This document shows positions 1-64,000 of a stretch of 64,000 nucleotides of DNA, one piece after another. The stretch is from assembly GCA_030447685.1 (NCBI GenBank), contig JAUJOK010000009.1, forward strand, positions 4,543 through 68,542, in the 5' to 3' direction. The position numbers and the translations under genes were made by a program. Position 1 is the first letter of the stretch, and each line of letters opens with the position of its first letter. This DNA is from Armatimonadaceae bacterium (lineage in GTDB: Bacteria > Armatimonadota > Armatimonadia > Armatimonadales > Armatimonadaceae). The notes under the pieces were generated by a model, which worked only from the letters and a program-made list of their open reading frames with translations, made no database searches and had not been told where the DNA came from.

Positions 1-489
1 CTGCGCTGGACGAATGTTCGGGGCGGCGGGCTGAACTGGGACGCCTTCGTGCTTACCAACGATCCGGCCTGGACGCCACAGAACACCACGGAAACGCCCC
101 CGGCGGCCCCCGGAAAGCATCAAATCGTCGTGCAGACGGAATCCCACCTCGACCCGCCGGGGACAATCAGCAAGCGCCCCATTTATGACTTCAACAACTG
201 GAGCGACGACCGGGTGGCCGTTTCCGACTTCAACCTGTTCTGGAACCCCGGCGGCCAGGTGACGATCAAGGGCGGTCCTGCCGCCGATGATTTCGCCCGG
301 TGGCGCACGCTTCTCGGGGGCAAATTCGATAAGAACAGCGTCATCGCCGACCCGCTGTTCGTGGACCCGGCGCGGCGTGACTACCGGTTGAGGCCCGAAT
401 CACCGGCGCTAAAACTCGGCTTCCGCCCTATCGACACCCGTTCCATCGGTCTGAAAAAGGACTTTCCGGCGCGGCTTGCGCGGGAATAG
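1..489 (+). CDS. C-terminal part of a right-handed parallel beta-helix (pectate-lyase-fold) protein; 5' end lies outside the window
   Basis: Open frame from nt 1 (frame 1) to the TAG at 487-489. The tail 'DPLFVDPARRDYRLRPESPALKLGFRPID' is typical of beta-helix glycosidase/lyase C-termini. Confidence 0.5.
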   Translation: MRWTNVRGGGLNWDAFVLTNDPAWTPQNTTETPPAAPGKHQIVVQTESHLDPPGTISKRPIYDFNNWSDDRVAVSDFNLFWNPGGQVTIKGGPAADDFARWRTLLGGKFDKNSVIADPLFVDPARRDYRLRPESPALKLGFRPIDTRSIGLKKDFPARLARE

Positions 490-498
490 GCGCAGGAA

Positions 499-1380
499 TC
501 AGTCCAGGCTGGGAAGCGTCGGGGAGGCGGGCTGGACGGCGCGATGATCCACGCGCTCCCCTTTCGGCATGGCTTTGAACTCGCGCAGGAACGCCAGAAG
601 GTTTGCCGCCGCGCCCTCGACAGTCGCCTGCCCCTTCTCGCTGGTGGCGAGCGACGGTGCGCCGGAGACGCCGGTGGGGGTGGCGCTGCTGGTCCAGCGT
701 ACCACCTTCATCGGCCCCCACCCTTTTGTCAGGTCTACATGGAGGAACTTCGAGCCTTCCTTACCTGCCGCGCCGCCATAATGATCCTGCGCCTTCTCCA
801 TCTGCACGCGCGATGCGTCCAGGTACAGATAGGCCGAGGTTTCCAGTTCGCAGGCGTGCGCCGCGCCGCCGGGGCCGGATTCCCGCACCGCCTCGAAGCT
901 TTCCACCGCCAGGTTTGTCCACATGGTCGAGGCGAACAGGGCATCCGTTTCCAGCGTCGCCCGCCGCGCGATGAACTCGCACAGGTGCTCGTTGGAGCCG
1001 TGCCCATCCACGATAATGACGCGCTCGAAGCCCGCGTGGGCGACGCTTTTGCAGACATCCAGGCAGTATTCGATGAAGTGGTCGTAGTGGACGTGGATGG
1101 TGCCGGGAAAGTCGAGGGCGTGCTCGTTGTAGCCGTAAGGAATGGTCGGCATAATCAGCGTCTCGCGCGGGGCCTGCTTCGCGGCGGCGATGCAGACGCC
1201 CCGCGCCAGGAAGTTGTCGGTGTCCAGCGGCAAATGATGCCCGTGCTGCTCCGTGCTCCCGATGGGGAGCAGAACGACTTTTTTCGCCAGAACCGCCTCG
1301 TTTATCTCCGGCCAGGTCAGTTGATCGTAATAGATTTTGTCAAGAGAGTCCAATTTTTTGTTTCCTTTGCCCTCCCCCAA
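499..1380 (-). CDS. creatininase-family amidohydrolase
   Basis: 293-aa ORF with the creatininase signature 'LLPIGSTEQHGHHLPLDTD' and 'IVDGHGSN'. Confidence 0.85.
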   Translation of the reverse strand: MGEGKGNKKLDSLDKIYYDQLTWPEINEAVLAKKVVLLPIGSTEQHGHHLPLDTDNFLARGVCIAAAKQAPRETLIMPTIPYGYNEHALDFPGTIHVHYDHFIEYCLDVCKSVAHAGFERVIIVDGHGSNEHLCEFIARRATLETDALFASTMWTNLAVESFEAVRESGPGGAAHACELETSAYLYLDASRVQMEKAQDHYGGAAGKEGSKFLHVDLTKGWGPMKVVRWTSSATPTGVSGAPSLATSEKGQATVEGAAANLLAFLREFKAMPKGERVDHRAVQPASPTLPSLD

Positions 1381-1467
1381 GCCCCCTCTCCCGCCGCGAA
1401 GCGGCTTCTGAACGCCCTGCGGGCGCGGGGGAGGGGGAGAAGGAATGATAATGGCCGTGCGCTCCGA

Positions 1468-2598
1468 TTACTTCAGGCGCGACAGGCGCTCGATGCCTGC
1501 CGGGTTCAGTTCGATTCCGAGGCCGGGACCTGTCGGAACCGGCAGCATACCGTCCGCGTCCAGTTCAAACGGCACGGCGACGATGTCTTCGATATAGGGC
1601 GACGGGGTGATATACTCCACCCATCTTGCTACCGGCATCGCGGCGGCCAGGTGCAGATCGGCGGCGAGGCCGAGGGCGGTGTTCCAGCCGTGGGAGACCA
1701 GCAGGACATTATGGTCATAGGCGGCCCAGGCGATACGGCGCGCCTCGGATAGCCCGCCGCACTTGGTGGTGTCCGGCTGGATAATATCCACCGCGCCCTG
1801 CTCGATCCACGGCAGAAACTGCTGGCGGCGCGTGAACACCTCGCCCGTGGTAATCGGCAGCGGCGCGTGTTCACGGAGTTTCTTGAACCCTTCGATGTCG
1901 TCCGGCGGCAGCGCCTCCTCGAACCAGGTCACGTCATAATCTTTGAGCATCCGCGCCGTCTCGATGGCCCATTTATAGCCGTGGGGCCAGAACTGCTCCG
2001 AGCCGCCCGCATCCACCATGATCTCCACATCCGGCCCGACCGTCTCCCGCGCCGTCTTCACCAGAAGCTCGTCGTATGCGCCGCTGACCCGCCCGAAGCC
2101 GTTCCACCCTAATTTCAGCGCCTTGAAGCCGCGCCCCGTCGCCGCGAGGAGTTTGTCTTTGAGGACGGGCGGCTCGTCGAAGAGAAGGGAACCGTAGGGC
2201 TTGATGCGGTCGCGGTAAATGCCGCCCAAAAGCCGCGCCACGGGTTGATTCGTCGCCTTGCCGAGCAGATCCCATAGGGCGATGTCGATGCCGCTGATGG
2301 TGTGCGTCACCGCGCCGCCGCGCCCCTGCCAGAAGGTCATCTGGTGTAGCTTTTCGGAGACACGCTCCGGCTCGATGGCGCACTCGCCGATCAGCAGCGG
2401 GCGCAGCAGACCCAGCGACGCATCCACCAGGGCTTTGCTGGTAAAGCAGCTTCCCCAGCCGGTCAGCCCCGCGTCCGTCCGCACCTCGACCAGCGTATGC
2501 ATATTCTCCTGGGCGTCCGTGCCCTGCGCCCAGCCTGTATCCGGCGTCTCCCCCAGCAGGGGTATGGTTTGTATCTCGGTTATTTTAATCATCGCCAT
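1468..2598 (-). CDS. mandelate racemase/muconate lactonizing enzyme family protein (enolase superfamily dehydratase/cycloisomerase)
   Basis: Long ORF with an MR/MLE-like N-terminal capping domain and barrel ('ALKLGWNG', 'WFEEALPPDDIEGFKKLREHAPLPITTGE'). Start trimmed to the ATG of 'MAMIKITEIQTIPL'. Confidence 0.8.
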   Translation of the reverse strand: MAMIKITEIQTIPLLGETPDTGWAQGTDAQENMHTLVEVRTDAGLTGWGSCFTSKALVDASLGLLRPLLIGECAIEPERVSEKLHQMTFWQGRGGAVTHTISGIDIALWDLLGKATNQPVARLLGGIYRDRIKPYGSLLFDEPPVLKDKLLAATGRGFKALKLGWNGFGRVSGAYDELLVKTARETVGPDVEIMVDAGGSEQFWPHGYKWAIETARMLKDYDVTWFEEALPPDDIEGFKKLREHAPLPITTGEVFTRRQQFLPWIEQGAVDIIQPDTTKCGGLSEARRIAWAAYDHNVLLVSHGWNTALGLAADLHLAAAMPVARWVEYITPSPYIEDIVAVPFELDADGMLPVPTGPGLGIELNPAGIERLSRLK

Positions 2599-2783
2599 TG
2601 ACGGAAAGCTCCAAAGACACCCCATCGAATGAATTCGAGGCTGTCACTGTACCAAGCCTGCCTGCGCAGGCTCCAGAATTGTTACCGGAACCTATCCTTC
2701 TTGAGTCCGCGCAGGCGGACTTTGTACCCTTCAAGCCTCGAATTCATTCGATGGGGTGTCTTCGAGCCGAGCCTTTCTCCGAT

Positions 2784-4733
2784 TCAGAAGACGCATTCCT
2801 CTATCTCATTCAGGTCGAAGTGGCGGAGGACGCCGCGCAGGATGACGCTGTAGATATCCTGCGTGTCGTAATGGCGCGCGCCGACCCAATCGGCGTAGCT
2901 GTTCATGCCGTCCGCGACTTCCACCCGCCGAATGCGCTCTTCCAGCAGGGCCGCGAGACGACCATACAGGCCGTGCCGTCCGTGCGCGTAGATTTCCACG
3001 TCGGACACATCGAGGTTCGGCCACTGCGCCAGCATGTCCAGGGCGCGCAGCACGTCGTAGGTTCGCAGGGCGGCCAGATCGTCATCGAGCCAGAGAAGGT
3101 CGGTGGCGATCTTATGGATGACGCCGTAGAAGGCGGTGGGCGAGGAGGCGGTGATGGAGCGTGGCGAGAGCGCGCCCGCGCCGGAGACATCCAGCACAAC
3201 GACGGCGCGGCCTGCGGCGCAGGTATTTCGCAGCCATTCCCGGTGCGGCTGAAGCCGGTTCGTCCCGCCGTCCCAGATCGCCAGCGTCACCGGCAGGTTC
3301 TGGTCGGCGCGGCGGAAGTCGCGAAAGGCATAGCCATTGCTGAAAAGCCCCTCCTGCGACCACCACAGACACATCTGCACGGCCATGTCTTCCCAGTGTC
3401 CCTTGTAGTAAAAGCGCGGGTTCAGGTCGCAGGGGCGGCGTTCGCGGTACACCTTTTCGCGCAGCCAGGCCACCGCCCGCGCCCGGCGTTCCGCTTCCGG
3501 CACGGCGGAGCGCTCCCGCGCCCGTTCTTCCAGACGCTCCCGGTTGGCCTCGTGGACAAAAGCGGCATCTGTAATCTCGCCGCGCACCTGGCCGGATGCC
3601 ATGCACCATAACTGTTCCGGGACGAACGGGGCGATGCTCCCCTCATCGAAAGCGGCGTCCCGGTTCAGCAGATGGCGGGCGAAGAACGCGGCGGCGGCGC
3701 GGGCCATGTTCGCGTTGAAGGCGTGCGTGCTGTTTTCCTCGATCAGGTCCAGATAATCGTTTCTGCCGTACATCTCCCAAAAGCGTTTGCAGCGGCTTAC
3801 CGTGGCGCGCGTGCCTTCAATGGGAAAGAAATCGCTCGTGACGGCGAGGACGCGCACGGGGCGCGGGGTCATCGCCAGCAGGATGTCTTCATGGTCGAAG
3901 CCGCGCGCGGAAAAGCCGGGCCAGATCTGCTCGGCATCCTGCGCGCCGCCCGCGTGGAGATAGCTGCGGCGGCTCATGATAAAGGTGGCGGGAACGGCGG
4001 CGGCGATGCGCGTATCGGCTATCATCACCAGCGAGGTCTGCGTGCCGCCGCCGGAGTTGCCGGTGACGCCGATGCGCTGCGGGTCTACCTCGGGCCGACT
4101 GCACAAGTAGTCCACGCCGCGCAGGGCGTCCTGCAGAAAATAGCGCGCAATGGAGTCCCCCAGCGGAAGGCACTGCGCCCCGGCATGGTCGTGCTCATTG
4201 GTTCCCCAGGGCACCGTGCTGCCGCCGAGGGCGGGTTCATGATGACCCAGCCGCTCGCCCTGCCCCAGCGGGTCCTGCGCCAGCACGATCAGGCCTGCCT
4301 GCGCCAGATACTGACAGACTATCTGGTATTCCTCGACATGCTTGGCTTCGCGGTGATGCCCGCACAGGAACAGCACCGCGCCGCTCGGCCCCACAAGCCC
4401 GTCCGGCAGGTAAAGGTTCGCGGTGACATAGTTCCGGGGGCGCGATTGGAAAATCACCTTCTCAATACGGAAGCCGTTCCCGGCCACGGTTCCGACCGTC
4501 CGCGCCTCCAGCGGCGTCTCCGACGCAGGCAGTCCCCCCAGCGATTCCGTCAGGTACTGGCGAAGGGCGCGCTGCCGTTCTTCCAGAGCGGCGGGGGTGG
4601 TGATGGCGTCGCGCGCCGCATCACCGGCATCGAACGCCTGCTCGGAGCGGCGGTAGACATGCTGCTTGAGCTGATCGCCGACATCGTAGAACCCGTTCCC
4701 CGGCGAATGGTTCTCCAAATCCTGGAGCGTCAT
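2784..4733 (-). CDS. two-domain alpha/beta hydrolase, acetyl xylan esterase (AXE1/Abhydrolase_7)-like
   Basis: 662-aa ORF. Nucleophile elbow 'GVTGNSGGG' and 'HAFN' near the end of the first alpha/beta-hydrolase half; second half resembles a degenerate alpha/beta-hydrolase-like domain. Start set at the ATG of 'MTLQDLEN', which has purine-rich sequence upstream; the GTG at 4772 is an alternative. Confidence 0.7.
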   Translation of the reverse strand: MTLQDLENHSPGNGFYDVGDQLKQHVYRRSEQAFDAGDAARDAITTPAALEERQRALRQYLTESLGGLPASETPLEARTVGTVAGNGFRIEKVIFQSRPRNYVTANLYLPDGLVGPSGAVLFLCGHHREAKHVEEYQIVCQYLAQAGLIVLAQDPLGQGERLGHHEPALGGSTVPWGTNEHDHAGAQCLPLGDSIARYFLQDALRGVDYLCSRPEVDPQRIGVTGNSGGGTQTSLVMIADTRIAAAVPATFIMSRRSYLHAGGAQDAEQIWPGFSARGFDHEDILLAMTPRPVRVLAVTSDFFPIEGTRATVSRCKRFWEMYGRNDYLDLIEENSTHAFNANMARAAAAFFARHLLNRDAAFDEGSIAPFVPEQLWCMASGQVRGEITDAAFVHEANRERLEERARERSAVPEAERRARAVAWLREKVYRERRPCDLNPRFYYKGHWEDMAVQMCLWWSQEGLFSNGYAFRDFRRADQNLPVTLAIWDGGTNRLQPHREWLRNTCAAGRAVVVLDVSGAGALSPRSITASSPTAFYGVIHKIATDLLWLDDDLAALRTYDVLRALDMLAQWPNLDVSDVEIYAHGRHGLYGRLAALLEERIRRVEVADGMNSYADWVGARHYDTQDIYSVILRGVLRHFDLNEIEECVF

Positions 4734-5113
4734 GGCGAGAATCTTTTCTCTGGCGGAAAGCGTTACTGCCACTGTTAATTCGGCGGACAGAAGGACGTTT
4801 CCTGTGACGGGGTCAGCCGGGCGGTAAATGCGCCAACCTCCCGTTTAGCCGCGAAATAAGGTACCCTCACACGTAATCCCACCTGCGATAGAAAGTGCTT
4901 CCATGATTCCTGCCTCGCGCAGTGCGAACAAACCCGGCTGGCTGGTGGAGGGCACCTACACCGACTCGCCTGATGCTGCGAAGGTCATCTGTACCGGTGA
5001 CCGCACTGGTTACGGCAACGTCTACGAGGTCCAGGTCGGGAAGTGGGAGGGCTTGCCGCCGCTGGAATAATATGCGGAATTCACCTGCCTCAGCCGATAT
5101 ATCAAGAGGATAT

Positions 5114-5893
5114 ATGGCTACGGCAACGATAACCTGGGCGCGGGAAAAACCGGAAACCGCAGAGATATTCAGAACGCAGCGGATGACGCGCATCGGATTT
5201 CTGTTCGGCCTGCTGTTCCCTGTTGTTGGGATGATTATTGAGTGCGCGCGGCTGGGCCAGTTTACGCTGAGCGCCCTGCTGACCCTCCAAAGCCGAATGC
5301 CGCTGCTCTGGCTGCTGGATGCCGCGCCGTTCCTGCTGGGCGCACTCGGCTATTTTGTTCGCGTGCCGCAGCTTCTGGAAAGCGGCCATTTCTTCCCCCG
5401 GCGCAGGCTTATCCTGCGTATCGTTGCGACGGTTTTCGCCGCCGAACTGATGACGCTGCCGCTTTTGCCCCTGCTTTTGTCGGGCGCGGGGGGCGGCGGC
5501 TGGGTGGCCGCCGCAGCGGGCGGCGCGCTGCTGGCCCCGCTCAGCGCGCTGCTCGTCTATCTGTTCGTGGTGCGGCCCCTGTGCCGCAGTTCGCTTCAGG
5601 AAATGGCGCGGACGAACGCCGTTCTGGACGCCTCGGTGGACGCCGTGTTCGTGCTGGACGCCTGGGGTGTCATCCACTCCTTTAATCCCGCCGCGCAGAC
5701 TATTTTCGGCTACACGGCGGCGGAGGTGGCGGGGCAGAATGTGCGACTGCTGCTGCGGCGCGCGCGGTCGAGCGGGGCGCGGGTGGTGGGCGCCGGAGTG
5801 TCGGAGCAGGCGCAGGCGGTGGCGGTTGAGCGGGAAGTGACGGCGCGGCGTAAGGACGGCACATCGTTCCCCGCCCATCTGTCTGTCCGCTAG
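5114..5893 (+). CDS. N-terminal part of a membrane sensor (multi-TM domain plus first PAS domain); ends at an in-frame TAG in mid-PAS and is contiguous in frame with the next CDS
   Basis: RBS 'aagagga' 4-5 nt before ATG 5114. TM segments 'IGFLFGLLFPVVGMII', 'MPLLWLLDAAPFLLGALGYFV', 'LPLLPLLLSGAGGGGWVAAAAGGALLAPLSALLVYLFVV'. PAS text '...RKDGTSFPAHLSVR' stops at TAG 5891-5893. Confidence 0.6.
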   Translation: MATATITWAREKPETAEIFRTQRMTRIGFLFGLLFPVVGMIIECARLGQFTLSALLTLQSRMPLLWLLDAAPFLLGALGYFVRVPQLLESGHFFPRRRLILRIVATVFAAELMTLPLLPLLLSGAGGGGWVAAAAGGALLAPLSALLVYLFVVRPLCRSSLQEMARTNAVLDASVDAVFVLDAWGVIHSFNPAAQTIFGYTAAEVAGQNVRLLLRRARSSGARVVGAGVSEQAQAVAVEREVTARRKDGTSFPAHLSVR

Positions 5894-8047
5894 ATGCGCC
5901 TGGGCGCGCGGTCTCTGTTTATCGCCGTTCTGCGCGATATTACCGAAGGCAAGCGCGCGGAAGAGGCGCTTCGTCTTTTCGAGGAACGGTTCCGCCTGGT
6001 GCTGGAGGGGCTGAAGGATCACGCCGTCTTTCTGCTCAGCCTGGATGGCCGCGTCGTTACCTGGAACGCCGGGGCGGAGCGCATTCAGGGATATGCGGCG
6101 GACGAGATCGTCGGCCAGAACTTTTCCTGTTTTTATCCCGATGACGAAGTGAAGCGCGGTGCGCCCGAGCACGAACTGGCAGCCGCGAGGGACGGCTCCC
6201 CGTACGAGGGCGAGGGCTGGCGCGTGCGTAAGGACGGCTCGCGATTCTGGGCGATAACGACGCTCACCGCGTTGCGTAACGAATCGGGCAAGGTGCGCGG
6301 CTTCGCCCTGGTTATCCGCGATATTACCGAGCGGCAGGAGGCGCAGGAGGCGCTGCGGCAGGCACAGGAAAAGTACCACGGCGTTCTGGAGCAGGCCGTC
6401 ATCGGCTCGTTTGAAACTACGCCGGGCGGGCGCTTTATCCGGGTCAATCCGGCGCTGGCGCGTCTGTGCGGTTATGAGTCGCCCGCCGAGATGAAAAAGC
6501 GGATCACCGACATCGGGCAGCAGTTGTACGTGGAGCCGGAGCGGCGCGCGCAGTTCGTCCACCTGATGCGCGAGCACACCGCTCTGTCCGAATTTGAATC
6601 GCGCGTCTATCGCAAAGACGGCAGCATTATCTGGATCAATGAAACCGCGCGGGCAGTCCGGGACGTTCGCGGCGCACTGCTTCACTACGAAGGCATGGTG
6701 GAAGATGTCACCAAGCGCAAAGCGGTAGAGATACAGCTTCTGCATGACGCCTTTCATGATAAGCTGACGGGCTTGCCGAACCGCGCGCTGTGCCTCGACC
6801 GGGTGGGACAATCCATCGCGCGGGCGCAGCGCAGCCCGGACTATTTGTTCGCGGTGCTTTTGCTCGATTTAGACCGTTTCAAGGTTGTCAACGACAGTCT
6901 GGGGCCGACCGTCGGCGACCGGATGCTGGTTGAGATTGCGCGCCGTTTGGAGCAGTGCCTGCGCCCCTCCGATACCGTTTCGCGCCTGGGCGGGGATGAG
7001 TTCGCGCTGTTGCTGGATGGAATTAAAGATGTCGGTGACACCATTCATGTGGCCGAGCGGGTACAGCAGGAGCTGGCCGCGCCCTTCGTTTTGGGCGGAC
7101 AGGAGGTATTTGCCGGGGCCAGCATCGGGATCGCCCTGAGCGCGACCGGCTATGAGCAGGCCGAGGATGTTCTGCGCGACGCCGATATCGCCATGCACCG
7201 GGCCAAGACACTGGGCAAATCGGGACATGAGATGTTCGACACGGTCATGCACGCCCGCGCCGTGAAGCGGCTGGAGATAGAGACCGATCTGCGGCGGGCT
7301 ATCGAGCGGGAAGAGTTCCGCGTGTTTTACCAGCCTATCGTTTCGCTGGAAACCGGCGAAATTACCGGCTTCGAGGCGCTGGTGCGCTGGCAGCACCCGG
7401 AGCGCGGCCTGGTGTCCCCGGCGGAGTTTATCCCCGTGGTCGAGGAGACGCGCCTGATACTTCCACTCGGGCGGTGGGTGCTGCGCGAATCATGCCGCCA
7501 GTTAAAAGAGTGGCAGACGCGTTTTCCCGAGCATCCGCCGCTGACAGTCGCGGTGAACCTTTCGGGCAGGCAGTTCGAGCAGCCGGATTTGATCGCGCAT
7601 ATACGGCAGATTCTGGAGGAAACGCAGCTTTCCCCAGGCCGCCTGAAACTGGAAATTACCGAAAGCGTGATCATGGAGAACGCCGACTCGGCGTCCGCCC
7701 TGCTTTTGCAGATACGCGAGATGGGTATCGAGCTGGCGATTGACGACTTCGGCACCGGCTATTCGTCGCTCAGCTATCTGCACCGCTTCCCGATCAACGC
7801 GCTGAAGATCGACCGCTCGTTTGTCAGCCGCATCGGGGCGCAGGGCGAGAACGCAGAGATAGTCCGCACTATCATTGCGCTGGCGGACAATCTGTGCCTG
7901 GACGTGGTGGCGGAGGGCGTGGAGACGGCGGAGCAGTTAGCGCATCTGCGCGCGCTCCATTGCCGCCACGGGCAGGGCTACTTTTTCAGCAAACCGATAG
8001 AAGCCGCCGCCGTGGAAAGCCTTCTCGTCCGCCGCCCGACCTGGTAA
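5894..8047 (+). CDS. PAS-PAS-GGDEF-EAL c-di-GMP turnover protein (continuation of the upstream sensor ORF)
   Basis: 717 aa. 'IAVLRDITEGKRAEE' completes a PAS fold; second PAS follows; GGDEF motif 'RLGGDEFALLL'; EAL motif 'FEALVRW' plus 'DDFGTGYSSLSYL'. ATG sits directly after the TAG in the same frame (frame 2). Confidence 0.85.
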   Translation: MRLGARSLFIAVLRDITEGKRAEEALRLFEERFRLVLEGLKDHAVFLLSLDGRVVTWNAGAERIQGYAADEIVGQNFSCFYPDDEVKRGAPEHELAAARDGSPYEGEGWRVRKDGSRFWAITTLTALRNESGKVRGFALVIRDITERQEAQEALRQAQEKYHGVLEQAVIGSFETTPGGRFIRVNPALARLCGYESPAEMKKRITDIGQQLYVEPERRAQFVHLMREHTALSEFESRVYRKDGSIIWINETARAVRDVRGALLHYEGMVEDVTKRKAVEIQLLHDAFHDKLTGLPNRALCLDRVGQSIARAQRSPDYLFAVLLLDLDRFKVVNDSLGPTVGDRMLVEIARRLEQCLRPSDTVSRLGGDEFALLLDGIKDVGDTIHVAERVQQELAAPFVLGGQEVFAGASIGIALSATGYEQAEDVLRDADIAMHRAKTLGKSGHEMFDTVMHARAVKRLEIETDLRRAIEREEFRVFYQPIVSLETGEITGFEALVRWQHPERGLVSPAEFIPVVEETRLILPLGRWVLRESCRQLKEWQTRFPEHPPLTVAVNLSGRQFEQPDLIAHIRQILEETQLSPGRLKLEITESVIMENADSASALLLQIREMGIELAIDDFGTGYSSLSYLHRFPINALKIDRSFVSRIGAQGENAEIVRTIIALADNLCLDVVAEGVETAEQLAHLRALHCRHGQGYFFSKPIEAAAVESLLVRRPTW

Positions 8048-8224
8048 TGCCCCTTTACAATTTACTACATTGAGAAAAAGCACTCGGTGCGATTCGTCTT
8101 TTCGTCTGCGGTAGCAAAATCCAAGATAACTTCGCTTTTGGAGCAAAAGGCGAAGTTGCTTCAGCGAGCAGAACGCAGGTCAAGACAACGGCGCAGGCGG
8201 TATGGGCAGAGTCGCTTTGGCCCG

Positions 8225-8488
8225 TTAGACCCACCTGCTGCTCCTTATAGCCTTAGCCCAAAAAACTGCCGCCGTGATCCACCAGCCCGCTACGATGGTC
8301 TCTATTAGAAATGGCACTTGCTGAGGCACAGTCAGCAGTATACTGAAAAGAATCGCAGCCACGGACGTAGCGATTGCCATCTTAATCGAATCCCGGAAGC
8401 TTCTATAGTACGCCTCTCGCTTCCGTGCGCGCTGTTCCTGAATTATGAAGTCGATAGGCTCAATGGCAACCACGCGTTCTGGAAGCAT
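8225..8488 (-). CDS. small membrane protein, hypothetical (possibly a fragment)
   Basis: 87-aa ORF with one hydrophobic helix 'IATSVAAILFSILLTVPQQVPFLIETIVAGWWITAAVFW'. Open frame extends upstream without an ATG, so it may be a remnant. Confidence 0.25.
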   Translation of the reverse strand: MLPERVVAIEPIDFIIQEQRARKREAYYRSFRDSIKMAIATSVAAILFSILLTVPQQVPFLIETIVAGWWITAAVFWAKAIRSSRWV

Positions 8489-9926
8489 GCGCGCCTGGAA
8501 AGCATAAACGCCCTTCTCGCGCGGGTACTTGTAGTCAACAACGGTGTCCGCGCCCTCTGGGAACCCGAAGCCCAGCGCCGCGCTTCTTTGAGTGCATCTC
8601 CCGGTGAATCCGCCTCAACGTGGACACTGCCGCTAACCTATATTTCATAGATGGGCATGAGTTGTACTACCGTTCCTTCGAATAAGGGAGCACCTAACGA
8701 CTGTTCAACAACGGCACGGATTTGGCTCTTTGGGGAGAAAGGGAAGTCCTACTTGGCCGCCTGTTCTCGGGCGTCAAAGATGGAGTTGCCCTCTTTGTCA
8801 GTCACCTCGATGTTGCCGCCATCCGGTGTCGCCGCCAGCGTAATGGCAAGCTGCTCGCTCCCCGCATGAATAATGTCCAGCCAGCCGCCGTGCAGATCAC
8901 AGCCCATCGTCACCCGCATTTTGCCGTCCAGGCTGTTTACGTGAATGTAACCGCCGTCGTTGTCGGCGCGGAGAGTTCCAGCACTACCTTGCCCTCCGTG
9001 TTGGCAATCCGAGCGGAGCAGTCGCGGTGATGCCATCAGCACCTTCGACGGCCAGGAAGGCGTTGGACAAGCGAGCTATCGTCTCCTCGGCACGCGCAAG
9101 CCGCCGCTCCAGTTCTCCGCACTCGCTCGTCCATCTCTGTAGGTCTTTCCTTCCAGGAGCGGCACTTCGCTTTTCGTATAAAGGCGACGTCATGCCTTGT
9201 GTGACCGAAGTCGGCAATCAACCGCTCGTAGATTCGCGATTGTTCACTTCATTATCGCACACGTTCTCATCAACGCGTTTTGTAACAGATGGTTAATGCC
9301 CGCAGCCGCAGTCGCACGTACAGCGTTTTGACGGCTCGCTACCGGCGGAAGCAGCGTCCACGGCGGACGTGCCTTTGGCGCGGATTTGCAGCCCGCCGTT
9401 GTTCACGTCTATACGCAGGCTGCCGTTTTCCTCCGGCGAGCGCCAGTCGCTGCGAAGCCCCTGCTCATCCACCGTCAGCGAAAACGCCTCCTGCTCCTTT
9501 TCCTGCACCGAAACCGTGGGGACAGCAGCGGCAGCGAGCGCGCGGTTCCGCCTGCCCCGGTACCGGAAGAGTTCGCCGAAACCGCCGCCAGAAAGACCAG
9601 TAAGCAGAACGTCCCCAGTCCCGCCGCGAAAAGCGTCCATTCCCTGCTGCTCAGTCGCATCGCCATTTCCTTTCCTGTCTCCCGAAGTGCATGGATAAGA
9701 CCCCCTCGCGTGCATCCAGGTTGCGCCCGCGCAGGCTGCCTGTTTCTGCTCCTGAAGAAACACCCCGTAGCGAGCCGATAATACGAGAGAGAAGCGTCGA
9801 AATGGGCGCGGATGGCGAAGCAAATCCTGGTAAAACACCCGCCAGTAAAAGTGTGTGGTAATTGCGCGGGGTTATGGCACAACCAAATCAGAGACGGTTC
9901 TAAAGTTACGAAATGAGGAATATCGA

Positions 9927-10190
9927 ATGAATACCCTTCCCGTAGGCGGTCAGTCGCCGGACGATCAGTCGGTTAAGCTGACCAAGCGTGAGATCGAAGT
10001 TCTGACCCTGGTTATCGAGGGCAAGTCGAGCAAAGAGGTGGCGGAGCAGCTGTTCGTCAGCAAGCGTACCGTTGACTTCCACCTGGCCAATATCTACGAC
10101 AAGCTCAACGTCACCAACCGTGTCCAGGCGTTCCGCGAGGCGACGCGCCGTGGCCTTATCCCCTTCCATATTGTCGGCAGCAAGCAGTAG
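9927..10190 (+). CDS. LuxR/GerE-family helix-turn-helix transcriptional regulator (small solo HTH)
   Basis: 'LTKREIEVLTLVIEGKSSKEVAEQLFVSKRTVDFHLANIYDKLNV' is a GerE/LuxR HTH. RBS 'gaggaa' 7 nt before ATG 9927. Ends with TAG. Confidence 0.8.
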   Translation: MNTLPVGGQSPDDQSVKLTKREIEVLTLVIEGKSSKEVAEQLFVSKRTVDFHLANIYDKLNVTNRVQAFREATRRGLIPFHIVGSKQ

Positions 10191-11298
10191 GCTCGGCGCG
10201 CTCGACATTCTTTCCAGACAGGCCGTCGCGCAAAAAGCGGCGGCCTGTTTTTGCATTGTTGCAGATAAAATAGCGGAACGAAGCCCTAAATCGGCTGTCT
10301 TTGTTACTGTCAATCGCCTTGAATGAGGCAGTTTAAGAACATACCTGCCCGGATAAACAAAGGCGGCGGACTGTACGGACGGAGAAGTTCCGATACCTGG
10401 GAGTGTCCCTGCTGACCCACGACGGTTACGTTGTTTCGGGGTCCTTGAAGCGGCCAGAAAGAACCGGCGCTTCGCAGGAACATCACAGCATCAGGAGACC
10501 TGTCCGTATGACCAATCGAAGCTTTCCGGCAATACGCGCCGACGACGCCTTTATCAATCGGCGCAACCTGTCCCTCGGTTTTATTCCTTTGCTGGTGCCA
10601 TTCGCGCTTTGCCTGCTGTCTTTGACGCAGCGCCTGCTGCTCGAACCCGAACCCGGTGCGCACATGTCGCCCGTTCAGGCAAGCCTGACGGCGGGCGAAC
10701 TCTGCGAGCAGATCACTGAGAGCGACGCCCAGGCGGGAAAGGCTACGTTTTCCCACGGGTTTTCGCGCAGTAGACACAAGCACATCGGTCAATGGGACGT
10801 TGTCTGCGACACGCCGCAGGGCCAGTACCTTTTTCCGCATCAACGCCGACAACCATCAGGTTTTCGGCATCAATCTGCTGGAAACGGAGAGATCTCCGTC
10901 TGCGGCGGAAACCCGCCTTTCGCGCACCGAAGCGGAAGTTTACAGCCGTCGCTACCTGAACCTGCTGGGCATCAACCCGGATGAACTGCGGCTGGCAAAT
11001 GTGCTGCATGGGAAAGCCAAATCGCAGTGGCACTTTCGCTATCGCATCGCCGCTGCCCGGCCCAAAAAGCGGCCTGCTGATCGTTTCGGTGGAAGATGGC
11101 ACTGGCAAGCTGATCTCCGCCTGGAGCACCGCCACCCTGTTGTAAAGCCGATCTTTTCTGCCTCCTTTCTGCACTGGCCCGGCGTTACGCCGGGCTGTTT
11201 TTGCAACCAGGCCGACGCTTCGCGTGTCTTATCGTCAATGGAAAATCACGCAGGACACAGAGGACGGCAGGGTTAAAGGGAGAGAAGGAGAGCAAACC

Positions 11299-11995
11299 AT
11301 GGGGACGCTGGCGGATCTGCTGGATTGGTGGAATCTGGTCTTCGTGCTGCCTATCACCCTGAGCGTCCTGCTGCTGCTGGCAAGCGCCGTGGGGGGTCTG
11401 GGCGACGGTGACGCGCATGCCCATGCAGACATGGATGCCCATGCCCAGGTGGATGCAGACGGACACGCGGACCACGACGCGGATGCGGACCACCCGCTTG
11501 CCGATGCGCTGAAGTTTGTCGGCGTGGGCGTTGTGCCGATCTCGCTGCTCCTCCAGGCTTTCCTGCTTCTCTTCGGTGTGCTGGGTCTGGCGGCAAACCG
11601 ATCCTGAACACGGCGGCGTCTCCGGAGAGTCTGATCTGGGGGCATTAGGCATCGCCTTTCTGGGAGCGGTGGGAGGCATGGCCGGTATCGGGGCGCTGGG
11701 ACGGCGGTATCTTCCCCAGGATCTGCCCGCAACCGGCAATAAGGATTTGATTGGCCGCGTGGGGCGTGTGGTCTTCACCGTGACAGCCACAGAGGGCACC
11801 ATCCAGGTGCGCGACGCTTCCGGCGCACTGCATCAGGTACCGGCGCGCGTCCCGGCCGGGCATGAGTCGCTCGAAGCGGGCCAGAGATTATCGTCGCGGA
11901 TTACGTGGCCGATACGGGTGCGTTTATCATTGATGAGAGTCCCTTCTCGCTGTCACCGGAGGAGGTCCGGCGCAGCGCCTGAGGGACTGACGTAG
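11299..11995 (+). pseudogene. NfeD/YqiJ-like inner-membrane protein (OB-fold C-terminal domain), apparent +1 frameshift near 11600
   Basis: RBS 'agggagagaaggag' then ATG 11299. TM1 'WWNLVFVLPITLSVLLLLASAV', a His/Asp-rich loop 'DAHAHADMDAHAQVDADGHADHDADADH', TM2, frame change, then 'LGALGIAFLGAVGGMAGIGALG' and a beta-rich C-terminus 'GRVGRVVFTVTATEGTIQVRDASGALHQVPARV'. Sits immediately upstream of the flotillin gene, the usual NfeD/YqiJ-flotillin pairing. Confidence 0.55.
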
Positions 11996-12065
11996 ATACC
12001 TCGGTTCAGGTCGAGGGTGTGGAGATCGCCAGGCGGGGACACGCCTGGCAGTTAGGGAGGTTACT

Positions 12066-14000
12066 GTGGCTCCATTTATTATGATTGCGTTCGGTCTGGG
12101 GCTTATGGTTTTGCCGTTCTTCCTGCCCCAGTTGAGCGGGAACATTATTGCATCTACGGGGATTCAGGTGTTCGGCATCGCTGTCGCCCTGATCGGGGCG
12201 GCGTTCGCCATCCTGGCGAAGTTCTACCGGCGTGCGTCCGCCAACCAGGCGTTCGTGAAAACGGGCATGGGCGGCACCAAAGTCGTCCTGGATAGAGGCA
12301 CCGTCGTCTGGCCCATGCTCCATCAGATCGTTCCGGTCTCGCTGGAAACGATGAAGCTGGAGGTCGAGCGGCGCGGCCCCGATGCGCTGATTACCAAAGA
12401 CAACCTGCGCGTCGATGTTAAGGGCGAGTTCTATATCAAGGTCAAGGGTCTGGAGGAGGACATCCTGAACGCCGCCCGTAGCCTCGGTGAAAAGTCCGTG
12501 AACTCGCATTCTGTCGGTGCCCTGGTTTTCGAGAAGTTGGTTTCCGCCCTGCGCTCCGTCGCCGCCACCAAAGACCTGGTGGAACTGCATACGCAGCGCG
12601 ACGCCTTCGCCTCCGCCGTCCATAACTTAGTCGTCGCCGATTTGCAGCAGAACGGTCTGACGCTGGAATCGGTAACCGTTTCGCGGCTGGACCAGACCGC
12701 GCAGGAACTGCTTTCGGACACGAATATCTTCGATGCCCAGGGTAAGAAGAAGATCACCGAGATCACACAGGCCGCCCTGATCGAGCGCAACCGCATCGAG
12801 CGCGACGCCCAGCGCGAAATCGCCACCAAAGATGTTGCGACGCGACAGGAGGTGCTCGAATTGGAGCGGGCGCGGGCTGAGGCCGAGGCGACTCAGGCCA
12901 ACGAGGTCGCGAACATTCAGGCGCAGCGCCGCCGCGAAACCGAGGCTTTCTCCATCGAGCAGGACCGGGCCGTGAAAGAGGCCGAGATTCAGCGCGAGCT
13001 TTCCATCCAGGCGGCGGCTATCGAGCGAGACAGGGCGCTTATTGCGCGGCAGCGGGAAAAGCAGGAGGCCGATATTCAGCGTGAGCAGGCCGTCGCCGCC
13101 GCCAATATCGCCAAGTCACAGGCTATCGAGGTGCAGGAGCGGCAAAAAGAGGTGGCGGTCGCCGAGCAGGAGGCGGCGCGCGCCCGCGCCGAGCAGACTG
13201 CCCTGGTTGCCCAGGCCGAGCGCGAGCAGGCAAGTCAGGATGTTATCAAGGTCCAGCAGATTTCGGAAGCCGAGCGCGAGGCGAAAAAGAAGCTGATTGC
13301 TGCCCAGCAGTTAATCGACCAGGACAAGATCAAGCGCCAGACGGAGGCCGAAGTGGCCGCCTTCGCGCAGATTCGGCAGGCCGAGGCGATTCAGGCGGCG
13401 GCGGAAAAAGAAGCGACCGCCAAGCTGCGGCTGGCCCAGGCCGAGGCGCAGGGCCGGGAGATGGCCGCGAAAGGCGACCGCGCCCTGCAAATGGTGGCCG
13501 TGGATGTCGCCCGCGAGCAGGTCAATGTCGAGCAGGCGCGTGTGGAGGTAGAGCGGCAGGCGCTGGAAAACAAGCAGACCTTCTCGGAAGCCGCGCTTGC
13601 GTTCGAACTGGACAAGCTGCGGGTCGAGGCGGGCCGCGACGTTCAGGCGCAGATGGCGAAAAGCATCGGCGAGTTCATGAGCAAGGGCCAGTTCACCATC
13701 TACGGCGACCCGACGACCATGGCGCAGATGATGAACCAGTATTCCAAGGGCATGGGTATCGGCTCCTTCGTCAACGGCCTGACGACGGGCACGCCTGACG
13801 GCACGAAGGCGGTTCTGGGCGAAGTGGCGCAGGAGGTAGCCCATATCGTGGAGCGGTTCACCGGCAAAACGCTCTCCTCCGAGCAGGCCCGCGAATTAGC
13901 CACCCGCTTCGCCGACGGCGTCCGTCAGGACGATGCGGCCACTATTCCGGCTGCCAGTAACGGCCTGCCCCCCACCCCACCGGAAAACGGCGCGAAATAG
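12066..14000 (+). CDS. flotillin-like SPFH/band-7 protein with long C-terminal coiled coil (YqiK-like)
   Basis: 644 aa. N-terminal TM hairpin, SPFH domain ('ITKDNLRVDVKGEFYIKVKG...VTVSRLDQT'), then an extended EA-rich coiled coil. 'gggagg' RBS 5 nt before GTG 12066. Confidence 0.9.
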   Translation: MAPFIMIAFGLGLMVLPFFLPQLSGNIIASTGIQVFGIAVALIGAAFAILAKFYRRASANQAFVKTGMGGTKVVLDRGTVVWPMLHQIVPVSLETMKLEVERRGPDALITKDNLRVDVKGEFYIKVKGLEEDILNAARSLGEKSVNSHSVGALVFEKLVSALRSVAATKDLVELHTQRDAFASAVHNLVVADLQQNGLTLESVTVSRLDQTAQELLSDTNIFDAQGKKKITEITQAALIERNRIERDAQREIATKDVATRQEVLELERARAEAEATQANEVANIQAQRRRETEAFSIEQDRAVKEAEIQRELSIQAAAIERDRALIARQREKQEADIQREQAVAAANIAKSQAIEVQERQKEVAVAEQEAARARAEQTALVAQAEREQASQDVIKVQQISEAEREAKKKLIAAQQLIDQDKIKRQTEAEVAAFAQIRQAEAIQAAAEKEATAKLRLAQAEAQGREMAAKGDRALQMVAVDVAREQVNVEQARVEVERQALENKQTFSEAALAFELDKLRVEAGRDVQAQMAKSIGEFMSKGQFTIYGDPTTMAQMMNQYSKGMGIGSFVNGLTTGTPDGTKAVLGEVAQEVAHIVERFTGKTLSSEQARELATRFADGVRQDDAATIPAASNGLPPTPPENGAK

Positions 14001-14018
14001 GCGTCTCCAAGCAAAAAA

Positions 14019-14050
14019 GCCTGCCCTGGCAGCCAGGGCAGGCTTTTTTG
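14019..14050. terminator. bidirectional Rho-independent terminator between convergent flotillin and flhB-like genes
   Basis: 'caAAAAAA GCCTGCCCTGG cag CCAGGGCAGGC TTTTTTg': perfect 11-bp GC stem with a 3-nt loop, A-tract on the 5' side and T-tract on the 3' side. Confidence 0.8.
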
Positions 14051-14196
14051 CGGGGCGGTCGTCGCCGGCCCGGTAAATGACCCGTCTCCGGGATAAGCGT
14101 CCTTCGGACGCGCCAACGCTTACCTGGTTGGCCTATTGCCCGTCCGGCAGGACGGTTGCCTTTGGAAGACGGGTCGTTTATCGGCCCGGCAGCACG

Positions 14197-14469
14197 CTAC
14201 GGCGTGGCGTCGAGGCGGTAGATGTAGGCCAGCACCTCGGCGACGGCGCGGTAGAGTTCGGGGGGAATGGAGTCGCCGAGGTCGAGATGGGCGAGCGCGG
14301 TAGTTAAAGCTTCGTCCTGGCGGATGGCGACGCCGGTCTCTTCGGCGCGGCGCACAATGATGTCGGCGACGCTGCCCCGGCCCGTGGCGACGACGCGCGG
14401 CGCGGCGTCCTTGTTCTGGTCGTAGCGCAGGGCGACGGCGGTGCCGGTCTTAGGTGGTTGATCAGGCAT
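14197..14469 (-). CDS. FlhB/EscU C-terminal-domain-like small protein (YlqH-like)
   Basis: 90 aa: 'AVALRYDQNKDAAPRVVATGRGSVADIIVRRAEETGVAIRQDEALTTALAHLDLGDSIPPELYRAVAEVLAYIYRL' matches the FlhB C-terminal (post-NPTH) domain family. Confidence 0.75.
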   Translation of the reverse strand: MPDQPPKTGTAVALRYDQNKDAAPRVVATGRGSVADIIVRRAEETGVAIRQDEALTTALAHLDLGDSIPPELYRAVAEVLAYIYRLDATP

Positions 14470-14474
14470 ATCGG

Positions 14475-15719
14475 TTATACGCGCAGATCCAGGGCGCGCA
14501 GCGGGCGCGTGGCGGCGGCGCGCGGCGGCGGGGGCGCGGACGGTTCAGGCAGGGTTTCGGCGGCCTGCGCCTTTGCCGTCGGGTTCACAAAGCCCGCCTG
14601 TTCCAGCGCCTCAGTCAGGTTGCCGACGCTGCGCTCGATACGACGCGTCCCTTCCTCATCGGTGGCGGCAAGGCGGCAGGACAGGCGGCCATCGGCGGAT
14701 AGGTGCAGCCGCGCCGTCACCATGCCCAGCCGTGAGGTCGGAATATGCAGCGTCGCCCCGGCTTTGGGACTTGTGTCCGCGCTGCCTCCGTTTTCTTCCT
14801 CGTTATCTTCTTTTGCCTCGTCCTCGGTAATGCGCGGTTTCAGGTGCATCTCCACGTACTGCGAGCGCGCTCCGGTCGCGGCCACGAAAGCGACTAAAAT
14901 CGAGCCGTCTCCGCCGGGGCGTCCTGCCCGCGCCGCATTGGTCAGCATCTGGCCCTCCAGGTGGCGCGCTGCCGCTTCGGCATCGGCATCCCCGCCCATC
15001 GCGCGGCGCAGCATGTGCGAGCGCAGGTCGGTGCGCGCGCCGTCGATGTCGCCGCGCAGCAGCTTATGTTCCACACTTTCGGTCGCCGCCTGCGCCGCCA
15101 TCTGCAAGTGCGTCGCGATGCCTGCCGTATCGGGCCGCATCGGCACCGTGATCGTCAGCAGCGATGTATCCGTGCGCGCCGTGAGCAGCGTGTCCAGCGC
15201 GCGCAGCACCGCCGGAGACGGCGCAAGCTCCAGCGACTTCGCCAGCGCCACGGTTTCGGGCAGACGAACTACACGCGACGCCACCCCGCGCCGCACGTCG
15301 GACAGATTTTCGGCGGTCAGCGTAATGCCAAAGCGCACCAATGCCTGCGCCGCCTGCATGTTTCGCTCGTCCGGCGTCACCCCCAGGGCGTTCAGCGCGG
15401 CGGCCAGCCCCTGGCGCACGGCGGACGCCTGCCCCAGCGCCGTCGTCGCGCCGGAGGCTTCTGCCACATCCAGACGGCGCAGTACCAGCGACCCCGGCCC
15501 CACCGACAGCACTTGCAGAGAAAGCGTCTGCCCCGGTGTCAGTCGGTTAGCGGGCGTCGTCTCCACGCGCACCGTGCGTCCGGCCACCGCAATCAATGCG
15601 TTGCCCGCGTCCGCGCTGACCACGCGCCCTGTCAGCGTCTGCCCCGCTTCCAGCGGCGGCGCAGCCGCGCCGATATTTTGCAGCCCGGCAACGGGCCTTG
15701 CAGTAAGCACCGGGGACAC
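14475..15719 (-). CDS. FliK-like hook-length-control-family protein (Flg_hook C-terminal domain)
   Basis: 414 aa, Ala/Pro-rich. C-terminus 'ATLHIPTSRLGMVTARLHLSADGRLSCRLAATDEEGTRRIERSVGNLTEALEQAGF' resembles the FliK Flg_hook domain. Directly upstream of the FlhB-C-like gene (6-nt gap). Confidence 0.55.
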   Translation of the reverse strand: MSPVLTARPVAGLQNIGAAAPPLEAGQTLTGRVVSADAGNALIAVAGRTVRVETTPANRLTPGQTLSLQVLSVGPGSLVLRRLDVAEASGATTALGQASAVRQGLAAALNALGVTPDERNMQAAQALVRFGITLTAENLSDVRRGVASRVVRLPETVALAKSLELAPSPAVLRALDTLLTARTDTSLLTITVPMRPDTAGIATHLQMAAQAATESVEHKLLRGDIDGARTDLRSHMLRRAMGGDADAEAAARHLEGQMLTNAARAGRPGGDGSILVAFVAATGARSQYVEMHLKPRITEDEAKEDNEEENGGSADTSPKAGATLHIPTSRLGMVTARLHLSADGRLSCRLAATDEEGTRRIERSVGNLTEALEQAGFVNPTAKAQAAETLPEPSAPPPPRAAATRPLRALDLRV

Positions 15720-15850
15720 GGGAGTTATGCGTGGCGAGTTTATTTCCTTATCCCCTCAGCAAAGTCCCCGGTGGAGGAAGCAGACGGCAGCGCGTCGAAA
15801 TTCCCCACCGACGGGTATTACCATTATAGGCAAAAAGGCGGGCGTTTCCT

Positions 15851-17284
15851 ATGGCAATCGCAAGTAATAAAATCGCATTCGGTACGGACGGCTGGCGCGC
15901 GATCATGGCGCGTGAATTTACCTTTGACAACGTTGCGCTTGTGGCGCAGGCGATTGCGACACATGTGCAGGGAACGGGCAAGGCGCAGAAGGGCGTGGTC
16001 ATCGGCTACGACGCCCGCTTTCTGTCCGATCAGTTCGCCGCGCTGGTGGCCGATGTGCTGTCCGCGAACGGTATTCCGGCCCTGGTGCCCGACCGGGACA
16101 CGCCGACGCCCGTCACGGCCTACACCGTGCGTGCCCGCGACCTTGCCGGGGCGGTGATGCTGACGGCCTCGCACAACCCGCCCGAATACAATGGCATCAA
16201 GTTTATCCCCGACTACTGCCACCCCGCGCTGCCGGACGTGACCGACGCCATCACCGCCACCATTCAAAAACTGCAGGCAGGCGACGGCACGGTACGCACA
16301 GGCGGCGGCAAGCCGGAGATCATCGACCCGAAGCCCGACTACTTCGCGCATGTGCGCCAGTTGATCGATATGGAGGCTATCGGCAAAGCGGGCCTAAAGA
16401 TATGGGTAGACCCCTTGCACGCCACCGGACGCGGTTATTTGAGCGAGATTCTGCGCGAGGCGGGCTGCGAAGTGCATACGATGAACAACGAGCGCAACCC
16501 GCTTTTTGGCGGCTCGCTGCCGGAGCCGAACGAAAAGAACCTGGCGGCGCTTTCGGCGAAGGTGCGCGAGACCGGCGCGAACCTGGGCCTTTCGATGGAC
16601 GGCGACGCCGACCGATTCGGCATGGTGGACGCGACCGGCCAGTACATCACGTCGAACCAGGTGATCGCGCTTGTTTTCTATCACTGGATCAAGACGCGCC
16701 ACAATTCCGGCTCCGTCGTCCGCACAGTGGCGACTTCGGGCCTGATCGACGCCATCGCGGAGAAGTTCGGCTTCAATGTCATCGAGACGCCGGTCGGCTT
16801 CAAGTGGGTCGGCAATGCGCTGAACACAACGGATGCGATTGTCGGCGGCGAGGAGTCCGGCGGCCTGAGTGTGAAGGGCCATATCCCCGAGAAGGACGGT
16901 ATCGTCGCTGACCTGGTGATTACCGAGCAGGTGGCGAAGACGGGCAGGACGCCACTGGAGACGCTGGCCGAGCTGCGCGCGATGGTCGGCGACTTTTTGA
17001 CGACGCGGGTGGACGTGAAGCTGACCGAGGCATCCAAGCAGGCGCTGATGGCCCGCCTGCGCGACGAGACGCCTGGCACGGTAGCGGGTCTGCCCGTCCG
17101 CTCCGTCTCGAAGGTGGACGGCGTGAAGATGGTGCGCGAGGACGCCTCCTGGCTGCTCATCCGTCCGTCGGGAACGGAGCCGCTGGTGCGCTGCTACATC
17201 GAGGCCCGCTCCGAGCAGGCCGTCGCCGACCTGAAGCAGGCCGTCCACGACCTCATCCCCGATGGACAGCCCGCCGACCATTGA
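15851..17284 (+). CDS. phosphoglucomutase/phosphomannomutase family protein
   Basis: 477 aa; active-site loop 'TASHNPPEYNGIKF', 'FGTDGWRA' at the N-terminus, Mg loop 'DGDADRFGMVD'. Confidence 0.9.
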   Translation: MAIASNKIAFGTDGWRAIMAREFTFDNVALVAQAIATHVQGTGKAQKGVVIGYDARFLSDQFAALVADVLSANGIPALVPDRDTPTPVTAYTVRARDLAGAVMLTASHNPPEYNGIKFIPDYCHPALPDVTDAITATIQKLQAGDGTVRTGGGKPEIIDPKPDYFAHVRQLIDMEAIGKAGLKIWVDPLHATGRGYLSEILREAGCEVHTMNNERNPLFGGSLPEPNEKNLAALSAKVRETGANLGLSMDGDADRFGMVDATGQYITSNQVIALVFYHWIKTRHNSGSVVRTVATSGLIDAIAEKFGFNVIETPVGFKWVGNALNTTDAIVGGEESGGLSVKGHIPEKDGIVADLVITEQVAKTGRTPLETLAELRAMVGDFLTTRVDVKLTEASKQALMARLRDETPGTVAGLPVRSVSKVDGVKMVREDASWLLIRPSGTEPLVRCYIEARSEQAVADLKQAVHDLIPDGQPADH

Positions 17285-17294
17285 CACCATACCG

Positions 17295-17525
17295 ATGAAA
17301 CGAATCTTTGTGAGTCCTATCCTGCGTGCGCTCTGGTTCGCTACGTTTTGTACCGCGTGGGCCGTTTATTTTTACTTTCGTGGGCAGTCCGGCAAGGTGT
17401 TAGCTCGGTTCGTTTCCTATTCTGCTGTGGGACTCTTCGCGCTCCTAAGCCTAGTGTGGTGGTGGCTCTTTATTCGCTCGCTTTCTGCTCGAAGCCGCGA
17501 ACATCATAAAGAAAGCCATCTGTGA
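17295..17525 (+). CDS. small two-TM membrane protein, hypothetical
   Basis: 'MKRIFVSPILRALWFATFCTAWAVYFYF' and 'VSYSAVGLFALLSLVWWWLFI'. Overlaps the pgm 3' end in a different frame. Confidence 0.4.
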   Translation: MKRIFVSPILRALWFATFCTAWAVYFYFRGQSGKVLARFVSYSAVGLFALLSLVWWWLFIRSLSARSREHHKESHL

Positions 17526-17869
17526 ATCTCCTTCTCCACATCACTTCGCGACCGGACTGGGAACTTGCCGAACGTGACGGTATCTATCGCGCGGCTTCGC
17601 TCGATACGGAGGGCTTTATCCACTGCTCGACGCCCGCGCAGGTGGTCGGCACGGCGAACCGGTTTTATCGGGGGCAGACAGGGCTGGTTCTGCTGGTGAT
17701 CGATGCCGAAAAGCTCCAGGCCGAGGTGCGCTACGAGGCCGCCGACGGGCAGATGTTCCCCCACCTCTATGGCCCGCTGAACGTGGATGCCGTGACGCGC
17801 GTTCTTCCTTTGGAGCCGGGGACGGATGGCACTTTTGCCTTACCGGAGGCGCTCACGGGTGAATCCTGA
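17522..17869 (+). CDS. DUF952 family protein
   Basis: 115 aa with 'FIHCSTPAQVVGTANRFYRGQTGLVLLVIDAEKLQAEVRYE...FPHLYGPL', typical of DUF952. GTG start overlaps the upstream stop. Confidence 0.7.
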   Translation: MNLLLHITSRPDWELAERDGIYRAASLDTEGFIHCSTPAQVVGTANRFYRGQTGLVLLVIDAEKLQAEVRYEAADGQMFPHLYGPLNVDAVTRVLPLEPGTDGTFALPEALTGES

Positions 17870-18737
17870 TAAGACACCAGACAAAAACCTGGTGGATGCG
17901 CTCTTCGACCTGCCGTTCTTCAAAGACCTGCTCGGCAGACTGCCCAAAAGCGCCGGGCCGGTGCTGGTTCCGCTTGCCAAGCTGCTGATACTGTTCCTCC
18001 TTTTCCTGCTGGTGCGCTTCCTGTTCGGACGCCTCATCAACCGGACTGTCCAGGCAGTAGCGGAGCGTGAGGATATAGCAGGCAATGAGGGACGCGCGGC
18101 GCGCATCCGCACGCTGGGAAGCCTGATTAAAAGCATCATCTCCTACACGCTGGCGTTTCTGTTTATGGTTGCCGCGCTGGGGACACTGGGCTTCAATGTG
18201 GCGGGCGTGCTGGGAACGGCGGGGGTTGCGGGGCTGGCAGTGGGATTCGGGGCGCAGAAGCTGGTCAAGGACGTTATTTCAGGATTCTTTCTGCTGCTGG
18301 AAGATCAGTACGCGGTCGGCGACTATGTGACCATCAACACCATATCCGGCACGGTCGAAGAGTTGGGGATGCGGATCACGCGCCTGCGCGACGAGGATGG
18401 ACGTCTGTATATCCTGGCGAACGGGGATATTAACCAGGTATGCAACCAGTCGCGCGGCCCCATCGGCGGGATGCTGGAGATTGCCGTGGCCGCGTCGGCG
18501 GATACGCAGCAGGCCATAGAGGTACTGACTGCCGCTTTCACCCAGGCCGGGAAAGATACCACGCCGGGCCTAACGGAGCCGCCGCGCGTGGAAGGAATTG
18601 CGGCGGCGGACGCGACAAAGACAGTGCTGCGTATCCGTTTCCGCGCCGATGAGCAGGAACGTCCGGAGCGTGTTGCCCTGCGCCTGCGCGAAACGGCGCG
18701 ACAGGCCCTTCGGGCGGCGCAGATACCGCTGGCTTGA
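17826..18737 (+). CDS. mscS: small-conductance mechanosensitive channel (MscS family)
   Basis: TM helices then the MscS beta-domain 'YAVGDYVTINTISGTVEELGMRITRLRDEDGRLYILANGDI'. An alternative GTG start at 17859 has a better RBS ('ggagg'). Confidence 0.85.
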   Translation: MALLPYRRRSRVNPDKTPDKNLVDALFDLPFFKDLLGRLPKSAGPVLVPLAKLLILFLLFLLVRFLFGRLINRTVQAVAEREDIAGNEGRAARIRTLGSLIKSIISYTLAFLFMVAALGTLGFNVAGVLGTAGVAGLAVGFGAQKLVKDVISGFFLLLEDQYAVGDYVTINTISGTVEELGMRITRLRDEDGRLYILANGDINQVCNQSRGPIGGMLEIAVAASADTQQAIEVLTAAFTQAGKDTTPGLTEPPRVEGIAAADATKTVLRIRFRADEQERPERVALRLRETARQALRAAQIPLA

Positions 18738-18747
18738 GCGCCGATGT

Positions 18748-18776
18748 TTGACAACCCCTCCCGGTAGGGCTATAAT
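18748..18776 (+). promoter_or_regulatory. consensus sigma70-type promoter for hrcA-grpE
   Basis: TTGACA (18748-18753), exactly 17 nt spacer, TATAAT (18771-18776); 95 nt upstream of the hrcA ATG. Confidence 0.6.
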
Positions 18777-18804
18777 TTTGTATAGGCCGTCGTTCCCTGG
18801 CACG

Positions 18805-18836
18805 GGTGAGGCGACCGCGAGCGCCGCTCGCTCACC
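18805..18836 (+). promoter_or_regulatory. GC-rich inverted repeat in the hrcA 5' leader (operator-like; not a canonical CIRCE)
   Basis: 'GGTGAG gcgacc GCGAG cgccg CTCGC TCACC': nested inverted repeat between the promoter and the start codon. Confidence 0.4.
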
Positions 18837-18870
18837 GCGATGCGATTCTGATGAGGCCATTCCCGAACGT

Positions 18871-19935
18871 ATGGAACTCGACGCACGCAAACAACGCATC
18901 CTTCAGGTCATTGTCCAGGACTATGTCGCCACGGCGGAGCCGGTCGGCTCGCAGGTGCTCGTTCAGCGGTATAGCCTGGGTGTCAAGTCCGCGACGATCC
19001 GCAATGAGATGGCGGAGATGAGCGAGCAGGGCTATCTGCGCCAGCCGCACACGTCGGCGGGGCGTATCCCCTCGGATCGCGGCTACCGTTTTTATGTCAA
19101 CCGGCTGATGCCCCTGCCGGTTATCCAGCCCGATGAAGCCGTCCAGGTTCGCCAGGCGGTCGCCTATGCGTCGTCCGAACTGGATATGATACTGCGCAAG
19201 ACCTGCTCGCTGCTGGCATCCATGACCTCGCTGCCCGCCGTGGCGACCCCGCCCGACGCCGACGATACGGAGCTGACTCAGGTGTTCGTCTCCGCCGCCG
19301 GTTCTGATAAGCTGCTGCTGGTGCTCCTCTTTTCGACCGGGCGCACGGAAAACCGTCTGGTGGCTGCATCGGTCACGGCCTCCGACGCGCTGGTGCTGGC
19401 GAACAGCCTGAACGAGCGTTTCGGCGGCAGGTCGCTCTCCGCTTTACGCGCCCCCTCGCCCGAATCCGAAGGATCGCCCCCGGAACTGCGCCGTTTGGAG
19501 CCGCTCTGGGCGCGGCTGGCGGATGAGATCAGAGAGGCAGCGCGGGCGCTGGCGGATGAAGTCCCGATGTATGTGGAAGGGACGCACGCTGTCCTTCAGC
19601 ACCCGGAGTTCCGCGACGTGGAGCGGCTGGGCCAGTTTCTGATGACGCTTCAGGAGCGCGCCGCTCTGGTAGAGATGATGGGGCGTGCGCTGGCGGAGCG
19701 TCAAGACCCCGCCGCGCCGCGAGCCGCGAAGGTCGTTATCGGCGAGGAAAACGCGCAGCCCGCGCTGCATCCCTATTCCGTGGTTTCTTCGCCTTATTTT
19801 GTCGGCGACCGGGAGCGGGGCGCAATCGGCGTGCTGGGGCCGACTCGCATGGACTACGGACGCGCCGCCGCCGCCGTGGAATTCATGGCGCGCACCGTGG
19901 GCGACCTGCTGACTCGATTGAGTCTGAGCGGGTAA
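18871..19935 (+). CDS. hrcA: heat-inducible transcription repressor HrcA
   Basis: 'MELDARKQRILQVIVQDYVATAEPVGSQVLVQRYSLGVKSATIRNEMAEMSEQGYLRQPHTSAGRIPSDRGYRFYV' is the diagnostic HrcA N-terminus. The upstream part of the listed ORF was trimmed. Confidence 0.9.
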   Translation: MELDARKQRILQVIVQDYVATAEPVGSQVLVQRYSLGVKSATIRNEMAEMSEQGYLRQPHTSAGRIPSDRGYRFYVNRLMPLPVIQPDEAVQVRQAVAYASSELDMILRKTCSLLASMTSLPAVATPPDADDTELTQVFVSAAGSDKLLLVLLFSTGRTENRLVAASVTASDALVLANSLNERFGGRSLSALRAPSPESEGSPPELRRLEPLWARLADEIREAARALADEVPMYVEGTHAVLQHPEFRDVERLGQFLMTLQERAALVEMMGRALAERQDPAAPRAAKVVIGEENAQPALHPYSVVSSPYFVGDRERGAIGVLGPTRMDYGRAAAAVEFMARTVGDLLTRLSLSG

Positions 19936-19979
19936 ACTAACACCCCATACGTAAAAAATTCAGGAGCAACAACGTTTCG

Positions 19980-20579
19980 ATGCCGCAAGATTCGATGCAA
20001 ACGGACGACGCCGAGATCGTCGCCGATATTACCGACCAGACACTCGCTGACGATGGGCCGGAGGACATTCCCGGTGCCGTCGATGACACCGTCGCCGTGA
20101 CGGATGATCCCGTCACGCTTCGCGCGCAGCTGGAAGAGATGCGCCACCGCGCCAACACCGAGCATGAGGCGTATCTGCGCGCCCTGGCCGATTTTTCCAA
20201 CTACAAGCGCCGCACCGAGGAGGAAAAGGAGCGTCTGCGCGGCATCGTCAACGAGAATTTGCTGCTGGGCCTTTTGCCGATTGTGGACAACTTCGAGCGG
20301 GCGCTTCAATCCGCCGGTACCACCAAGGATTACGAGAAGCTGGTCACCGGTGTGAACGCTATCCTGCGGCAGATGCAGGAGTTTCTTACCAAAGAGGGCG
20401 TCACCCCAATTGACGCGACCGGGCAGCCCTTCGACCCCAACTACCACAACGCCGTGCTGCGCCACGAAACCACTGAGTACCCGGAAAACACGGTGGTCGA
20501 GGAGCTGCAAAAAGGCTATACGCGCGGCGACCGGGTGCTGCGTCCCTCCATGGTAAAGGTTGCGACCGGAACCGAATAG
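19980..20579 (+). CDS. grpE: nucleotide exchange factor GrpE
   Basis: 199 aa; 'ADFSNYKRRTEEEKERL...LLPIVDNFERAL'. Directly follows hrcA, the standard operon arrangement. Confidence 0.9.
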   Translation: MPQDSMQTDDAEIVADITDQTLADDGPEDIPGAVDDTVAVTDDPVTLRAQLEEMRHRANTEHEAYLRALADFSNYKRRTEEEKERLRGIVNENLLLGLLPIVDNFERALQSAGTTKDYEKLVTGVNAILRQMQEFLTKEGVTPIDATGQPFDPNYHNAVLRHETTEYPENTVVEELQKGYTRGDRVLRPSMVKVATGTE

Positions 20580-20600
20580 CGACGAAAGAATCCTTCGACC

Positions 20601-21530
20601 GTGCAAATCAGCCGCCTGAGCGACCTGCGCCCGCGCACGGTCTGGGACATCGTGGACGACGCCTTCGACCTGTACCGCGAAAACTTCGCCCTGTTCGCCG
20701 GTATTTCGGCAGTGCTGATCGTCCCGTTTCAGGTGCTCCAGATATTCTGGTCGTCGCTCTGGTTTCGCTCCCTGCTGGGTGCGTCCAGCCCCGACCCAAG
20801 TCAGGCGTTCGGCTCGTTATTCGCCTTCTTCGGCGGCATGATGCTGATATTGCCCCTGAACCTGGTCGTCAGCGCCTGGCAATCCGGCGCGGTTGCCATT
20901 GCCGTCCAGGATAGGCTTTCGGGACGCGCATCCAGCGCCGCTTCCGCGTATCGCCGCCTGTTCCAGAACGCGATGCCGCTTCTGGGCGCGTCCCTGCTGG
21001 TGGGCCTGCTCGCCCTGGGGATTAGCCTCATCACCTGCGGAATCGGCGTGCTGATCGTCTCCGTGTATTATGCGTTTATCGGTCAGGCCGTCGCGCTGGA
21101 AAATCGCGGCGCGGCGGCGGCGGGACGCCGTTCGCGCGATATGGTGGCCGGGTACGGGGGCAAGGTCTTCGGGCTTATTATGCTTCTGGGCCTGGTGACG
21201 GCGACATTGACGCTGGGCATCACCGCAATAATGGAACTGGTCACGGAGATGGTTCCTTTTTTTAAGACCGGTGATCTGGCGACGCAGCAGATGCGCGAAC
21301 TGGTGCTGAGCCAGGTGGCGCAGGCGCTGGGAGTCATTCTCCTTGCGCCCCTTGGTCCCATTGCCATCACACTGCAATACTACGACCTGCGCGTCCGCCG
21401 TGAAGGTCTGGACATCGAGGCACAGGCCACACAAATGGGTGTCCCCCTTGCCCCGGACGCCTTCGGCGGCATCCCCAATCCCCGTCCCCACAACGCGACG
21501 GGAAGCGTCGCGGCTGCGCCGCCCCGATGA
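20601..21530 (+). CDS. polytopic membrane protein, hypothetical
   Basis: 309 aa with 5-6 hydrophobic helices; GTG start. Precedes the DUF4129 operon. Confidence 0.55.
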   Translation: MQISRLSDLRPRTVWDIVDDAFDLYRENFALFAGISAVLIVPFQVLQIFWSSLWFRSLLGASSPDPSQAFGSLFAFFGGMMLILPLNLVVSAWQSGAVAIAVQDRLSGRASSAASAYRRLFQNAMPLLGASLLVGLLALGISLITCGIGVLIVSVYYAFIGQAVALENRGAAAAGRRSRDMVAGYGGKVFGLIMLLGLVTATLTLGITAIMELVTEMVPFFKTGDLATQQMRELVLSQVAQALGVILLAPLGPIAITLQYYDLRVRREGLDIEAQATQMGVPLAPDAFGGIPNPRPHNATGSVAAAPPR

Positions 21531-21556
21531 TGCGCTTAGAAGGCCGGTATCTATCG

Positions 21557-22624
21557 ATGAGACGGCGCACCCTGTCACTTCTTCTCCTTTTCGCGCTGGT
21601 CAGTGCGCCCGGCAGCCCTGTTCGCGCGCAAAGTCTGTCGCTGCGGGAATATCGCGCTCTGATCGCTTCCGCCCGCCGGGCCGCCGAGGCGGGCCTGACG
21701 CCGGAGCAGGCGCGAACGCTTCAGGAGCGCCTGCGCCGGGTGCGCACCGTTAAGGAGCCGGATGGCCGGCAGATTGCGGTGGACAACCGGGAACTGACGC
21801 GGACGCTGGCACGCGCTGCTGCTGCCGGACGCGGCGCGGCGCGGCGCAAAGCCGGGGTGGAAGCCGCAGGCCATCTGCGTACTCTGGACCAGGCGTTGAA
21901 CGGGCGCACTGCGCCGCCCGCCGCTTCGGACCCACGACAGCAGGCGCTGCGTATTCTGGCGACCTCGGAGTTCCGTCGGGCCTTTGAAACCGCGCGCCCG
22001 AAAAGCTGGCTGGAAAAGCAGTGGGACCGTATCGGCAAAGCGATTGCCGACTTTTTGGAGCGGCTGTTTGGAGGCCGTCGCGCCCCGGCGGGGGGCGGTG
22101 CGCTGCTGGGCCAGGCCATACTGTTCATTCTCTACTTTCTGGCTGCCGTCGCCGCCGCATTCGCACTGTACGGGCTGTGGACGGTGGTTAAGGACCGGCG
22201 GGCAAAAACGCGGCGAACGGCGGGCACCGGCCTGGACCTGAGCGCCGAGGATGTGCCGGACCCGCTGGGCGCGGCGCGGGAGCGCGCCGCTGCGGGCGAC
22301 TACCGCGCCGCCGTGCGCCTGACCTATATCGCCTGCCTGCGCCGCCTCCATGGGGCGGGCCTGCTGTACCTGGCAAACGACCGAACGAACTGGGAATACC
22401 AGCGCATGCTGCGGGGACGCTCACCGGAAGCGGCTGATACTCTGCTTCCGGTCACGCGCCTGTTCGACCGGGTCTGGTACGGGCACGCCCCGGCGACACG
22501 GGAAGAATACGAGCGCGCCGCCGCCGCGCACGACGCGCTTCCGTCCGCGCCGGAGCAGCGGCCCACGCACCCGGAAAAGACGCCCGCAGGCGCAGGCGCG
22601 GCATCGGAGGGCCGGGCGGAATGA
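21557..22624 (+). CDS. DUF4129 domain protein (first gene of a DUF4129/DUF4350/MoxR-type operon)
   Basis: Signal peptide 'MRRRTLSLLLLFALVSAPGSPVRAQS', a TM helix, and the C-terminal DUF4129 signature 'DRTNWEYQRMLRGRSPEAADTLLPVTRLFDRVWYGHAPATREEYE'. Confidence 0.7.
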   Translation: MRRRTLSLLLLFALVSAPGSPVRAQSLSLREYRALIASARRAAEAGLTPEQARTLQERLRRVRTVKEPDGRQIAVDNRELTRTLARAAAAGRGAARRKAGVEAAGHLRTLDQALNGRTAPPAASDPRQQALRILATSEFRRAFETARPKSWLEKQWDRIGKAIADFLERLFGGRRAPAGGGALLGQAILFILYFLAAVAAAFALYGLWTVVKDRRAKTRRTAGTGLDLSAEDVPDPLGAARERAAAGDYRAAVRLTYIACLRRLHGAGLLYLANDRTNWEYQRMLRGRSPEAADTLLPVTRLFDRVWYGHAPATREEYERAAAAHDALPSAPEQRPTHPEKTPAGAGAASEGRAE

Positions 22625-23884
22625 GACGCCGCATTTCCGCCGACGCGCTTGTTTTGTGCGGCCTGCTTCTGCTGCTCGCACTGGTATCGTTCCGGCTTGC
22701 CGGGGAAGGCTCACTGCCCGAAGATAAAGAGCGTCCGCGCCGTTCCGTCTCTTCCCCGCGTCCCGGCGGCTGGAAGGCGCTGTATCTGCTTCTGCAAAGC
22801 AGCGGCGTCGGAGTCGAAAAGGTGGAGCGCGCGCCGGAAGATTGGCCGGACACTCTGGGCGTGATGGTGGCCGGGCCGGAATACCTGATGCTCGATTCCG
22901 AGATGCCCGGCTCCGGGGGCAGATTCAGATTCAAAGACCCGAACCGATGGACGGAGCAGCAGGTAACGGACGCGCGCTGCGCTGGGTGGCGGAAAAGCAG
23001 CGGACGCTTATTGTCCTGACCAGCCGCTCCAATGCGCTCACCCGGAAGCTGGGTCTGGACACGGGCGCGCAGGGCAAAGCGAACGCAACGCTTTTTTCCG
23101 CTTCAGCCGGTTCCGGCTTTATCCGGCGTGGACGGGCTTCAGGTGCCTGCCGCCGTGCGGTGGAGCAAAACGCCCCCCGGCGCACTGCCCCTGTTCGCGG
23201 ATCAGGCCCCCGCCGTGGTTCTGTTCCGGCACGGAAAGGGTACCGTCGTGGCCGTGTCTGACCCCGGAACCGTGGATAATAGGTATATCACCAAAGCGGA
23301 CAACGCGCGCTTTATTACAGACCTGGTGCGCGCCTACGCAGGCGCAGGGGAACGCATCGGTTTCGATGAGTACCATCAAGGCTTTCAGGAAGCGGATAAT
23401 TTCTGGGACGCCGTGGGCAGGCCGGGCCAGCTTGCGGCCTGGCAGCTTTTCCGGCCTGGCGCTGCTGATCGTCTACTCGGCGGGGCGGCGTTTTTGGCCT
23501 GCCCCGCCCGCTGCCTGCACCGGCGCGGGTGTCGTCGGAGTATGTGAGTTCACTGGCCGATCTGTACCGGCGGGCGGGCGCGGCGGACGCCGCCCTGGAA
23601 GGCGTCTACCTGCCGTTCTGGCGCGACCTGTGCCGGGCGGTGGCGCTGCCTTACGACACGCCGACGGACGAGGTGGTGCGCGGCGTGCCGCGCGAACGCT
23701 GGGCACGGGAGACAAAGAAGACCTGGAGCGCCGCCTGCGCGCCGTGGTCGGTGCGTGCGAAACGAAAATAGACGAAGGCAAGGTGCGCGACAGCGAACTG
23801 CTGTCCCTGGCGCGCGACCTGGAAGCCATAAGAAAGGAACTGGGCCTTGGAGGAGAGGATCGGGAACCTGCCGCCCGTGGCTGA
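22621..23884 (+). pseudogene. DUF4350-family gene, heavily frameshifted (at least 5 frame changes)
   Basis: Protein-like text runs across six frames: 'GGWKALYLLLQSSGVGVEKVERAPEDWPDTLGVMVAGPEYLML' / 'LRWVAEKQRTLIVLTSRSNALTRKLGLD' / 'AVVLFRHGKGTVVAVSDPGTVDNRYITKADNARFITDLVRAYAGAGERIGFDEYHQGF' / 'LALLIVYSAGRRFWPAP' / 'SEYVSSLADLYRRAGAADAALEGVYLPFW' / 'DLERRLRAVVGACETKIDEGKVRDSELLSLARDLEAIRKEL'. Confidence 0.55.
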
Positions 23885-23939
23885 GGAGGCTGCCGTCGTG
23901 GACGACAGCGCGCCACTGAGAGGGACAACAGCCGGGTAG

Positions 23940-24906
<967 letters not shown>

Positions 24907-24924
24907 GCCTCCCCCGCCTGCCCC

Positions 24925-25088
24925 CGGAGTGTGGACACTCCGAGCTATGGGGCGGTCGCGCAGCGACATACGAACGCCCCTGCGGGGCCGCCGCCAACCG
25001 TCCTGCGGACGGGAGGAACGCTCCTCCGTCTCCCGTCCACAGGACGGTTAGCCGAAGGCTCCTGAGCCTGGAGTGTCCACACTCCGGG
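24925..25088. repeat. pair of 16-18 bp palindromes (GGAGTGTGGACACTCC and GGAGTGTCCACACTCC, the latter its reverse complement) flanking nested GC-rich hairpins
   Basis: 24925-24942 'cggagtgtggacactccg' and 25070-25085 'ggagtgtccacactcc'. Between them 'gcccctgcggggc' (24975-24988) and 'ccgtcctgcggacggGAGGAacgcTCCTCCgtctcccgtccacaggacgg' (24998-25047). Confidence 0.5.
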
Positions 25089-25100
25089 TGACGGAGCGCG

Positions 25101-26642
25101 TTGACGCTCCGCCGGGCGCGATGGTACACTGGAACCGTCATGGCGACCACCCCGACGGCTCCTCCTTCCGATTCTTCGCCTCCCACCAGCGCCCGGCGCG
25201 AACGGTTCGGACTCAAGGCGCGCATCAAGCTGCGCCTCGCGCTCGATATACCCCGTGCGGCGCGGCATTCGTTCCTGTGGGACAGCATCGCCGGGATGTG
25301 CGCCGGGGCGTACATGGGAATGACCTTCCCCTTCTTCGTCCGCATCGCGCGCGGCGAACTGAACGCGCCGGAAGCCACCATTGCCGTGATGACCGCCGCC
25401 CCCTTTATCGGCAACCTGCTTTCTCCCCTGTGGGCACGGCAGATGGAGGGAAAGAGCAAGCTCCCGTTCGTGCTCGGCTCATGGATTCCGGCGCGCGCGC
25501 TGCTTTTTCTGATGCCGCTCGCAACCTTCCCGGCGCTGTTTGTGGCTCTGGTATCCGGTCTTCAGTTTATCGGGACGATCTCGTCACCGGCATACACCAC
25601 GCTGATGCGCGACATCTACCCGGATCGCGCGCGGGGGCGGCTGCTGGGATACGTGCGGGTCGGAGCGCAGACCTTCATGTTCCTGGCGACGCTGACGACG
25701 GGCCGCCTGCTCGACTACCAAATTTCGTACCGCTATCTATTCCCGGTCGCGGGCCTGCTGGGGCTGGCGGCAGCTTTTTCGTTTTCTCGTGTCCGACCAC
25801 TTTCCGCCGAGGCCCATGTCACCGAAAGCACGCGCCGCCTGAGCGCGCACGAATTCATGCTGGACACGCTTTCCATCCTGCGGGAAAATGTCGGCTACCG
25901 CTGGTTTGCGCTGTCGGTATTCACCTACGGTTTCGGCAAGCCGGGGTGGTTTAAGAACGCCCTGTCACGTATTGCTGCTGAACGACAACGGCTTCGCTCT
26001 AACCGTCTTGAAACTCGCCGCTCACGCGCAATAGACTCCCCTTCGCTCTTGGTGCAGATGTTTTCGATACTCCGTAACAACATCGGCTATCGGTGGTTCG
26101 CTTCTTCGGTCATGGTATATGGATTCGCGAACCTGGCTATGGTGCCGCTTTACCAGCTCTTTCAGGTCGACGTGTTGAAGATAAGCAACACGCAAATCGC
26201 GAACCTGGCAAACTGTACATCGCTATCCGCTATTGCAGGGTCATTCTTTTGGGGGCGTTATATGGACAGGCACGGATCACCCAAAGCCGTGTTTCTTTCC
26301 ATCAGTATCGTGGCCCTGATTCCCTTTATCTACCTGTCAGCGAAGTCGGTAACATGGCTCTTGATTGCTGCGGCGCTCTCGGGATTTGGCTTCGCTGGTA
26401 TCGAGTTGTCGTATATGACGAGCATCCTCTACTATTCGGAGCCAGGTCGGGAAGCCCAGTATCAGGCTTTACACTCTCTGCTCGTCGGGATTCGGGGACT
26501 CATCGCCCCATTGTTGGCGATTGCGCTGTTAAAGCAGGTTGGCTATGGGCCGATGTTTCTGGCAGGTGCCATCGTTATGTTATTCGGCGCATTTTTGCAG
26601 CTACTGGCTGTCCGCATTGCTCATCGGACGCAGCCTTCCTGA
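25101..26642 (+). CDS. MFS transporter, chimeric: native high-GC 5' two-thirds and a low-GC foreign 3' third with a partially duplicated TM6-like segment
   Basis: 513 aa, 12 or more TM helices. 'LSILRENVGYRWFALSVFTYGFG' (high GC) recurs as 'FSILRNNIGYRWFASSVMVYGFANLA' after a hydrophilic insert 'KPGWFKNALSRIAAERQRLRSNRLETRRSRAIDSPSLLVQM'. GC drops to about 52% from about 25960 to the stop. Confidence 0.8.
   Translation: MTLRRARWYTGTVMATTPTAPPSDSSPPTSARRERFGLKARIKLRLALDIPRAARHSFLWDSIAGMCAGAYMGMTFPFFVRIARGELNAPEATIAVMTAAPFIGNLLSPLWARQMEGKSKLPFVLGSWIPARALLFLMPLATFPALFVALVSGLQFIGTISSPAYTTLMRDIYPDRARGRLLGYVRVGAQTFMFLATLTTGRLLDYQISYRYLFPVAGLLGLAAAFSFSRVRPLSAEAHVTESTRRLSAHEFMLDTLSILRENVGYRWFALSVFTYGFGKPGWFKNALSRIAAERQRLRSNRLETRRSRAIDSPSLLVQMFSILRNNIGYRWFASSVMVYGFANLAMVPLYQLFQVDVLKISNTQIANLANCTSLSAIAGSFFWGRYMDRHGSPKAVFLSISIVALIPFIYLSAKSVTWLLIAAALSGFGFAGIELSYMTSILYYSEPGREAQYQALHSLLVGIRGLIAPLLAIALLKQVGYGPMFLAGAIVMLFGAFLQLLAVRIAHRTQPS
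25992..26001. repeat. 10-bp sequence CTTCGCTCTA at the left MFS junction; identical copy at 45579-45588 (candidate att core or crossover site)
   Basis: 'cggCTTCGCTCTAacc' at 25992-26001 and 'tatCTTCGCTCTActt' at 45579-45588. Each lies at the boundary between native-looking and foreign-looking MFS sequence; spacing 19,587 bp. Confidence 0.35.
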
Positions 26643-26740
26643 CTGAGCCGTACGGTCGTGCCTCCATGCCCCTTCAGTCCCTTACGCGTCCCGCCCTGCA
26701 CACATCCAGCCCGCCTTGGGGGCAAGTTCTCACGGGGCGT

Positions 26741-26756
26741 GCGATTGACAATAGCA
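26741..26756 (+). promoter_or_regulatory. operator-like inverted repeat GCGATTGACAATAGCA upstream of the blaI-like gene (contains a TTGACA -35-like hexamer)
   Basis: One mismatch from the perfect copy TGCTATTGACAATAGCA at 28252-28268. 25 nt upstream of the blaI-like start. Confidence 0.45.
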
Positions 26757-26780
26757 GATACGACTGATATACTTGCGGAT

Positions 26781-27218
26781 ATGCTGTCCCCCCGTGCTAC
26801 ACGCCGTTTCGCACCCGCGAAAACGGGCCTCGTTGCTCCACTCGGAGAGCTGGAACGAGCGGTCATGGCAGTTGTGTGGTCGCATCCTGCCCCGATGAAC
26901 GTAAGTGATGTTCATGCCGCTCTTGCCCACGAACCGCGCGTGGCATATACCACGGTGAAAACCACACTGGAGCGCCTGGCACAGAAAGGCATCCTGGTAC
27001 AGAGCAAGTCGGGGAAAGCTTATCTGTATCACGCGGTAGTGTCCGAAGCGGAACTGGAGCGGCGTATCGTGACGGCGGCGCTGGATCGTCTTGTGGAGCA
27101 GTTCCCGCAGGCGGTCGCGTCGTTCTTTGTTCACCCTGACCCGAATGTTTCGCAGGCGCAGCTCGATCTGTTGCGGGATGCTATCGAGCGGCGGCGGGAG
27201 GGCGAGGATGATGCCTGA
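26781..27218 (+). CDS. BlaI/MecI/CopY-family (Penicillinase_R) winged-helix transcriptional repressor
   Basis: 'LGELERAVMAVVWSHPAPMNVSDVHAALAHEPRVAYTTVKTTLERLAQKGILVQSKSGKAYLYHAVVSEAELERRIV' is the classic BlaI fold text. Overlaps the next gene by 11 nt. Confidence 0.8.
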   Translation: MLSPRATRRFAPAKTGLVAPLGELERAVMAVVWSHPAPMNVSDVHAALAHEPRVAYTTVKTTLERLAQKGILVQSKSGKAYLYHAVVSEAELERRIVTAALDRLVEQFPQAVASFFVHPDPNVSQAQLDLLRDAIERRREGEDDA

Positions 27219-28188
27219 TCTGTGCCCTATCGTCGCTGCCTTCGCCTTCGCCTATAGCGCGGCCCTGCTCGGCGTCGGTGCCGCGTTGTTCACCACCGCT
27301 TGGTTCGGGCGGAGCCGCCGCGCACCGTCCGCGTTAGAAGCGGCGTGGTGCGCCCTGTTGCCGCTGGTCGCCATTGGGGTGCTGGTCACCATTGCCGTTT
27401 ACGAACCCCACGCACTCGTTGGCAGTACCGCTTCTCATGACCTGTGGCACCTGTGGGCCGAGCGCCTGCACCAAATTCCCGCCTCTCATGGCACGCTGCA
27501 CGCAGCGAACGCTGCCTCGCTGTGTGTCCTCGCCATCTGCCTCGGCAGGACCGCTTACGCCCTGTCGCGTGCTCAGGCATTTGGCAGCGGCCTGCGTTTC
27601 CTCAGCAGCGACCCGCTCCCAGACGTGGCTAACCCTGCCGTGTACTGCCTGCCTTCGGACAAGGCCCTGTGTTTCACCGTGGGCGTACTGCGCCCCCGCG
27701 TGTATCTGACGACGGGTTTGAGGGAGCGGCTGTCCCCGCGGGAGCGTGACGCCGTGCTCGCCCACGAAGCGGCCCATGTGCGGAGGCGCGACGGCCTCTT
27801 GAGCGTCGTTCTCGTAACCTTTTACAACCTGTTCCCGCTGCCTGGCGGATGGCGGCTTTACCACGGGTGGGTCGCCTCTACGGAGCGCGCCTGCGACGCC
27901 GAGGCAGCACGCTCCGTGGGAAGCTCCTGCGATGTCGCCGCCGCCCTGGTCACCGTGGCGCGTCTTGCCCACTCACAGACCCTGCCTGGGGCGGCCTCGT
28001 TCGCGGCGTCGCGGCCCGAGGATGTAGCGGCAAGGGTCCAGGCGCTGCTCGAACATTGCCCGCTCGCCCCGCGCGCCCTGGCGCGGCACCGCATCGGCCT
28101 GGCGGTGCTTGCGGCGCTGAGCTTCTCGGGCCTGCTCGCGGCGTATCCTGTCATCCTGCACCTTGCCGAGATGTTTGCCTACCACTGA
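27208..28188 (+). CDS. BlaR1-like M56-family zinc metalloprotease signal transducer, lacking a penicillin-binding sensor domain
   Basis: 326 aa. TM helices, then 'GVLRPRVYLTTGLRERLSPRERDAVLAHEAAHVRRRDGLLSVV' with an HEXXH motif (AHEAAH), then more TM helices. Translationally coupled to the blaI-like gene. Confidence 0.8.
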   Translation: MMPDLCPIVAAFAFAYSAALLGVGAALFTTAWFGRSRRAPSALEAAWCALLPLVAIGVLVTIAVYEPHALVGSTASHDLWHLWAERLHQIPASHGTLHAANAASLCVLAICLGRTAYALSRAQAFGSGLRFLSSDPLPDVANPAVYCLPSDKALCFTVGVLRPRVYLTTGLRERLSPRERDAVLAHEAAHVRRRDGLLSVVLVTFYNLFPLPGGWRLYHGWVASTERACDAEAARSVGSSCDVAAALVTVARLAHSQTLPGAASFAASRPEDVAARVQALLEHCPLAPRALARHRIGLAVLAALSFSGLLAAYPVILHLAEMFAYH

Positions 28189-28251
28189 TCACTACCTTCG
28201 TATCGGAGTATCCATGACCATCATGCCCACCGTTTGTTTAACGCCCGCGAC

Positions 28252-28268
28252 TGCTATTGACAATAGCA
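28252..28268 (+). promoter_or_regulatory. perfect inverted repeat TGCTAT-tgaca-ATAGCA (operator-like, includes TTGACA) upstream of czcC-1
   Basis: 'TGCTATTGACAATAGCA' 26 nt upstream of the OMF start. Shares 15 of 16 nt with the site at 26741-26756. Confidence 0.5.
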
Positions 28269-28293
28269 GACTCGGACACGAGGGGAGGCGTTG

Positions 28294-29583
28294 ATGCTGT
28301 GCCATTGGCCCATCCTCATAGCCTGTCTGTGTACTGCCAGCATCGCCCTGGCACAACCGTCCGCCATTCGAGCGAAGAGTGATATGTTCGCTGCGGACGA
28401 GGCAGTACAGGTTGCGCTGGAGCAAAGCCCCGCTCTGGGCGCAGCACGCCGCCGTGTCGAGGCCGCGACTGCGGCGTTGCGCGGTGCGGGAGCACCGTAC
28501 ACGCCACGGGTGGAACTCGCGCCTGGCGCGGGCTTTACGAATGGGAACGCCCTGCTGTCGCAGCAGTTCGACATTGCGGGACTGCGCACGGCACAAACCC
28601 AACGCGCCGCAGGTGAGCAGAGTGCGGCGCAAGCGCAGGCAGATGCGGTGCGTCTCCAAGTGGTCCTGGAAACACGCACCGCCTACTTCGATCTGGTGCG
28701 GGCCAGGGCGAGCGAGGCGACGGCTCGGGACGCCGTAGGGCTTACCGAGCAGGTGCAGACCATCGTGCGACGGCGTGTCCAGCTCGGGGAAGCGCCTGCG
28801 GTACAGGCGACGCGCGCCGAGATCGAAGTCGCCCGTGCCCAGCAGGAGTTCGTCCGCGCGCAGGCCGATACCCAGGCCCGTGCTGCGATTCTCAATCGGC
28901 TTCTTGGACGGGAGCGACAGCAGCCGATTCAGCCGACGGACAGCCTGACCCTGCCCCCCGCACCACGCCCACTGGAAGAGCAGGTCGCTGAAGCTATGCG
29001 TTTACGCCCCGACCTTCGGGCGGCCCAGGCGCGGCTCGCGGCGTTGCAAGGCGAGGTGGAGGTTGCCCGCGCCCAGGGCAGACCAACCCTGTTCGCGGAG
29101 GTGGCAGCGGATACCTGGAGTCTGGATCGCGCCCCCTTTAGCGGGCGCAACCTGGGTGTACAGGGTCGGCTGAACTTTCCACTTGGTCGCGACCGCGCCC
29201 AGCGTGCCGAGGTGGACCGCACCCGCGCGGTTGCGCTCGCGCAGGAGGCCGAGGTAGAGGTGCTGCGCCGTGCGATTGCTCGCGAAATTGAACAGGCCGC
29301 CGCCGATCTTACCGCCTCACGCCAGATCGCACAGAACTATGAGCAGACGATCCTGCCCCGAACCGCCCAACTGCTGAGCGCCACCCGCGCGGGTTTCGAG
29401 AGCGGTTTGACGACCTTCTTGGAAGTGCTGGAAGCCCAGCGCGTCGCGAGGCAAACCCAGGTCGAGTACCAGACGACCCTGTTTGAGGCCGTGCGTGCCC
29501 GCACCACCCTGGACGCCGCGCTGGGGGCCGCCATTCTCGGCCCGACCCCAATGCCCCCGATCCCCGCAAGACAAATGAGGTAG
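28294..29583 (+). CDS. TolC-family outer membrane efflux protein (CzcC/CusC-like OMF)
   Basis: Signal peptide, two OEP repeats, coiled-coil rich. 'gaggggagg' RBS before TTG/ATG 28291/28294. Confidence 0.85.
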   Translation: MLCHWPILIACLCTASIALAQPSAIRAKSDMFAADEAVQVALEQSPALGAARRRVEAATAALRGAGAPYTPRVELAPGAGFTNGNALLSQQFDIAGLRTAQTQRAAGEQSAAQAQADAVRLQVVLETRTAYFDLVRARASEATARDAVGLTEQVQTIVRRRVQLGEAPAVQATRAEIEVARAQQEFVRAQADTQARAAILNRLLGRERQQPIQPTDSLTLPPAPRPLEEQVAEAMRLRPDLRAAQARLAALQGEVEVARAQGRPTLFAEVAADTWSLDRAPFSGRNLGVQGRLNFPLGRDRAQRAEVDRTRAVALAQEAEVEVLRRAIAREIEQAAADLTASRQIAQNYEQTILPRTAQLLSATRAGFESGLTTFLEVLEAQRVARQTQVEYQTTLFEAVRARTTLDAALGAAILGPTPMPPIPARQMR

Positions 29584-29586
29584 CCC

Positions 29587-31905
29587 ATGAAAGCCAGAAC
29601 CATCACCCACGTTTTCGCACTGCTCGTCGGCGCGCCGCTGCTGCTTCTGTTGCCTGCCCGCGCCCAGGAGGAGGCGGGCCACATGCACGGCCCCGATGGG
29701 CGGCATATCGCCGTCGCCAGCACCTTCGGGGGCCAGGCAGCAGGGCAGCGGAGCATCCTGAGCCACCACGACCTGATGATTACCGATTTGCGCCAGCCTG
29801 GTCCCGACAGGAACGGCAAGGTGGTCGAGGGCTGTGACGTACATTCGGTGATCCACAAGAAGGGTGACCCGAAAGCGGTCATTCACCGCGAGCACAACAC
29901 CTTCGAGCCTGAAAACGGTGTGTACGGCTCGCACATGATGTACCGCGAGCCAGGGGAGTATGTCATTATCGAGAAGGTCACTCTGCCCGATAAGCAGCAG
30001 GTGACTCTGGAGTTCCCGATATGGGTGCCCGCTCCCCAGGGTCAGGCTGAGCACGCCCATCACTCCCCCTGGTGGACAGTACTCGGAGTTGCCGCAATCC
30101 TCCTCGCCATACTGGGTGCATTTCTTTTGGGGAGGCGCAGCGGGCGGCGAACGGTGGCGATGCTGTCTATCGTCGCTCTGGTCACGGGTTCCCTCCCCAT
30201 TGTTCCCACGGCTCATGCGCAGGAAGACGGAGAAGAAGCGGGTCATATGCACGGCCCTGACGGGCGGCACGTCGCCGTTGCCAGTACGTTCGGGGGCGGC
30301 AATGCGCAGGAGCCGCTACGGGCCTACCCCACCGCCGACCGACAGGAGGCCGCCGTCCAGACCCAGGGACACTACCGCTTCCGCCTGTCCATCGAGAACG
30401 AGGAAATGGCCCCGCCTGACCCCGATGTCGTCACCATCTCGTCCGATGCGGCGAAAACCGTCGGGCTGACAACAGTCGCGGCGCGGGCGGCGCGGGGGAC
30501 GAGCGCACTGACGACAACAGGTCAGGTGAAGCCAAACCCGAACCGTGCCGCAACCGTGAACGCGCGTGTCGCGGGGCGCGTGGTGCGCGTAGGGGTGACG
30601 CCAGGAGATGAGGTGAGCGCGGGCCATGTCGTCGCTGTGCTCGACAGCGCCGAAATAGCCCAGGTCCAGGCTGATTTACGCCGAGGCGCGTCTGAGATCG
30701 CCCAGTCGGACGCCGCTGCCGCGCGCGCCCGCTCCCAAATTGCCGAGGCACAGGCCAACCAAGAGCGCGCCCGTGCCGAGGCAAGTCAGGCGCAGGGGCA
30801 GGTGCGGAACGCCGAACGTACTCTGGCACGCCAGCGGGAACTTGCGCGGTCAGGCGCGTTCGCTTCGGGTCCCGTCGAAGCCGCGCGTTCTGCCGTTGCG
30901 ACTGCCGAGGGCGAACTGAACGTTGCGCGCACAGCGCTTGCAACCCTGGAAGCGCAGGCGCGCCGCCTGGAAACAGGCGTCGCCGATGGTGTGGTATCCC
31001 GCCGCGAGGCCGAGACTGCTCAGAGCGCCGCCGCCCAGGGCCGCACCCGCGTCGAAACCGCCCAGCGGCAACTAACGATTGCACGGGCGGCGCTTGCCCG
31101 TGAAGAACAAATCCAGCGCCGCGGGCTGCGCGACGCGCGCGAAGTGCAGCAGGCCCAGGCCGATCTTGCCGCAGCCCAGGCTGCGCTGCGAGCCGCGAAC
31201 GCCGTGGTTCAGAGCGAGGCACGGCGGGTTCAGGCTGCCCGCGGCGGCGCGGCGGAGGCAGAGGCAACGCGCACACGGGCGCGCACCAATCTCGCTTCGG
31301 CGCGCAACCGATTGCGGTTGCTCGGCGCAACGCCCAGCGGCGGCAGTCAGGTGACGGTGGTGACACCACTGGGGGGCGAGGTGGAGGCGCGGCCCGTCAG
31401 CGCAGGCGAAGTGGTGGAGGCGGGGCAGACGCTCGCACGCATCCTGAACACGGACAGCGTGTGGGTCGAGAGCGACGTGTTCGAGAAAGACTTGCCACAA
31501 GTGCGCGTCGGCCAGGCCGTGACTATCGCCGCCGACGCCGTTCCTGGCCGCACCTTCCAGGGGCGCATTTCTTATATTGGTGGCGCGGTGAACCCTGAAA
31601 CTCGCGCCGTGCGTGTCCGCACCGCAGTCACCAACCCTGGCGAGGTGCTCAAGCCCAATATGTTTGTTCGGGTGCTTGTCGGCGCAGGCCGAGGTCGTGC
31701 GATTCTCGTGCCCCAGGAGGCTGTCCAGGAGGACGGGAACGAGCAGGTCGTCTTCATCCAGGAAGGGGAAGGCTACCGCCGCCGCGCTGTTCGGATCGGC
31801 GCGACGCTGGGTGACATGGCAGTGATCGAAGGGGGGCTGAAGGCGGGTGACAAGGTGGTCACGCAAGGCGCGTACCAGTTGCTCGCCTTGGCGAAGAAAG
31901 GATAA
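29587..31905 (+). CDS. RND efflux membrane fusion protein (CzcB/CusB-like) with two tandem N-terminal HMHGPDGRH-motif modules
   Basis: 772 aa. Signal '...LLLLPARAQEEAGHMHGPDGRHIAVASTFGG' then a roughly 130-aa module. A second hydrophobic segment follows, 'WWTVLGVAAILLAILGAFLL...AHAQEDGEEAGHMHGPDGRHVAVASTFGG'. Then canonical HlyD/MFP lipoyl, hairpin coiled-coil and beta-barrel ('VVAVLDSAEIAQ...', 'RVGQAVTIAADAVPGRTFQGRISYIG'). Confidence 0.85.
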   Translation: MKARTITHVFALLVGAPLLLLLPARAQEEAGHMHGPDGRHIAVASTFGGQAAGQRSILSHHDLMITDLRQPGPDRNGKVVEGCDVHSVIHKKGDPKAVIHREHNTFEPENGVYGSHMMYREPGEYVIIEKVTLPDKQQVTLEFPIWVPAPQGQAEHAHHSPWWTVLGVAAILLAILGAFLLGRRSGRRTVAMLSIVALVTGSLPIVPTAHAQEDGEEAGHMHGPDGRHVAVASTFGGGNAQEPLRAYPTADRQEAAVQTQGHYRFRLSIENEEMAPPDPDVVTISSDAAKTVGLTTVAARAARGTSALTTTGQVKPNPNRAATVNARVAGRVVRVGVTPGDEVSAGHVVAVLDSAEIAQVQADLRRGASEIAQSDAAAARARSQIAEAQANQERARAEASQAQGQVRNAERTLARQRELARSGAFASGPVEAARSAVATAEGELNVARTALATLEAQARRLETGVADGVVSRREAETAQSAAAQGRTRVETAQRQLTIARAALAREEQIQRRGLRDAREVQQAQADLAAAQAALRAANAVVQSEARRVQAARGGAAEAEATRTRARTNLASARNRLRLLGATPSGGSQVTVVTPLGGEVEARPVSAGEVVEAGQTLARILNTDSVWVESDVFEKDLPQVRVGQAVTIAADAVPGRTFQGRISYIGGAVNPETRAVRVRTAVTNPGEVLKPNMFVRVLVGAGRGRAILVPQEAVQEDGNEQVVFIQEGEGYRRRAVRIGATLGDMAVIEGGLKAGDKVVTQGAYQLLALAKKG

Positions 31906-31918
31906 GGGACTGCCGTTC

Positions 31919-34900
31919 GTGTTCAACCGCATCATCGAGTTCAGCATCAAAAACCGTGTGCTCGTCTGCGCCGCCGCGCTCATGCTCCTGGTATACGGCG
32001 CGCGGGTCGTCACACAGATGCCCGTGGATGTGCTGCCTGATCTGAACCGCCCCGTGGTCACGGTCATGACCGAGGCGCATGGACTTGCCCCCGAAGAGGT
32101 CGAGCCGCTTGTCACCTTCCCCATCGAGACGGCAATGAACGGCGCGGCGGGGGTGCAGCGGGTTCGTTCGGCTTCCAGCGCGGGGCTTTCCATCGTCTGG
32201 GTGGAGTTCGACTGGGACACCGACATCTTCCGCGCGCGCCAGGTCGTCAACGAAAAGTTGCAGACCGCGCAGGGACGGCTGCCCACGGGCACGTTGCCCT
32301 CACTCGCCCCTGTATCCTCCATCATGGGCGAGGTGCTGCTTGTCTCGCTGTCGAGCAAGGACGGCACCACGCCGCCCATTGAGGTGCGCTCGCTCGCAGA
32401 CTGGGTGGTGCGCCCGCGCCTCCTGGGCGTGCCTGGCGTGTCGCAGGTTGTGCCCATCGGGGGTGGGGCCAAGCAGTTCCAGGTGCTCACCAACCCCGCC
32501 CGCCTCCAGCAATACGGCGTGACGCTCGACCAGTTGACCGAAGCCGCGCGCCAGTCCAACCTGAACACGTCGGGCGGGTTTTTGCAGACGCCGCAGCGCG
32601 AGGCGATCATCCGCATCACGGGCCGCGCCCGCTCCCCCCAGGACATCGCCCGCACCGTTGTCGCTCAGAAAAACGGCGTGCCTGTAACCATTGGGCAGGT
32701 GGCGGAGGTCCGCTTCGGGGCGGGACCGAGGCGCGGTGATGCCAGTGTAAGCGGAGCGCCCGCCGTCATCCTCAGCGTTCAGAAGCAGCCCAACGCAAAT
32801 ACCCTGGAACTGACCCGCGCGCTCGACAAGGCGCTCGGCGACATCCAGGCTGCGCTCCCCCGCGACGTGACGATAAACCGCGACCTGTTCCGCCAGGCCA
32901 CCTTCATTGAGGCCGCCGTGGACAACGTGAAGGAGGCGCTGCGCGACGGCACCATCCTGGTGTTTGTCATCCTGCTCGCCTTTTTGCTGAACCTGAGGGC
33001 TACTTTCATCTCGCTCGTCGCCATACCGCTGTCCTTCGTAATCGCCATGCTGGTTCTGGACCGCTTCGGCATCTCGGTCAATACGATGACGCTCGGTGGG
33101 CTGGCGGTCGCTATCGGGCTGGTGGTGGACGACAGCATCGTGGACGTGGAAAACGTGGTGCGGCGGCTGCGGGAGAACCGCGCGAAGCCTGCTCCACTAC
33201 CGCCACTCCAGGTGGTCTTTGAGGCAAGCGCCGAGGTCCGAAACAGCATTGTGTTCGCCACTGTTATCATTGTGCTGGTCTTCGTGCCGCTCCTGTCACT
33301 GGAGGGCATGGAAGGGCGCGTGTTCCTGCCGCTGGGCCTGGCCTTTATTACCGCACTGACCGCTTCCTTGCTCGTTTCGCTCACGCTAACGCCCGCTCTC
33401 TGCGCCTTTCTGCTCGCCCGCACGGCTAAAAAAACATCCGCCGATCACGCCGAGGACACCTGGCTGGTGCGCCACTTAAAGCGTGGGGACGAGCCGCTGG
33501 TGCGCTGGGCCATTCGCCATCCCACTCCCGTGCTCGCAGGGGCTGCGTTGCTGTCTCTCGCCGCGCTCGCCCTGCTGCCGCGGATGGGACGTGAGTTCCT
33601 GCCCCCGTTCAACGAGGGCAGCCTTTCCATCAGCGCGATCCTGCCTCCTGGTACGGGCCTAACTGAATCGAACCGAATAGGGACCGCTATCGAAAAGCAG
33701 CTCCTGTCCGTGCCTGAAGTTGTCCATACGGGGCGGCGTACGGGGCGCGCTGAGATGGATGAGCACGCCGAGGGCGTCGGCTATTCCGAAATCGACGTGG
33801 GTTTACGTGCGAGCCGACGCTCCCACGGACAGGCGGTCGCCGAGATACGCCGAAAGGTGGAGGCTATCCCTGGCGCGGTGGTCGCTGTCGGACAGCCCAT
33901 CTCGCACCGACTGGACCACCTGTCGTCGGGAGTGCGCGCCGCACTTGCCGTAAAAGTGTATGGCCCCGACCTGGACGCGCTGAGGAGCCGTGCTCAGGAG
34001 GTCCGAAACGTTATGTCCCAGGTGCCTGGCGTCGTGGATTTGCAGGTCGAGCCGCAAATTGAGGTGCCTCAGGTTCGGATCGACATCGACCGAGACCAGG
34101 CCGCGCGCTACGGTCTGACCCCAGGGGAACTCGCCGAAACGCTGGAAACCGCGCTGGGCGGCCATGTGGTCGGGCAGGTCTTGCAGGAACAACGCACCTA
34201 TGACCTTGTGGTCTGGTTTGACGAGGCCGCCCGAGGCGATACGGATGTGATCGGGCGGACACTGGTAAGCACGCCGTCAGGGGCGCGCGTACCGCTCGGG
34301 CAGTTGGCACGGGTTCGCAAGGCGGCGGGGCCGAACACCATCAACCGTGAAAACGTGTCGCGGCGCATCGTGGTCCAGGCCAATGTCCAGGGTCGAGACC
34401 TGAACAGCGTCGTGACTGACCTCCAGCGGCGGATGGGCGCGGTGCAGGCGGCGTGGCCCACGGGCTACTTCGTTGAGTACGGGGGCCAGTTCGAGAGCCA
34501 GCAGAACGCCATGAGCCGCATCCTGCTGCTTGGAGCGTTCACCGTCGTTGCCATCTTCCTTGCGCTTTATGTTGCCCTCCAATCGTGGCGGCTCGCCCTC
34601 CAAGTCATGGTAAACCTGCCGCTTGCTCTCGTTGGCGGTGTCCTTGCCGTTTACCTGACAGGCGGCGTGCTGTCCGTGGCCTCGTTGGTCGGCTTTATCA
34701 CTCTGTTCGGTATCGCCACCCGCAACGGCATCATGATGCTGTCCCACTATGTCCACCTGATGCGCGAGGAGGGGGAAGCCTTTGGGGAACACATGATCGT
34801 GCGCGGTACGCTGGAGCGACTTTCACCCGTCCTTATGACTGCCCTCGCCGCCGCACTCGGTCTGCTGCCGCTGGCGCTTTCAGTGGGTGAGCCTGGCAAG

Positions 34901-35125
34901 GAACTTTTGCAGCCGATTGCCGTGGTTATTTTGGGCGGGCTGCTATCCAGCACGCTGCTCGACCAGTTGGTCACGCCCGCGCTGTTCTTCCGCTTCGGAC
35001 GCGCCGAATGGGAGGGTTCCGCCGAGGGGAGCGGGAACGTTATGCCGCACGCAGGGGACGATCAGGGTACATCTGTTGCCCCGACGGGCGGGGGCGGGAG
35101 AAGCCAGCCTGAACCCGCGCACTGA
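31919..35125 (+). CDS. heavy-metal-efflux RND transporter (CzcA/CusA family)
   Basis: About 1068 aa from the GTG at 31919 ('MFNRIIEFSIKNRVLV...'). 12 TM helices and two large periplasmic loops. RBS 'aaggataaggga'. Confidence 0.9.
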   Translation: MFNRIIEFSIKNRVLVCAAALMLLVYGARVVTQMPVDVLPDLNRPVVTVMTEAHGLAPEEVEPLVTFPIETAMNGAAGVQRVRSASSAGLSIVWVEFDWDTDIFRARQVVNEKLQTAQGRLPTGTLPSLAPVSSIMGEVLLVSLSSKDGTTPPIEVRSLADWVVRPRLLGVPGVSQVVPIGGGAKQFQVLTNPARLQQYGVTLDQLTEAARQSNLNTSGGFLQTPQREAIIRITGRARSPQDIARTVVAQKNGVPVTIGQVAEVRFGAGPRRGDASVSGAPAVILSVQKQPNANTLELTRALDKALGDIQAALPRDVTINRDLFRQATFIEAAVDNVKEALRDGTILVFVILLAFLLNLRATFISLVAIPLSFVIAMLVLDRFGISVNTMTLGGLAVAIGLVVDDSIVDVENVVRRLRENRAKPAPLPPLQVVFEASAEVRNSIVFATVIIVLVFVPLLSLEGMEGRVFLPLGLAFITALTASLLVSLTLTPALCAFLLARTAKKTSADHAEDTWLVRHLKRGDEPLVRWAIRHPTPVLAGAALLSLAALALLPRMGREFLPPFNEGSLSISAILPPGTGLTESNRIGTAIEKQLLSVPEVVHTGRRTGRAEMDEHAEGVGYSEIDVGLRASRRSHGQAVAEIRRKVEAIPGAVVAVGQPISHRLDHLSSGVRAALAVKVYGPDLDALRSRAQEVRNVMSQVPGVVDLQVEPQIEVPQVRIDIDRDQAARYGLTPGELAETLETALGGHVVGQVLQEQRTYDLVVWFDEAARGDTDVIGRTLVSTPSGARVPLGQLARVRKAAGPNTINRENVSRRIVVQANVQGRDLNSVVTDLQRRMGAVQAAWPTGYFVEYGGQFESQQNAMSRILLLGAFTVVAIFLALYVALQSWRLALQVMVNLPLALVGGVLAVYLTGGVLSVASLVGFITLFGIATRNGIMMLSHYVHLMREEGEAFGEHMIVRGTLERLSPVLMTALAAALGLLPLALSVGEPGKELLQPIAVVILGGLLSSTLLDQLVTPALFFRFGRAEWEGSAEGSGNVMPHAGDDQGTSVAPTGGGGRSQPEPAH

Positions 35126-35150
35126 ATTCGTTTTTCCAGGGAGTAAAGAT

Positions 35151-36164
35151 ATGAGTGAAACAGGATGGAGCCGCCGCCGCCTCCTCGGCGCGGCGGTCGT
35201 GACGGCAGGCGCGGCGGGAACCGCCGCTGCTCTGGGGGGCGCGGACCAGGCGCTCGCTGCGACTCAGCAAGACCGTCGAAAGAGAAAGACCCCACCCATG
35301 ACCGCCGAGGAGATGGCGGCAGTGGACACTGCGCTGGGTAAGAAGGGCCGCTACGTGGAAGCAGAGGCCGTCTACACCACGGCGCTGCCGCGTGCTGACC
35401 TGAAGGTGTCGGTCAAGGGTGATCCCGTCCCGACCGCACTGGGATTCGGCGGCTGGGTGTCGCTGAAGAAGACGCTGGACGGCAAGAACACGGTCCTGAT
35501 GAGTGACACCGTGCTGCTCCAGGACGAAGTGAACCCGCTGATCTCGGCGGCGCAGGCGAACGGCCTGGAGGTCAGCGCGATTCATAACCACTTCTTCTAC
35601 GAGGAGCCGCGCATCTTCTACATGCACGTCCACGGCATGGGCGCTGCCGCAGACCTGGCGCGCCGTTATGCCACAGCAATCCAGACGACCAAACTGTTTC
35701 CCGCCAATCAGCCACCCGCAGGCCAAGCGCCCGCGCGCACGGGCAAAGAGATATTCGACCTGCCCACCCTGGACAAGATCGTGGGCAACACGGGCAGCGT
35801 GAACGGGCCTACCTACAAGTACACCATCGGGCGCAGCGACCTTTTCATCACGGCGATGGGTGCGGAAATGACCGCTGCCATCGGACTGAACACCTGGGCT
35901 TCCTTTGCGGGCACGGCAGAAAGTGCCCATATTGCGGGCGATGTCGCGATGCTGGAGCCTGAGGTGAACCCCGTCATCAAGGCCCTGCGCAGGCATAACC
36001 TGGAAGTGGTCGCCGTCCACAATCACATGCTGGGCGAAGACCCGCGTATCTTCTTCCTGCATTACCTGGGGCGCGGCCCCGCTACGACGCTGGCACGAGG
36101 CTTCCGCGCCGCCCTGGATGAACTGGGCAGGCACGGCAGGAGCGGGATGCGGATGGGAAGGTAG
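35151..36164 (+). CDS. Tat-signal secreted DUF1259-family protein (two internal repeats)
   Basis: 'MSETGWSRRRLLGAAVVTAGAAGTAAALG' is a twin-arginine signal. Repeated 'EVSAIHNHFF...' / 'EVVAVHNHML...' halves. RBS 'gggag'. Confidence 0.7.
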   Translation: MSETGWSRRRLLGAAVVTAGAAGTAAALGGADQALAATQQDRRKRKTPPMTAEEMAAVDTALGKKGRYVEAEAVYTTALPRADLKVSVKGDPVPTALGFGGWVSLKKTLDGKNTVLMSDTVLLQDEVNPLISAAQANGLEVSAIHNHFFYEEPRIFYMHVHGMGAAADLARRYATAIQTTKLFPANQPPAGQAPARTGKEIFDLPTLDKIVGNTGSVNGPTYKYTIGRSDLFITAMGAEMTAAIGLNTWASFAGTAESAHIAGDVAMLEPEVNPVIKALRRHNLEVVAVHNHMLGEDPRIFFLHYLGRGPATTLARGFRAALDELGRHGRSGMRMGR

Positions 36165-36169
36165 TTCTC

Positions 36170-36508
36170 GTGGCAGAGGCGCGGCCCTGCTCTCCTGGGT
36201 GGCGACGGCACGTGCCTCTGCTCTTTGCTATCTTCCTGGACATGATGGGCTTTGGCATGGTCATTCCTGACCTGCAAACACGCCTGGAAGCCTTCGGCGC
36301 GCAGGGCTGGGCCATCGGGCTGGTGTTGTCGAGCTACTTTCTGACGCAGATCGTGGTGTCGCCGCTCTGGGGGCGGCTCAGCGATAAGGTGGGCCGCAAG
36401 CCCGTGCTGGTAATCTGCGGCACGCTCTCGGCAACCTCAATGGTGCTGGCGGGCTGTGTGCTGCTGGTGGCGGCACTCTTACCGCTGAGGGGCTATGCTA
36501 CTGCGTAG
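36170..36508 (+). pseudogene. N-terminal fragment (about 3 TM helices) of an MFS transporter, truncated
   Basis: 'LLFAIFLDMMGFGMVIPDLQ...WGRLSDKVGRKPVLVICG' is the MFS TM1 to loop 2-3 signature, but the ORF ends after 112 aa and is followed by about 190 bp of lower-GC non-coding DNA. Confidence 0.5.
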
Positions 36509-36698
36509 GCGGCACCCGTAAGGGTGTCACTGCTTCTATTATAGCTGGCCCTTCCAGGGCCAATACCGCCCAGCGTATATGCCTTACAGTCGGGTGTCAA
36601 AAATAACCAGAATCCGCCGCACCCCCTGAGCCGAAGGTGCCAGAATCGTTTCTGTTCTTGGCCCTGCTACGCGCACCACCAAATGCGGGCGGAGCACG

Positions 36699-37223
36699 CT
36701 AAGCAGATACGTTTTTCGGTGGCTGGGAGATTATCGGTGGCGGGCGCAGTTGGATACCTGCCGCGCGGAGCCACTGGTCTATCATCCAGCGTGGTGGCAG
36801 TGTGTCCCAGCCCGCGACCTCGGCAGCGCATCGGGCAATGTTTCCGAACGGGCGGTGTGACTCGGCATACAGTGCCCCCAGAGTCTCACGTGACAGCGGA
36901 CAGGGATGCGGCTGCGCCACCTGAAGATTTTCTCGCCGCAGGTCCAGCGGGTCGCCATTTTTGTGCAGGACGCGCCGCCGTGCCCCCGCCTGGGTAATGA
37001 GCCGCGACAACTGCACGCGCTTACGTTTCGCGCCCGCTTCCTGCGGGACTGAGGCGACGACCTTCAGGCCACCACCCAGGTTGTAAGTGCGCCACGTATA
37101 CCGCTCCAGCAGCGCGGCGTCCTGGGCGTCGATCACGATGGTGTGCCCGCTGGCGATTCGGGCCGTGATGGGTTGCGCTTCGACAGCGGCGCAGCCCCCG
37201 CCTTCAGTGCTCATGGCCTGCAT
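36699..37223 (-). CDS. HNH endonuclease family protein
   Basis: 'VLHKNGDPLDLRRENLQV' matches the HNH motif (H-x-N-G-D-x-x-D-N-R-x-x-N-L). 174 aa. Overlaps the czcD stop by 20 nt. Confidence 0.55.
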   Translation of the reverse strand: MQAMSTEGGGCAAVEAQPITARIASGHTIVIDAQDAALLERYTWRTYNLGGGLKVVASVPQEAGAKRKRVQLSRLITQAGARRRVLHKNGDPLDLRRENLQVAQPHPCPLSRETLGALYAESHRPFGNIARCAAEVAGWDTLPPRWMIDQWLRAAGIQLRPPPIISQPPKNVSA

Positions 37224-38148
37224 GAGATTCCGCCGTTGCGCCCAGGTTGCAGTCCGCGTCCTCGGGCGCGCATATGCCCCACGTCTCCACCTGGACCGTA
37301 GTGTGGGTCATGTCAAACTCGCGCTCCAGTACCTCCCGTGCGGCTTGAAGCACCTCCTGCTCGCTCTGCACCCCCGCCTCGTCCAGAACCAGATGCGCCG
37401 TCAGGCTGTGTTTGCCGCTCGTGATCGCCCAGACATGAAGATCATGAACGTCCTGCACCCCTGGCAACGCCCGCAGGGACGCGTCAATCTGCTCCAACTC
37501 GATACCCTCAGGCACGCCCTCCAGCAGGATGTTCACGCTCTCCGAGAGCAGCGTCCAGGTGCGGGGCAATACCCACAGGCCAATCAGGACGGCGAAGATC
37601 GGGTCCACCTGCCACCAGCCTGTGAACTGGATCACGAGCGCCCCCGCGATCACGGCCACCGAACCCAGCAGGTCACTCCACACCTCCAGGTAGGCTCCCT
37701 TCATGTTCAGGCTCTGGGAGCTGCCTGCCTGGAGAACGCGCATTGAGAGGAGGTTGACCATAAACCCGAGCGCGGCTACGCCGAGCATCCAACCCGACTG
37801 GATTTCGGGCGGCTCCTGGAACCGCTTCCACGCCTCCCAAAGGATATAGAAGGCGACCAGGAACAGCACCGCCGCGTTCACCGCCGCCGCCAGTATCTCG
37901 AAGCGGTAGTAGCCGAAGGTGCGCTTTTTGTCGGCGGGCCGCTTGCTGAAGCGAATCGCGACCAGCGCGATTCCGAGGGCAGCGACATCGGTGAGCATGT
38001 GGGCGGCGTCGGAAAGCAGCGCCAGGCTCCCCGTCACGAAGCCGCCCACGACTTCGGCTATCAAGTACGTGGCTGTCAGAGTCAGGGCGATCCTCAGCGC
38101 CCGCTCGTTACCTGCGCCCCCGTGAGTGTGGCTATGGCCTGACCCCAT
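37204..38148 (-). CDS. cation diffusion facilitator transporter (CzcD-like)
   Basis: His-rich N-terminus 'MGSGHSHTHGG', six TM helices with 'LLSDAAHMLTDV', C-terminal cytoplasmic domain. RBS 'gaaggagg' 6 nt before the ATG. Confidence 0.85.
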   Translation of the reverse strand: MGSGHSHTHGGAGNERALRIALTLTATYLIAEVVGGFVTGSLALLSDAAHMLTDVAALGIALVAIRFSKRPADKKRTFGYYRFEILAAAVNAAVLFLVAFYILWEAWKRFQEPPEIQSGWMLGVAALGFMVNLLSMRVLQAGSSQSLNMKGAYLEVWSDLLGSVAVIAGALVIQFTGWWQVDPIFAVLIGLWVLPRTWTLLSESVNILLEGVPEGIELEQIDASLRALPGVQDVHDLHVWAITSGKHSLTAHLVLDEAGVQSEQEVLQAAREVLEREFDMTHTTVQVETWGICAPEDADCNLGATAESHAGHEH

Positions 38149-41100
38149 GCGCGGCCTCCTTCCCTTCAAACCAGGCGTACAGCGTGGGAAGCACGATCAG
38201 GGTCAGCAGCGTGCTGGACAGGATGCCCCCGATCACGACGGTCGCCAGCGGGCGTTGTACCTCGGCCCCGACCCCCGAAGACAGGGCCATCGGGACGAAA
38301 CCCAGGCTCGCCACGAGTGCGGTCATTAGCACGGGCCGCAGTCGTGTGTGCGCCCCTTCCCGAACTGCCTCAGGCACGTCCCGCCCCTCCTCGCGCAGCT
38401 TGTTGATGGCCGACACCAGAACCACACCGTTCAACACGGCGACCCCAAAGAGAGCAATGAACCCGACCCCCGCCGAGATGGAGAAGGGAAGCCCCCGCAG
38501 CAGCAGGGCGAGGATGCCCCCCGTGACCGCGAGCGGCACACCCGTAAAGATCATTGCGGCCTGCCTGAGCGACCCGAAGGTCATGAACAACAGCAGGAAG
38601 ATCAGCGCCAGCGCCAGGGGGACGACAATCAGGAGTCGCGTGCGCGCGCTCTGGAGGTTCTCGAACTGCCCGCCCCACTCGATGCGGTAGCCCGTGGGCA
38701 GTTTCACCTGCCCCGCCACCTGCGCCTGGGCGTCGGCGACGAATCCGCCCAGGTCGCGCCCGCGTACATTCGCCTGAACCACGACCCGACGCGCCCCCTG
38801 CTCACGGCTTACCTGCGCGGGCGAGGGACGGATGGCGATCTGGGCTACCTGGGAAAGCGAAACCCGCTCGCCGCCTGGGGCAGCGACGCGCAGCTCCTCC
38901 AGAGCGGTTATGTCGTTGCGCAGGGCCTCGGGCAGCTTCACCACGATGTCGAACCGGCGGTCCCCTTCGATCACCTGGCCCACGGTACGCCCGCCGATGA
39001 ACGCCTCAATTACCTCCTGCACGTCGGCGACGTTGATGCCGAACCGCGCGGCGGCGGCGCGGTCAATGGTGATCTCCAGCGTCGGCAGGCCCGTGGTCTG
39101 CTCCATCGTCACGTCCTCAGCCCCCGCCACCTTTCCGAGCACCGCCTGGACGCGGTTGCCCAGGCTGGATAGGGTTTCCAGGTCTTCACCAAACACCTTC
39201 ACGGCGATGTCCGCCTTCACGCCCGACACCAACTCATCCGTGCGAAGCTGGATCGGCTGCGAAAACGCGTAGCCCTGGCCTGGGACTTCCCTTTCCAGCC
39301 GCTCCTGCATCTGGGAAATGAGCTTTTCTTTGGTCAGGCCCCGCCGCCACTGCCCGCGATCCTTCAAGGTGATAATCATGTCGCCAACGCTCGGGGGCAT
39401 CGGGTCGGTGGCAAGCTCCGCGCTCCCGATGCGCGTGTAGGCGTCTACCACCTCGGGGAAGGACTTGACGACCCGCTCCGCCGCCCCGACCATAGCGACG
39501 GAATACTCGACCGATACGCCGGGGGGGCGGATGGGCTGGATCGCGATGGCTCCTTCGTCCAGGCGCGGGATGAACTCCGAGCCGAGCAGCGGAAACAGCG
39601 CGGCGCAGCCCAGGAAAAAGAGCACGCTTCCCGCCGCGACTATCCCGCGCCGCCGAAGCGCCCATTCCAGGGTCGGACGGTACAGGCGGTCCGCCGCGCG
39701 CAGGATCAGGTTGTCCTTTTCCCGCGTATCGCGGGACAGGCAAAGCGCGCAGAGCGCGGGGATAAGAGTGAGCGTCAGGATCAGCGCGCCCACGAGTGCG
39801 AGCGCGACGGTATAGGCCATCGGTCGGAACATCTTCCCCTCGATGCCCGTGAGGGTCATGATGGGCAGATAGACGATAATGATGATCGCCACGCCGAAGG
39901 TAATGGGCGTGCCGGGGTGTGCCGACCTCGCGCGCCGAGGCGAGGACGTTCTGGATCACCTCGGCGCGCGTCAGGGTGCTCCCCCGATGCTCCCGCGCCT
40001 CCGCCAGGCGACGGACAGCGTTCTCGACCATGACCACCCCGCCATCCACGATCAGGCCGAAGTCAATCGCGCCGAGCGAAAGCAGGTTGGCGGAGATGCC
40101 GAAGTGCTGCATCCCGATCACGGCGAACAGCATGGCGAGCGGAATGGTGCAGGCGACGATCAGCGCGCCGCGCACGTTGCCGAGCAGCAGGAGCAGCACG
40201 GCGACGACCAGGATGCCGCCTTCCAGCAGGTTGCGCTCAACCGTACCGATGGTCTTTTCAACCAGTTCGGTGCGGTCATAGACGGTCGCGAGTCGCACGT
40301 CGGGGGGCAGGGAAGCGCGCACCTGGCGCACCTTCTCGTCCACGGCAAGCGACACGGTGCGGGAGTTCGCGCCTTTGAGCATCATCGCGATGCCCAGGAC
40401 GGTTTCTTTGCCGTTGTGCGTGGCCGCGCCCTGGCGCAGTCCGCCGCCCTCGGTGACGGCGGCGACATCCCGCAGGAAGATCGGGGTGCCGTGTTCGGCG
40501 GCAACAACGATGCTCTCGATATCGCCCTTGTTGCGGACGACCCCGATACCCCGCACCAGCAGGCGCTCTGCTCCCTTGACGATGTAGCCGCCGCCCGCGT
40601 TCGCGTTGTTGCGCTCGACCGCTTCAATGACTTCACGCAGGGTCACACCCCGCGACAGCAGCCGCTGCGGGTCGATCTCTACCTGGTACTGCTTCTCGAA
40701 CCCGCCCTGGCTGTTTACCTCAGCGACTCCTGGCACGGTGCGAAGCTGCGGCTTGACCAGGAAGTCCTGGAGCGTACGCAATTCGGTCGGGCTGCGCTTC
40801 TCGGAGTCCAGGGTGTACTGGTAAATCTCGCCCAGCCCCGTCGAAACAGGGGCCATTTCGGGCGCGCCGACACCTTCGGGCAGGCTTTCCCGCGCTCCCG
40901 CGAGCTTCTCGCCCACGAGCTGGCGCGCGAAGTACAGGTTCACATCGTCGGCGAAGACGACCGTCACCTGGGACAGCCCGTACTGCGAAAGGGAGCGCAC
41001 CTCGGTTACATCGGGCAACCCTCCCAGTGCTACTTCGATGGGAAAGGTAACCAACTTTTCCACTTCGGCAGGCGCGAGGCCAGGAACCGCCGTGTTGATC

Positions 41101-41243
41101 TGGACCTGATTATTGGTCACGTCAGGCAGGGCGTCGATGGGCAGGCGCTGGAAAGCGACCAGCCCCCCGAGCACAAGGAAGACCGTCCCGATCAGGACGA
41201 GAAGGCGCTGCCGCACGCCAAATTCAAGGATGCGTTCGATCAT
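38132..41243 (-). pseudogene. second CzcA/CusA-family RND transporter, split by a 1-nt frameshift at a C-run near 39905
   Basis: N-terminal 'MIERILEFGVRQRLLVLIGT...ASAREVGTP' continues in another frame as 'ITFGVAIIIIVYLPIMTLTGIEGKMFRPM...'. Removing one C from 'acaccccggcacgccc' restores '...EVGTPGTPITFGVAIIII'. Confidence 0.8.
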
Positions 41244-41244
41244 T

Positions 41245-42963
41245 TTAGTGCGCGTGGCCCTCCGAAAGCTCGCCCTTCTGGGCTTCGGACTGGAGGACGA
41301 ACGCCCCCGCGACCACGACACGCTCGCCCGCCTTGAGTCCTTCCCTTATCTCTACCTGCGCCCCGCGCGTTTCGCCGACCTGGACTGTCCGCCGTTCATA
41401 GCCCTCTCCCTCGGCTACGAACACGGCCCGCGCGCCTTCTTCCCCGACGACGGCATTCTGGGGAACCAGGATCACGCTGCGCTTCGGGCCTGCCGCCAGA
41501 TGGACCTGAGCGAACATCTCGGGGCGCAGCCGTCGTCCCTGATTGCTTACCAGGCAGCGGGCGGCCAGCGCCCGCGTCTTCTCATCTACGCGGGTGGCGA
41601 GGGTACGCACCGTCCCTGGAAAGCGGACGTTCGGGTAGGCGGCAACCGTCACCTCGACCCGCTGACCTGCGCGCACACGGGCGACCTCCTTTTCAGGGAT
41701 ACTTGCCTGGACGATCACGCTGTTCAGGTTCTCGAGCAAAAACAGCGTGGTGCTGCGCTCCACGGTTTCGCCGAGCGTGGCGAGTTGCTGGGCGATCACG
41801 CCGCCGAAGGGAGCGAACAGGGTGATCTTGCCGCCGCTGCCCTCGGCGTGGCCCGTGCCCTCCAGGGCGTACAGGTTAGCCCGCGCCGCGATCAGCGCCT
41901 GCCGCGCGCCGTTCAGCGCCGTCAGCGCAGCAGCTTCCTCCTTCTGGGCGCGCCGCACGTCCTGCTGGGCACGGATGACACCCTGGCGCGCCCGCTGGAC
42001 ATCGCCCTCGGCGGCGCGCACCTCGGCCTCGGTCGCCTGCACGGCCTGACGGGACAGCAGGTCACCAGAGAACACGCGCCGCTCGCGGGCCAATGTCTGT
42101 TTGGCGTTCTCCACCCGCGCCCGTGCCCGCTCGGCCCGCGCCTGATCCTGGCGGTGTTCCAACTGGGCCTGCTCCAGCTCGGCGCGGGAAGCAATCCCTT
42201 CTTTGAAGAGCCGCTCCGTGCGCTGCAGCGCGACCAGATGGGTCTGCACCTCGGTCTGCGCGGCAAGCAATTCGAACTGGGCCTCGGACAGCTCGGATTG
42301 CGCCGCCTGGAGCGGGGCTTGTGAAAAGGCCCCTGCCCGCGCCAGCGCGCGCTGATTCCGTACGGCGACCTGCGCACTGCTCTGCCTGGTCTGGGCCTGC
42401 CGCACCTCGGCGCGGGCCTGTGCGACACCCGCCTGGGCCTGGTTGATTTCGGCGCGGGCGGTTTCCAGCCGTGCCTTCGCCTGCTGCACCGCAGACTCGG
42501 CCTGGTGCTCCGCCGCGTGCGCCTGCGCCACCTCGTAGCTGTCCAGGATCACGAGCGGCTGACCCGTGCGAACCGTGTCGCCCAGGTTGACCAGTACGCG
42601 CACCACGCGGCCCGCCACAGGGGGCGTGATCTTGGCGACGCGCTCGGTGCTGGCTTCTACCGTGCCAGGGACGGTCAGGATGTTCTGCACGGGCCGATAG
42701 CGCGCAGGCTCCACGCGGATGCCAGCGGTCTTCGCCCCTGCGGGATCAAGCCGCACATGGCCCTCTTCCCCATGCTCCTCATCGGTGTGCTTCTCTGTTT
42801 CCCCGTGTTCGTCCGCATGTTCGTCATTGCCGTGTTGCGCTTCTGCGCTTTCAGCGGCGACAGGGGTCGTGGAACGGACGCGCGACATCACCGCCGCCGT
42901 ACCCAGCGTCCCGAATAGAAAGGCCCCTGCGACCAGCAGGGGGGTCCGTCGGTTGGTGCTCAT
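41245..42963 (-). CDS. RND efflux membrane fusion protein (CzcB/CusB-like) with a His/Glu-rich N-terminal metal-binding tail
   Basis: 'AESAEAQHGNDEHADEHGETEKHTDEEHGEEGHVRLDPAGAK' then MFP domains; long QAxA coiled-coil hairpin. Confidence 0.85.
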   Translation of the reverse strand: MSTNRRTPLLVAGAFLFGTLGTAAVMSRVRSTTPVAAESAEAQHGNDEHADEHGETEKHTDEEHGEEGHVRLDPAGAKTAGIRVEPARYRPVQNILTVPGTVEASTERVAKITPPVAGRVVRVLVNLGDTVRTGQPLVILDSYEVAQAHAAEHQAESAVQQAKARLETARAEINQAQAGVAQARAEVRQAQTRQSSAQVAVRNQRALARAGAFSQAPLQAAQSELSEAQFELLAAQTEVQTHLVALQRTERLFKEGIASRAELEQAQLEHRQDQARAERARARVENAKQTLARERRVFSGDLLSRQAVQATEAEVRAAEGDVQRARQGVIRAQQDVRRAQKEEAAALTALNGARQALIAARANLYALEGTGHAEGSGGKITLFAPFGGVIAQQLATLGETVERSTTLFLLENLNSVIVQASIPEKEVARVRAGQRVEVTVAAYPNVRFPGTVRTLATRVDEKTRALAARCLVSNQGRRLRPEMFAQVHLAAGPKRSVILVPQNAVVGEEGARAVFVAEGEGYERRTVQVGETRGAQVEIREGLKAGERVVVAGAFVLQSEAQKGELSEGHAH

Positions 42964-44243
42964 TTCGTCCTCCTTGGTGCGGGGATGGAGATAGAGGATA
43001 GCAGGGCCGCAGGAACCGCACCTGTTGCCCGCTCCAGTTCGGCGCGGGACAGCGCCGCGGCAACCTGGGCGTCGATGAACTCGGTCTGCACCTGGCGAAA
43101 GGTGCGCTGGGCTTCCAGCAGGGCGACGATGTTCGTCCTGCCCTCCTCATATCCGATGCGGCTTGCGTCAAGGAGTCGCCGCGCCTGATCCAGAAGGCCC
43201 TGGGGATAGGCAGCGAGCACGGCGTCCGCCGCCCGCGCCTGGAGGAGGGATTGCTGAACCTCCTGACGCACCTGGGCACGGGTCGCTTCCGCGCGCTGCG
43301 ACTGGGCGCGCGCGGCCTCCTCGGCCTGGCGTACCCGTCCACGGCGACCGCCCCAATCCAGAAGCGGCAGCGTGATGGCGACTCCGAACCCGTTGTCCTC
43401 CACGCCGCCGCGCGTCACGCTTCCCGCGCGGTACTGAGGAGCCAGGTCGGGAAGGCCCTCAGCGCGGGCAAGACGCGCCTCCTGCCGCAACGCCTCCGCC
43501 TGCGCCTCGTCCGCCGTGATCTCGGCGCGGTTTTCCAGCGCCTGGCGGAGCAGGGCGTTGGTGTCGGCGGGGAGAGGGACGGAAGGAGGTTCTCCAGCCG
43601 AGACAGCACCGAGCGCGTGGTCGGGGTTTCGCCCCAGCAGCGTGTTCAGCGCACCCGCGCGCACTGCGGCCTCGCTTTCCGCGAGTGTCGCCTGCTGGCG
43701 GGCGCGCGTGACCTCGATACCTGTCTGGGTCTGCTCGATGGCGGGTCGCGCTCCCAGTTCGACCTGACGGCGGGCGATGCGGTCAAGGCTCTCAACGGTT
43801 TGAAGCAGGTCGCGGGTGAGCGCGGCCCGCTCGCGGGCGCGGATCAGCTCATAGTAGGCGGATCGCGTGGCAAAGACCAGGCCGCGCAGTTCGACCACGG
43901 CCTGGGCCTGCGCGCCCCGAAGCCGTGCCGTCGCGCCCCCGCGCCGTGCGGCGCGTGCGCCGTTCACCTCCAGCGGCTGCTGCACGAGCAGCTCCGTGTC
44001 AGACCCACCCTCGGTGAGCGCGGGCACGAAGGCGATCTCAGGGTTGGCGCGCGCTCCCGCCGCGCGGACTCCCTGCTGCGCGGCGGTGACCTCGCGGGCG
44101 GCGGCGGCGAGCCGTGGGTTATTTTGGACGGCAAGGGTGACGGCCTGCTCAACCGAGAGCGGCGGCATCGGCACAGGCAGCGGCGGCTGTGCCCGCGCCA
44201 GGGCGGGCGTCAGCCAGAAACACAGAAATAAAAACGTTCGCAC
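42960..44243 (-). CDS. TolC-family outer membrane efflux protein (CzcC/CusC-like OMF), second copy
   Basis: Signal 'MRTFLFLCFWLTPALARAQ'; OEP repeats. 4-nt overlap with the MFP start. Confidence 0.85.
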   Translation of the reverse strand: MRTFLFLCFWLTPALARAQPPLPVPMPPLSVEQAVTLAVQNNPRLAAAAREVTAAQQGVRAAGARANPEIAFVPALTEGGSDTELLVQQPLEVNGARAARRGGATARLRGAQAQAVVELRGLVFATRSAYYELIRARERAALTRDLLQTVESLDRIARRQVELGARPAIEQTQTGIEVTRARQQATLAESEAAVRAGALNTLLGRNPDHALGAVSAGEPPSVPLPADTNALLRQALENRAEITADEAQAEALRQEARLARAEGLPDLAPQYRAGSVTRGGVEDNGFGVAITLPLLDWGGRRGRVRQAEEAARAQSQRAEATRAQVRQEVQQSLLQARAADAVLAAYPQGLLDQARRLLDASRIGYEEGRTNIVALLEAQRTFRQVQTEFIDAQVAAALSRAELERATGAVPAALLSSISIPAPRRTK

Positions 44244-44343
44244 GAGAACCTCCTGACAATCCAGGGAGCCAGGGGCGGGCGAACAGAAAACGGGTGAAAG
44301 AAAAGGCGCGCCAACGCCCCAGGCTCAGACGACGAGGGGAATG

Positions 44344-44796
44344 TCAGGCGTGCGGGGGCGCGCGAAGGGACGGGGTAACAAGGGCGATGCTCGCGGTCGG
44401 GGGACCACGGCTATCAGCAGCGGGTACGGTCTGCGCGACCGTCTGGGGCGCGGCCCGAAGTACGAAGGGCGCGGGAAGCAGTGCGAGCGGCGGGACGAAA
44501 TGTGCCGCTGCGGGAACCATGCCCGTGGGCTGTTCGGTGGCGGCGGTGATAACCATATCGCAGCCGCAGTCGGCAGCACAGAGCGTTGTGTCGGCCCTAC
44601 TACCCGATAGCGGGCCCCAGCGTGGGTCGCGGCCCGCTGGCGTGGGGGAGGCGCAGCAGCACCCCAGCACGCTGGTGCTGCAAATCTGGCCCTCGCAGAA
44701 CCATGCCGCCGTCGCCGCCTGCGCGGTAAAGAGCGACGACAGCAGCACGGTCAGCGCCAAAATAAACGCGATGGGAACCCGTCTCACAGTTACCAT
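44344..44796 (-). CDS. signal-peptide Cys-rich small protein upstream of czcC-2, hypothetical
   Basis: 'VRRVPIAFILALTVLLSSLFTAQA' signal. Cys cluster 'WFCEGQICSTSVLGCCCASP...LCAADCGCD'. Pro/Ala-rich C-terminal part. High-GC, so a spurious ORF is possible. Confidence 0.3.
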   Translation of the reverse strand: MVTVRRVPIAFILALTVLLSSLFTAQAATAAWFCEGQICSTSVLGCCCASPTPAGRDPRWGPLSGSRADTTLCAADCGCDMVITAATEQPTGMVPAAAHFVPPLALLPAPFVLRAAPQTVAQTVPAADSRGPPTASIALVTPSLRAPPHA

Positions 44797-44879
44797 TATA
44801 CGCCAACAAGCCTCGTTCTCGAGGCTGCTTTCGGAAAGATCATCGAACGGTTGGGACGCGCATCAGGAACCGAGCGCCT

Positions 44880-45530
44880 GAGCGACGGCGCGCTCGACCT
44901 CTTGAGCGGTCGGCGACGCGTATCTCAACCCGCCGAATGGGGGGCGGCCAGATACCCTCCAAGACCGCAATGCCTGGAAGGGACTCGCATTCTATATGCT
45001 CTATGGTGAGGACACGCGCGAGCGTGGTTGGCCGCACACGGGATACCCGCTTACCCTTTCGCGAGGAGGCAACGGTGGACCCCGCCAGAATGCGATCTGT
45101 CAACAAGCTATGAGACGCGACAAATGACATCGAAGTAATCGCGGCCCGCGAGGAGGCGTTGGACGAAGAGATCGCGATCCTCCGCGGGATGATCACTCCT
45201 GCAACCAAGACAACCCTTGTAGCACGCATTGGGGCAGTATACAAATAACGGATACCTCTGGCCGCGAAGCGTGCCGATCTGGAGGCTGAATTGGCCGCAG
45301 TGGGCGACACTCCGCCTGCCTCCACCGAGAGTCCTGAGGTGGTGCGGATGCGCCTGGAGTCGGCCCTGCGTGGTTGGGATGACCTTACCGTCGCTGCACG
45401 GGCCGACAATGCGAAAATGTTGGTCGAGTGGGCGGGAGTCTTGGTCGGGGACGGATTATTCCATACCGAGTGTCTTGTCGTAGTAAAGTGGAAGCGGCGA
45501 GAGAACCCCGACATCCCGGTAGGATGGTAA
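44880..45530 (+). other. non-coding or degenerate stretch with short ORF fragments between the efflux island and the displaced MFS 3' end; possible recombinase or other mobile-gene remnant
   Basis: Fragments such as 'DIEVIAAREEALDEEIAILRGMITPATKTTLVARIGAVYK' and 'RADLEAELAAVGDTPPASTESPEVVRMRLESALRGWDDLTVAARADNAKMLVEWAGVLVGDGLF' in different frames; no intact gene. Confidence 0.25.
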
Positions 45531-45532
45531 GG

Positions 45533-46139
45533 GAATACAATAGATGATCGTGACTGGACCGAGGCGGAGGATAACTATCTTCGCTCTACTTGGCCCGACA
45601 ATCGTTCCTCGTGGTACGACGTAGCTGCTGGACTTCAGGCTGGGCGCACATACTTTACGGTTGCGCAACGTGTCAAGGCGCCGAACACGCAGATAGCCAA
45701 CCTGGCGAGCTTCGCGTCACTGTGGGCGATTGCGGGGTCGTTCTTCTGGGGGCGGTTCGTGGATCGGCGCGGGGCAGGACGCTCCGTGCTGCTTTCCATT
45801 CTGCTGATCACGGTAGTACCACTGGTCTACCTGGTGACACGCCGCGTTGAGGTACTGTTTTTCGCTTCCGCGCTGTCGGGCTTCGGCTTCGCGGGAATCG
45901 AGCTATCGTACATGCAAAGCATCCTGACCTACGCCGGGCCGGGGCGCGCGGCGCAGTACCAATCGCTGCACTCGCTGCTGCTGGGCGTCCGGGGCGTGTT
46001 AGCGCCGCTGGTCGGGGTTCCGCTGATGCACGCGCTGGGCTATCCGCGCGTCTTCATGCTCGCGTTTCTGGTTATGGCCGTGGGTGCCATGATGCAGTGG
46101 GCGGCGACGAAAAGGGAAATACCTCTCCGCCCCCAATAA
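45533..46139 (+). pseudogene. displaced high-GC 3' fragment of the MFS transporter (homologous to the C-terminal third of CDS 25101-26642)
   Basis: 'NTQIANLASFASLWAIAGSFFWGRFVDRRG...LSGFGFAGIELSYMQSILTYAGPGRAAQYQSLHSLLLGVRGVLAPL' aligns with 'NTQIANLANCTSLSAIAGSFFWGRYMDRHG...LSGFGFAGIELSYMTSILYYSEPGREAQYQALHSLLVGIRGLIAPL' of the intact gene. No start codon. Confidence 0.6.
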
Positions 46140-46180
46140 TGGGGGTACCGGAAGTGTCTCCCCCAGGCCCGCCTCTTTCT

Positions 46181-46209
46181 CCCCCTCTCCCCAAGCTGGG
46201 GAGAGGGGG
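46181..46209. terminator. GC-rich hairpin between convergent genes (terminator-like, but no U-tract)
   Basis: 'CCCCCTCTCCCCA agc TGGGGAGAGGGGG': 13-bp perfect stem. A related GGGGAGAGGGG-type imperfect palindrome also sits at 1375-1440. Confidence 0.35.
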
Positions 46210-46234
46210 CCGGGGGGTGAGGGCAGGAGAGAGG

Positions 46235-47851
46235 TTACGCCTTAGCCGCAGGGTCGCGGGCGTCGCGAGTTTCCGGTGCGCCGATGATGGTCTCGACGCC
46301 CAGGAAGTCGTCCAACTGCGCGTCGTCGTGGCGGCGGATGAATTCATAGAACTCTTCGCCGTCCTGCTTCTGCGCGTTAAACGCGTTCAGCAGATTCTCA
46401 ATCGCATACTTCACCTTGTCGGCGGGCACTTTGCGGTGGATAGCCCGCGTGAACGTCCGGTTCTGGCCCAGCGTTCCGCCTAAATGGATGTCGTAGGCTT
46501 CGACCTGCTCGGTCTGACCCGGAATACGCGCCTTGCAGCCCTGAAGCCCGATATCGCCGACATGGTGCTGGGCGCAGGAGTTCGGGCAGCCGTTCATGTT
46601 GATGCGGATGTTGCGGTCGAACTCCACCCGGTTTTCCAGGTGCGTCACGATGTTGGTCATGCGCGCCTTGGTCTCCGTAATCGCCAGGTTGCAGAACTCG
46701 ATGCCCGTGCAGGCGATAGCGCCGCGCCGGACGGAGTGCCCGCCCCACTCGAAGCCCGCCTCTTTGAGCGCCTCCAGCGCCAGGTCCACGTTCTCATCCG
46801 GGACATTGGGCAGAAGCAGGTTCTGCATATGGCTGGTGCGTACCTCGCCGTTGCCATACCGCTCCGCGATGTCGGCCAGGCTGCGAATCTGATCCCCCTG
46901 CACGCGCCCGGTCAGAATGCTCAGCCCGATCCAGTTCAGGCCGCGCTGCTGCTGCCGGTGGACGCCGACATGGTCACGGTAGATATTGCCGGGGGCGTTG
47001 TCCGCCGCGCCGCGAACCGGATCGTAGCCGAGGTACTCGACCAGAACCTCGCGGAACTTTTCCGGCCCCCAGTCGGCCATCAGGAACTTCAGGCGCGCGT
47101 GGGTGCGCTTGGCGCGGTAGCCGTGGTCACGGAAGATAGCGGTAACGGCGCGCGTGGCATCCACCACCTGATCCGGCGTGAACCAGGCATCCAGCCACGG
47201 CGCGAAGTGCGGCTGCGTGGACAGCCCGCCCGCCGCGCGCAGGCCGTAGCCGACTTCGCCCGTCTCCGGGTGGCGCACAGCGACCAGCGAAAAGTCATGG
47301 ATCTCCGGCTGGCAGCACTGCTCCGGACAGGCCGTGACGGAAAGCTTGTACTTGCGCGGCAGGTTGGAAAACTCTTTGTTTCCTTTTAAATGCTCATGAA
47401 TCGCCAGGATCGCCGGGCGCGGGTCGATCAGTTCATCCGGGTGCAGGCCGGATACGGGGCAGGAGACGATGTTGCGGGGAATATCGCCGCACGCGCCCAT
47501 CGTGGTGATACCGACGCGGTTCAAGCGCGCGACGATTTCGGGAATGTCCTGGATAGTCAGCCAGTGCCACTGAAACGTCTGGCGCGTCGTCACATCCGCG
47601 AAGCCCCGCGCATACTGGTCGGTAATATCGGCGATCTCCCGAAGCTGCTCGACATTGGCGAGACCGCCCGGCAGCTTGAGGCGCATCATAAAGTGGCCGA
47701 CTTTGGGCAACTGCTGATACACGCCATACCACTTAAAGCGGTCAAAATCGCCGGGATCGATGCTCTCGAAGCCGGTCTTGGCGTAGCGCTCGATGTCCGC
47801 CCAGACATCCAGACCGTCCTTCTCCTGCTTCAGTACTTCCACCTTATTCAT
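46235..47851 (-). CDS. ferredoxin-dependent nitrite/sulfite reductase (siroheme/4Fe-4S hemoprotein)
   Basis: 539 aa from 'MNKVEVLKQEKDGLDVWADIERYAKTGFESIDPGDFDRFKWYGVYQQ'. Two NIR_SIR_ferr plus NIR_SIR domains; Cys cluster 'CTGIEFCNLA...CPNSCAQH'. RBS 'aggaaag'. Confidence 0.9.
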   Translation of the reverse strand: MNKVEVLKQEKDGLDVWADIERYAKTGFESIDPGDFDRFKWYGVYQQLPKVGHFMMRLKLPGGLANVEQLREIADITDQYARGFADVTTRQTFQWHWLTIQDIPEIVARLNRVGITTMGACGDIPRNIVSCPVSGLHPDELIDPRPAILAIHEHLKGNKEFSNLPRKYKLSVTACPEQCCQPEIHDFSLVAVRHPETGEVGYGLRAAGGLSTQPHFAPWLDAWFTPDQVVDATRAVTAIFRDHGYRAKRTHARLKFLMADWGPEKFREVLVEYLGYDPVRGAADNAPGNIYRDHVGVHRQQQRGLNWIGLSILTGRVQGDQIRSLADIAERYGNGEVRTSHMQNLLLPNVPDENVDLALEALKEAGFEWGGHSVRRGAIACTGIEFCNLAITETKARMTNIVTHLENRVEFDRNIRINMNGCPNSCAQHHVGDIGLQGCKARIPGQTEQVEAYDIHLGGTLGQNRTFTRAIHRKVPADKVKYAIENLLNAFNAQKQDGEEFYEFIRRHDDAQLDDFLGVETIIGAPETRDARDPAAKA

Positions 47852-47891
47852 GGGAAACTTTCCTCTTAAAAGCCGATTGCAATGGTCAAGT

Positions 47892-47920
47892 ATTGTAACA
47901 TGGGGGGCAGGCAGTGTCAA
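47892..47920 (-). promoter_or_regulatory. sigma70-type promoter for the nitrite/sulfite reductase gene
   Basis: On the minus strand, TTGACA, 17 nt, then TACAAT ('cttgcTTGACActgcctgccccccatgtTACAATacttgacc'), about 40 nt upstream of the ATG. Confidence 0.55.
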
Positions 47921-48056
47921 GCAAGAGTGCAGGATTACCCCGGAGCTATCGCCGGTCGGAGAAGTGATGACCAGACCAGGAACGAACTATATCGCATGGC
48001 CTTACCTGGTCTAACCGCGCTGCTTATGAGCAACGTGATATCGAGTCTCTATGGTT

Positions 48057-49667
48057 TCAATTTCCTCCGTAGCTATACTGGCGCGCTTTCTGGTTCGCCC
48101 GCAGGTGATCCGAAAACCCCTTGTTGAAGGTACCACGCTCGGATGTCACCCGCTCCGCCGCCGCCGTTTCCCCAAGCGCCTTGTACACGTCCGCCAGCGC
48201 CTCATAACCCGTCAGGACAATAAAGCCGCCGCTGTTGAACATGCCCAAGTCGTTCACACCCAGTGGCAAAGCCTTGTTGCCCAGGTTGCCCATGATCTTG
48301 TAGCCCATAGCCACCACGGCGCGGGCGGCACGCAATGCCTCGCGCTCGTTTCGCTGCCCCGCCGCCACGCGGGCGTAGCCTGAAGCGGACAGAGAGACCG
48401 TGTGCCAGATTGTTGGATTACTGGTATCGGAGGAGGCCCCCATCAACACGCGGAGGTTCCAGGCACCTTTCAGAAGTGCCGGGACGGGAGCCTGGTAGAG
48501 CGGCGCAACGTAGCGCGGCGCTTTGTTGCCGCGCTCAATACTTGCTACCGCCTCCTGAGCCGTTTTCTCGCTTTCTTTGCTGCTTGCCGCCAGCACGCGC
48601 TTCCCGGTCTCCGCATACGTCGGCGGACGGTAACCGTTTAACCGGCGCAGGCGAACGGCTTCCTGCAACTCTTTGTGAAAGAGGCTATAGGGCGTTTCAT
48701 AGAACAGAAGCCCTGCCAGCCGGTACAGGGGGTAGGCATTGCCGGGGTCACTGAGAGCCGCCTGACGCAGCGCCTCCTTTGCCTGCTCCGGGTCGTCGGT
48801 TCTTTGAAGGTCGTACAGACGGTACCAGAGCGTGGCATTGCGCTTCTGCAAAGACAGAGCCTGACGGTAGGCAGCCAATGCTGCGGGTTTGTCCCTGGCT
48901 CCCCGCGCGTTCGCGCTCTCGCCGATATGCGCATCGCCCAGCGACTGCCAGCAGCGCGCATCGGCAGGGTCTTCTTCCGTGGCCGCGAGAAAAGCCTTTG
49001 TCACCTCTTCCGCTTCCGGCAGACCCTCGATGTCTAATGGCTGGCTGTCATAGCCGATCCAGCCACGACTGCGCAGGAGGCGCACTCCCCAGCCGCGCAC
49101 GTAGTGCGCCTCGGCACGCTCACTCTTTGTCGTGGCAAGCTCAAGCGCCCTGTCCCATTCGGCTATGGCCTGCTTGCCCAGCGAACGAATCTGTGTCATG
49201 GCTTCCGGAAGTGTGAGGGTAAAGGGCTGGTTGTCGTCCCTGGTGCGAAAAGACGGAAGTTGTGGGCGGGGCTTACCATAAAGGGGATCGTTCTCATCCT
49301 TCTGCGCGGCTTCCCACGCCGCCAGACGCTGCGGGTATCCGGCCTGGGCTTCGGAGAACCAGCTAAGGCGGGAAGCGGCATCTGCGAGCGAGGCGGCGCG
49401 GCTGGCATAGGCGCAGCCCAGCGCCAGCCGATACTGCTGACTTTTCGACTCCTGGCGCACCGCCTCTTCCAAATGCGCGGTTGCACGCTCAAAACTACGG
49501 CCTCGCTTCAGGAAATCAATGCCATACGCATACCGCTCCGCTGCAGAGTTGCCAGCGCCCAAGGTCGATGCAGCATTCCTTTCCTGCGCCCCTGCAGGGA
49601 CAGGGAGAATGGCAATCAAGATCGCTGGAAGAACAAAGCCGGTTCTCAATACAGCCGTAACTTTCAT
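48057..49667 (-). CDS. tetratricopeptide-repeat protein with signal peptide
   Basis: 536 aa; signal 'MKVTAVLRTGFVLPAILIAILPVPAGAQE'; multiple TPR-like A/L/Y-rich repeats. Confidence 0.7.
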   Translation of the reverse strand: MKVTAVLRTGFVLPAILIAILPVPAGAQERNAASTLGAGNSAAERYAYGIDFLKRGRSFERATAHLEEAVRQESKSQQYRLALGCAYASRAASLADAASRLSWFSEAQAGYPQRLAAWEAAQKDENDPLYGKPRPQLPSFRTRDDNQPFTLTLPEAMTQIRSLGKQAIAEWDRALELATTKSERAEAHYVRGWGVRLLRSRGWIGYDSQPLDIEGLPEAEEVTKAFLAATEEDPADARCWQSLGDAHIGESANARGARDKPAALAAYRQALSLQKRNATLWYRLYDLQRTDDPEQAKEALRQAALSDPGNAYPLYRLAGLLFYETPYSLFHKELQEAVRLRRLNGYRPPTYAETGKRVLAASSKESEKTAQEAVASIERGNKAPRYVAPLYQAPVPALLKGAWNLRVLMGASSDTSNPTIWHTVSLSASGYARVAAGQRNEREALRAARAVVAMGYKIMGNLGNKALPLGVNDLGMFNSGGFIVLTGYEALADVYKALGETAAAERVTSERGTFNKGFSDHLRANQKARQYSYGGN

Positions 49668-49682
49668 ATCCTTCTCCTTGGA

Positions 49683-49751
49683 GTCAGGTCAACACGCGGG
49701 CGTCGCCCTGACGGCGGATGAACTTCTGCGCGTCAAAATACTCCAGAAGCG
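49683..49751. repeat. direct repeat copy A: duplicate of the selB 3' end (last about 22 codons plus stop); copy B at 50683-50751
   Basis: 'gtcaggtcaacacgcgggcgtcgccctgacggcggatgaacttctgcgcgtcaaaatactccagaagcg' versus 'gtcaggccagcacgcgggcgtcgccctgacgccgggtgaacttctgcgcgtcgaaatactccagaagcg'. About 64 of 69 identical, exactly 1000 bp apart, bracketing the vapBC-like cassette. Confidence 0.75.
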
Positions 49752-49757
49752 CAGTAG

Positions 49758-50216
49758 TCAGGGTGTAATGTTCTTCCACTCCGCTGCCGGTACGAACCAG
49801 GACAGATGGCTGACATTCGTGGTAGCAACAAGGTAGTCCGAAGCAGAAAGTCCCAGGCTTAGCGCCTGCGCCGCCAGGATGACGTCGCCGTCCAGGGCGT
49901 CAGCAGAAGCCATAGGCCGCCCGCCGCGCCGGGCCTGTCCCCACAGACGCGCCGCCTCTTCCAGGTGCGCCGTAGTGAGCGGGAGGAAGCGTCCCGGCTG
50001 TAGACAGAACGCCTTGAGCCGTGCGATTTGGCTGGTTGCCTGGCGCTGCTCCAGCTCTCGCAGAACTTCATAATAGCAGATGGCTGGCACCAAGACCGTG
50101 TGTCCCGCCCTCTCACAATCATTCACCCACCGGTGACACTCGTCGGATAAGGAGAGCGTCTTTCCAGGCCGCTTGGCGACGCTGCTTGTCGGAAAGGAGT
50201 CCAGAACCAGAATCAT
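49758..50216 (-). CDS. vapC: PIN-domain toxin (VapC-like)
   Basis: 'MILVLDSFP...YYEVLRELE...SADALDGDVILAAQA' carries the PIN acidic residues. 4-nt overlap with the upstream antitoxin ORF. Confidence 0.75.
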   Translation of the reverse strand: MILVLDSFPTSSVAKRPGKTLSLSDECHRWVNDCERAGHTVLVPAICYYEVLRELEQRQATSQIARLKAFCLQPGRFLPLTTAHLEEAARLWGQARRGGRPMASADALDGDVILAAQALSLGLSASDYLVATTNVSHLSWFVPAAEWKNITP

Positions 50217-50590
50217 CGGTCAGTCGGTCCGACATCTAACGAGAAGCGGTTTTCACGGAGTCCTTTCTCTACTTCTTCCCAGAGCCGGTCCTCCGCTTCC
50301 CGCTCCGCGTCGGTCATCGCCGTATCCGCCTCTTCCCACTGCCGGAAAAGCGCCTGGGTAGGAGTCTCGCCGGGACGGACAGAAGGGGGTGCGGCAAGGG
50401 GCGTGTTATCCTGCGTTTGCCACCGGGCAAGCAGCGCCTGCACCCGGTCCGCTGACGGCACACTGGCGATGTCGGGCAGGCGTTCGATCACCAGTCTCTG
50501 GGCCAGTTCCGCCGGTTCCAATCCCTCCCGCCGTGCCACGGCGATAAGCTGCGTCTCTTGCTCTGGGGTTAGTTCTATCGTCAGCGTCAT
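50213..50590 (-). CDS. antitoxin partner of VapC (type II TA), small acidic protein
   Basis: 125 aa: 'MTLTIELTPEQETQLIAVARREGLEPAELAQRLVIERL'. Acidic C-terminus. TATAAT at 50628-50633 (minus) upstream. Confidence 0.65.
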   Translation of the reverse strand: MTLTIELTPEQETQLIAVARREGLEPAELAQRLVIERLPDIASVPSADRVQALLARWQTQDNTPLAAPPSVRPGETPTQALFRQWEEADTAMTDAEREAEDRLWEEVEKGLRENRFSLDVGPTDR

Positions 50591-50683
50591 CGGAGCGAGC
50601 CTTCACATTTCTTCTGGAAACAGGTGTATTATAGCCCCACGGGCCGTAGGACACACTATAAGAACGCCCCAGCAGCCAAAATG

Positions 50684-52615
50684 TCAGGCCAGCACGCGGG
50701 CGTCGCCCTGACGCCGGGTGAACTTCTGCGCGTCGAAATACTCCAGAAGCGGCAGGACATACTTGCGCGACGAGCCGGTGGCGTCCCGGACAGTGGCGAC
50801 GGTGATGCCTTCCGGTGTGCTTGCCAGGCGGCGGATAGCCTCCCTGACCTCCGCCATCGCCTCGACGGAAAAAAACATATCCTCGGCGATGCGGATTACC
50901 TGCCCCTGCTCGGCCAGGATATTGAGCAGCGTGCGGACCGGCACATCGCGCGGGTAGCCGCGCTGGAGGTCGTCCAGGTTCGGCGGCTGAAGCCCCCCCC
51001 GGCGCACGGCGGCAAGCACGGTGTCGGCGTGGGGCTGCCAGCCGGGGGGCATGGTCACATCATGCTCGGGCAGGCGCACGCCGGTCGCCCCTTCGACCAC
51101 CAGAACGCCTTCGTTTTCCAGGAACGACAGCAGAGCGGCGAAATCACGCACGGCAGCGGCTTTGGCGAGCGGGGCGCGCAGTCCGGCCTCCGACATGGCT
51201 TTGCGCAGCGGGTTCTGCTTATGAGAGGTGGCAAGCGTGCGGCGGGCCGTTTCACGCAGACGCTCGGCAGCGACATCGGAAAGCCAGCGCCCGTTGGGAA
51301 GCGAGGCTGCTTTGTTTTGCTCCTCCAGCGTGAGCAGAGCCGCGCGCACCGTTTCTTCCTCGATTCCGCTTGCAGCGGCAAGCTCGCCCGTACTGAAATC
51401 GGCGTGGCGGGCGGACAGGGCGGCGTAGACGTTTGCGGTAATGTCGTCGGCGCTGCGGGCGTCGAACAGGGCGAGCGCGGCCTCGTCGCCCCGACGGTAG
51501 CGGCGGGCGGGCGCGGGATCGAGCACGACACCACCGGCGACGGCACGCTGCGGGGAATAGGTACGGACGACGAACCGCTCGCCGCGCGCGGGGGCGGCGG
51601 GCGTTTCGCACAGCAACTGCACCGGCACATCCGCTGCGCCCGGTGCCATTTCATTGCCTTCGAGAAGCAGCAGGCGGGCCAGCACTTCGCCGGTGCCCAG
51701 ATGCAGCCGGACGCGCTCCCGGTGGCGCAGGGCGCGCGGCGCGGATGCCAGCAGCGACAGGTGGGCGTCGAATAGCTGCGTCGCCGCCAGCGTACCCGGC
51801 GGGCACAGAACCGCTCCCCGCTCGATCTGCGTCACCTCGATACCCGGCAGGTTGACGGCGACACGCATCCCGGCTGTCACTCGCTCGACGCGCCGGTTAT
51901 GCGTTTGCAGCGTCCGCGCCCGTGTCGGCAGGTTCTGCGGCTGCACGGCGATAACGTCGCCCGCGTTCAGCGTTCCGGCCACCAGTGTTCCCGTCACGAC
52001 CGTTCCGACGCCGGGCAGGGAGAAGACGCGATCCACCGGCAGGCGAAACGGGGCGGACAGATCGCGCGGCGCGGCCTCGGAGGCGGCCCCGGCAAGCGCG
52101 GCGAGCAGCGCGGCACGGCCCTCCCCGGTTTCGGCGGAGACCGAGATTAAAGGCGCATCACGCAGGGGCGTCGTTTCCAGCGCCTCGCGTGTCAGTTCTA
52201 CGGCGAATTCGCGCAGGTCGGCGTCGGCCAGGTCGGCTTTGGTCAGGGCGACGACGCCGCGCGCCACACCTAACAGCGTCAAAATGTCCAGATGCTCGCG
52301 TGTCTGCGGCATCGGCCCCTCATCGCTTGCGACTACCACGAGCGCGACATCGACGCCGCCCGCGCCCGCCAGCATGTTTTTGACAAAGCGTTCGTGCCCC
52401 GGCACATCCACAATGCCCGCCTCGATAGGCGGCGCGCCCGGCGCGGTGGACGGCAGCGAAAGGAAGGCGAAGCCCAGGTCAATGGTCATGCCACGCGCCT
52501 TTTCCTCGGCCAGACGATCCGTGTCCGTCCCGGTCAGCGCGCGGATCAGGGTCGTCTTGCCGTGGTCTACGTGGCCTGCCGTGCCAATGATGATATGGCG
52601 AACTGCTTCAGGCAT
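50684..52615 (-). CDS. selB: selenocysteine-specific elongation factor SelB
   Basis: 'MPEAVRHIIIGTAGHVDHGKTTLIRALTGTDTDRLAEEKARGMTIDLGF' is the EF-Tu-like GTPase domain. Long C-terminal winged-helix region to 'KFTRRQGDARVLA'. Confidence 0.9.
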   Translation of the reverse strand: MPEAVRHIIIGTAGHVDHGKTTLIRALTGTDTDRLAEEKARGMTIDLGFAFLSLPSTAPGAPPIEAGIVDVPGHERFVKNMLAGAGGVDVALVVVASDEGPMPQTREHLDILTLLGVARGVVALTKADLADADLREFAVELTREALETTPLRDAPLISVSAETGEGRAALLAALAGAASEAAPRDLSAPFRLPVDRVFSLPGVGTVVTGTLVAGTLNAGDVIAVQPQNLPTRARTLQTHNRRVERVTAGMRVAVNLPGIEVTQIERGAVLCPPGTLAATQLFDAHLSLLASAPRALRHRERVRLHLGTGEVLARLLLLEGNEMAPGAADVPVQLLCETPAAPARGERFVVRTYSPQRAVAGGVVLDPAPARRYRRGDEAALALFDARSADDITANVYAALSARHADFSTGELAAASGIEEETVRAALLTLEEQNKAASLPNGRWLSDVAAERLRETARRTLATSHKQNPLRKAMSEAGLRAPLAKAAAVRDFAALLSFLENEGVLVVEGATGVRLPEHDVTMPPGWQPHADTVLAAVRRGGLQPPNLDDLQRGYPRDVPVRTLLNILAEQGQVIRIAEDMFFSVEAMAEVREAIRRLASTPEGITVATVRDATGSSRKYVLPLLEYFDAQKFTRRQGDARVLA

Positions 52616-53385
52616 TAGCGGGACCAGCTCGGATAGGCATCGCGCGTCGGCGACATGGTGATGCGCGCAAGTCCGCTGCCGTCGGGATTCATCGTCAGGA
52701 TTCCCGCGCCTTCGGTGACTACTTGCCGCCCCCGGTTGTCGTTGAAAATACGCGAGCGTGTGAAGGCGATCTTCGTGCCATCGGGCGACCAGACCGGATA
52801 AAAGTAGTGGTGCGTCAGATCGTTGCTGATGTTGCGAACGTTGGCGCCGTCGGCGTTCATCACCGGCGGCCCCAGGACAGTGACGCTTGCCTGAGCGGTG
52901 CGGCCCGATTCGGTTTCGCGCGCCGTGATGGTGACGATACCGGACAGCCGGGCATCCAGCGCTGCCTGCCCGCCGCTGGCGCTGCCGATGGCGGCGATAC
53001 GCGGGTTGGACGATTCCCAGACCCAGTTCTCGTTCGCGGTCAGCACAACGGCCCCACCGGCGTCCTGCGCGCTCGCCGCCAGGTTCAGGCCCTGTCCGCG
53101 CGTCACGGACGGCGAAGGCGGCGTCAGCAGCACGCTCGTAATCGTGGAATCCATCGTCAGCGTCACCGGAACCGACTGCCCGGCGACAATCGCGGCAGCG
53201 AACACGCCGCGCGACTGCGGGACACCGCTGCCGTCACCGGCGGGATGCGCCGTCGCGGTAAATGTCACCGGTCCGGCGGGCAGATCGGTCAGGCTGACCG
53301 TAGACGTAGAGCATCCGGCAAGCGATACGCCCAGCATGGTTACAAGCAGCAGCAACGCGCACAACAGTAGTGACCGCTTTTTCAT
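52615..53385 (-). CDS. lipoprotein with Big_2 (bacterial Ig-like) and TolB/PD40-like beta-propeller repeats
   Basis: Lipobox 'LLLLVTMLGVSLAGCS'. 'ASVTVLGPP' Ig-like region. 'YPVWSPDGTKIAFT' PD40 repeat. Its stop overlaps the selB start (TAATG). Confidence 0.7.
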   Translation of the reverse strand: MKKRSLLLCALLLLVTMLGVSLAGCSTSTVSLTDLPAGPVTFTATAHPAGDGSGVPQSRGVFAAAIVAGQSVPVTLTMDSTITSVLLTPPSPSVTRGQGLNLAASAQDAGGAVVLTANENWVWESSNPRIAAIGSASGGQAALDARLSGIVTITARETESGRTAQASVTVLGPPVMNADGANVRNISNDLTHHYFYPVWSPDGTKIAFTRSRIFNDNRGRQVVTEGAGILTMNPDGSGLARITMSPTRDAYPSWSR

Positions 53386-53549
53386 CTTCAACTCCGTTGT
53401 GGCTCCTTGTGACGCACGCCGGAACCGCAGTTTAATTCTGCACGCACAAGCGAGCATCCTCCCCGGTCGTAGCCTTTACCGATTCCCCCTCCCAACGAAA
53501 AGAGCCTGCCGTTTCCGGCAGGAGCCTTCGTATTCATCCTGGAGGTAGT

Positions 53550-54065
53550 TCACTTGATACCTTGCTTGCTGGCAAAAGCGAGTTGCTTATCGGTCTCATC
53601 ATAAATGATAACGATTGATTCTGCGCCCAAGTCTTCGTGAGCCTGCTCGGCAAGCCTTCGTGCTTCGAGAACTGAGAAGGTGCCGCCTTTGACCGTAATC
53701 AGCATGATATGAGTGTGGTTCGGGTCTTGTCGATTAACTTTGATGCGCGGAGATGATTCTTCAAGGGCCGTCTTTACGGCACCGTACTGTTGGGGGCTTA
53801 CCGCATTTCGCCGACGCGCCTTTTCAGTTTCATTTTCTCGCGCAATTGCGCCCCTGTGCGCGCATTGTGCATAGCCGAACCCAAGTACGAGGAACAGAGC
53901 CAGAACAGGAACCACCACGAACAAAGTTCGGAGCCTGCCCGGACGATCCCGTTTGACTGCCGCCGCAACACCCACAGGCTTTCGTATCGGCGCTCCGCAG
54001 CCGGGACACTTTCCGGCTTCATCGGAAACGTATCTGCCGCATTCAGGGCACTTCGTTAAAGGCAC
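53550..54065 (-). CDS. zinc-ribbon plus single-TM protein, hypothetical
   Basis: 'MPLTKCPECGRYVSDEAGKCPGCGAP' zinc ribbon; TM 'LFVVVPVLALFLVLGFGYA'. RBS 'aggaag' 6 nt before the GTG. Confidence 0.6.
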   Translation of the reverse strand: MPLTKCPECGRYVSDEAGKCPGCGAPIRKPVGVAAAVKRDRPGRLRTLFVVVPVLALFLVLGFGYAQCAHRGAIARENETEKARRRNAVSPQQYGAVKTALEESSPRIKVNRQDPNHTHIMLITVKGGTFSVLEARRLAEQAHEDLGAESIVIIYDETDKQLAFASKQGIK

Positions 54066-54198
54066 TATTTACTTCCTGCCGAATAGTAGGAGGAGATTTC
54101 TTGCCCAATCAGGCGGAATCCTCCGGCCAACAAAAAGAGCCTGGCCTGGAGAGGGAGGCTCTTTGTGTCGCAGTGACCGGGTTTGCCCCGAAGGCAGT

Positions 54199-54771
54199 TC
54201 ACGCACCGCCCGCTCGACTGTTGCTGCGCACGGCTGACGCCTGCAGCGCCCAGTCAATCTCTCTGGCTTTGTCTTTGTTGCTGAGGTGCCGGGCACGAAC
54301 CACCTGCTTGGTTCGCCCATCCCGACGGTCTGTGACTGTTTGGGCGTTCTTGACGCTGCCGTCGGGAGCCAACTCCACCAGAATACTGGTGACGGGTCGG
54401 ACGCTCCGCTTGCCGCTGCCGAACAGATGCGCGGACTTGGCGCTGAGTGAGACGGCCCACGTTCCCTGCACGGGCCACTGCCGTTTCACCCGGTAGACAT
54501 CATTACCGATGTGTTCTAACCGGATGGGGGTGGAGATGCGCTTGCCGCCCACCAGTCCTTCCGCTTTGGCCGAGACCGCTGCGCCGGGGCCATGACAGCC
54601 AACCGCATGGACGATAAAAACGGTGTCGTCCGGTTGTGCCGCATTCGATGACGGCGCAGGAACCTCCACAAGGAGGACGAAGCCTCCGGCTTGCACCGGC
54701 TGTGCAAGCGAGAGGGTCAGGAGGCAGATTGCCAGGCACGACACCCGCGCGCCTGTGGTTTTCGAGAACAT
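54199..54771 (-). CDS. secreted protein, hypothetical
   Basis: Signal peptide 'MFSKTTGARVSCLAICLLTLSLAQPVQA'; beta-rich mature part. Confidence 0.5.
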   Translation of the reverse strand: MFSKTTGARVSCLAICLLTLSLAQPVQAGGFVLLVEVPAPSSNAAQPDDTVFIVHAVGCHGPGAAVSAKAEGLVGGKRISTPIRLEHIGNDVYRVKRQWPVQGTWAVSLSAKSAHLFGSGKRSVRPVTSILVELAPDGSVKNAQTVTDRRDGRTKQVVRARHLSNKDKAREIDWALQASAVRSNSRAGGA

Positions 54772-54960
54772 TTTCCTTCTCCTTTGTCCAAGCACGTTAT
54801 GCGCTTCCGACGAGGCGTAGAGGCAATGCGTTCCGCCTCTCATGCATTAGACGGCGTTACGGCGCAATTTCTTCCCCTGCTCAAAACTTCCAAAAAAGAA
54901 CAGCAGATTCGGCACAGGGATGTCCCTCCCAAACGCGGCGGCACTCATTTCAAGACAGCG

Positions 54961-56087
54961 TTACCTTCTGCCCGTGCCGCCGCCGCCTTTCTCAGGCTGT
55001 GACGCCATCTCCTCCGCGGTGAGTGAGCAGCCGCGCAGAACCGCGCCGGGAGCGCGCCCCAGAAGCACGAAGCCGTCTCCGTCCGAGGCGGCGTGGCCCC
55101 AATCCTCGGTTTGCAGGGCAAGCACGGAGTTGAGGTTGGCAAGATCATAATGGACGAGCAGGCCTGGCTGACCGGGCGCGGCCTCTTCGCCCGTTACCGG
55201 GTCTACCACACGGGTTCTCAGCCATGGCGGGCCGATTTTGCGCTCCACGCGGTGAATTCCCTGAGCCTCATCATGAAGAACGGAATCGTAGAACTGGGAA
55301 GCCATCTCGCTCATGCCGTACTCGCTGAGGCAATGGGTGCGCCGCCCAACGCCCAATCGGGACAGAAACAGAGCGTACAGGTCGTCCCGGCTGACCTCGC
55401 GGGAGCGCCCCTTGAAGCCGCCGGTTTCAATGACGCGGCTGCCGGGCGGCAGCGCGAACCGCTGCTGCTCGTCCATGACATCGAAAAAGTGGACGAAGGC
55501 AAAGGCTGTGCCGAACACAATGACCGGCCCGGTCAGCAGGCGCAGCGTCCGGGAAAGCTCCTCCTGCCAATTGCCTTCCCAGAAAAAGCGGCCCCCATAG
55601 TCCGTTATAAGCTCGCCGAGCATGAAAGAGAGCGAGGAATGCGGCAAGGCGGCGGGCGGCGGCAGGAGCGCCAGAATCGGCAGTGCCGCGCCGTCCGGCA
55701 CGACGAAGCGGCGGAACCCGGCCCGCAGAGACACGCGGTACAGATCAAGTGCGGCGGCATCCATAAAATGTCGGCTGGGCGGGTCGCCGCCGCCGCCGGT
55801 AGTGCCGGACGAATGGAAGACTCGCCCGCCCGCTTCCGGTCGGCAGGCGGTTTCTTCCGCGCAGGTCAGGGCAAAGCGACGGCGGGCGCGGCGGGAATGT
55901 CCTGCCAGGAAGCGAGGTTTTCCGGCGCTGCGCCGCGCCCGTCGCAGAACGTCCGGTACGGCCCGTTACGTCGGTATTGATACGCGAAAACAGCGCGGGC
56001 AAGGCGGTCGAACGCCGCCGGGTCTTCTTCTCCACGGGTGATGAAGGCGGTGACAGCCTCGGTCAGCGGGGTAGGATCGGGTGTCAC
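54961..56087 (-). pseudogene. LuxE-like acyl-protein synthetase / adenylate-forming enzyme, with a 1-nt frameshift at a C-run near 55866
   Basis: '...NLASWQDIPAAPAVALP*' then, in the -1 frame, 'LTCAEETACRPEAGGRVFHSSGTTGGGGDPPSRHFMDAAALDLYRVSLRAGF...'. Adding one C to 'gccctgacc' joins the two parts. 'FHSSGTTG' is the adenylation P-loop. Confidence 0.6.
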
Positions 56088-57319
56088 GAAACGGACTTAA
56101 GAAGGCTGATCTGACCATCGCGCCGGATGAGCAGATAGGCCCCATCCTCCGTGGTGGTGGTTTCGTGGATTCGGGCCGGTGCGCCGGTCTTGGGGTCGGC
56201 GGGAAGACGCAGCTTGGAAACGAAGCCGCCGCGCGCATCGAGCGTATACAGCGTGCTCGCCCCATCGGTGACGGTCAGGCGATCCCCGCCGGCGGAAAAC
56301 GCCACCAATTCCGGCGAGAAATAGAGTACGCCCTTTTCCCAGAGCAGACGCCCCTGAGCGTCGAAGAGCGCCAGCTTGCGCTGCATGGCTGACCCGGTGC
56401 GGTAGGACAGGGTCTTTACGTAGGTCACGGCCACCAGCCGACCATCCTCGGAGGTCAGCGCTTTGGGATGGAAGCCATCCAGGTTCTTTTGCCACAACAG
56501 GCGGCCCGTTTCGGCGTTCCAGACATGAACCCGCGCGTGGGCCTCGCGTGGCCCCTTCGCGGAAACACCGATAGCGGTCTTGCCGTCGGCGGAAAAATCT
56601 ACCGTGTACAGGCGCGCGGGGTCCTGCTCCTCATGGTTCCAGCGCGGCGTGCCGTCCAATGACCAGGCGGAGACACCCGCCTCCTGCCAGGTACCGGCAA
56701 GCGCCAGCGGTTCCTGGGTCGTCAAGGCCAGGGAATCGGGGATACCTTCCGCCCGCCAGCGCGGCAGTTTTTCCGGGTTCCATTTCTTTACATTCACCGG
56801 CAGGGGAAGGATGTAAACCCACCGCTCGCCCGTGCCGACGACCGCGCGATCCCCCTGGTCGGACACGGCAACGTTCCAGATTGCGCCCTGTACCTTCGTC
56901 TCCAGAGGCCGGGGACTGGAGAGAATACGCAGCGTAGATGCCGCCGGATTGAGATGAGAGTACGCCAGCACCGTTCCGGAAGGGGCAGCCGCAACACGAT
57001 TGACACCGGGAAAGGGCGGCGTTTGCCACAACGTGCGCCCCCGCGCATTCAGGCGGCGGACACTGCCTTTAAGATCTACCCAGGTAATGGTGGCTCCGCC
57101 TTCGGCCACATCCATCGCGGCCAGAGCCGGAGCGGGCCGCGTCCAGAGTACCTGCCAGCGCGGCTGGGCGCTGCGGGGAGAAGAGATATCGTCCCCCTGC
57201 GCCGCTACTGTGGCGGGCCGGGGTGAAGTGGCAATAGCGGGAACGGGCGCGGTTGACAGCCGCACCGCCACTCCCAGAACCAGCGCGATTGCGCCCAGAA
57301 GCAGTATCCGCTGAATCAC
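56084..57319 (-). CDS. membrane-anchored beta-propeller (PQQ/WD40-like repeat) protein
   Basis: N-terminal TM 'RILLLGAIALVLGVAV'; repeated 'DG...LW' beta-propeller blades. Confidence 0.7.
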   Translation of the reverse strand: MIQRILLLGAIALVLGVAVRLSTAPVPAIATSPRPATVAAQGDDISSPRSAQPRWQVLWTRPAPALAAMDVAEGGATITWVDLKGSVRRLNARGRTLWQTPPFPGVNRVAAAPSGTVLAYSHLNPAASTLRILSSPRPLETKVQGAIWNVAVSDQGDRAVVGTGERWVYILPLPVNVKKWNPEKLPRWRAEGIPDSLALTTQEPLALAGTWQEAGVSAWSLDGTPRWNHEEQDPARLYTVDFSADGKTAIGVSAKGPREAHARVHVWNAETGRLLWQKNLDGFHPKALTSEDGRLVAVTYVKTLSYRTGSAMQRKLALFDAQGRLLWEKGVLYFSPELVAFSAGGDRLTVTDGASTLYTLDARGGFVSKLRLPADPKTGAPARIHETTTTEDGAYLLIRRDGQISLLKSVS

Positions 57320-57980
57320 TCGTCGCCGTTTTTATCCTCGGCACTACTCGTGCCGATCATCCGCAGAAAATACCGATGTACGCGCGTATCCCCCGTCAGC
57401 TCGGGATGAAACGCCGAAGCGAGCAGGTTTCCCTGCCGCGCCAGCACCACCTTGTCCTCGAAACGAGCCAAAATATCCACCTCCGGCCCGCTTTCCTCGA
57501 TATAAGGCGCTCGGATGAAGACACCCCGTACCGGCTCAGCGTGTTGTCCCGACGCCGGGGCATCGGTGACACAGGGCGCATCGATATTCGCCTCGAACGA
57601 ATCCACCTGCCGCCCGAACGCGTTGCGGGCCACCCCGATGTCCATCAGCCCCAGAGTCGGCTGCCCGCCCTGCTTCTCGCCGCGCGCGATACGGCTCGCC
57701 AGCAGGATCATCCCTGCGCAGGTTCCGAAAATGGGTGTACCCTGCCGCGCCGCCTCGCTAATCGCCGTGTCCAGACCGTAGCGCGCCATCAGCCGCCCAA
57801 TAGTTGTGCTTTCGCCGCCGGGCAGAATGAGGCCGTCCGCCCCGGCCACATCTTCGGCGGTACGCACCGGGAAAGCATCCCCGCCCGCCACCTCAATAGC
57901 CTGAAGATGCGCCGCGTAATCGCCCTGCAAAGCAACCACGCCGATTCGAGGCCGTTTTTCATTTTTCGTAGATACGGCCA
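57316..57980 (-). CDS. pdxT: pyridoxal 5'-phosphate synthase glutaminase subunit PdxT
   Basis: 'RPRIGVVALQGDYAAHLQAIEVAGGDAFPVRTAEDVAGADGLILPGGESTT' is the class I glutamine amidotransferase signature. GTG start with 'aagga' upstream. Confidence 0.85.
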
Positions 57981-57983
57981 CGA

Positions 57984-58541
57984 TTATCGATTTTCCTTCT
58001 GACGCCGACGCTGGCGCTGGCGCTGGCGCTGCCAATCACGCAGCGCTATTTGCGCCGAGGGAAAGGCGATCCGTTCCGGCATAGCGTCTGGCGCAAACCA
58101 GGCCAGTTCCCCCACATCGTCATTGGCCCCGGCGGTGCCCCCTGCAACCCCGCAGGCATAGTAGAAGTTCAGGATGTGCTCGCCGCCGTCTTCGCCGTAG
58201 GTGTCCATGTAGACGCCTACCAGATGCTCCACGGCGACTTCCAGCCCCGTTTCTTCACGCAGTTCCCGGCGCACCCCGTCCTCCGGATGCTCCCCCGGCT
58301 CCAGAAAGCCCCCCGGAACGTCCCACCAGCCATGAAACGGGTGAATCACCCGGCGCGCGAGCAGAACGCGCCCCGCCTCATCTTCGACGATACCCGCCGC
58401 CGTCGGCTTGGAGTTGCCCCACTGGACAAAGCCGCACGCAGAACAAACCCGGCGCTCCGGCCCATTGGGATCGGGAATACGCCGGGCTTCAAGTTCCGCC
58501 CGGCAGTACGGGCAAAAAAGAAACGGGCCGCTGCTGCTCAA
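57984..58541 (-). CDS. NUDIX hydrolase with N-terminal zinc ribbon
   Basis: 'FCPYCRAELE...CSACGF' zinc ribbon. NUDIX box 'GGFLEPGEHPEDGVRRELREETGL'. C-terminal (QR)n tail. Confidence 0.85.
   Translation of the reverse strand: MSSSGPFLFCPYCRAELEARRIPDPNGPERRVCSACGFVQWGNSKPTAAGIVEDEAGRVLLARRVIHPFHGWWDVPGGFLEPGEHPEDGVRRELREETGLEVAVEHLVGVYMDTYGEDGGEHILNFYYACGVAGGTAGANDDVGELAWFAPDAMPERIAFPSAQIALRDWQRQRQRQRRRQKENR
58001..58033. repeat. hexanucleotide tandem repeat (GGCGCT/GACGCT)x5 encoding the (QR)n C-terminal tail of the NUDIX protein
   Basis: 'gacgcc gacgct ggcgct ggcgct ggcgct gcc'. In-frame, so length variation would preserve the frame. Confidence 0.6.
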
Positions 58542-58547
58542 GCGTGC

Positions 58548-59513
58548 TTACCAGCCGCGCGCCGCCAGAAGCTCTTTGTCATCCAGCAGGCGAATATCGA
58601 TTCCCACCATCGGCTCGCCCAGCCCGGTCGAAATCTCGACCAATTTCTGGGGATCGTCGGCGTAGGTGACGGCGTCCACGATGCGTTTGGCGCGCTCTGC
58701 CGGGTCGCCGGACTTGAAGATGCCGGAACCGACGAACACCGCCTCCGCGCCTAACTGAACCATCAGCGCCGCGTCGGCGGGCGTCGCCACGCCGCCTGCC
58801 GAGAAGTTGGGCACGGGCAGTTTGCCGGTGCGGTGGATTTCCAGCACCAGATCATACGGAGCCTGAAGGTTTTTGGCCTCGGTCATCAGCTCGGCTTCGT
58901 CCATGCTCTGGATGCGGCGAATGCCCGCCCGCACCGAGCGCATGTGGCGCACAGCCTCGACGACGTTGCCGGTGCCCGCCTCGCCCTTGGTGCGGATCAT
59001 GGCCGCGCCCTCGCCGATGCGGCGCAGCGCCTCGCCCAGATCGCGGCAGCCGCAGACGAAGGGTACCTTGAAATTGTGCTTGTTGATGTGGAACTGCTCG
59101 TCGGCGGGCGTCAGCACCTCGGACTCGTCAATAAAATCGACGCCCAGCGCCTCTAAAATCTGCGCCTCCACAAAGTGCCCGATGCGCGCCTTCGCCATGA
59201 CCGGGATCGTGACCGCCGCCTTGATCTCCTGGATCATCTGCGGGTCGCTCATGCGCGCCACGCCGCCGTGCTTGCGAATGTCCGCGGGTACACGCTCCAG
59301 CGCCATCACCGCAGATGCGCCCGCCTCCTCGGCGATACGCGCCTGCTCGGCGTTGACCACGTCCATGATCACGCCGCCTTTGAGCATCTCCGCCAGCCCG
59401 ACCTTAACACGCCAGGTCGCCTTTTCGGTGGTGCCCGCGCCGTTATCGCTCGCGACCGCAGTCGCCGCCGCCGCACCGTTTTTCGCTGTTCCGTTCGTTC
59501 CCGTATCCGCCAT
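58548..59513 (-). CDS. pdxS: pyridoxal 5'-phosphate synthase lyase subunit PdxS
   Basis: '[75 protein letters not shown]' is the highly conserved PdxS/SNZ core. Confidence 0.9.
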
Positions 59514-59722
59514 AATCTTTACGCTTTCTCGCCGCCAGTTGCCAAATATTTGCCGATTATTTATCGTTGTCGTCGGTCATTGTACCGCACAAGCGAGGGC
59601 TTTTCAAGGCAGCCGGAACCTTTAACGGGGTGACGGCCATCGGCGCTTCGCCGAGAAAATAAAAGCCCGCCGCGCTGGATAACGCGGCGGGCTGAGATTG
59701 GGCAAAAACCTATAGATTGGTG

Positions 59723-60268
59723 TCAAGCCGCACGGCTGTACAGCCGTCCCCCGTTCTGCGTGAGCACGGCAAGAACCTGATCCCTGCTGACGGCACCGGT
59801 GGCCGTATCCACAGCGATGAAGATGCCGCCCTGCTCGACCGCACTACCGTAATGCTGGGCCTCGTGTTCGTCATAACCGGCTTTGGCGAATAGTCCCGCC
59901 ATTGCCCCGGAGGTGCCGCCCACGATAGCGCCCGCCGCAGCCGCGCCGCCCACTACGCCCAGTTCCGAGGCGAGCCAGCCAGCAGTAATAAAGGGGCCGA
60001 CGCCGGGAATCGCAGCGGCAGCCAGGCCGAACAAGGCACCCGCGCCCGCACCCGCCAAAGCGCCCTTGCCCATGCGCTCGCCCGCGTTGCTCGTGTCCTC
60101 GGCGACGGAGCCGCTGCCTGTTACCGATGTATCGCCCCCGTGCCGGGCGACGACCGAAAGCTGAGCATCGCTCACGCCCAATTGCCGCAGCGCCGTAATA
60201 GCCTGCTCCGCCTGGGGCTGGCTGTCAAAAAGCGCTGTCACGCGGCTGCCCATTGCTGACATTGTCAT
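59723..60268 (-). CDS. general-stress glycine-zipper protein (YflT/DUF1269-like)
   Basis: 181 aa; 'F.SQPQAEQAITALRQLGV' N-terminal domain and Gly/Ala-zipper 'GALAGAGAGALFGLAAAAIPGVGPFITAGWLASELGVVGGAAAAGAIVGG'. Confidence 0.65.
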   Translation of the reverse strand: MTMSAMGSRVTALFDSQPQAEQAITALRQLGVSDAQLSVVARHGGDTSVTGSGSVAEDTSNAGERMGKGALAGAGAGALFGLAAAAIPGVGPFITAGWLASELGVVGGAAAAGAIVGGTSGAMAGLFAKAGYDEHEAQHYGSAVEQGGIFIAVDTATGAVSRDQVLAVLTQNGGRLYSRAA

Positions 60269-60360
60269 GGATTTTCATTCCTCCTGATAGGTTTTGTCGG
60301 TTCTCCGGGACAAGCCACCTTTGCCTGACCGGAGTGTGTTTTGGGTTATCGAGAGTACGA

Positions 60361-60573
60361 TTACTTGGATGTCGTCTTCACGATAGCCAGCGCCAGGAAC
60401 ATCCCGACAACGAGGCCCAGAAAAGCGCCTCCAGCCATTCCGATTCCCCAGCCTGCCGCGCCGCCTGCCGCAAGGCCGACGGTCCCACCAACGGTCGCGC
60501 CCGCCTGCGTCCCCGCAACCGTACCCGTGCTTGCCGCCTGTGCCTCGTCGTGGGCCTTGTCTTCGTCCGCCAT
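60361..60573 (-). CDS. small glycine-zipper membrane protein
   Basis: 70 aa 'GLAAGGAAGWGIGMAGGAFLGLVVGMFLALAIV'. Confidence 0.45.
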   Translation of the reverse strand: MADEDKAHDEAQAASTGTVAGTQAGATVGGTVGLAAGGAAGWGIGMAGGAFLGLVVGMFLALAIVKTTSK

Positions 60574-60669
60574 TCTCTACTCACTTTCCGCCGCCGTATC
60601 TACTGCGGCACCAAAATCAGGGCATTGGATAATGCCTGTTCTTCTTCCGATTGCACCCGAACGGGAAGC

Positions 60670-60924
60670 CTAAGGCCGAGCCACCGGGTCACGATGAACC
60701 ACATTGGTTGCGGGACGCCGAAGTCCCAATAGACCGGCCAGTCCCAACAACCCAAGCCACCCAAGGTCAGGCCCCCGTTCTTCCTGGGTGGTCGTAGTGG
60801 TCGTGCCGGCGGTGCCGCCGCCACCGGTGCCGCCGCCTGCATCCTGAGCCATTGCCGGGCCGAAGCTCGTCAAGCCTATGATAGCTCCCCCTGCCAGAAT
60901 GCGCGAAATCCATCTCCTGCTCAT
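60670..60924 (-). CDS. small signal-peptide Gly/Thr-rich protein with a C-terminal hydrophobic-plus-RR tail (possible sorting signal)
   Basis: 'MSRRWISRILAGGAIIGLTSFGPAMAQDAGGGTGGGGTAGTTTTTTQEERGPDLGWLGLLGLAGLLGLRRP'. Confidence 0.35.
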   Translation of the reverse strand: MSRRWISRILAGGAIIGLTSFGPAMAQDAGGGTGGGGTAGTTTTTTQEERGPDLGWLGLLGLAGLLGLRRPATNVVHRDPVARP

Positions 60925-61743
60925 AACCTGTCTCCTTATCTCCGGTCACAATGTTTTTTCTGCTTGTTAAGACCGGATTAACGAACCGCCTTTTATCAGC
61001 GTGTCCCAACTCGCCAGTCCGATATACCCTACCGAAAGTTTTTGAAAACACCTGCCTATAGCGTCGGATAACTATTAAGCAGAGGCTCTTGTAGGCTAAG
61101 AAAATGTCTTATCCGCAATGTTTCCATATAGATCCGACAGTTAGCTCTCCTCCTTCGTTAGTGGTCGGATGGAAGTCAACTTCGGGAGGCTTCCTCCAAC
61201 AGTTCCAGTTCTCTTGCTGTCGGCATCAATGATCACCAGAGTCGTTTACAAGAGAACGTCTTATACGACACACAATCCTGATGCGGCAGACAAAGGACCA
61301 GCCCAGGCGCTGCACCACACAGTTTTGAGACTGACGCCGGTATCCGTTACTTTATTCCTGAAGACCCACCTTTTTTCGGTTGGCCGCGAACCCCCGAACA
61401 CCATAACTGGTGGTACTATCGAGACGAGGGCATGTTGCACGCGACTGGAAGCACGGGTTCTATGAAGGATCATCACAAGACGTACTCTTTAGACAGATAT
61501 GAAGCGTCCAGTTTTAGTGCTAAACAGAAGTTTTTCTTTTACTGTGAGGAGCAAAAATGCCCGGCCTATCTCACCTGAAATAGTAGCAGGGCCGCATGCG
61601 GGCGAGTTCACTATTCTGCGCGAAGTAAAAAGCGAAAACGGCGCGTGGATTTACCGGCTCAGTAAGACTGGCTCAGGCGTCAACCACGTCGTTCAAAAGA
61701 CGCTGGGCCAGTAGAGAAAATAGATCTGTAAAGGAGCGTTATC

Positions 61744-62688
61744 ATGAATCGTATTACGTCGCCTCCCTTGCTGAAAGGCATAATGACACTACTCACTGCG
61801 GCTTGTGCCCTTGCCACTGTACCGGCAACTGCACAAGAGCAATTGCTTGACTTAGAGATGGAGATTACTAAGAAAACCGTCTCTTTGGGAGAGCCTATCA
61901 TTCTTGACTATAAGATTATCAACTCTTCCTCCTCTGACGAGGCGTACATCCACTTAGGGGAGTTTAGCAAGTGGTGGTTGACGATAAGTCTGGTGGACGA
62001 GGCGGGCCGTGAAGCACCGGCCATCAAGGCCATACCCCCACCGGGGAAACAGGCCCTTCAGGGTCGCGCAGCCTTCATTTCCCCGATGAGCGGCTTTCCA
62101 GGGCATTTCATAGTCAATCAATGGTTTGTTGTTTCACGCCCCGGCAACTACCGCCTTAACGTGCATGCACGATTGAATTATGTGCTGGGATCACACGCCC
62201 GGCGGGTCACTCAGGAGCAACTGGCGAAGGGTTCTGACACCGCACTAACGCGTGATTACTCGTTCCCTATCGTTGTTACGAGAAGAGAACCTGCCCGCCT
62301 GCGCGCCGTGGCCGAATCGCTTCGCGCGGCGCTATCCGAGGCTAAAGGTCATCAAACGCGGCGGCTGGTTGAAGCATTATTCACTATGCCTGCCGCCTAC
62401 GCAGCACCCAGTTGGCAGGAATTAATTAATGATCCGGAACGTCCTATTGATATTCAAAGCTCGGTCACAGGGCGATTGGCGCGTTTCCCCTCGCTGGAAG
62501 CCGCTGACTTCCTTACCTGGATAGCCTGGAGTTCTAAGATACCGGAGCATACCAGACCAGGAGTAAAGAACATCTTGAGGAGGTTCCACGAAAAAGGCAA
62601 CGCCAACCTCAAGCAGCACGTCGAGCAGATTTTCATAAGAATAGAGGGAAAGATGCCCCCGCATACTCCTACGGAGTACGGCTACTGA
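61744..62688 (+). CDS. secreted hypothetical protein on a low-GC (about 50%) patch
   Basis: 314-aa ORF; signal 'MTLLTAACALATVPATAQE'. Long ORF in AT-richer DNA (60.95-62.8 kb), distinct from the roughly 66% GC surroundings. Confidence 0.6.
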   Translation: MNRITSPPLLKGIMTLLTAACALATVPATAQEQLLDLEMEITKKTVSLGEPIILDYKIINSSSSDEAYIHLGEFSKWWLTISLVDEAGREAPAIKAIPPPGKQALQGRAAFISPMSGFPGHFIVNQWFVVSRPGNYRLNVHARLNYVLGSHARRVTQEQLAKGSDTALTRDYSFPIVVTRREPARLRAVAESLRAALSEAKGHQTRRLVEALFTMPAAYAAPSWQELINDPERPIDIQSSVTGRLARFPSLEAADFLTWIAWSSKIPEHTRPGVKNILRRFHEKGNANLKQHVEQIFIRIEGKMPPHTPTEYGY

Positions 62689-62846
62689 GACATAAAAAAC
62701 GGGTGTTCCTCTCTACCGTGGGCAGTTGTACGAAGCGCCGGGAAGTCTCGGCGCTTCGACTTTTTCCGCCTGTCTCTTTAGCCTCCCTATGCCCCGGCAA
62801 CCCAGTGTCAGGCCGTTTCTGATTATGCGGCTTTCCTGTCTCCCGG

Positions 62847-63098
62847 TCACAGAAGGCCGAGCAGATCATCGAATGCGCCGGATTCGATTTCGCGGCTGAC
62901 TTCCGTCCAGAATACGAAGGTCGCGCCGCGCTCGTCGTGGCCGCTGACGCGGTAGGTAGCGATCAACTCCTCCAGGCGGCGCGTGACGGCGGCCAGCGTC
63001 TGCGGGTCGCGGGCATCGGAGCGGCGGGGCGACGCGCCGGGGCGCTGTTTCAGCAGATCATAGGCACGCACGGCGGCGACGGATAAACGCAGGGACAC
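62847..63098 (-). CDS. small hypothetical protein (about 83 aa)
   Basis: 'VSLRLSVAAVRAYDLLKQRPG...ELIATYRVSGHDERGATFVFWTEVSREIESGAFDDLLGLL'; 'ggagg' 7 nt before the GTG. The longer 302-aa version of this ORF is antisense noise. Confidence 0.4.
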   Translation of the reverse strand: MSLRLSVAAVRAYDLLKQRPGASPRRSDARDPQTLAAVTRRLEELIATYRVSGHDERGATFVFWTEVSREIESGAFDDLLGLL

Positions 63099-63125
63099 GG
63101 CAAAACCTCCGGTACAATATACGGC

Positions 63126-63698
63126 ATGAACGATACGCCATTGACAAAAACGCGTGACGATGCCTGGAAACTTTTGACGGAGTGGACGCAGTCGGAGTCG
63201 CTGCGAAAGCACGCGCTGGCCGTGGAGGCGGCGATGCGCGGCGCGGCCCGCCGGGCGAATGCCGATCAGGAACTGTGGGGCCTGACCGGACTGCTGCACG
63301 ATTTCGATTACGAGCGTTACCCCGATCCGCCCGACCACCCGACGAAAGGGGCGGAAGTGCTGCGCGCCCAGGGCTGGCCGGAGGAGATGGTTAACGCCAT
63401 TCTCGGTCACGCCACCTACACCGGCGTTGCCCGCGAAACGCCGCTGGCGAAGGCGCTTTTCGCCGTGGATGAACTGGCCGGCTTCCTGACCGCCGTCGCC
63501 TATGTACGCCCCAGCAAGTCGCTGGCCGAGGTGGAGGTGGCGTCGGTGAAGAAGAAGCTGAAGGACAAGGCGTTCGCTCGCTCGGTTTCCCGCGATGACA
63601 TCACGCAGGGCGCGGCGGAACGGGGCGTCGATCTGGACACGCATATCGCCCACGTTCTGGCCGACCTTCAGGCCGCCGCCCCGACACTGGGACTGTAG
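63126..63698 (+). CDS. HD-domain phosphohydrolase family protein
   Basis: 'HALAVEAAM...LTGLLHDFDYE' HD motif. 'tacaat' 6 nt before the ATG (possibly a leaderless or short-leader transcript). Confidence 0.8.
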   Translation: MNDTPLTKTRDDAWKLLTEWTQSESLRKHALAVEAAMRGAARRANADQELWGLTGLLHDFDYERYPDPPDHPTKGAEVLRAQGWPEEMVNAILGHATYTGVARETPLAKALFAVDELAGFLTAVAYVRPSKSLAEVEVASVKKKLKDKAFARSVSRDDITQGAAERGVDLDTHIAHVLADLQAAAPTLGL

Positions 63699-63781
63699 CC
63701 GCCCTCTCCAGTTTCCCGCGATAACCGCCGATATTTTTACCGGTATCCGGCGCATGTTTCGCGCGAAGGGGAGAGAAGGGT

Positions 63782-64000
63782 TATGCGGCTGCTAAACAAG
63801 CGACTATTCCTGGGTGCGAACGGCGAACGAGCGGATCGCAGCATCGCCATCGCTCTGTTCCTGCTGGTTTTCGGCGTCTACGGCGCGACGCTGTGCCGCA
63901 CCCTCTATACCGGCGACGACGGCGACTTTATCACCGCCATGTCCACGTTCGGCGTCGCCCATCCGACGGGCTATCCGCTCTTCACGCTGCTGGGCCGACT
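63782..64000 (+). CDS. DUF2723/glycosyltransferase-39-like membrane protein, N-terminal part (continues beyond the window)
   Basis: 'LFLLVFGVYGATLCRTLYTGDDGDFITAMSTFGVAHPTGYPLFTLLG' matches the conserved N-terminus of DUF2723-family proteins. RBS 'aaggggagagaagg'. Confidence 0.6.

Follow-up and report, generated by a model that had tools for sequence, protein, structure and literature searches.

A conserved N-terminal add-on with a duplicated His motif in the periplasmic adaptor of a heavy-metal RND system from Armatimonadota

Organization of the Operon and the Adaptor Gene

The window analyzed here is a stretch of 64,000 nucleotides from an Armatimonadaceae bacterium. It contains a gene for a periplasmic adaptor (membrane fusion protein, MFP) that carries an N-terminal add-on and is 100% identical to the NCBI protein P0012. 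The ORF is placed between the genes for a TolC-like outer-membrane factor (OMF) and a CusA/CzcA-type RND pump, and a BlaI-like/BlaR1-like pair encoded upstream probably provides the regulators of the operon.

26658-28188, plus strand: BlaI-like repressor and BlaR1/M56-like membrane protease (Pfam Penicillinase_R, 1.3e-26; Peptidase_M56, 8.7e-10)
28291-29583, plus strand: TolC-like OMF, in the same operon as the adaptor (Pfam OEP, 2.3e-33)
29587-31905, plus strand: adaptor with N-terminal add-on, 772 aa (from the ORF listing)
31847-35125, plus strand: HME-type RND pump (TIGR00914, 849 bits; ZneA, 517 bits; CusA, 485 bits)

The OMF-MFP-RND gene order is kept in the related loci, with the OMF gene adjoining the adaptor gene in 16 of the 18 intact ones, and the putative regulatory pair is also present upstream in six related loci. 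A second MFP encoded on the minus strand of the window (41245-42963) has a different N-terminal tail, as stated in the first-pass annotation, namely a TM anchor followed by HGNDEHADEHGETEKHTDEEHGEEGH.

Along its 772 residues, the adaptor starts with a signal peptide, the motif GHMHGPDGRH, a 94-aa β-sandwich, a TM helix, and an RRSGRR loop, which are followed by a second hydrophobic segment ending in AHA/QE (the slash marking a potential cleavage site), a second copy of the motif, and a ZneB-like adaptor.

29587-29664, plus strand: signal peptide 1, aa 1-26, ending in ARA/QEE (read from the sequence)
29665-29736, plus strand: acidic spacer and His motif 1, aa 27-50, with the core H32-x-H34-G-P-D37-G-R-H40 at nt 29680-29706
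29749-30030, plus strand: periplasmic β-sandwich domain, aa 55-148, six strands (AF2 pLDDT 92-98 in both models)
30046-30066, plus strand: membrane-adjacent His-rich stretch AEHAHHS, aa 154-160, a degenerate third half-motif
30067-30132, plus strand: TM helix 1 (TM1), aa 161-182, predicted to cross from the periplasm into the cytoplasm (both models place a helix at 161-184; hydropathy)
30133-30150, plus strand: positively charged RRSGRR loop, aa 183-188, predicted to be cytoplasmic
30151-30219, plus strand: TM helix 2 (TM2) or internal signal-peptide-like segment, aa 189-211, ending in AHA/QED
30220-30300, plus strand: acidic spacer and His motif 2, aa 212-238, with the core H220-H228 at nt 30244-30270
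30316-30426, plus strand: first strands of the adaptor, aa 244-280 (LRAYP...YRFRLSIENEE), with a β-hairpin at 255-274 (pLDDT 90-97)
30427-31902, plus strand: adaptor core with lipoyl, β-barrel, and membrane-proximal domains (Pfam HlyD_D23, 1.8e-42)

Adaptor Core and Partner Pump

The C-terminal 490 aa had been assigned to a heavy-metal RND adaptor from inspection of the sequence, and this assignment is borne out by TIGR01730 (165.4 bits vs a cutoff of 94.9). The best match of residues 280-772 is ZneB (3lnn), both by sequence (E 1.6e-25) and by fold (5.4e-20), and Foldseek also retrieves AcrA, MexA, and CusB with the AF2 model (mean pLDDT 86.8). The four-domain fold, together with an OEP gene upstream and an RND gene downstream, identifies the protein as an RND periplasmic adaptor. 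A246, E270, and E272 are invariant in its first strands, and the core contains an unusually long α-hairpin (aa 355-578, nt 30649-31320), which at about 220 residues far exceeds that of ZneB or CzcB; the whole 280-aa N-terminal add-on is missing from ZneB. The scores for the more narrowly defined families remain below their cutoffs, with 149 vs 319.3 bits for CzcB/NccB (TIGR00999) and 66 vs 390 bits for CusB (NF007303), and the N-terminal arm presents the pattern H-x-H...D...H and no Met cluster.

The partner RND protein belongs to the CusA/CzcA family as defined by TIGR00914 (cutoff 701 bits), and it lacks the Met triad of CusA-type Cu(I)/Ag(I) pumps, M573, M623, and M672 of CusA being aligned to S, S, and H. 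The positions of D602 and D654 in the proximal site of ZneA are occupied by H640 and H687, while the equivalents of the other three ZneA carboxylates (E136, E610, and D658 of ZneA) are kept, and these proximal-site residues are conserved in 18 orthologues. TM4 of the pump reads AIGLVVDDSIVDVEN and contains no DFG, as known from the DFG-DGA-VEN motif of the CzcA/ZneA type. The adaptor family also marks a non-canonical subgroup of HME-RND systems, characterized by His in the proximal site and by the TM4 motif AIG-VDD-VDVEN.

The His Motif Occurs in Two Old Copies

The peptide EEAGHMHGPDGRH(I/V)AVASTFGG is found twice, at aa 28-49 (nt 29668-29733) and aa 216-237 (nt 30232-30297), and these are the only matches to H.HG.DG.H in all six frames of the window. 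Each copy is preceded by a hydrophobic segment with an AxA/Q-type end (ARA/QEE and AHA/QED, respectively). The first-pass annotation had described two tandem modules, each composed of an anchor and a motif; both motif copies are indeed present, and the duplicated unit is limited to the signal-like segment, the acidic spacer, and the motif. H32, H34, and G35 to H40 of motif 1 are each conserved in at least 90% of 101 sequences, and the half-motif next to the membrane reads (E)EHxHGPN in 32 of 99 relatives. Since both motif arms are predicted to be disordered (pLDDT <50 for motif 1), the case for their function is built entirely on composition and conservation.

The two copies in the window share 83% nucleotide identity and differ by ten synonymous and one non-synonymous change in 22 codons, and across the genomes compared the two copies show 62-86% identity and 4-11 synonymous codon differences in each. 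Because of these synonymous differences, the duplication is neither recent nor an assembly repeat, which settles the reservation made initially that the two copies might consist of identical DNA. The same single, continuous ORF recurs in 18 independent genome assemblies, about 100 protein clusters, and metagenome contigs. An artefact, either by a recent or assembly-derived duplication or by a frameshift falsely joining two genes, finds nothing in its favor in these data and is of practically negligible probability.

Recent gene conversion was also considered as the source of the identical peptides and was dismissed, because the synonymous sites are close to random expectation: at positions with the same residue, the codons of copies 1 and 2 agree in 158 of 322 cases from 20 genomes, whereas codon usage alone predicts 142.5. 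For the variable motif flanks, identity is 0.54 within genomes, but 0.36 when genomes are crossed and 0.40 for orthologous copies. The two arms thus co-vary within genomes, older, repeated gene conversion being a conceivable cause. Neither copy is indispensable, as judged from natural variants lacking either motif 1 (P0058) or motif 2 (P0114).

A Conserved β-Sandwich Domain without Above-Threshold Family Matches

The region between the first motif and TM1 had been noticed as a beta-rich domain containing His, Met, and Cys. The fold check proposed for the first 250 aa yields a confident prediction (pLDDT >90) for aa 55-148, and conserved His and Met residues are present, but the domain comprises 94 aa, occurs in a single copy, and contains a Cys83 that varies in the family (C/A/V). 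Its invariant or near-invariant residues are H60, H61, D62, H100, E102, N104, E107, E109, N110, H116, and M117. The domain shows no above-threshold match to the sequence families of Pfam, NCBIfam, or the PDB, and the entire region of aa 1-268 has no Pfam or NCBIfam match at E<=0.1, CusF-like, cupredoxin, and HMA families included.

Profile searches of PDB sequences with the domain returned generic Ig-repeat matches only. At the level of fold, the model weakly resembles the periplasmic copper proteins CrdA, PmoD, CopC, and P19, with PmoD as the top Foldseek match (E 0.015, probability 0.99), and generic Ig/C2 domains are returned as well. The initial suggestion of a CusF-like domain is not borne out: the model is a six-stranded β-sandwich and no OB fold, the CusF profile does not match, and neither CusF nor the C-terminal domain of SilB appears among the listed fold matches. 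Sequence profiles and known Cu sites likewise place the domain outside the CopC/CrdA family (His brace or Met loop) and the P19/FetP/FtrA family (PF10634). Weak matches to YtkA-like proteins (PF13115) stay below threshold; five of 24 members give one (best E 0.0055), and the sequence from the window gives none.

Hydrophobic Segments and Possible Cleavage

Instead of the two hydrophobic anchors described initially, the protein contains three hydrophobic segments, i.e., the signal peptide, TM1, and TM2. As TM1 and TM2 are separated by RRSGRR, the supposed second anchor is a helical hairpin. G182 is invariant in the family, and the most K/R-rich stretch of eight residues in the linker contains a median of three K/R and no D/E. 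Apart from the Ala at position -1, the segments are conserved as hydrophobic and not otherwise. At the end of the signal peptide (site 1), Ala is found at -1 in 78 and Gln at +1 in 58 of 97 family members; at the end of TM2 (site 2), Ala is found at -1 in 81 of 97, and the profiles at -3 and +1 (Gln) are the same as at site 1. The respective residue, A211, is the only highly conserved column of this segment (at least 90%).

TM2 thus displays a conserved substrate pattern of signal peptidase I, composed of the RRSGRR n-region, an h-region, and AHA/Q, and this retained signature suggests that cleavage may occur, even if a TM helix that ends in an AxA site is no proof of it. Cleavage of TM2 would generate, from one gene and in a 1:1 ratio, a soluble adaptor and a capture protein anchored in the membrane, an outcome to which we would give, from the sequence pattern, a chance not far short of even. 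A conserved internal start codon ahead of TM2 was rejected, as M192 varies.

Distribution and Conservation of the Add-On

The relatives form about 107 cluster representatives of 38-66% identity, which are separated by a sharp score gap from the next adaptors; all of them are annotated generically as "efflux RND transporter periplasmic adaptor subunit". The layout is shared by roughly 100 homologues and by 31 related loci, almost all of them from Armatimonadota. As to the question raised at the outset, whether orthologues carry one or two modules, 97 of 101 full-length sequences have both motifs, and so do all 19 genome loci and, among 13 metagenome loci, each ORF that is complete. An exhaustive HMM search of 1.84 billion representative proteins revealed no unfused or stand-alone form, the matches besides the adaptor family being spurious Rib/Ig-repeat surface proteins at profile positions 85-120. 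The short candidates P0127, P0130, P0134, P0135, and P0156 turned out to be fragments or chimeras, the single-motif matches in metagenomes all end at contig ends, and the apparent 256-aa stand-alone version (P0009 at locus L001) is a truncated remnant with the adaptor piece downstream in another frame.

The motifs and the β-domain are the best-conserved parts of the protein, with scores of 0.89 for motif 1, 0.76 for motif 2, and 0.69 for the β-domain (32 of 94 columns at or above 90%), compared with 0.55-0.66 for the adaptor core and 0.32-0.50 for the hydrophobic segments (signal peptide 1, 0.32; TM segments, 0.44-0.50; TM1, 0.50). The N-terminal 280 aa are therefore a conserved add-on under strong selection. 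These values bear on the idea that the add-on is a structural anchor without any metal chemistry, with the TM hairpin taking the place of the usual lipid or single-helix anchor and the β-sandwich acting as a spacer or assembly domain, e.g., in contact with the porter domain of the RND protein or with the cell wall. Adaptors do require a membrane anchor (PMC4446572), generic Ig/C2 domains are among the fold matches, and the N-terminal region has no significant family match. However, conservation is lowest in the TM segments, whereas positions rich in His, Glu, and Asp are near-invariant, the duplicated His motif has been kept by selection over saturated synonymous sites, and a spacer role leaves the conserved AxA/Q site unexplained, which makes a purely structural function quite improbable.

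A Possible His-Based Metal Relay

Periplasmic capture of metals and their hand-over to HME-RND pumps are known in detail only for the Met-based Cus system. We consider, with moderate confidence and judging from sequence features, that the protein described here is the adaptor of a heavy-metal RND pump with a built-in accessory module for metal capture in the same reading frame, acting as a His-based relay. After removal of signal peptide 1, a disordered acidic arm with the sequence H-x-H-G-P-D-G-R-H would extend into the periplasm, followed by the β-sandwich with its conserved His, Glu, and Asn residues, which may provide ligands. TM1 would take the chain back to the cytoplasm, where the RRSGRR loop would be located, and the second hydrophobic segment would re-export it, which would place the N-terminus of the adaptor, with a second, identical His arm, in the periplasm. 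On the outer side of the inner membrane, a divalent metal, e.g., Zn(II), Ni(II), Co(II), or Cu(II), may be captured by both arms and the β-sandwich and then handed to the adaptor N-terminus and from there to the His/carboxylate proximal site of the pump. This would represent a counterpart, for a divalent metal, of the Met-based route from CusF via the CusB N-terminus to CusA; we infer the metal specificity from residue chemistry and the neighboring genes. Of the earlier proposal of a duplicated periplasmic metallochaperone-like unit fused to the adaptor, the conserved fused add-on and a fold near those of Cu-binding proteins remain, while the β-domain is not duplicated. The influence on the pump's substrate that was suggested along with it would depend on the putative metal binding.

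The same architecture and conservation would also fit a metal-sensing switch, in which the His arms and the β-sandwich bind metal and gate or activate the pump allosterically without transferring the ion. An allosteric gating role has been proposed for the N-terminus of CusB. In addition, co-variation of the arms would suit their docking on one common regulatory surface, and CusB is reported in a review to activate CusA directly (PMC4446572). However, these observations do not separate sensing from transfer, and a CusB-like arm at the start of the adaptor suits transfer equally well; we regard the sensing function as unlikely.

Returning to the metal relay, an extended version would combine it with cleavage: the internal signal peptide may split the precursor into a membrane-anchored capture protein, representing a new domain family, and a soluble RND adaptor, whose shared, co-evolving N-terminal arms (pyroGlu/Gln-EEE-GHMHGPDGRH) would exchange the divalent metal between equivalent sites and feed the non-canonical, His-lined HME-RND pump. 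This combination is conceivable, if rather doubtful. The possible internal signal peptide would fix chaperone and adaptor at 1:1, and the two-protein reading, if true, would describe a self-contained, stoichiometric chaperone-adaptor relay unprecedented for any tripartite pump. An internal signal peptide that divides a single translation product into two proteins of the membrane or periplasm has a bacterial precedent in the fbcH gene of Bradyrhizobium japonicum, which Thöny-Meyer et al. reportedly described in 1991 as one gene for cytochromes b and c1. The proteins concerned are unrelated, and cleavage is predicted from the AxA/Q pattern in the present case.

Comparison with Known Metal-Handling Systems

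The add-on, a putative His-rich capture module, is best seen as a new twist on an established theme, the system as such being of a known kind. The adaptor family offers a genetically compact natural test case bearing on the His-rich adaptor tails of divalent-metal pumps, as it combines a nine-residue His motif present twice, an unclassified conserved β-sandwich, and natural variants with one motif. Extra metal-binding domains at either end of HME adaptors are known from the CusB N-terminus and the CusF-like C-terminus of SilB (PMC4446572). The genes follow the OMF-MFP-RND operon logic of Cus from E. coli, in which the HME-RND pump is supplied by a periplasmic metal-binding unit together with a disordered adaptor N-terminus that also binds metal (PMC4446572). 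In contrast to Cus, in which the ligands are Met residues and CusF is an OB-fold protein encoded by a separate gene, the candidate ligands in the Armatimonadota adaptor are His and Asp, the β-sandwich is encoded within the adaptor gene ahead of the TM hairpin, and the putative donor and acceptor arms share one motif. SilB of Cupriavidus metallidurans CH34 likewise contains a metallochaperone-type domain fused to an HME adaptor (PMC4446572), but this is a C-terminal OB fold joined directly and without a membrane segment, whereas the additional domain reported here is an N-terminal β-sandwich, separated from the adaptor by two hydrophobic helices.

A CopC-family accessory protein in the periplasm is known from the HME-RND pump CrdAB-CzcBA of H. 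pylori (PMC9182242). This protein, CrdA, is encoded by a separate gene, rich in Met, and free of His, and its sequence identity to the β-domain is only 13-14%, with no relationship detectable at the sequence level. PmoD and YcnI also show no detectable sequence relationship to the β-domain, occur outside efflux adaptors, and lack a duplicated His motif; YcnI exchanges Cu(II) with a domain of a membrane-bound partner (PMC12362106). Both proteins share with the add-on the succession of a signal peptide, an extracytoplasmic β-sandwich, and a TM anchor, which is C-terminal in their case.

Gene neighborhood and layout of MFP1

The RND adaptor MFP1 is encoded together with the following neighbors and features:

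26658-28188, BlaI-like repressor and BlaR1/M56-like protease (HEAAH), directly upstream of the MFP1 operon
28291-29583, TolC-like outer-membrane factor (OMF), one flank of MFP1 (Pfam OEP, 2.3e-33)
29587-31905, plus strand, MFP1 (772 aa, from the ORF listing)
29662-29667 and 30217-30222, predicted AxA|Q cleavage sites
31847-35125, CusA/CzcA-family RND pump RND1, other flank of MFP1 (TIGR00914, 849 bits)

The repressor's C-terminus lacks a CopY-type Cys motif. The same pair recurs upstream of the operon in six related loci (L004 and L006-L010); repressor and protease could form a proteolytic metal-sensing circuit. A DUF1259 protein (34887-36164; Pfam 9.1e-79, domain present twice, weak Tat-signal match) is encoded directly downstream of RND1, with a homologue at just one related locus (L020), upstream of the operon and on the opposite strand.

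The peptide EEAGHMHGPDGRH(I/V)AVASTFGG occurs in MFP1 at aa 28-49 and aa 216-237, and a six-frame search of the window gave no further match to the pattern H.HG.DG.H. The first-pass annotation described them as two tandem modules, each with its own anchor. The double occurrence of anchor and motif is borne out, but MFP1 contains three hydrophobic segments, namely a signal peptide (aa 1-26), TM1 (aa 161-182) and TM2 (aa 189-211), and the RRSGRR sequence between TM1 and TM2 identifies the presumed second anchor as a helical hairpin. Likewise, the repeated unit consists of a signal-like segment ending in AxA|Q, an acidic spacer and the His motif, but the β-domain is present only once. The signal peptide, the positive-inside loop and the fact that adaptors are periplasmic together predict a topology in which a periplasmic module 1 (His motif 1 plus β-domain) is connected by the TM hairpin to the periplasmic adaptor. 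A third, degenerate half-motif (EHAHHSP, window 30046-30066, aa 154-160) directly precedes TM1; in 32 of 99 relatives its sequence is (E)EHxHGPN, similar to the HMHGPD core.

Age and co-variation of the His motifs

An artefactual origin of the add-on, such as an assembly duplication of identical DNA, is refuted by the divergence of the motif copies, which differ in the window at 10 synonymous and one non-synonymous of 22 codons. Nucleotide identity between the copies is 62-86% across 20 genomes, and positions encoding the same residue share identical codons in 158 of 322 cases, compared to 142.5 expected from codon usage alone. As judged from this near-chance codon identity, the duplication is old, neither artefact nor recent, and the identity of the peptides has been kept by selection on the protein.

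The variable flanks of copies 1 and 2 are more similar within a genome (identity 0.54) than across genomes (0.36), and also more similar than orthologous copies among themselves (0.40 and 0.38). Moreover, rare core substitutions are paired in both copies (e.g., HAH/HAH, HLH/HLH, GADG/GADG), and the divergent member P0126 has lost both Asp and Arg in both of them. As the synonymous sites between the copies are randomised, this co-variation points to co-selection, through a partner or ligand common to both copies; repeated ancient gene conversion keeps some residual probability.

Distribution of the family

The first 268 aa of MFP1 matched only 11 proteins among 5.8 billion, while the full-length query retrieved about 107 cluster representatives, 700-830 aa long and with 38-66% identity, the scores falling sharply from 447 bits to 126 bits for the next adaptor beyond the family; the NCBI protein P0012 is 100% identical to MFP1 of the window. 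These proteins are currently annotated as generic adaptors only. Both motifs occur in 19 genome loci, nearly all from Armatimonadota (Fimbriimonadia, Chthonomonadales), the lineage to which the family is so far restricted. Add-on and full adaptor share one ORF in 18 of the 19 loci, and the order OMF-MFP-RND is kept in 16 of these 18, the exceptions L006 and L018 having no OMF match. As to whether related adaptors carry one motif or two, both are matched exactly in 97 of 101 full-length proteins; P0026, P0084 and P0107 show one substitution in one copy each, motif 1 is missing from P0058 and motif 2 from P0114, by loss in both cases. The exact motif DNA pattern was found on 13 metagenome contigs, each carrying a family member, and all complete ORFs among them have the motif twice.

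An exhaustive profile search with mature module 1 against 1.84 billion representative proteins returned family members as the only true matches and no stand-alone, unfused or single-module form. Further matches were unrelated Ig-repeat surface proteins, recruited via a generic PGxY..V.LPDG stretch. The candidate stand-alone gene P0009 (L001/L016) was rejected as a truncated remnant: in the Fimbriimonas MAG locus L001 (7659-9134, same place as L016), the MFP1-homologous gene stops right after SIENEAL, and an adaptor fragment (TTGKVSANPNGLVNV) persists downstream in another frame. Both large flanking minus-strand ORFs end in ...HHQLQLIVKPK, suggesting a rearrangement or insertion. P0130 (103 aa), with a response-regulator-like N-terminus (MARILVADDQEMMRDSL...) joined straight to β-domain sequence (DLMITDLRKPGP...VYGSHMM), is probably an assembly or gene-call chimera.

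Predicted structure and conservation

An AlphaFold2 model of MFP1 from a 101-sequence alignment (mean pLDDT 86.8) confidently predicts the β-domain (aa 55-148) as a six-strand β-sandwich (pLDDT 92-98) and both His motifs as disordered (pLDDT below 50). The model further contains helices at aa 161-184 and 188-202, a confident β-hairpin at aa 255-274 (YRFRLSIENEE) and a ZneB-like adaptor part, whose unusually long α-hairpin spans about 220 residues (aa 355-578, window 30649-31320) in four helices (355-421, 424-466, 472-512 and 514-578). The α-hairpin of MFP2, the adaptor of the second operon (41245-42963, minus strand), is likewise unusually long, and weak Pfam OEP (TolC-like) matches fall within the hairpins of MFP1 (E 0.047) and MFP2 (2e-7). 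A wide periplasm in Armatimonadota, or an unusual mode of docking there, may account for such hairpins.

Column conservation is higher in the motifs (0.89 and 0.76) and the β-domain (0.69) than in the adaptor core (0.55-0.66), and lowest in the three hydrophobic segments (0.32-0.50), the -1 Ala being the sole highly conserved column of TM2. Motif 1 has H32, H34, D37 and H40 as invariant or nearly invariant positions, and motif 2 the equivalent H220, H222, D225 and H228. In the β-domain, such positions are H60, H61, D62, H100, E102, N104, E107, E109, N110, H116 and M117, and the first strand of the adaptor adds E270 and E272.

No named family was recovered for aa 1-268 in Pfam or NCBIfam, and a profile search gave nothing meaningful against all PDB sequences. 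When 24 members were scanned singly at E<=10, five gave a sub-threshold YtkA-like signal (best E 0.0055) and one a P19-family match (E 0.081), with no match for MFP1 of the window itself. Compact fold matches of low rmsd or high probability include the periplasmic copper proteins PmoD (the top Foldseek match), CrdA (1.7 Å over 77 aa), FtrA/P19/FetP/Tp34 and CopC; in H. pylori, CrdA serves the CrdAB-CzcBA HME-RND pump as its periplasmic partner (PMC9182242). We conclude that the β-domain, as modelled, most likely represents a new sequence family of CopC/YtkA-type β-sandwich fold outside every named family.

A possible internal signal peptide

Both AxA|Q sites follow the same statistics, with Ala at -1 in about 80%, A, V, S or L at -3, and Gln at +1 in about 60% of the sequences. 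TM2 carries a full signal-peptidase-I signature under selection, like that of the true signal peptide, and may represent an internal signal peptide. Its cleavage would free a soluble adaptor while module 1 stayed anchored, and one gene would thereby give two proteins in a 1:1 ratio. CusB is a soluble adaptor, and fbcH of B. japonicum provides a precedent for one gene giving two proteins. The Gln at +1 resembles the "Q-rule" of Bacteroidetes, in which signal peptidase I substrates have an N-terminal pyroglutamate (PMC5837995).

Likely metal and proposed role of the add-on

RND1 is nearly equidistant from ZneA (517 bits) and CusA (485 bits). The Met triad of CusA (M573, M623, M672) is replaced by S, S and H, whereas the ZneA proximal-site residues E136, E610 and D658 are kept and the positions of D602 and D654 are occupied by His (H640 and H687, plus H691); these ZneA residue numbers follow the ZneA literature and are consistent with how the aligned chain is numbered. 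TM4 of RND1 (AIGLVVDDSIVDVEN) contains three Asp and one Glu but no DFG, a non-canonical proton-relay motif that follows neither the Czc DFG-DGA-VEN nor the CusA pattern. All these features of the metal site and of TM4 are conserved in 18 orthologues, and RND1 may represent an undescribed HME subgroup. Together with the window context, these residues suggest a divalent His-preferring metal, such as Zn, Ni, Co or Cu(II), as a more likely substrate than Cu(I) or Ag(I).

HME adaptors with additional metal-binding domains are already known, but we found no description in two adaptor reviews of an N-terminal β-sandwich of an unclassified family, of an accessory domain separated from the adaptor by a TM hairpin or internal signal peptide, or of a His motif that is duplicated, co-evolves and stands at both periplasmic N-termini. 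The add-on is best read as a metal-capture module integrated into the adaptor gene, the rival roles being an allosteric metal switch and a purely structural anchor. For metal capture, the flexible acidic His arms and the His/Glu-containing β-sandwich would gather metal at the membrane surface and deliver it to the adaptor N-terminus and then to the RND proximal site. This would parallel the relay from CusF via the CusB N-terminus to CusA, and SilB with its fused CusF-like domain (PMC4446572), with His instead as the proposed chemistry.

The second operon of the window is of canonical Czc type (RND TM4 DFGLIVDGGVVMVEN), lies close to a CDF transporter, and its adaptor MFP2 indeed bears the His/Glu tail noticed in the first-pass annotation. 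Its RND gene (38132-41321, minus strand) is split into two overlapping ORFs, which may reflect a frameshift, a pseudogene or a sequencing error:

39234-41321, minus strand, ORF a, ACR_tran positions 1-432
38132-39892, minus strand, ORF b, ACR_tran positions 441-1020

What the first reader, a model, noticed from the sequence alone, without database searches (positions are those of the whole stretch)
49683..50751. vapBC-like toxin-antitoxin cassette inserted immediately downstream of selB, bracketed by 68-bp direct repeats of the selB 3' end spaced exactly 1000 bp apart
- The last about 22 codons plus stop of selB (50684-50751) recur, about 93% identical, at 49683-49751, on the far side of a PIN-toxin (49758-50216) and antitoxin (50213-50590) pair.
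- The cassette is therefore flanked by a duplication of its insertion target, much as integrative cassettes or islets are.
- This resembles target duplication by a site-specific or homology-facilitated insertion event, with the TA module as possible addiction cargo.
- Having the 3' end of a translation-factor gene as the target is notable.
Basis: seen in the sequence. Interest (0 to 1): 0.6.

Follow-up and report, generated by a model that had tools for sequence, protein, structure and literature searches.

The report
Toxin-antitoxin islet inserted behind selB
A two-gene toxin-antitoxin "addiction" cassette sits directly behind the selenocysteine factor gene selB, between two copies of that gene's last 22 codons; related cassettes elsewhere carry the same scar, which suggests such cassettes spread by recombining with the ends of host genes.

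Summary
A 69-nt direct repeat (64/69 identical, 1000 nt apart) brackets a VapBC-type pair placed 1 nt after the selB stop codon. The selB-attached copy matches outgroups at 4 of 5 variable sites. The distal copy is a decaying pseudo-end that abuts the ribosome-binding site (RBS) of the next gene.

No close relative exists in the databases, so no empty site could be found for this locus. The architecture does recur:
- Of 58 independent loci with homologous cassettes, 6 have flanking repeats stronger than all 3000 non-cognate controls, and 4 more reach p<0.006.
- In most of these, the repeat is the 3' end plus stop codon of a neighbouring gene.
- A mazEF pair behind selB in a Rokubacteria genome has a 105-nt repeat, empty sites in relatives, and a mosaic showing a single reciprocal crossover with an imported selB-end copy.

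The closest homologues of the window's cassette are fused to a tyrosine recombinase gene. The window has none.

Best reading: a recombinase-less integrative islet resembling a cis-mobilizable element (CIME), whose addiction cargo resists loss. The enzyme responsible is unresolved. selB is not a statistically supported hotspot.

The parts
50684..52615 (-). selB, the selenocysteine-specific elongation factor (643 aa). This is the target gene and it is intact.
   Evidence: Pfam finds GTP_EFTU, GTP_EFTU_D2, Beta-barrel_SelB, SelB-wing_2 and SelB-wing_3. Homologues are full-length.
50683..50751 (-). Repeat copy R1: the last 22 codons of selB, the TGA and 1 nt. This is the functional end of selB (attL-like).
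   Evidence: It agrees with outgroups L081, L082 and L001 at 4 of the 5 sites where the copies differ.
50591..50682 (-). 92-nt cassette leader. It carries a TATAAT box at 50628-50633 preceded by GGGGC, and a GAAGG Shine-Dalgarno sequence.
   Evidence: Read directly. The GTGCTA[ACT]AAT box is conserved in L167, L083 and L168. The consensus promoter scan found no full -35/-10 pair, so the promoter is inferred only.
50213..50590 (-). Antitoxin gene (125 aa). Its stop overlaps the toxin start by 4 nt.
   Evidence: ORF. It is conserved upstream of the PIN gene in most homologous loci. Pfam gives only sub-threshold hits, to ParD and NikA-like families.
49758..50216 (-). PIN-domain (VapC-like) toxin gene (152 aa).
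   Evidence: Pfam PIN scores 23.3 bits against a cut-off of 23.6. The AlphaFold2 model has pLDDT 94.9. The best Foldseek PDB hits are all VapC toxins, with TM 0.6-0.7. D6, E50, D109 and D111 are invariant across 32 homologues.
49752..49757 (-). 6-nt cassette tail (CTACTG) between the PIN stop codon and R2.
   Evidence: In the closest homologue, L167, the corresponding bases open a tyrosine recombinase gene (ATGACCACC...).
49683..49751 (-). Repeat copy R2: a displaced pseudo-copy of the selB 3' end (attR-like).
   Evidence: It carries 4 of the 5 derived changes, including Thr to Ile at a Thr that is invariant in 15 SelB relatives.
48057..49667 (-). Downstream gene for a TPR-repeat protein with a signal peptide. 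Its AAGGAG RBS (49674-49679) starts 4 nt after R2, so this is the native downstream context of selB.

Best explanation
**What it is.** The 931 bp from 49752 to 50682 (leader, antitoxin, PIN toxin, 6-nt tail) form a foreign VapBC-type addiction cassette.

**How it got there (inferred).** It entered the chromosome by one reciprocal crossover, a Campbell-type integration. The partners were the 3' end of selB and a circular DNA carrying its own copy of that 3' end next to the TA genes.

**What that crossover produces.** One repeat copy (R1) keeps selB intact. The other (R2) is left as a useless pseudo-end in front of the original downstream gene. The locus is therefore a minimal integrative islet with attL- and attR-like repeats and no recombinase of its own. 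The closest known label is a cis-mobilizable element (CIME).

**Why it persists (inferred).** The TA pair makes cells that lose the cassette by recombination between the repeats non-viable or arrested, so the islet outlives any other DNA that came with it.

**Shown here:**
- the insertion architecture;
- that R2 is the decaying copy;
- that the architecture recurs in this TA family;
- that in an independent selB case (L045) the site is empty in relatives and the repeat mosaic is that of a single crossover with an imported copy.

**Still inferred:** that the window's event followed the same route, which enzyme did it, and post-segregational killing. The enzyme could be a tyrosine recombinase once encoded after the PIN gene and since lost, one acting in trans, or RecA.
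For: 1. **Architecture.** R1 is the in-frame end of selB. R2 lies 6 nt after the PIN stop codon and 15 nt before the start codon of the next gene.

2. **R2 is derived.** Outgroups side with R1 at 4 of 5 variable sites. R2 has Thr to Ile at an invariant Thr.

3. **Recurrence.** Among 58 independent loci with homologous cassettes, 6 have flanking direct repeats above all 3000 non-cognate controls (null maximum 17.2; observed 24-65). Four more reach p<0.006. By contrast, 0.84% of 2500 random pseudo-cassettes in 892 kb of control DNA reached a comparable score. The repeat is the 3' end plus stop codon of the neighbouring gene in L089, L105, L162 (cassette in opposite orientation), L173 (moaA) and L112.

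4. **L045 (Rokuibacteriota).**
   - A mazEF pair behind selB is bracketed by a 105-nt repeat of the selB end.
   - Five relatives have selB directly followed by the tatA region, i.e. empty sites.
   - R1 is 87% identical to the closest relative L014, matching the 84-85.5% seen over 6.3 kb. R2 is 95% identical to L014. The C-terminal tails are swapped. This is the mosaic expected from a single crossover with an imported copy.

5. **Coding constraint.** Pooled dN/dS between repeat copies over 98 codons is 0.22 (bootstrap 95% interval 0.10-0.45; P(>=0.5)=0.013). The copies therefore diverged mostly under coding constraint.

6. **Recombinase link.** The closest PIN homologues (77-82% identical) are followed by a co-evolving Xer-like tyrosine recombinase gene that overlaps the PIN stop or starts within 8 nt of it (L083-85, L168). 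L167 has a 95-aa remnant of that gene.

7. **Tandem accretion.** L112 has two different PIN cassettes in tandem, separated by a fragment of the same gene end. Accretion of this kind is described for CIMEs and integrative mobilizable elements (IMEs) in PMC5704250.
Against: - No empty site and no donor-like relative could be found for the window itself. Both copies share lineage-specific residues (EYFDAQKF against EYLDAQRF in relatives), so import cannot be shown here.
- No tyrosine recombinase is detectable in the 64-kb window, and the neighbours are core genes.
- The intact antitoxin-PIN-recombinase unit in L083, whose flanks are available, has no detectable flanking repeat.
- In all repeat-bracketed PIN cassettes the junctions are tight: 0-50 nt after the PIN gene and 10-125 nt before the antitoxin gene. 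Random decay of a larger island does not obviously predict that.
- RecA-driven crossover in 69 nt of imperfect homology would be inefficient.
Confidence: 0.58

Rival explanations
1. In-place target-site duplication. The cassette alone was inserted just after the selB stop codon at a widely staggered break, or by replication template switching. The cell's own 69 nt were copied on both sides. No imported copy of the gene end and no site-specific recombination were involved.
For: - The boundaries are tight around the two genes in all repeat-bracketed PIN cassettes.
- There is no recombinase and there are no terminal inverted repeats.
- Both window copies share lineage-specific residues, and nearly all changes lie on the R2 branch, as expected if R2 simply decayed in place.
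Against: - Pooled dN/dS between the copies is 0.22. About 0.5 is expected if one copy were neutral from the start; P(>=0.5)=0.013, on a small sample that excludes two frameshifted cases.
- In L045 the distal copy is demonstrably foreign: 95% identical to L014, against 87% for the resident copy.
- In the window and the PIN-family cases with an intact stop codon, the repeat ends 0-8 nt after that stop codon; in L045 it ends 4 codons before the stop. A DNA-level staggered cut does not explain the stop-codon coincidence.
Confidence: 0.15
2. Allelic replacement. A fragment carrying a related strain's selB with the TA pair already behind it recombined in, homologous on the left and illegitimate on the right. 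It overwrote the resident selB except for its last 69 nt, which survive as R2.
For: - It predicts the same picture: R1 functional, R2 a decaying stump next to native downstream DNA, and homology ending at the stop codon.
- It needs no recombinase, consistent.
Against: - In the one case that can be tested (L045) the resident copy R1 is the native one and the distal copy is foreign, which is the opposite of this model.
- The model only moves the question of how the TA pair came to sit behind selB into the donor.
- There is no compositional break at selB relative to the rest of the window: selB runs at about 0.66-0.73 GC in 300-nt windows, and another 2-kb stretch of the window reaches 0.70.
Confidence: 0.12
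3. Remnant of a larger island whose own integrase gene sat directly after the PIN gene. Successive deletions removed the integrase and all other DNA, stopping only where function forbids: the selB stop codon, the antitoxin start and the PIN stop codon. This is a sub-variant of the best explanation that names the enzyme.
For: - The closest homologues are antitoxin-PIN-tyrosine recombinase units; L167 keeps only 95 aa of the recombinase.
- In L162 and L112 the junction has eaten into the PIN stop codon, so the PIN reading frame runs into the repeat. That looks like deletion limited by function.
Against: - Seven of seven repeat-bracketed PIN cassettes have lost everything else, with no intermediate that still has both repeats and a recombinase remnant.
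- L083 has a recombinase but no repeats.
- The mazEF case L045 also has no recombinase.
Confidence: 0.3

Closest known systems
CIME (cis-mobilizable element): a decayed integrative element that keeps attL and attR but has lost its integrase and transfer genes. Related are IMEs that integrate in the 3' end of housekeeping genes (review PMC5704250, read).
   Same: [quoted passage not shown]
- There is no recombinase between the repeats.
- TA modules are common maintenance cargo.
- Tandem accretion at the same gene end is seen in L112.
   Different: - The element is only 0.93 kb and holds nothing but the TA pair.
- No parental integrase-bearing element with the same repeats was found.
- The target, the selB 3' end, is to my knowledge not a described integration site.
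- Mobilization in trans is untested.
VapBC type II toxin-antitoxin systems (PIN-domain RNase toxin plus DNA-binding antitoxin).
   Same: - The antitoxin gene lies upstream and overlaps the toxin gene by 4 nt.
- The toxin has a PIN fold whose nearest solved structures are VapC toxins.
- Acidic residues are invariant across homologues.
   Different: - Sequence similarity to curated models is marginal: Pfam PIN is just below its cut-off, and NCBIfam and PADLOC give no hit.
- The antitoxin matches no family above threshold.
- Activity is untested.
TA modules that stabilize integrated elements or chromosomal segments, such as SgiAT of SGI1 (PMC5704250).
   Same: An addiction module sits inside a repeat-flanked segment that could otherwise be lost by recombination.
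   Different: Here the TA pair is the only content, so it stabilizes nothing but itself.
Microcystis aeruginosa ParE/ParD-like pair behind the MaOC1 orthocaspase gene, fenced by two identical 152-bp direct repeats (PMC7935541).
   Same: A TA pair directly downstream of a gene, with a direct repeat on each side.
   Different: Those repeats are intergenic, starting 14 bp after the stop codon. They are identical to each other and contain inverted repeats. They are not a copy of the gene's coding end.

Membership tests
VapBC type II toxin-antitoxin | Toxin has a PIN-domain fold with conserved acidic residues | tested here: met
   The AF2 model has pLDDT 94.9. Of the top 30 Foldseek PDB hits, 29 are VapC toxins or other PIN-domain proteins. 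D6, E50, D109 and D111 are invariant in 32 homologues. Pfam PIN scores 23.3 bits, just under its 23.6 cut-off.
VapBC type II toxin-antitoxin | Small antitoxin gene immediately upstream, translationally coupled to the toxin gene | tested here: met
   Antitoxin 50213-50590 and PIN 49758-50216 overlap by 4 nt. The pair is conserved together in most homologous loci.
VapBC type II toxin-antitoxin | Antitoxin carries a recognizable DNA-binding domain (RHH, AbrB, HTH or PHD) | tested here: inconclusive
   No Pfam or NCBIfam hit at E<=0.01 for the window's antitoxin. There are weak hits to ParD (E 0.03 for the window, 0.005 for L167) and NikA-like (down to E 9e-6 for the L089 homologue, 26.2 bits against a cut-off of 27), both below the curated cut-offs.
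VapBC type II toxin-antitoxin | Toxin arrests growth and the antitoxin neutralizes it | not testable with these tools
   Needs expression experiments.
CIME / decayed integrative element | [quoted passage not shown] | tested here: met
CIME / decayed integrative element | No integrase or transfer genes between the repeats | tested here: met
   Only the two TA ORFs fit in the 931 bp. There is no tyrosine recombinase in the whole window.
CIME / decayed integrative element | Descends from an element that had an integrase using the same att site | tested here: inconclusive
   The closest TA homologues are fused to a tyrosine recombinase and L167 has a remnant. None of these shows selB-end or other flanking repeats.
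CIME / decayed integrative element | Empty site in relatives | tested here: inconclusive
   For the window, no relative is closer than 77% SelB identity and none is syntenic. For the analogous selB case L045 the feature is met.
Transposon / insertion sequence | Transposase gene, terminal inverted repeats and a short target duplication of fixed length | tested here: not met
   There is no third ORF. No inverted repeat lies at the cassette ends. The duplications are 25 to more than 105 nt and vary in length.
Integron gene cassette | attC recombination site after the ORF, and a nearby intI/attI platform | tested here: not met
   Only 6 nt separate the PIN stop codon from R2. The repeat does not fold significantly better than shuffles (z -1.2 and -2.2). 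There is no tyrosine recombinase in the window.

The most novel reading that the evidence does not exclude
Type II toxin-antitoxin pairs of unrelated families (vapBC, mazEF) may spread between related genomes as recombinase-less mini-circles. Each would carry a copy of the last 10-35 codons of a host gene as a portable attachment site. It would integrate by a single crossover at that gene's end, excise by recombination between the resulting repeats, and update its gene-end copy from each host. That would be a general and so far undescribed route for chromosomal TA mobility, and it would explain why TA pairs so often sit alone between core genes.
Probability: 0.25. Interest if true: 0.75.

Novelty: new variant of a known kind. 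Interest (0 to 1): 0.55.

Why it matters
Chromosomal TA pairs are famously mobile, yet most carry no mobility gene, and how they move is largely unexplained. This locus and its analogues give a concrete, sequence-level scar: a duplicated gene end. In one case they also give direct evidence of a single crossover with an imported copy of the gene end.

If the pattern is general, it offers a searchable signature for recent TA insertions and a way to date them from decay of the pseudo-end. It would also be a testable model of selfish persistence, in which addiction counteracts repeat-mediated deletion. For genome annotation, it flags short pseudo-ends of genes as insertion scars rather than noise.

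Tried and rejected
- **Empty site for the window.** selB relatives (L001 at 70%, L081 at 76%, L082 at 75%) have unrelated downstream genes. TPR-gene relatives (L176, L177) are not preceded by selB. Exact-protein look-ups of the window's own PIN and SelB found no contig on record.
- **Hairpin or attC-like structure in the repeats.** A GTCAGG...CCTGAC inverted repeat ends both the window repeat and the L105 repeat, but folding z-scores are unremarkable. Only the L114 terminator is significant.
- **Promoter inside R2 for the TPR gene.** No consensus promoter or terminator lies in 49500-50900.
- **Compositional anomaly.** The cassette is 0.56-0.66 GC in 300-nt windows, against a window mean of about 0.64.
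- **Phage origin.** There is no relative in 2.9 million viral contigs. Only 4 cyanobacterial plasmids carry a relative.
- **selB as a hotspot.** Among 68 other selB loci, only L045 (mazEF) and one ParE-like ORF lie within 1.3 kb downstream, and tatA is the usual neighbour. Only L045 has a second copy of the selB end.
- **Flanking repeats around the recombinase-bearing units.** None was found in L083, L084 or L168.
- **Other strong repeats in the control DNA.** These are paralogous genes, REP/RAYT elements or intergenic repeats, not TA scars.
- **Literature.** Full-text searches for TA cassettes flanked by gene-end duplications found only the Microcystis intergenic-repeat case.
Full report
**Observation.** The window holds one 69-nt direct repeat at 49683-49751 and 50683-50751. 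It is 64/69 identical, ungapped, and spaced exactly 1000 nt. A 31-nt core of it occurs nowhere else in the 64 kb and never in 100 shuffles. A whole-window scan found only one other direct repeat of at least 60 nt, inside a single ORF.

All relevant genes are on the minus strand:
- selB 50684-52615
- antitoxin 50213-50590
- PIN toxin 49758-50216
- a TPR-repeat gene 48057-49667

**Anatomy, read along the minus strand.**
- selB ends with copy R1: its last 22 codons, TGA and 1 nt.
- A 92-nt leader follows, with a TATAAT box at 50628-50633.
- Next come the antitoxin gene and the PIN gene, which overlap by 4 nt.
- After the PIN stop codon there are 6 nt (CTACTG), then copy R2.
- Four nt after R2 comes the AAGGAG ribosome-binding site of the TPR gene.

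R2 together with what follows it looks like the original selB-to-TPR junction. R1 together with what precedes it is the working gene.

**Gene identities.**
- *SelB.* It has the full set of SelB domains.
- *Toxin.* It is only marginal against Pfam PIN (23.3 bits, cut-off 23.6) and has no NCBIfam or PADLOC hit. An AlphaFold2 model built on 32 homologues has pLDDT 94.9. Its best PDB matches are VapC toxins and other PIN-domain proteins, with TM 0.6-0.7. D6, E50, D109 and D111 are invariant across the homologues.
- *Antitoxin.* It matches no family above threshold. Weak hits to ParD and NikA-like families hint at a ribbon-helix-helix N-terminus.
- *Host.* The host is an Armatimonadota bacterium. 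The best SelB matches are 77% identical in metagenomes, 70% to an Armatimonadaceae MAG and 63% to Armatimonas rosea.
- *Neighbourhood.* Neighbouring genes are core functions: sulfite/nitrite reductase, an RND efflux system and pdxS/pdxT. No tyrosine recombinase is detectable in the window.

**Which copy is the original?** Both copies share residues peculiar to this lineage: EYFDAQKF, against EYLDAQRF in all 15 nearest relatives. The duplicated sequence therefore comes from this lineage or a very close one. At the five sites where the copies differ, outgroups L081, L082 and L001 side with R1 at four. R2 carries Thr to Ile at a Thr that is invariant in the family. R2 is the copy evolving without constraint.

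**No empty site for the window.** The closest selB loci have unrelated downstream genes. The closest TPR-gene homologues, at 45-48% identity, are not preceded by selB.

**Recurrence in the same TA family.** The PIN protein has more than 500 relatives in the protein collection, the best at 82% identity. I fetched 80 metagenomic loci and 9 further contigs.

Nucleotide homology between cassettes on different contigs stops a few to about 30 nt after the PIN stop codon and within about 100 nt upstream of the antitoxin start. The same cassette therefore sits in many unrelated contexts.

I aligned the region around the antitoxin start against the 150 nt after the PIN stop codon in 58 non-redundant loci:
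- 6 loci scored above every one of 3000 non-cognate pairs (null maximum 17.2; observed 24-65).
- 4 more reached p<0.006.

In 892 kb of control DNA, 21 of 2500 random pseudo-cassettes (0.84%) reached a comparable score. All of these lay in a few loci with paralogous or interspersed repeats.

**What the repeats are in those loci.**

| Locus | Repeat |
|---|---|
| L089 | Last ~20 codons plus stop of the upstream gene (...VESNLTKIVQPTPTAMK*), repeated 17 nt after the PIN stop codon and followed by the native terminator |
| L105 | Last 16 codons plus stop; the distal copy is frameshifted |
| L162 | Cassette in the opposite orientation; the repeat is the end of the convergent downstream gene (a BTAD regulator), and the PIN reading frame runs into it |
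| L173 | Last 8 codons plus stop of moaA (VEMSHIGG*), recurring as VETSHIGG* |
| L112 | Two different PIN cassettes in tandem, separated by a 70-codon 3' fragment of a restriction-modification-like gene; a further decayed copy follows the second cassette |
| L114 | The upstream gene's terminator hairpin |
| L135/L133/L144 | A different thing: a multi-copy 24-nt motif |

In the cases where the stop codon is intact, one edge of the repeat lies 0-8 nt past the neighbour's stop codon.

**An independent selB case with empty sites.** I scanned 74 other selB loci for a second copy of the selB end and found one, L045, from a Candidatus Rokuibacteriota genome.
- A 105-nt repeat (7787-7891 and 8796-8900, 90% identical, spacing 1009) brackets a mazF/mazE pair on the opposite strand. 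tatA follows.
- In L058, L054, L033, L068 and L056, selB runs straight into the tatA region. These are empty sites.
- The closest relative, L014, is 84-85.5% identical to L045 over 6.3 kb, including selB.
- Over the repeat, R1 is 91/105 identical to L014, which matches the genomic average. R2 is 100/105 identical. At about 10 of the 11 sites where R1 and R2 differ, L014 sides with R2.
- The short C-terminal tails are swapped. The R1 tail (RGAG*) resembles that of L014 (RGG*). The R2 tail continues into intergenic DNA homologous to the empty sites.

This is the mosaic produced by one reciprocal crossover, within the last ~20 nt of the repeat, between the host selB and a circle carrying an L014-like copy of the selB end. 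Duplication of the host's own sequence in place is excluded for L045.

**Constraint on the copies.** Over the five in-frame cases (window, L045, L089, L173, L162; 98 codons), dN/dS between the two copies is 0.22. The bootstrap 95% interval is 0.10-0.45, and only 1.3% of resamples reach 0.5, the value expected if one copy had been neutral since an in-place duplication.

There are three caveats. The sample is small. Two visibly decayed cases (L105 with a frameshift, L112 with a lost stop codon) are left out. The window alone (3 synonymous, 2 non-synonymous) is uninformative.

**Link to a recombinase.**
- In the three closest clades of the window's PIN (77-82% identity), the pair is followed by a Xer-like tyrosine recombinase gene that overlaps the PIN stop or starts within 8 nt of it (L083/84/85 and L168).
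- The two recombinases are 78% identical. L083 and L168 share only an 89-nt leader plus the three genes, and the homology ends exactly at the recombinase stop codon.
- L167, the closest homologue at 82%, keeps only a 95-aa N-terminal remnant.
- Other near relatives (L169-L175) have none.
- No flanking repeat was found around the intact three-gene unit where both flanks are available.

**Synthesis.** The window's cassette is an insertion 1 nt after the selB stop codon. The repeat is the insertion scar, and R2 is its decaying half. By analogy with L045 and with the family-wide pattern, the most likely origin is Campbell-type integration of a small circle that carried a copy of the selB end.

That is the architecture of integrative elements that target the 3' ends of genes and of their recombinase-less derivatives, CIMEs, including tandem accretion (PMC5704250). 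Persistence of TA-only islets fits addiction: cells that delete the cassette through the repeats would be poisoned. I infer that last step from the known behaviour of TA modules; it is not shown here.

The enzyme is open. It could be a recombinase gene once located after the PIN gene and later deleted, a recombinase acting in trans, or RecA.

**Rivals.** Three alternatives remain possible for the window: in-place target duplication, allelic replacement of selB together with a TA pair, and decay of a larger island. The main arguments are:
- L045 and the dN/dS result argue against in-place duplication.
- L045 shows the opposite polarity to allelic replacement.
- The uniformly tight junctions, and the absence of intermediates with both repeats and a recombinase remnant, argue against simple decay of a larger island.

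**Is selB special?** There are two independent TA insertions at the selB end in two phyla. But among 68 other selB loci, only L045 and one ParE-like ORF lie just downstream. That is close to what TA density alone predicts, so I treat the coincidence as a hint and no more.

**Novelty.** The individual locus is a small member of a known kind. What I did not find described in four full-text searches is the recurrent, recombinase-less, TA-only form with gene-end repeats across TA families and phyla. The one reported TA pair "fenced" by repeats, in Microcystis (PMC7935541), has identical intergenic repeats, not gene ends.

Noticed in passing
L045:7787-8900 (Candidatus Rokuibacteriota contig JACPCF010000070.1): A mazEF pair on the opposite strand lies directly behind selB, bracketed by a 105-nt, 90%-identical repeat of the selB 3' end. 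Relatives have empty sites (selB followed by tatA). The distal copy is closer to another lineage (L014, 95%) than the resident copy is (87%).
   Followed up: yes
L112:248-1866: Two different PIN cassettes lie in tandem. The first PIN gene has lost its stop codon and reads in frame into a ~70-codon 3' fragment of a restriction-modification-like gene. A second antitoxin-PIN pair follows, then another decayed copy of the same gene end. This looks like accretion at one site.
   Followed up: partly
L083:509-2512, L168:2527-4477, L167:123-1230: Antitoxin-PIN-tyrosine recombinase units are conserved as a block. Homology between L083 and L168 ends exactly at the recombinase stop codon. L167 keeps only 95 aa of the recombinase. 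An inverted repeat with 33-nt arms lies 57 nt after the recombinase gene in L083 (2569-2684). In L168 the unit is followed by a C-terminal fragment of another tyrosine recombinase.
   Followed up: partly
L135:1-1682 (also L133, L144): At least six direct copies of a 24-nt motif, GGGGGCAAAGATTCTCGGAATTTC, occur at irregular spacing (64-875 nt). One interval holds the TA pair. The nature of this array is unknown.
   Followed up: partly
window:29668-29733 and 30232-30297: A 66-nt direct repeat, 83% identical, lies inside the 772-aa ORF 29587-31905. It is probably an internal domain repeat.
   Followed up: no
window:53481-53508 and 54116-54143: A 28-nt direct repeat, 82% identical, lies on either side of the small zinc-ribbon membrane protein gene 53550-54065. 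It is too short to judge.
   Followed up: no
L062:4090-5825: An IS200/RAYT-like ORF (4619-5446) is surrounded by REP-like repeats and a 176-nt, 89%-identical direct repeat, upstream of a Pyrinomonadaceae selB.
   Followed up: no
L014:6368-6500: In the closest relative of L045, selB is not followed by tatA. Instead there is unrelated sequence with the end of an ORF on the opposite strand. This may be another insertion at the same site, but the contig ends too soon to tell.
   Followed up: no
window:50683-50712 and L105:147-176: Both repeats end with GTCAGG-N15-18-CCTGAC, with the stop codon in the 3' arm. Folding energies do not differ significantly from shuffles, so this is probably coincidence.
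   Followed up: yes
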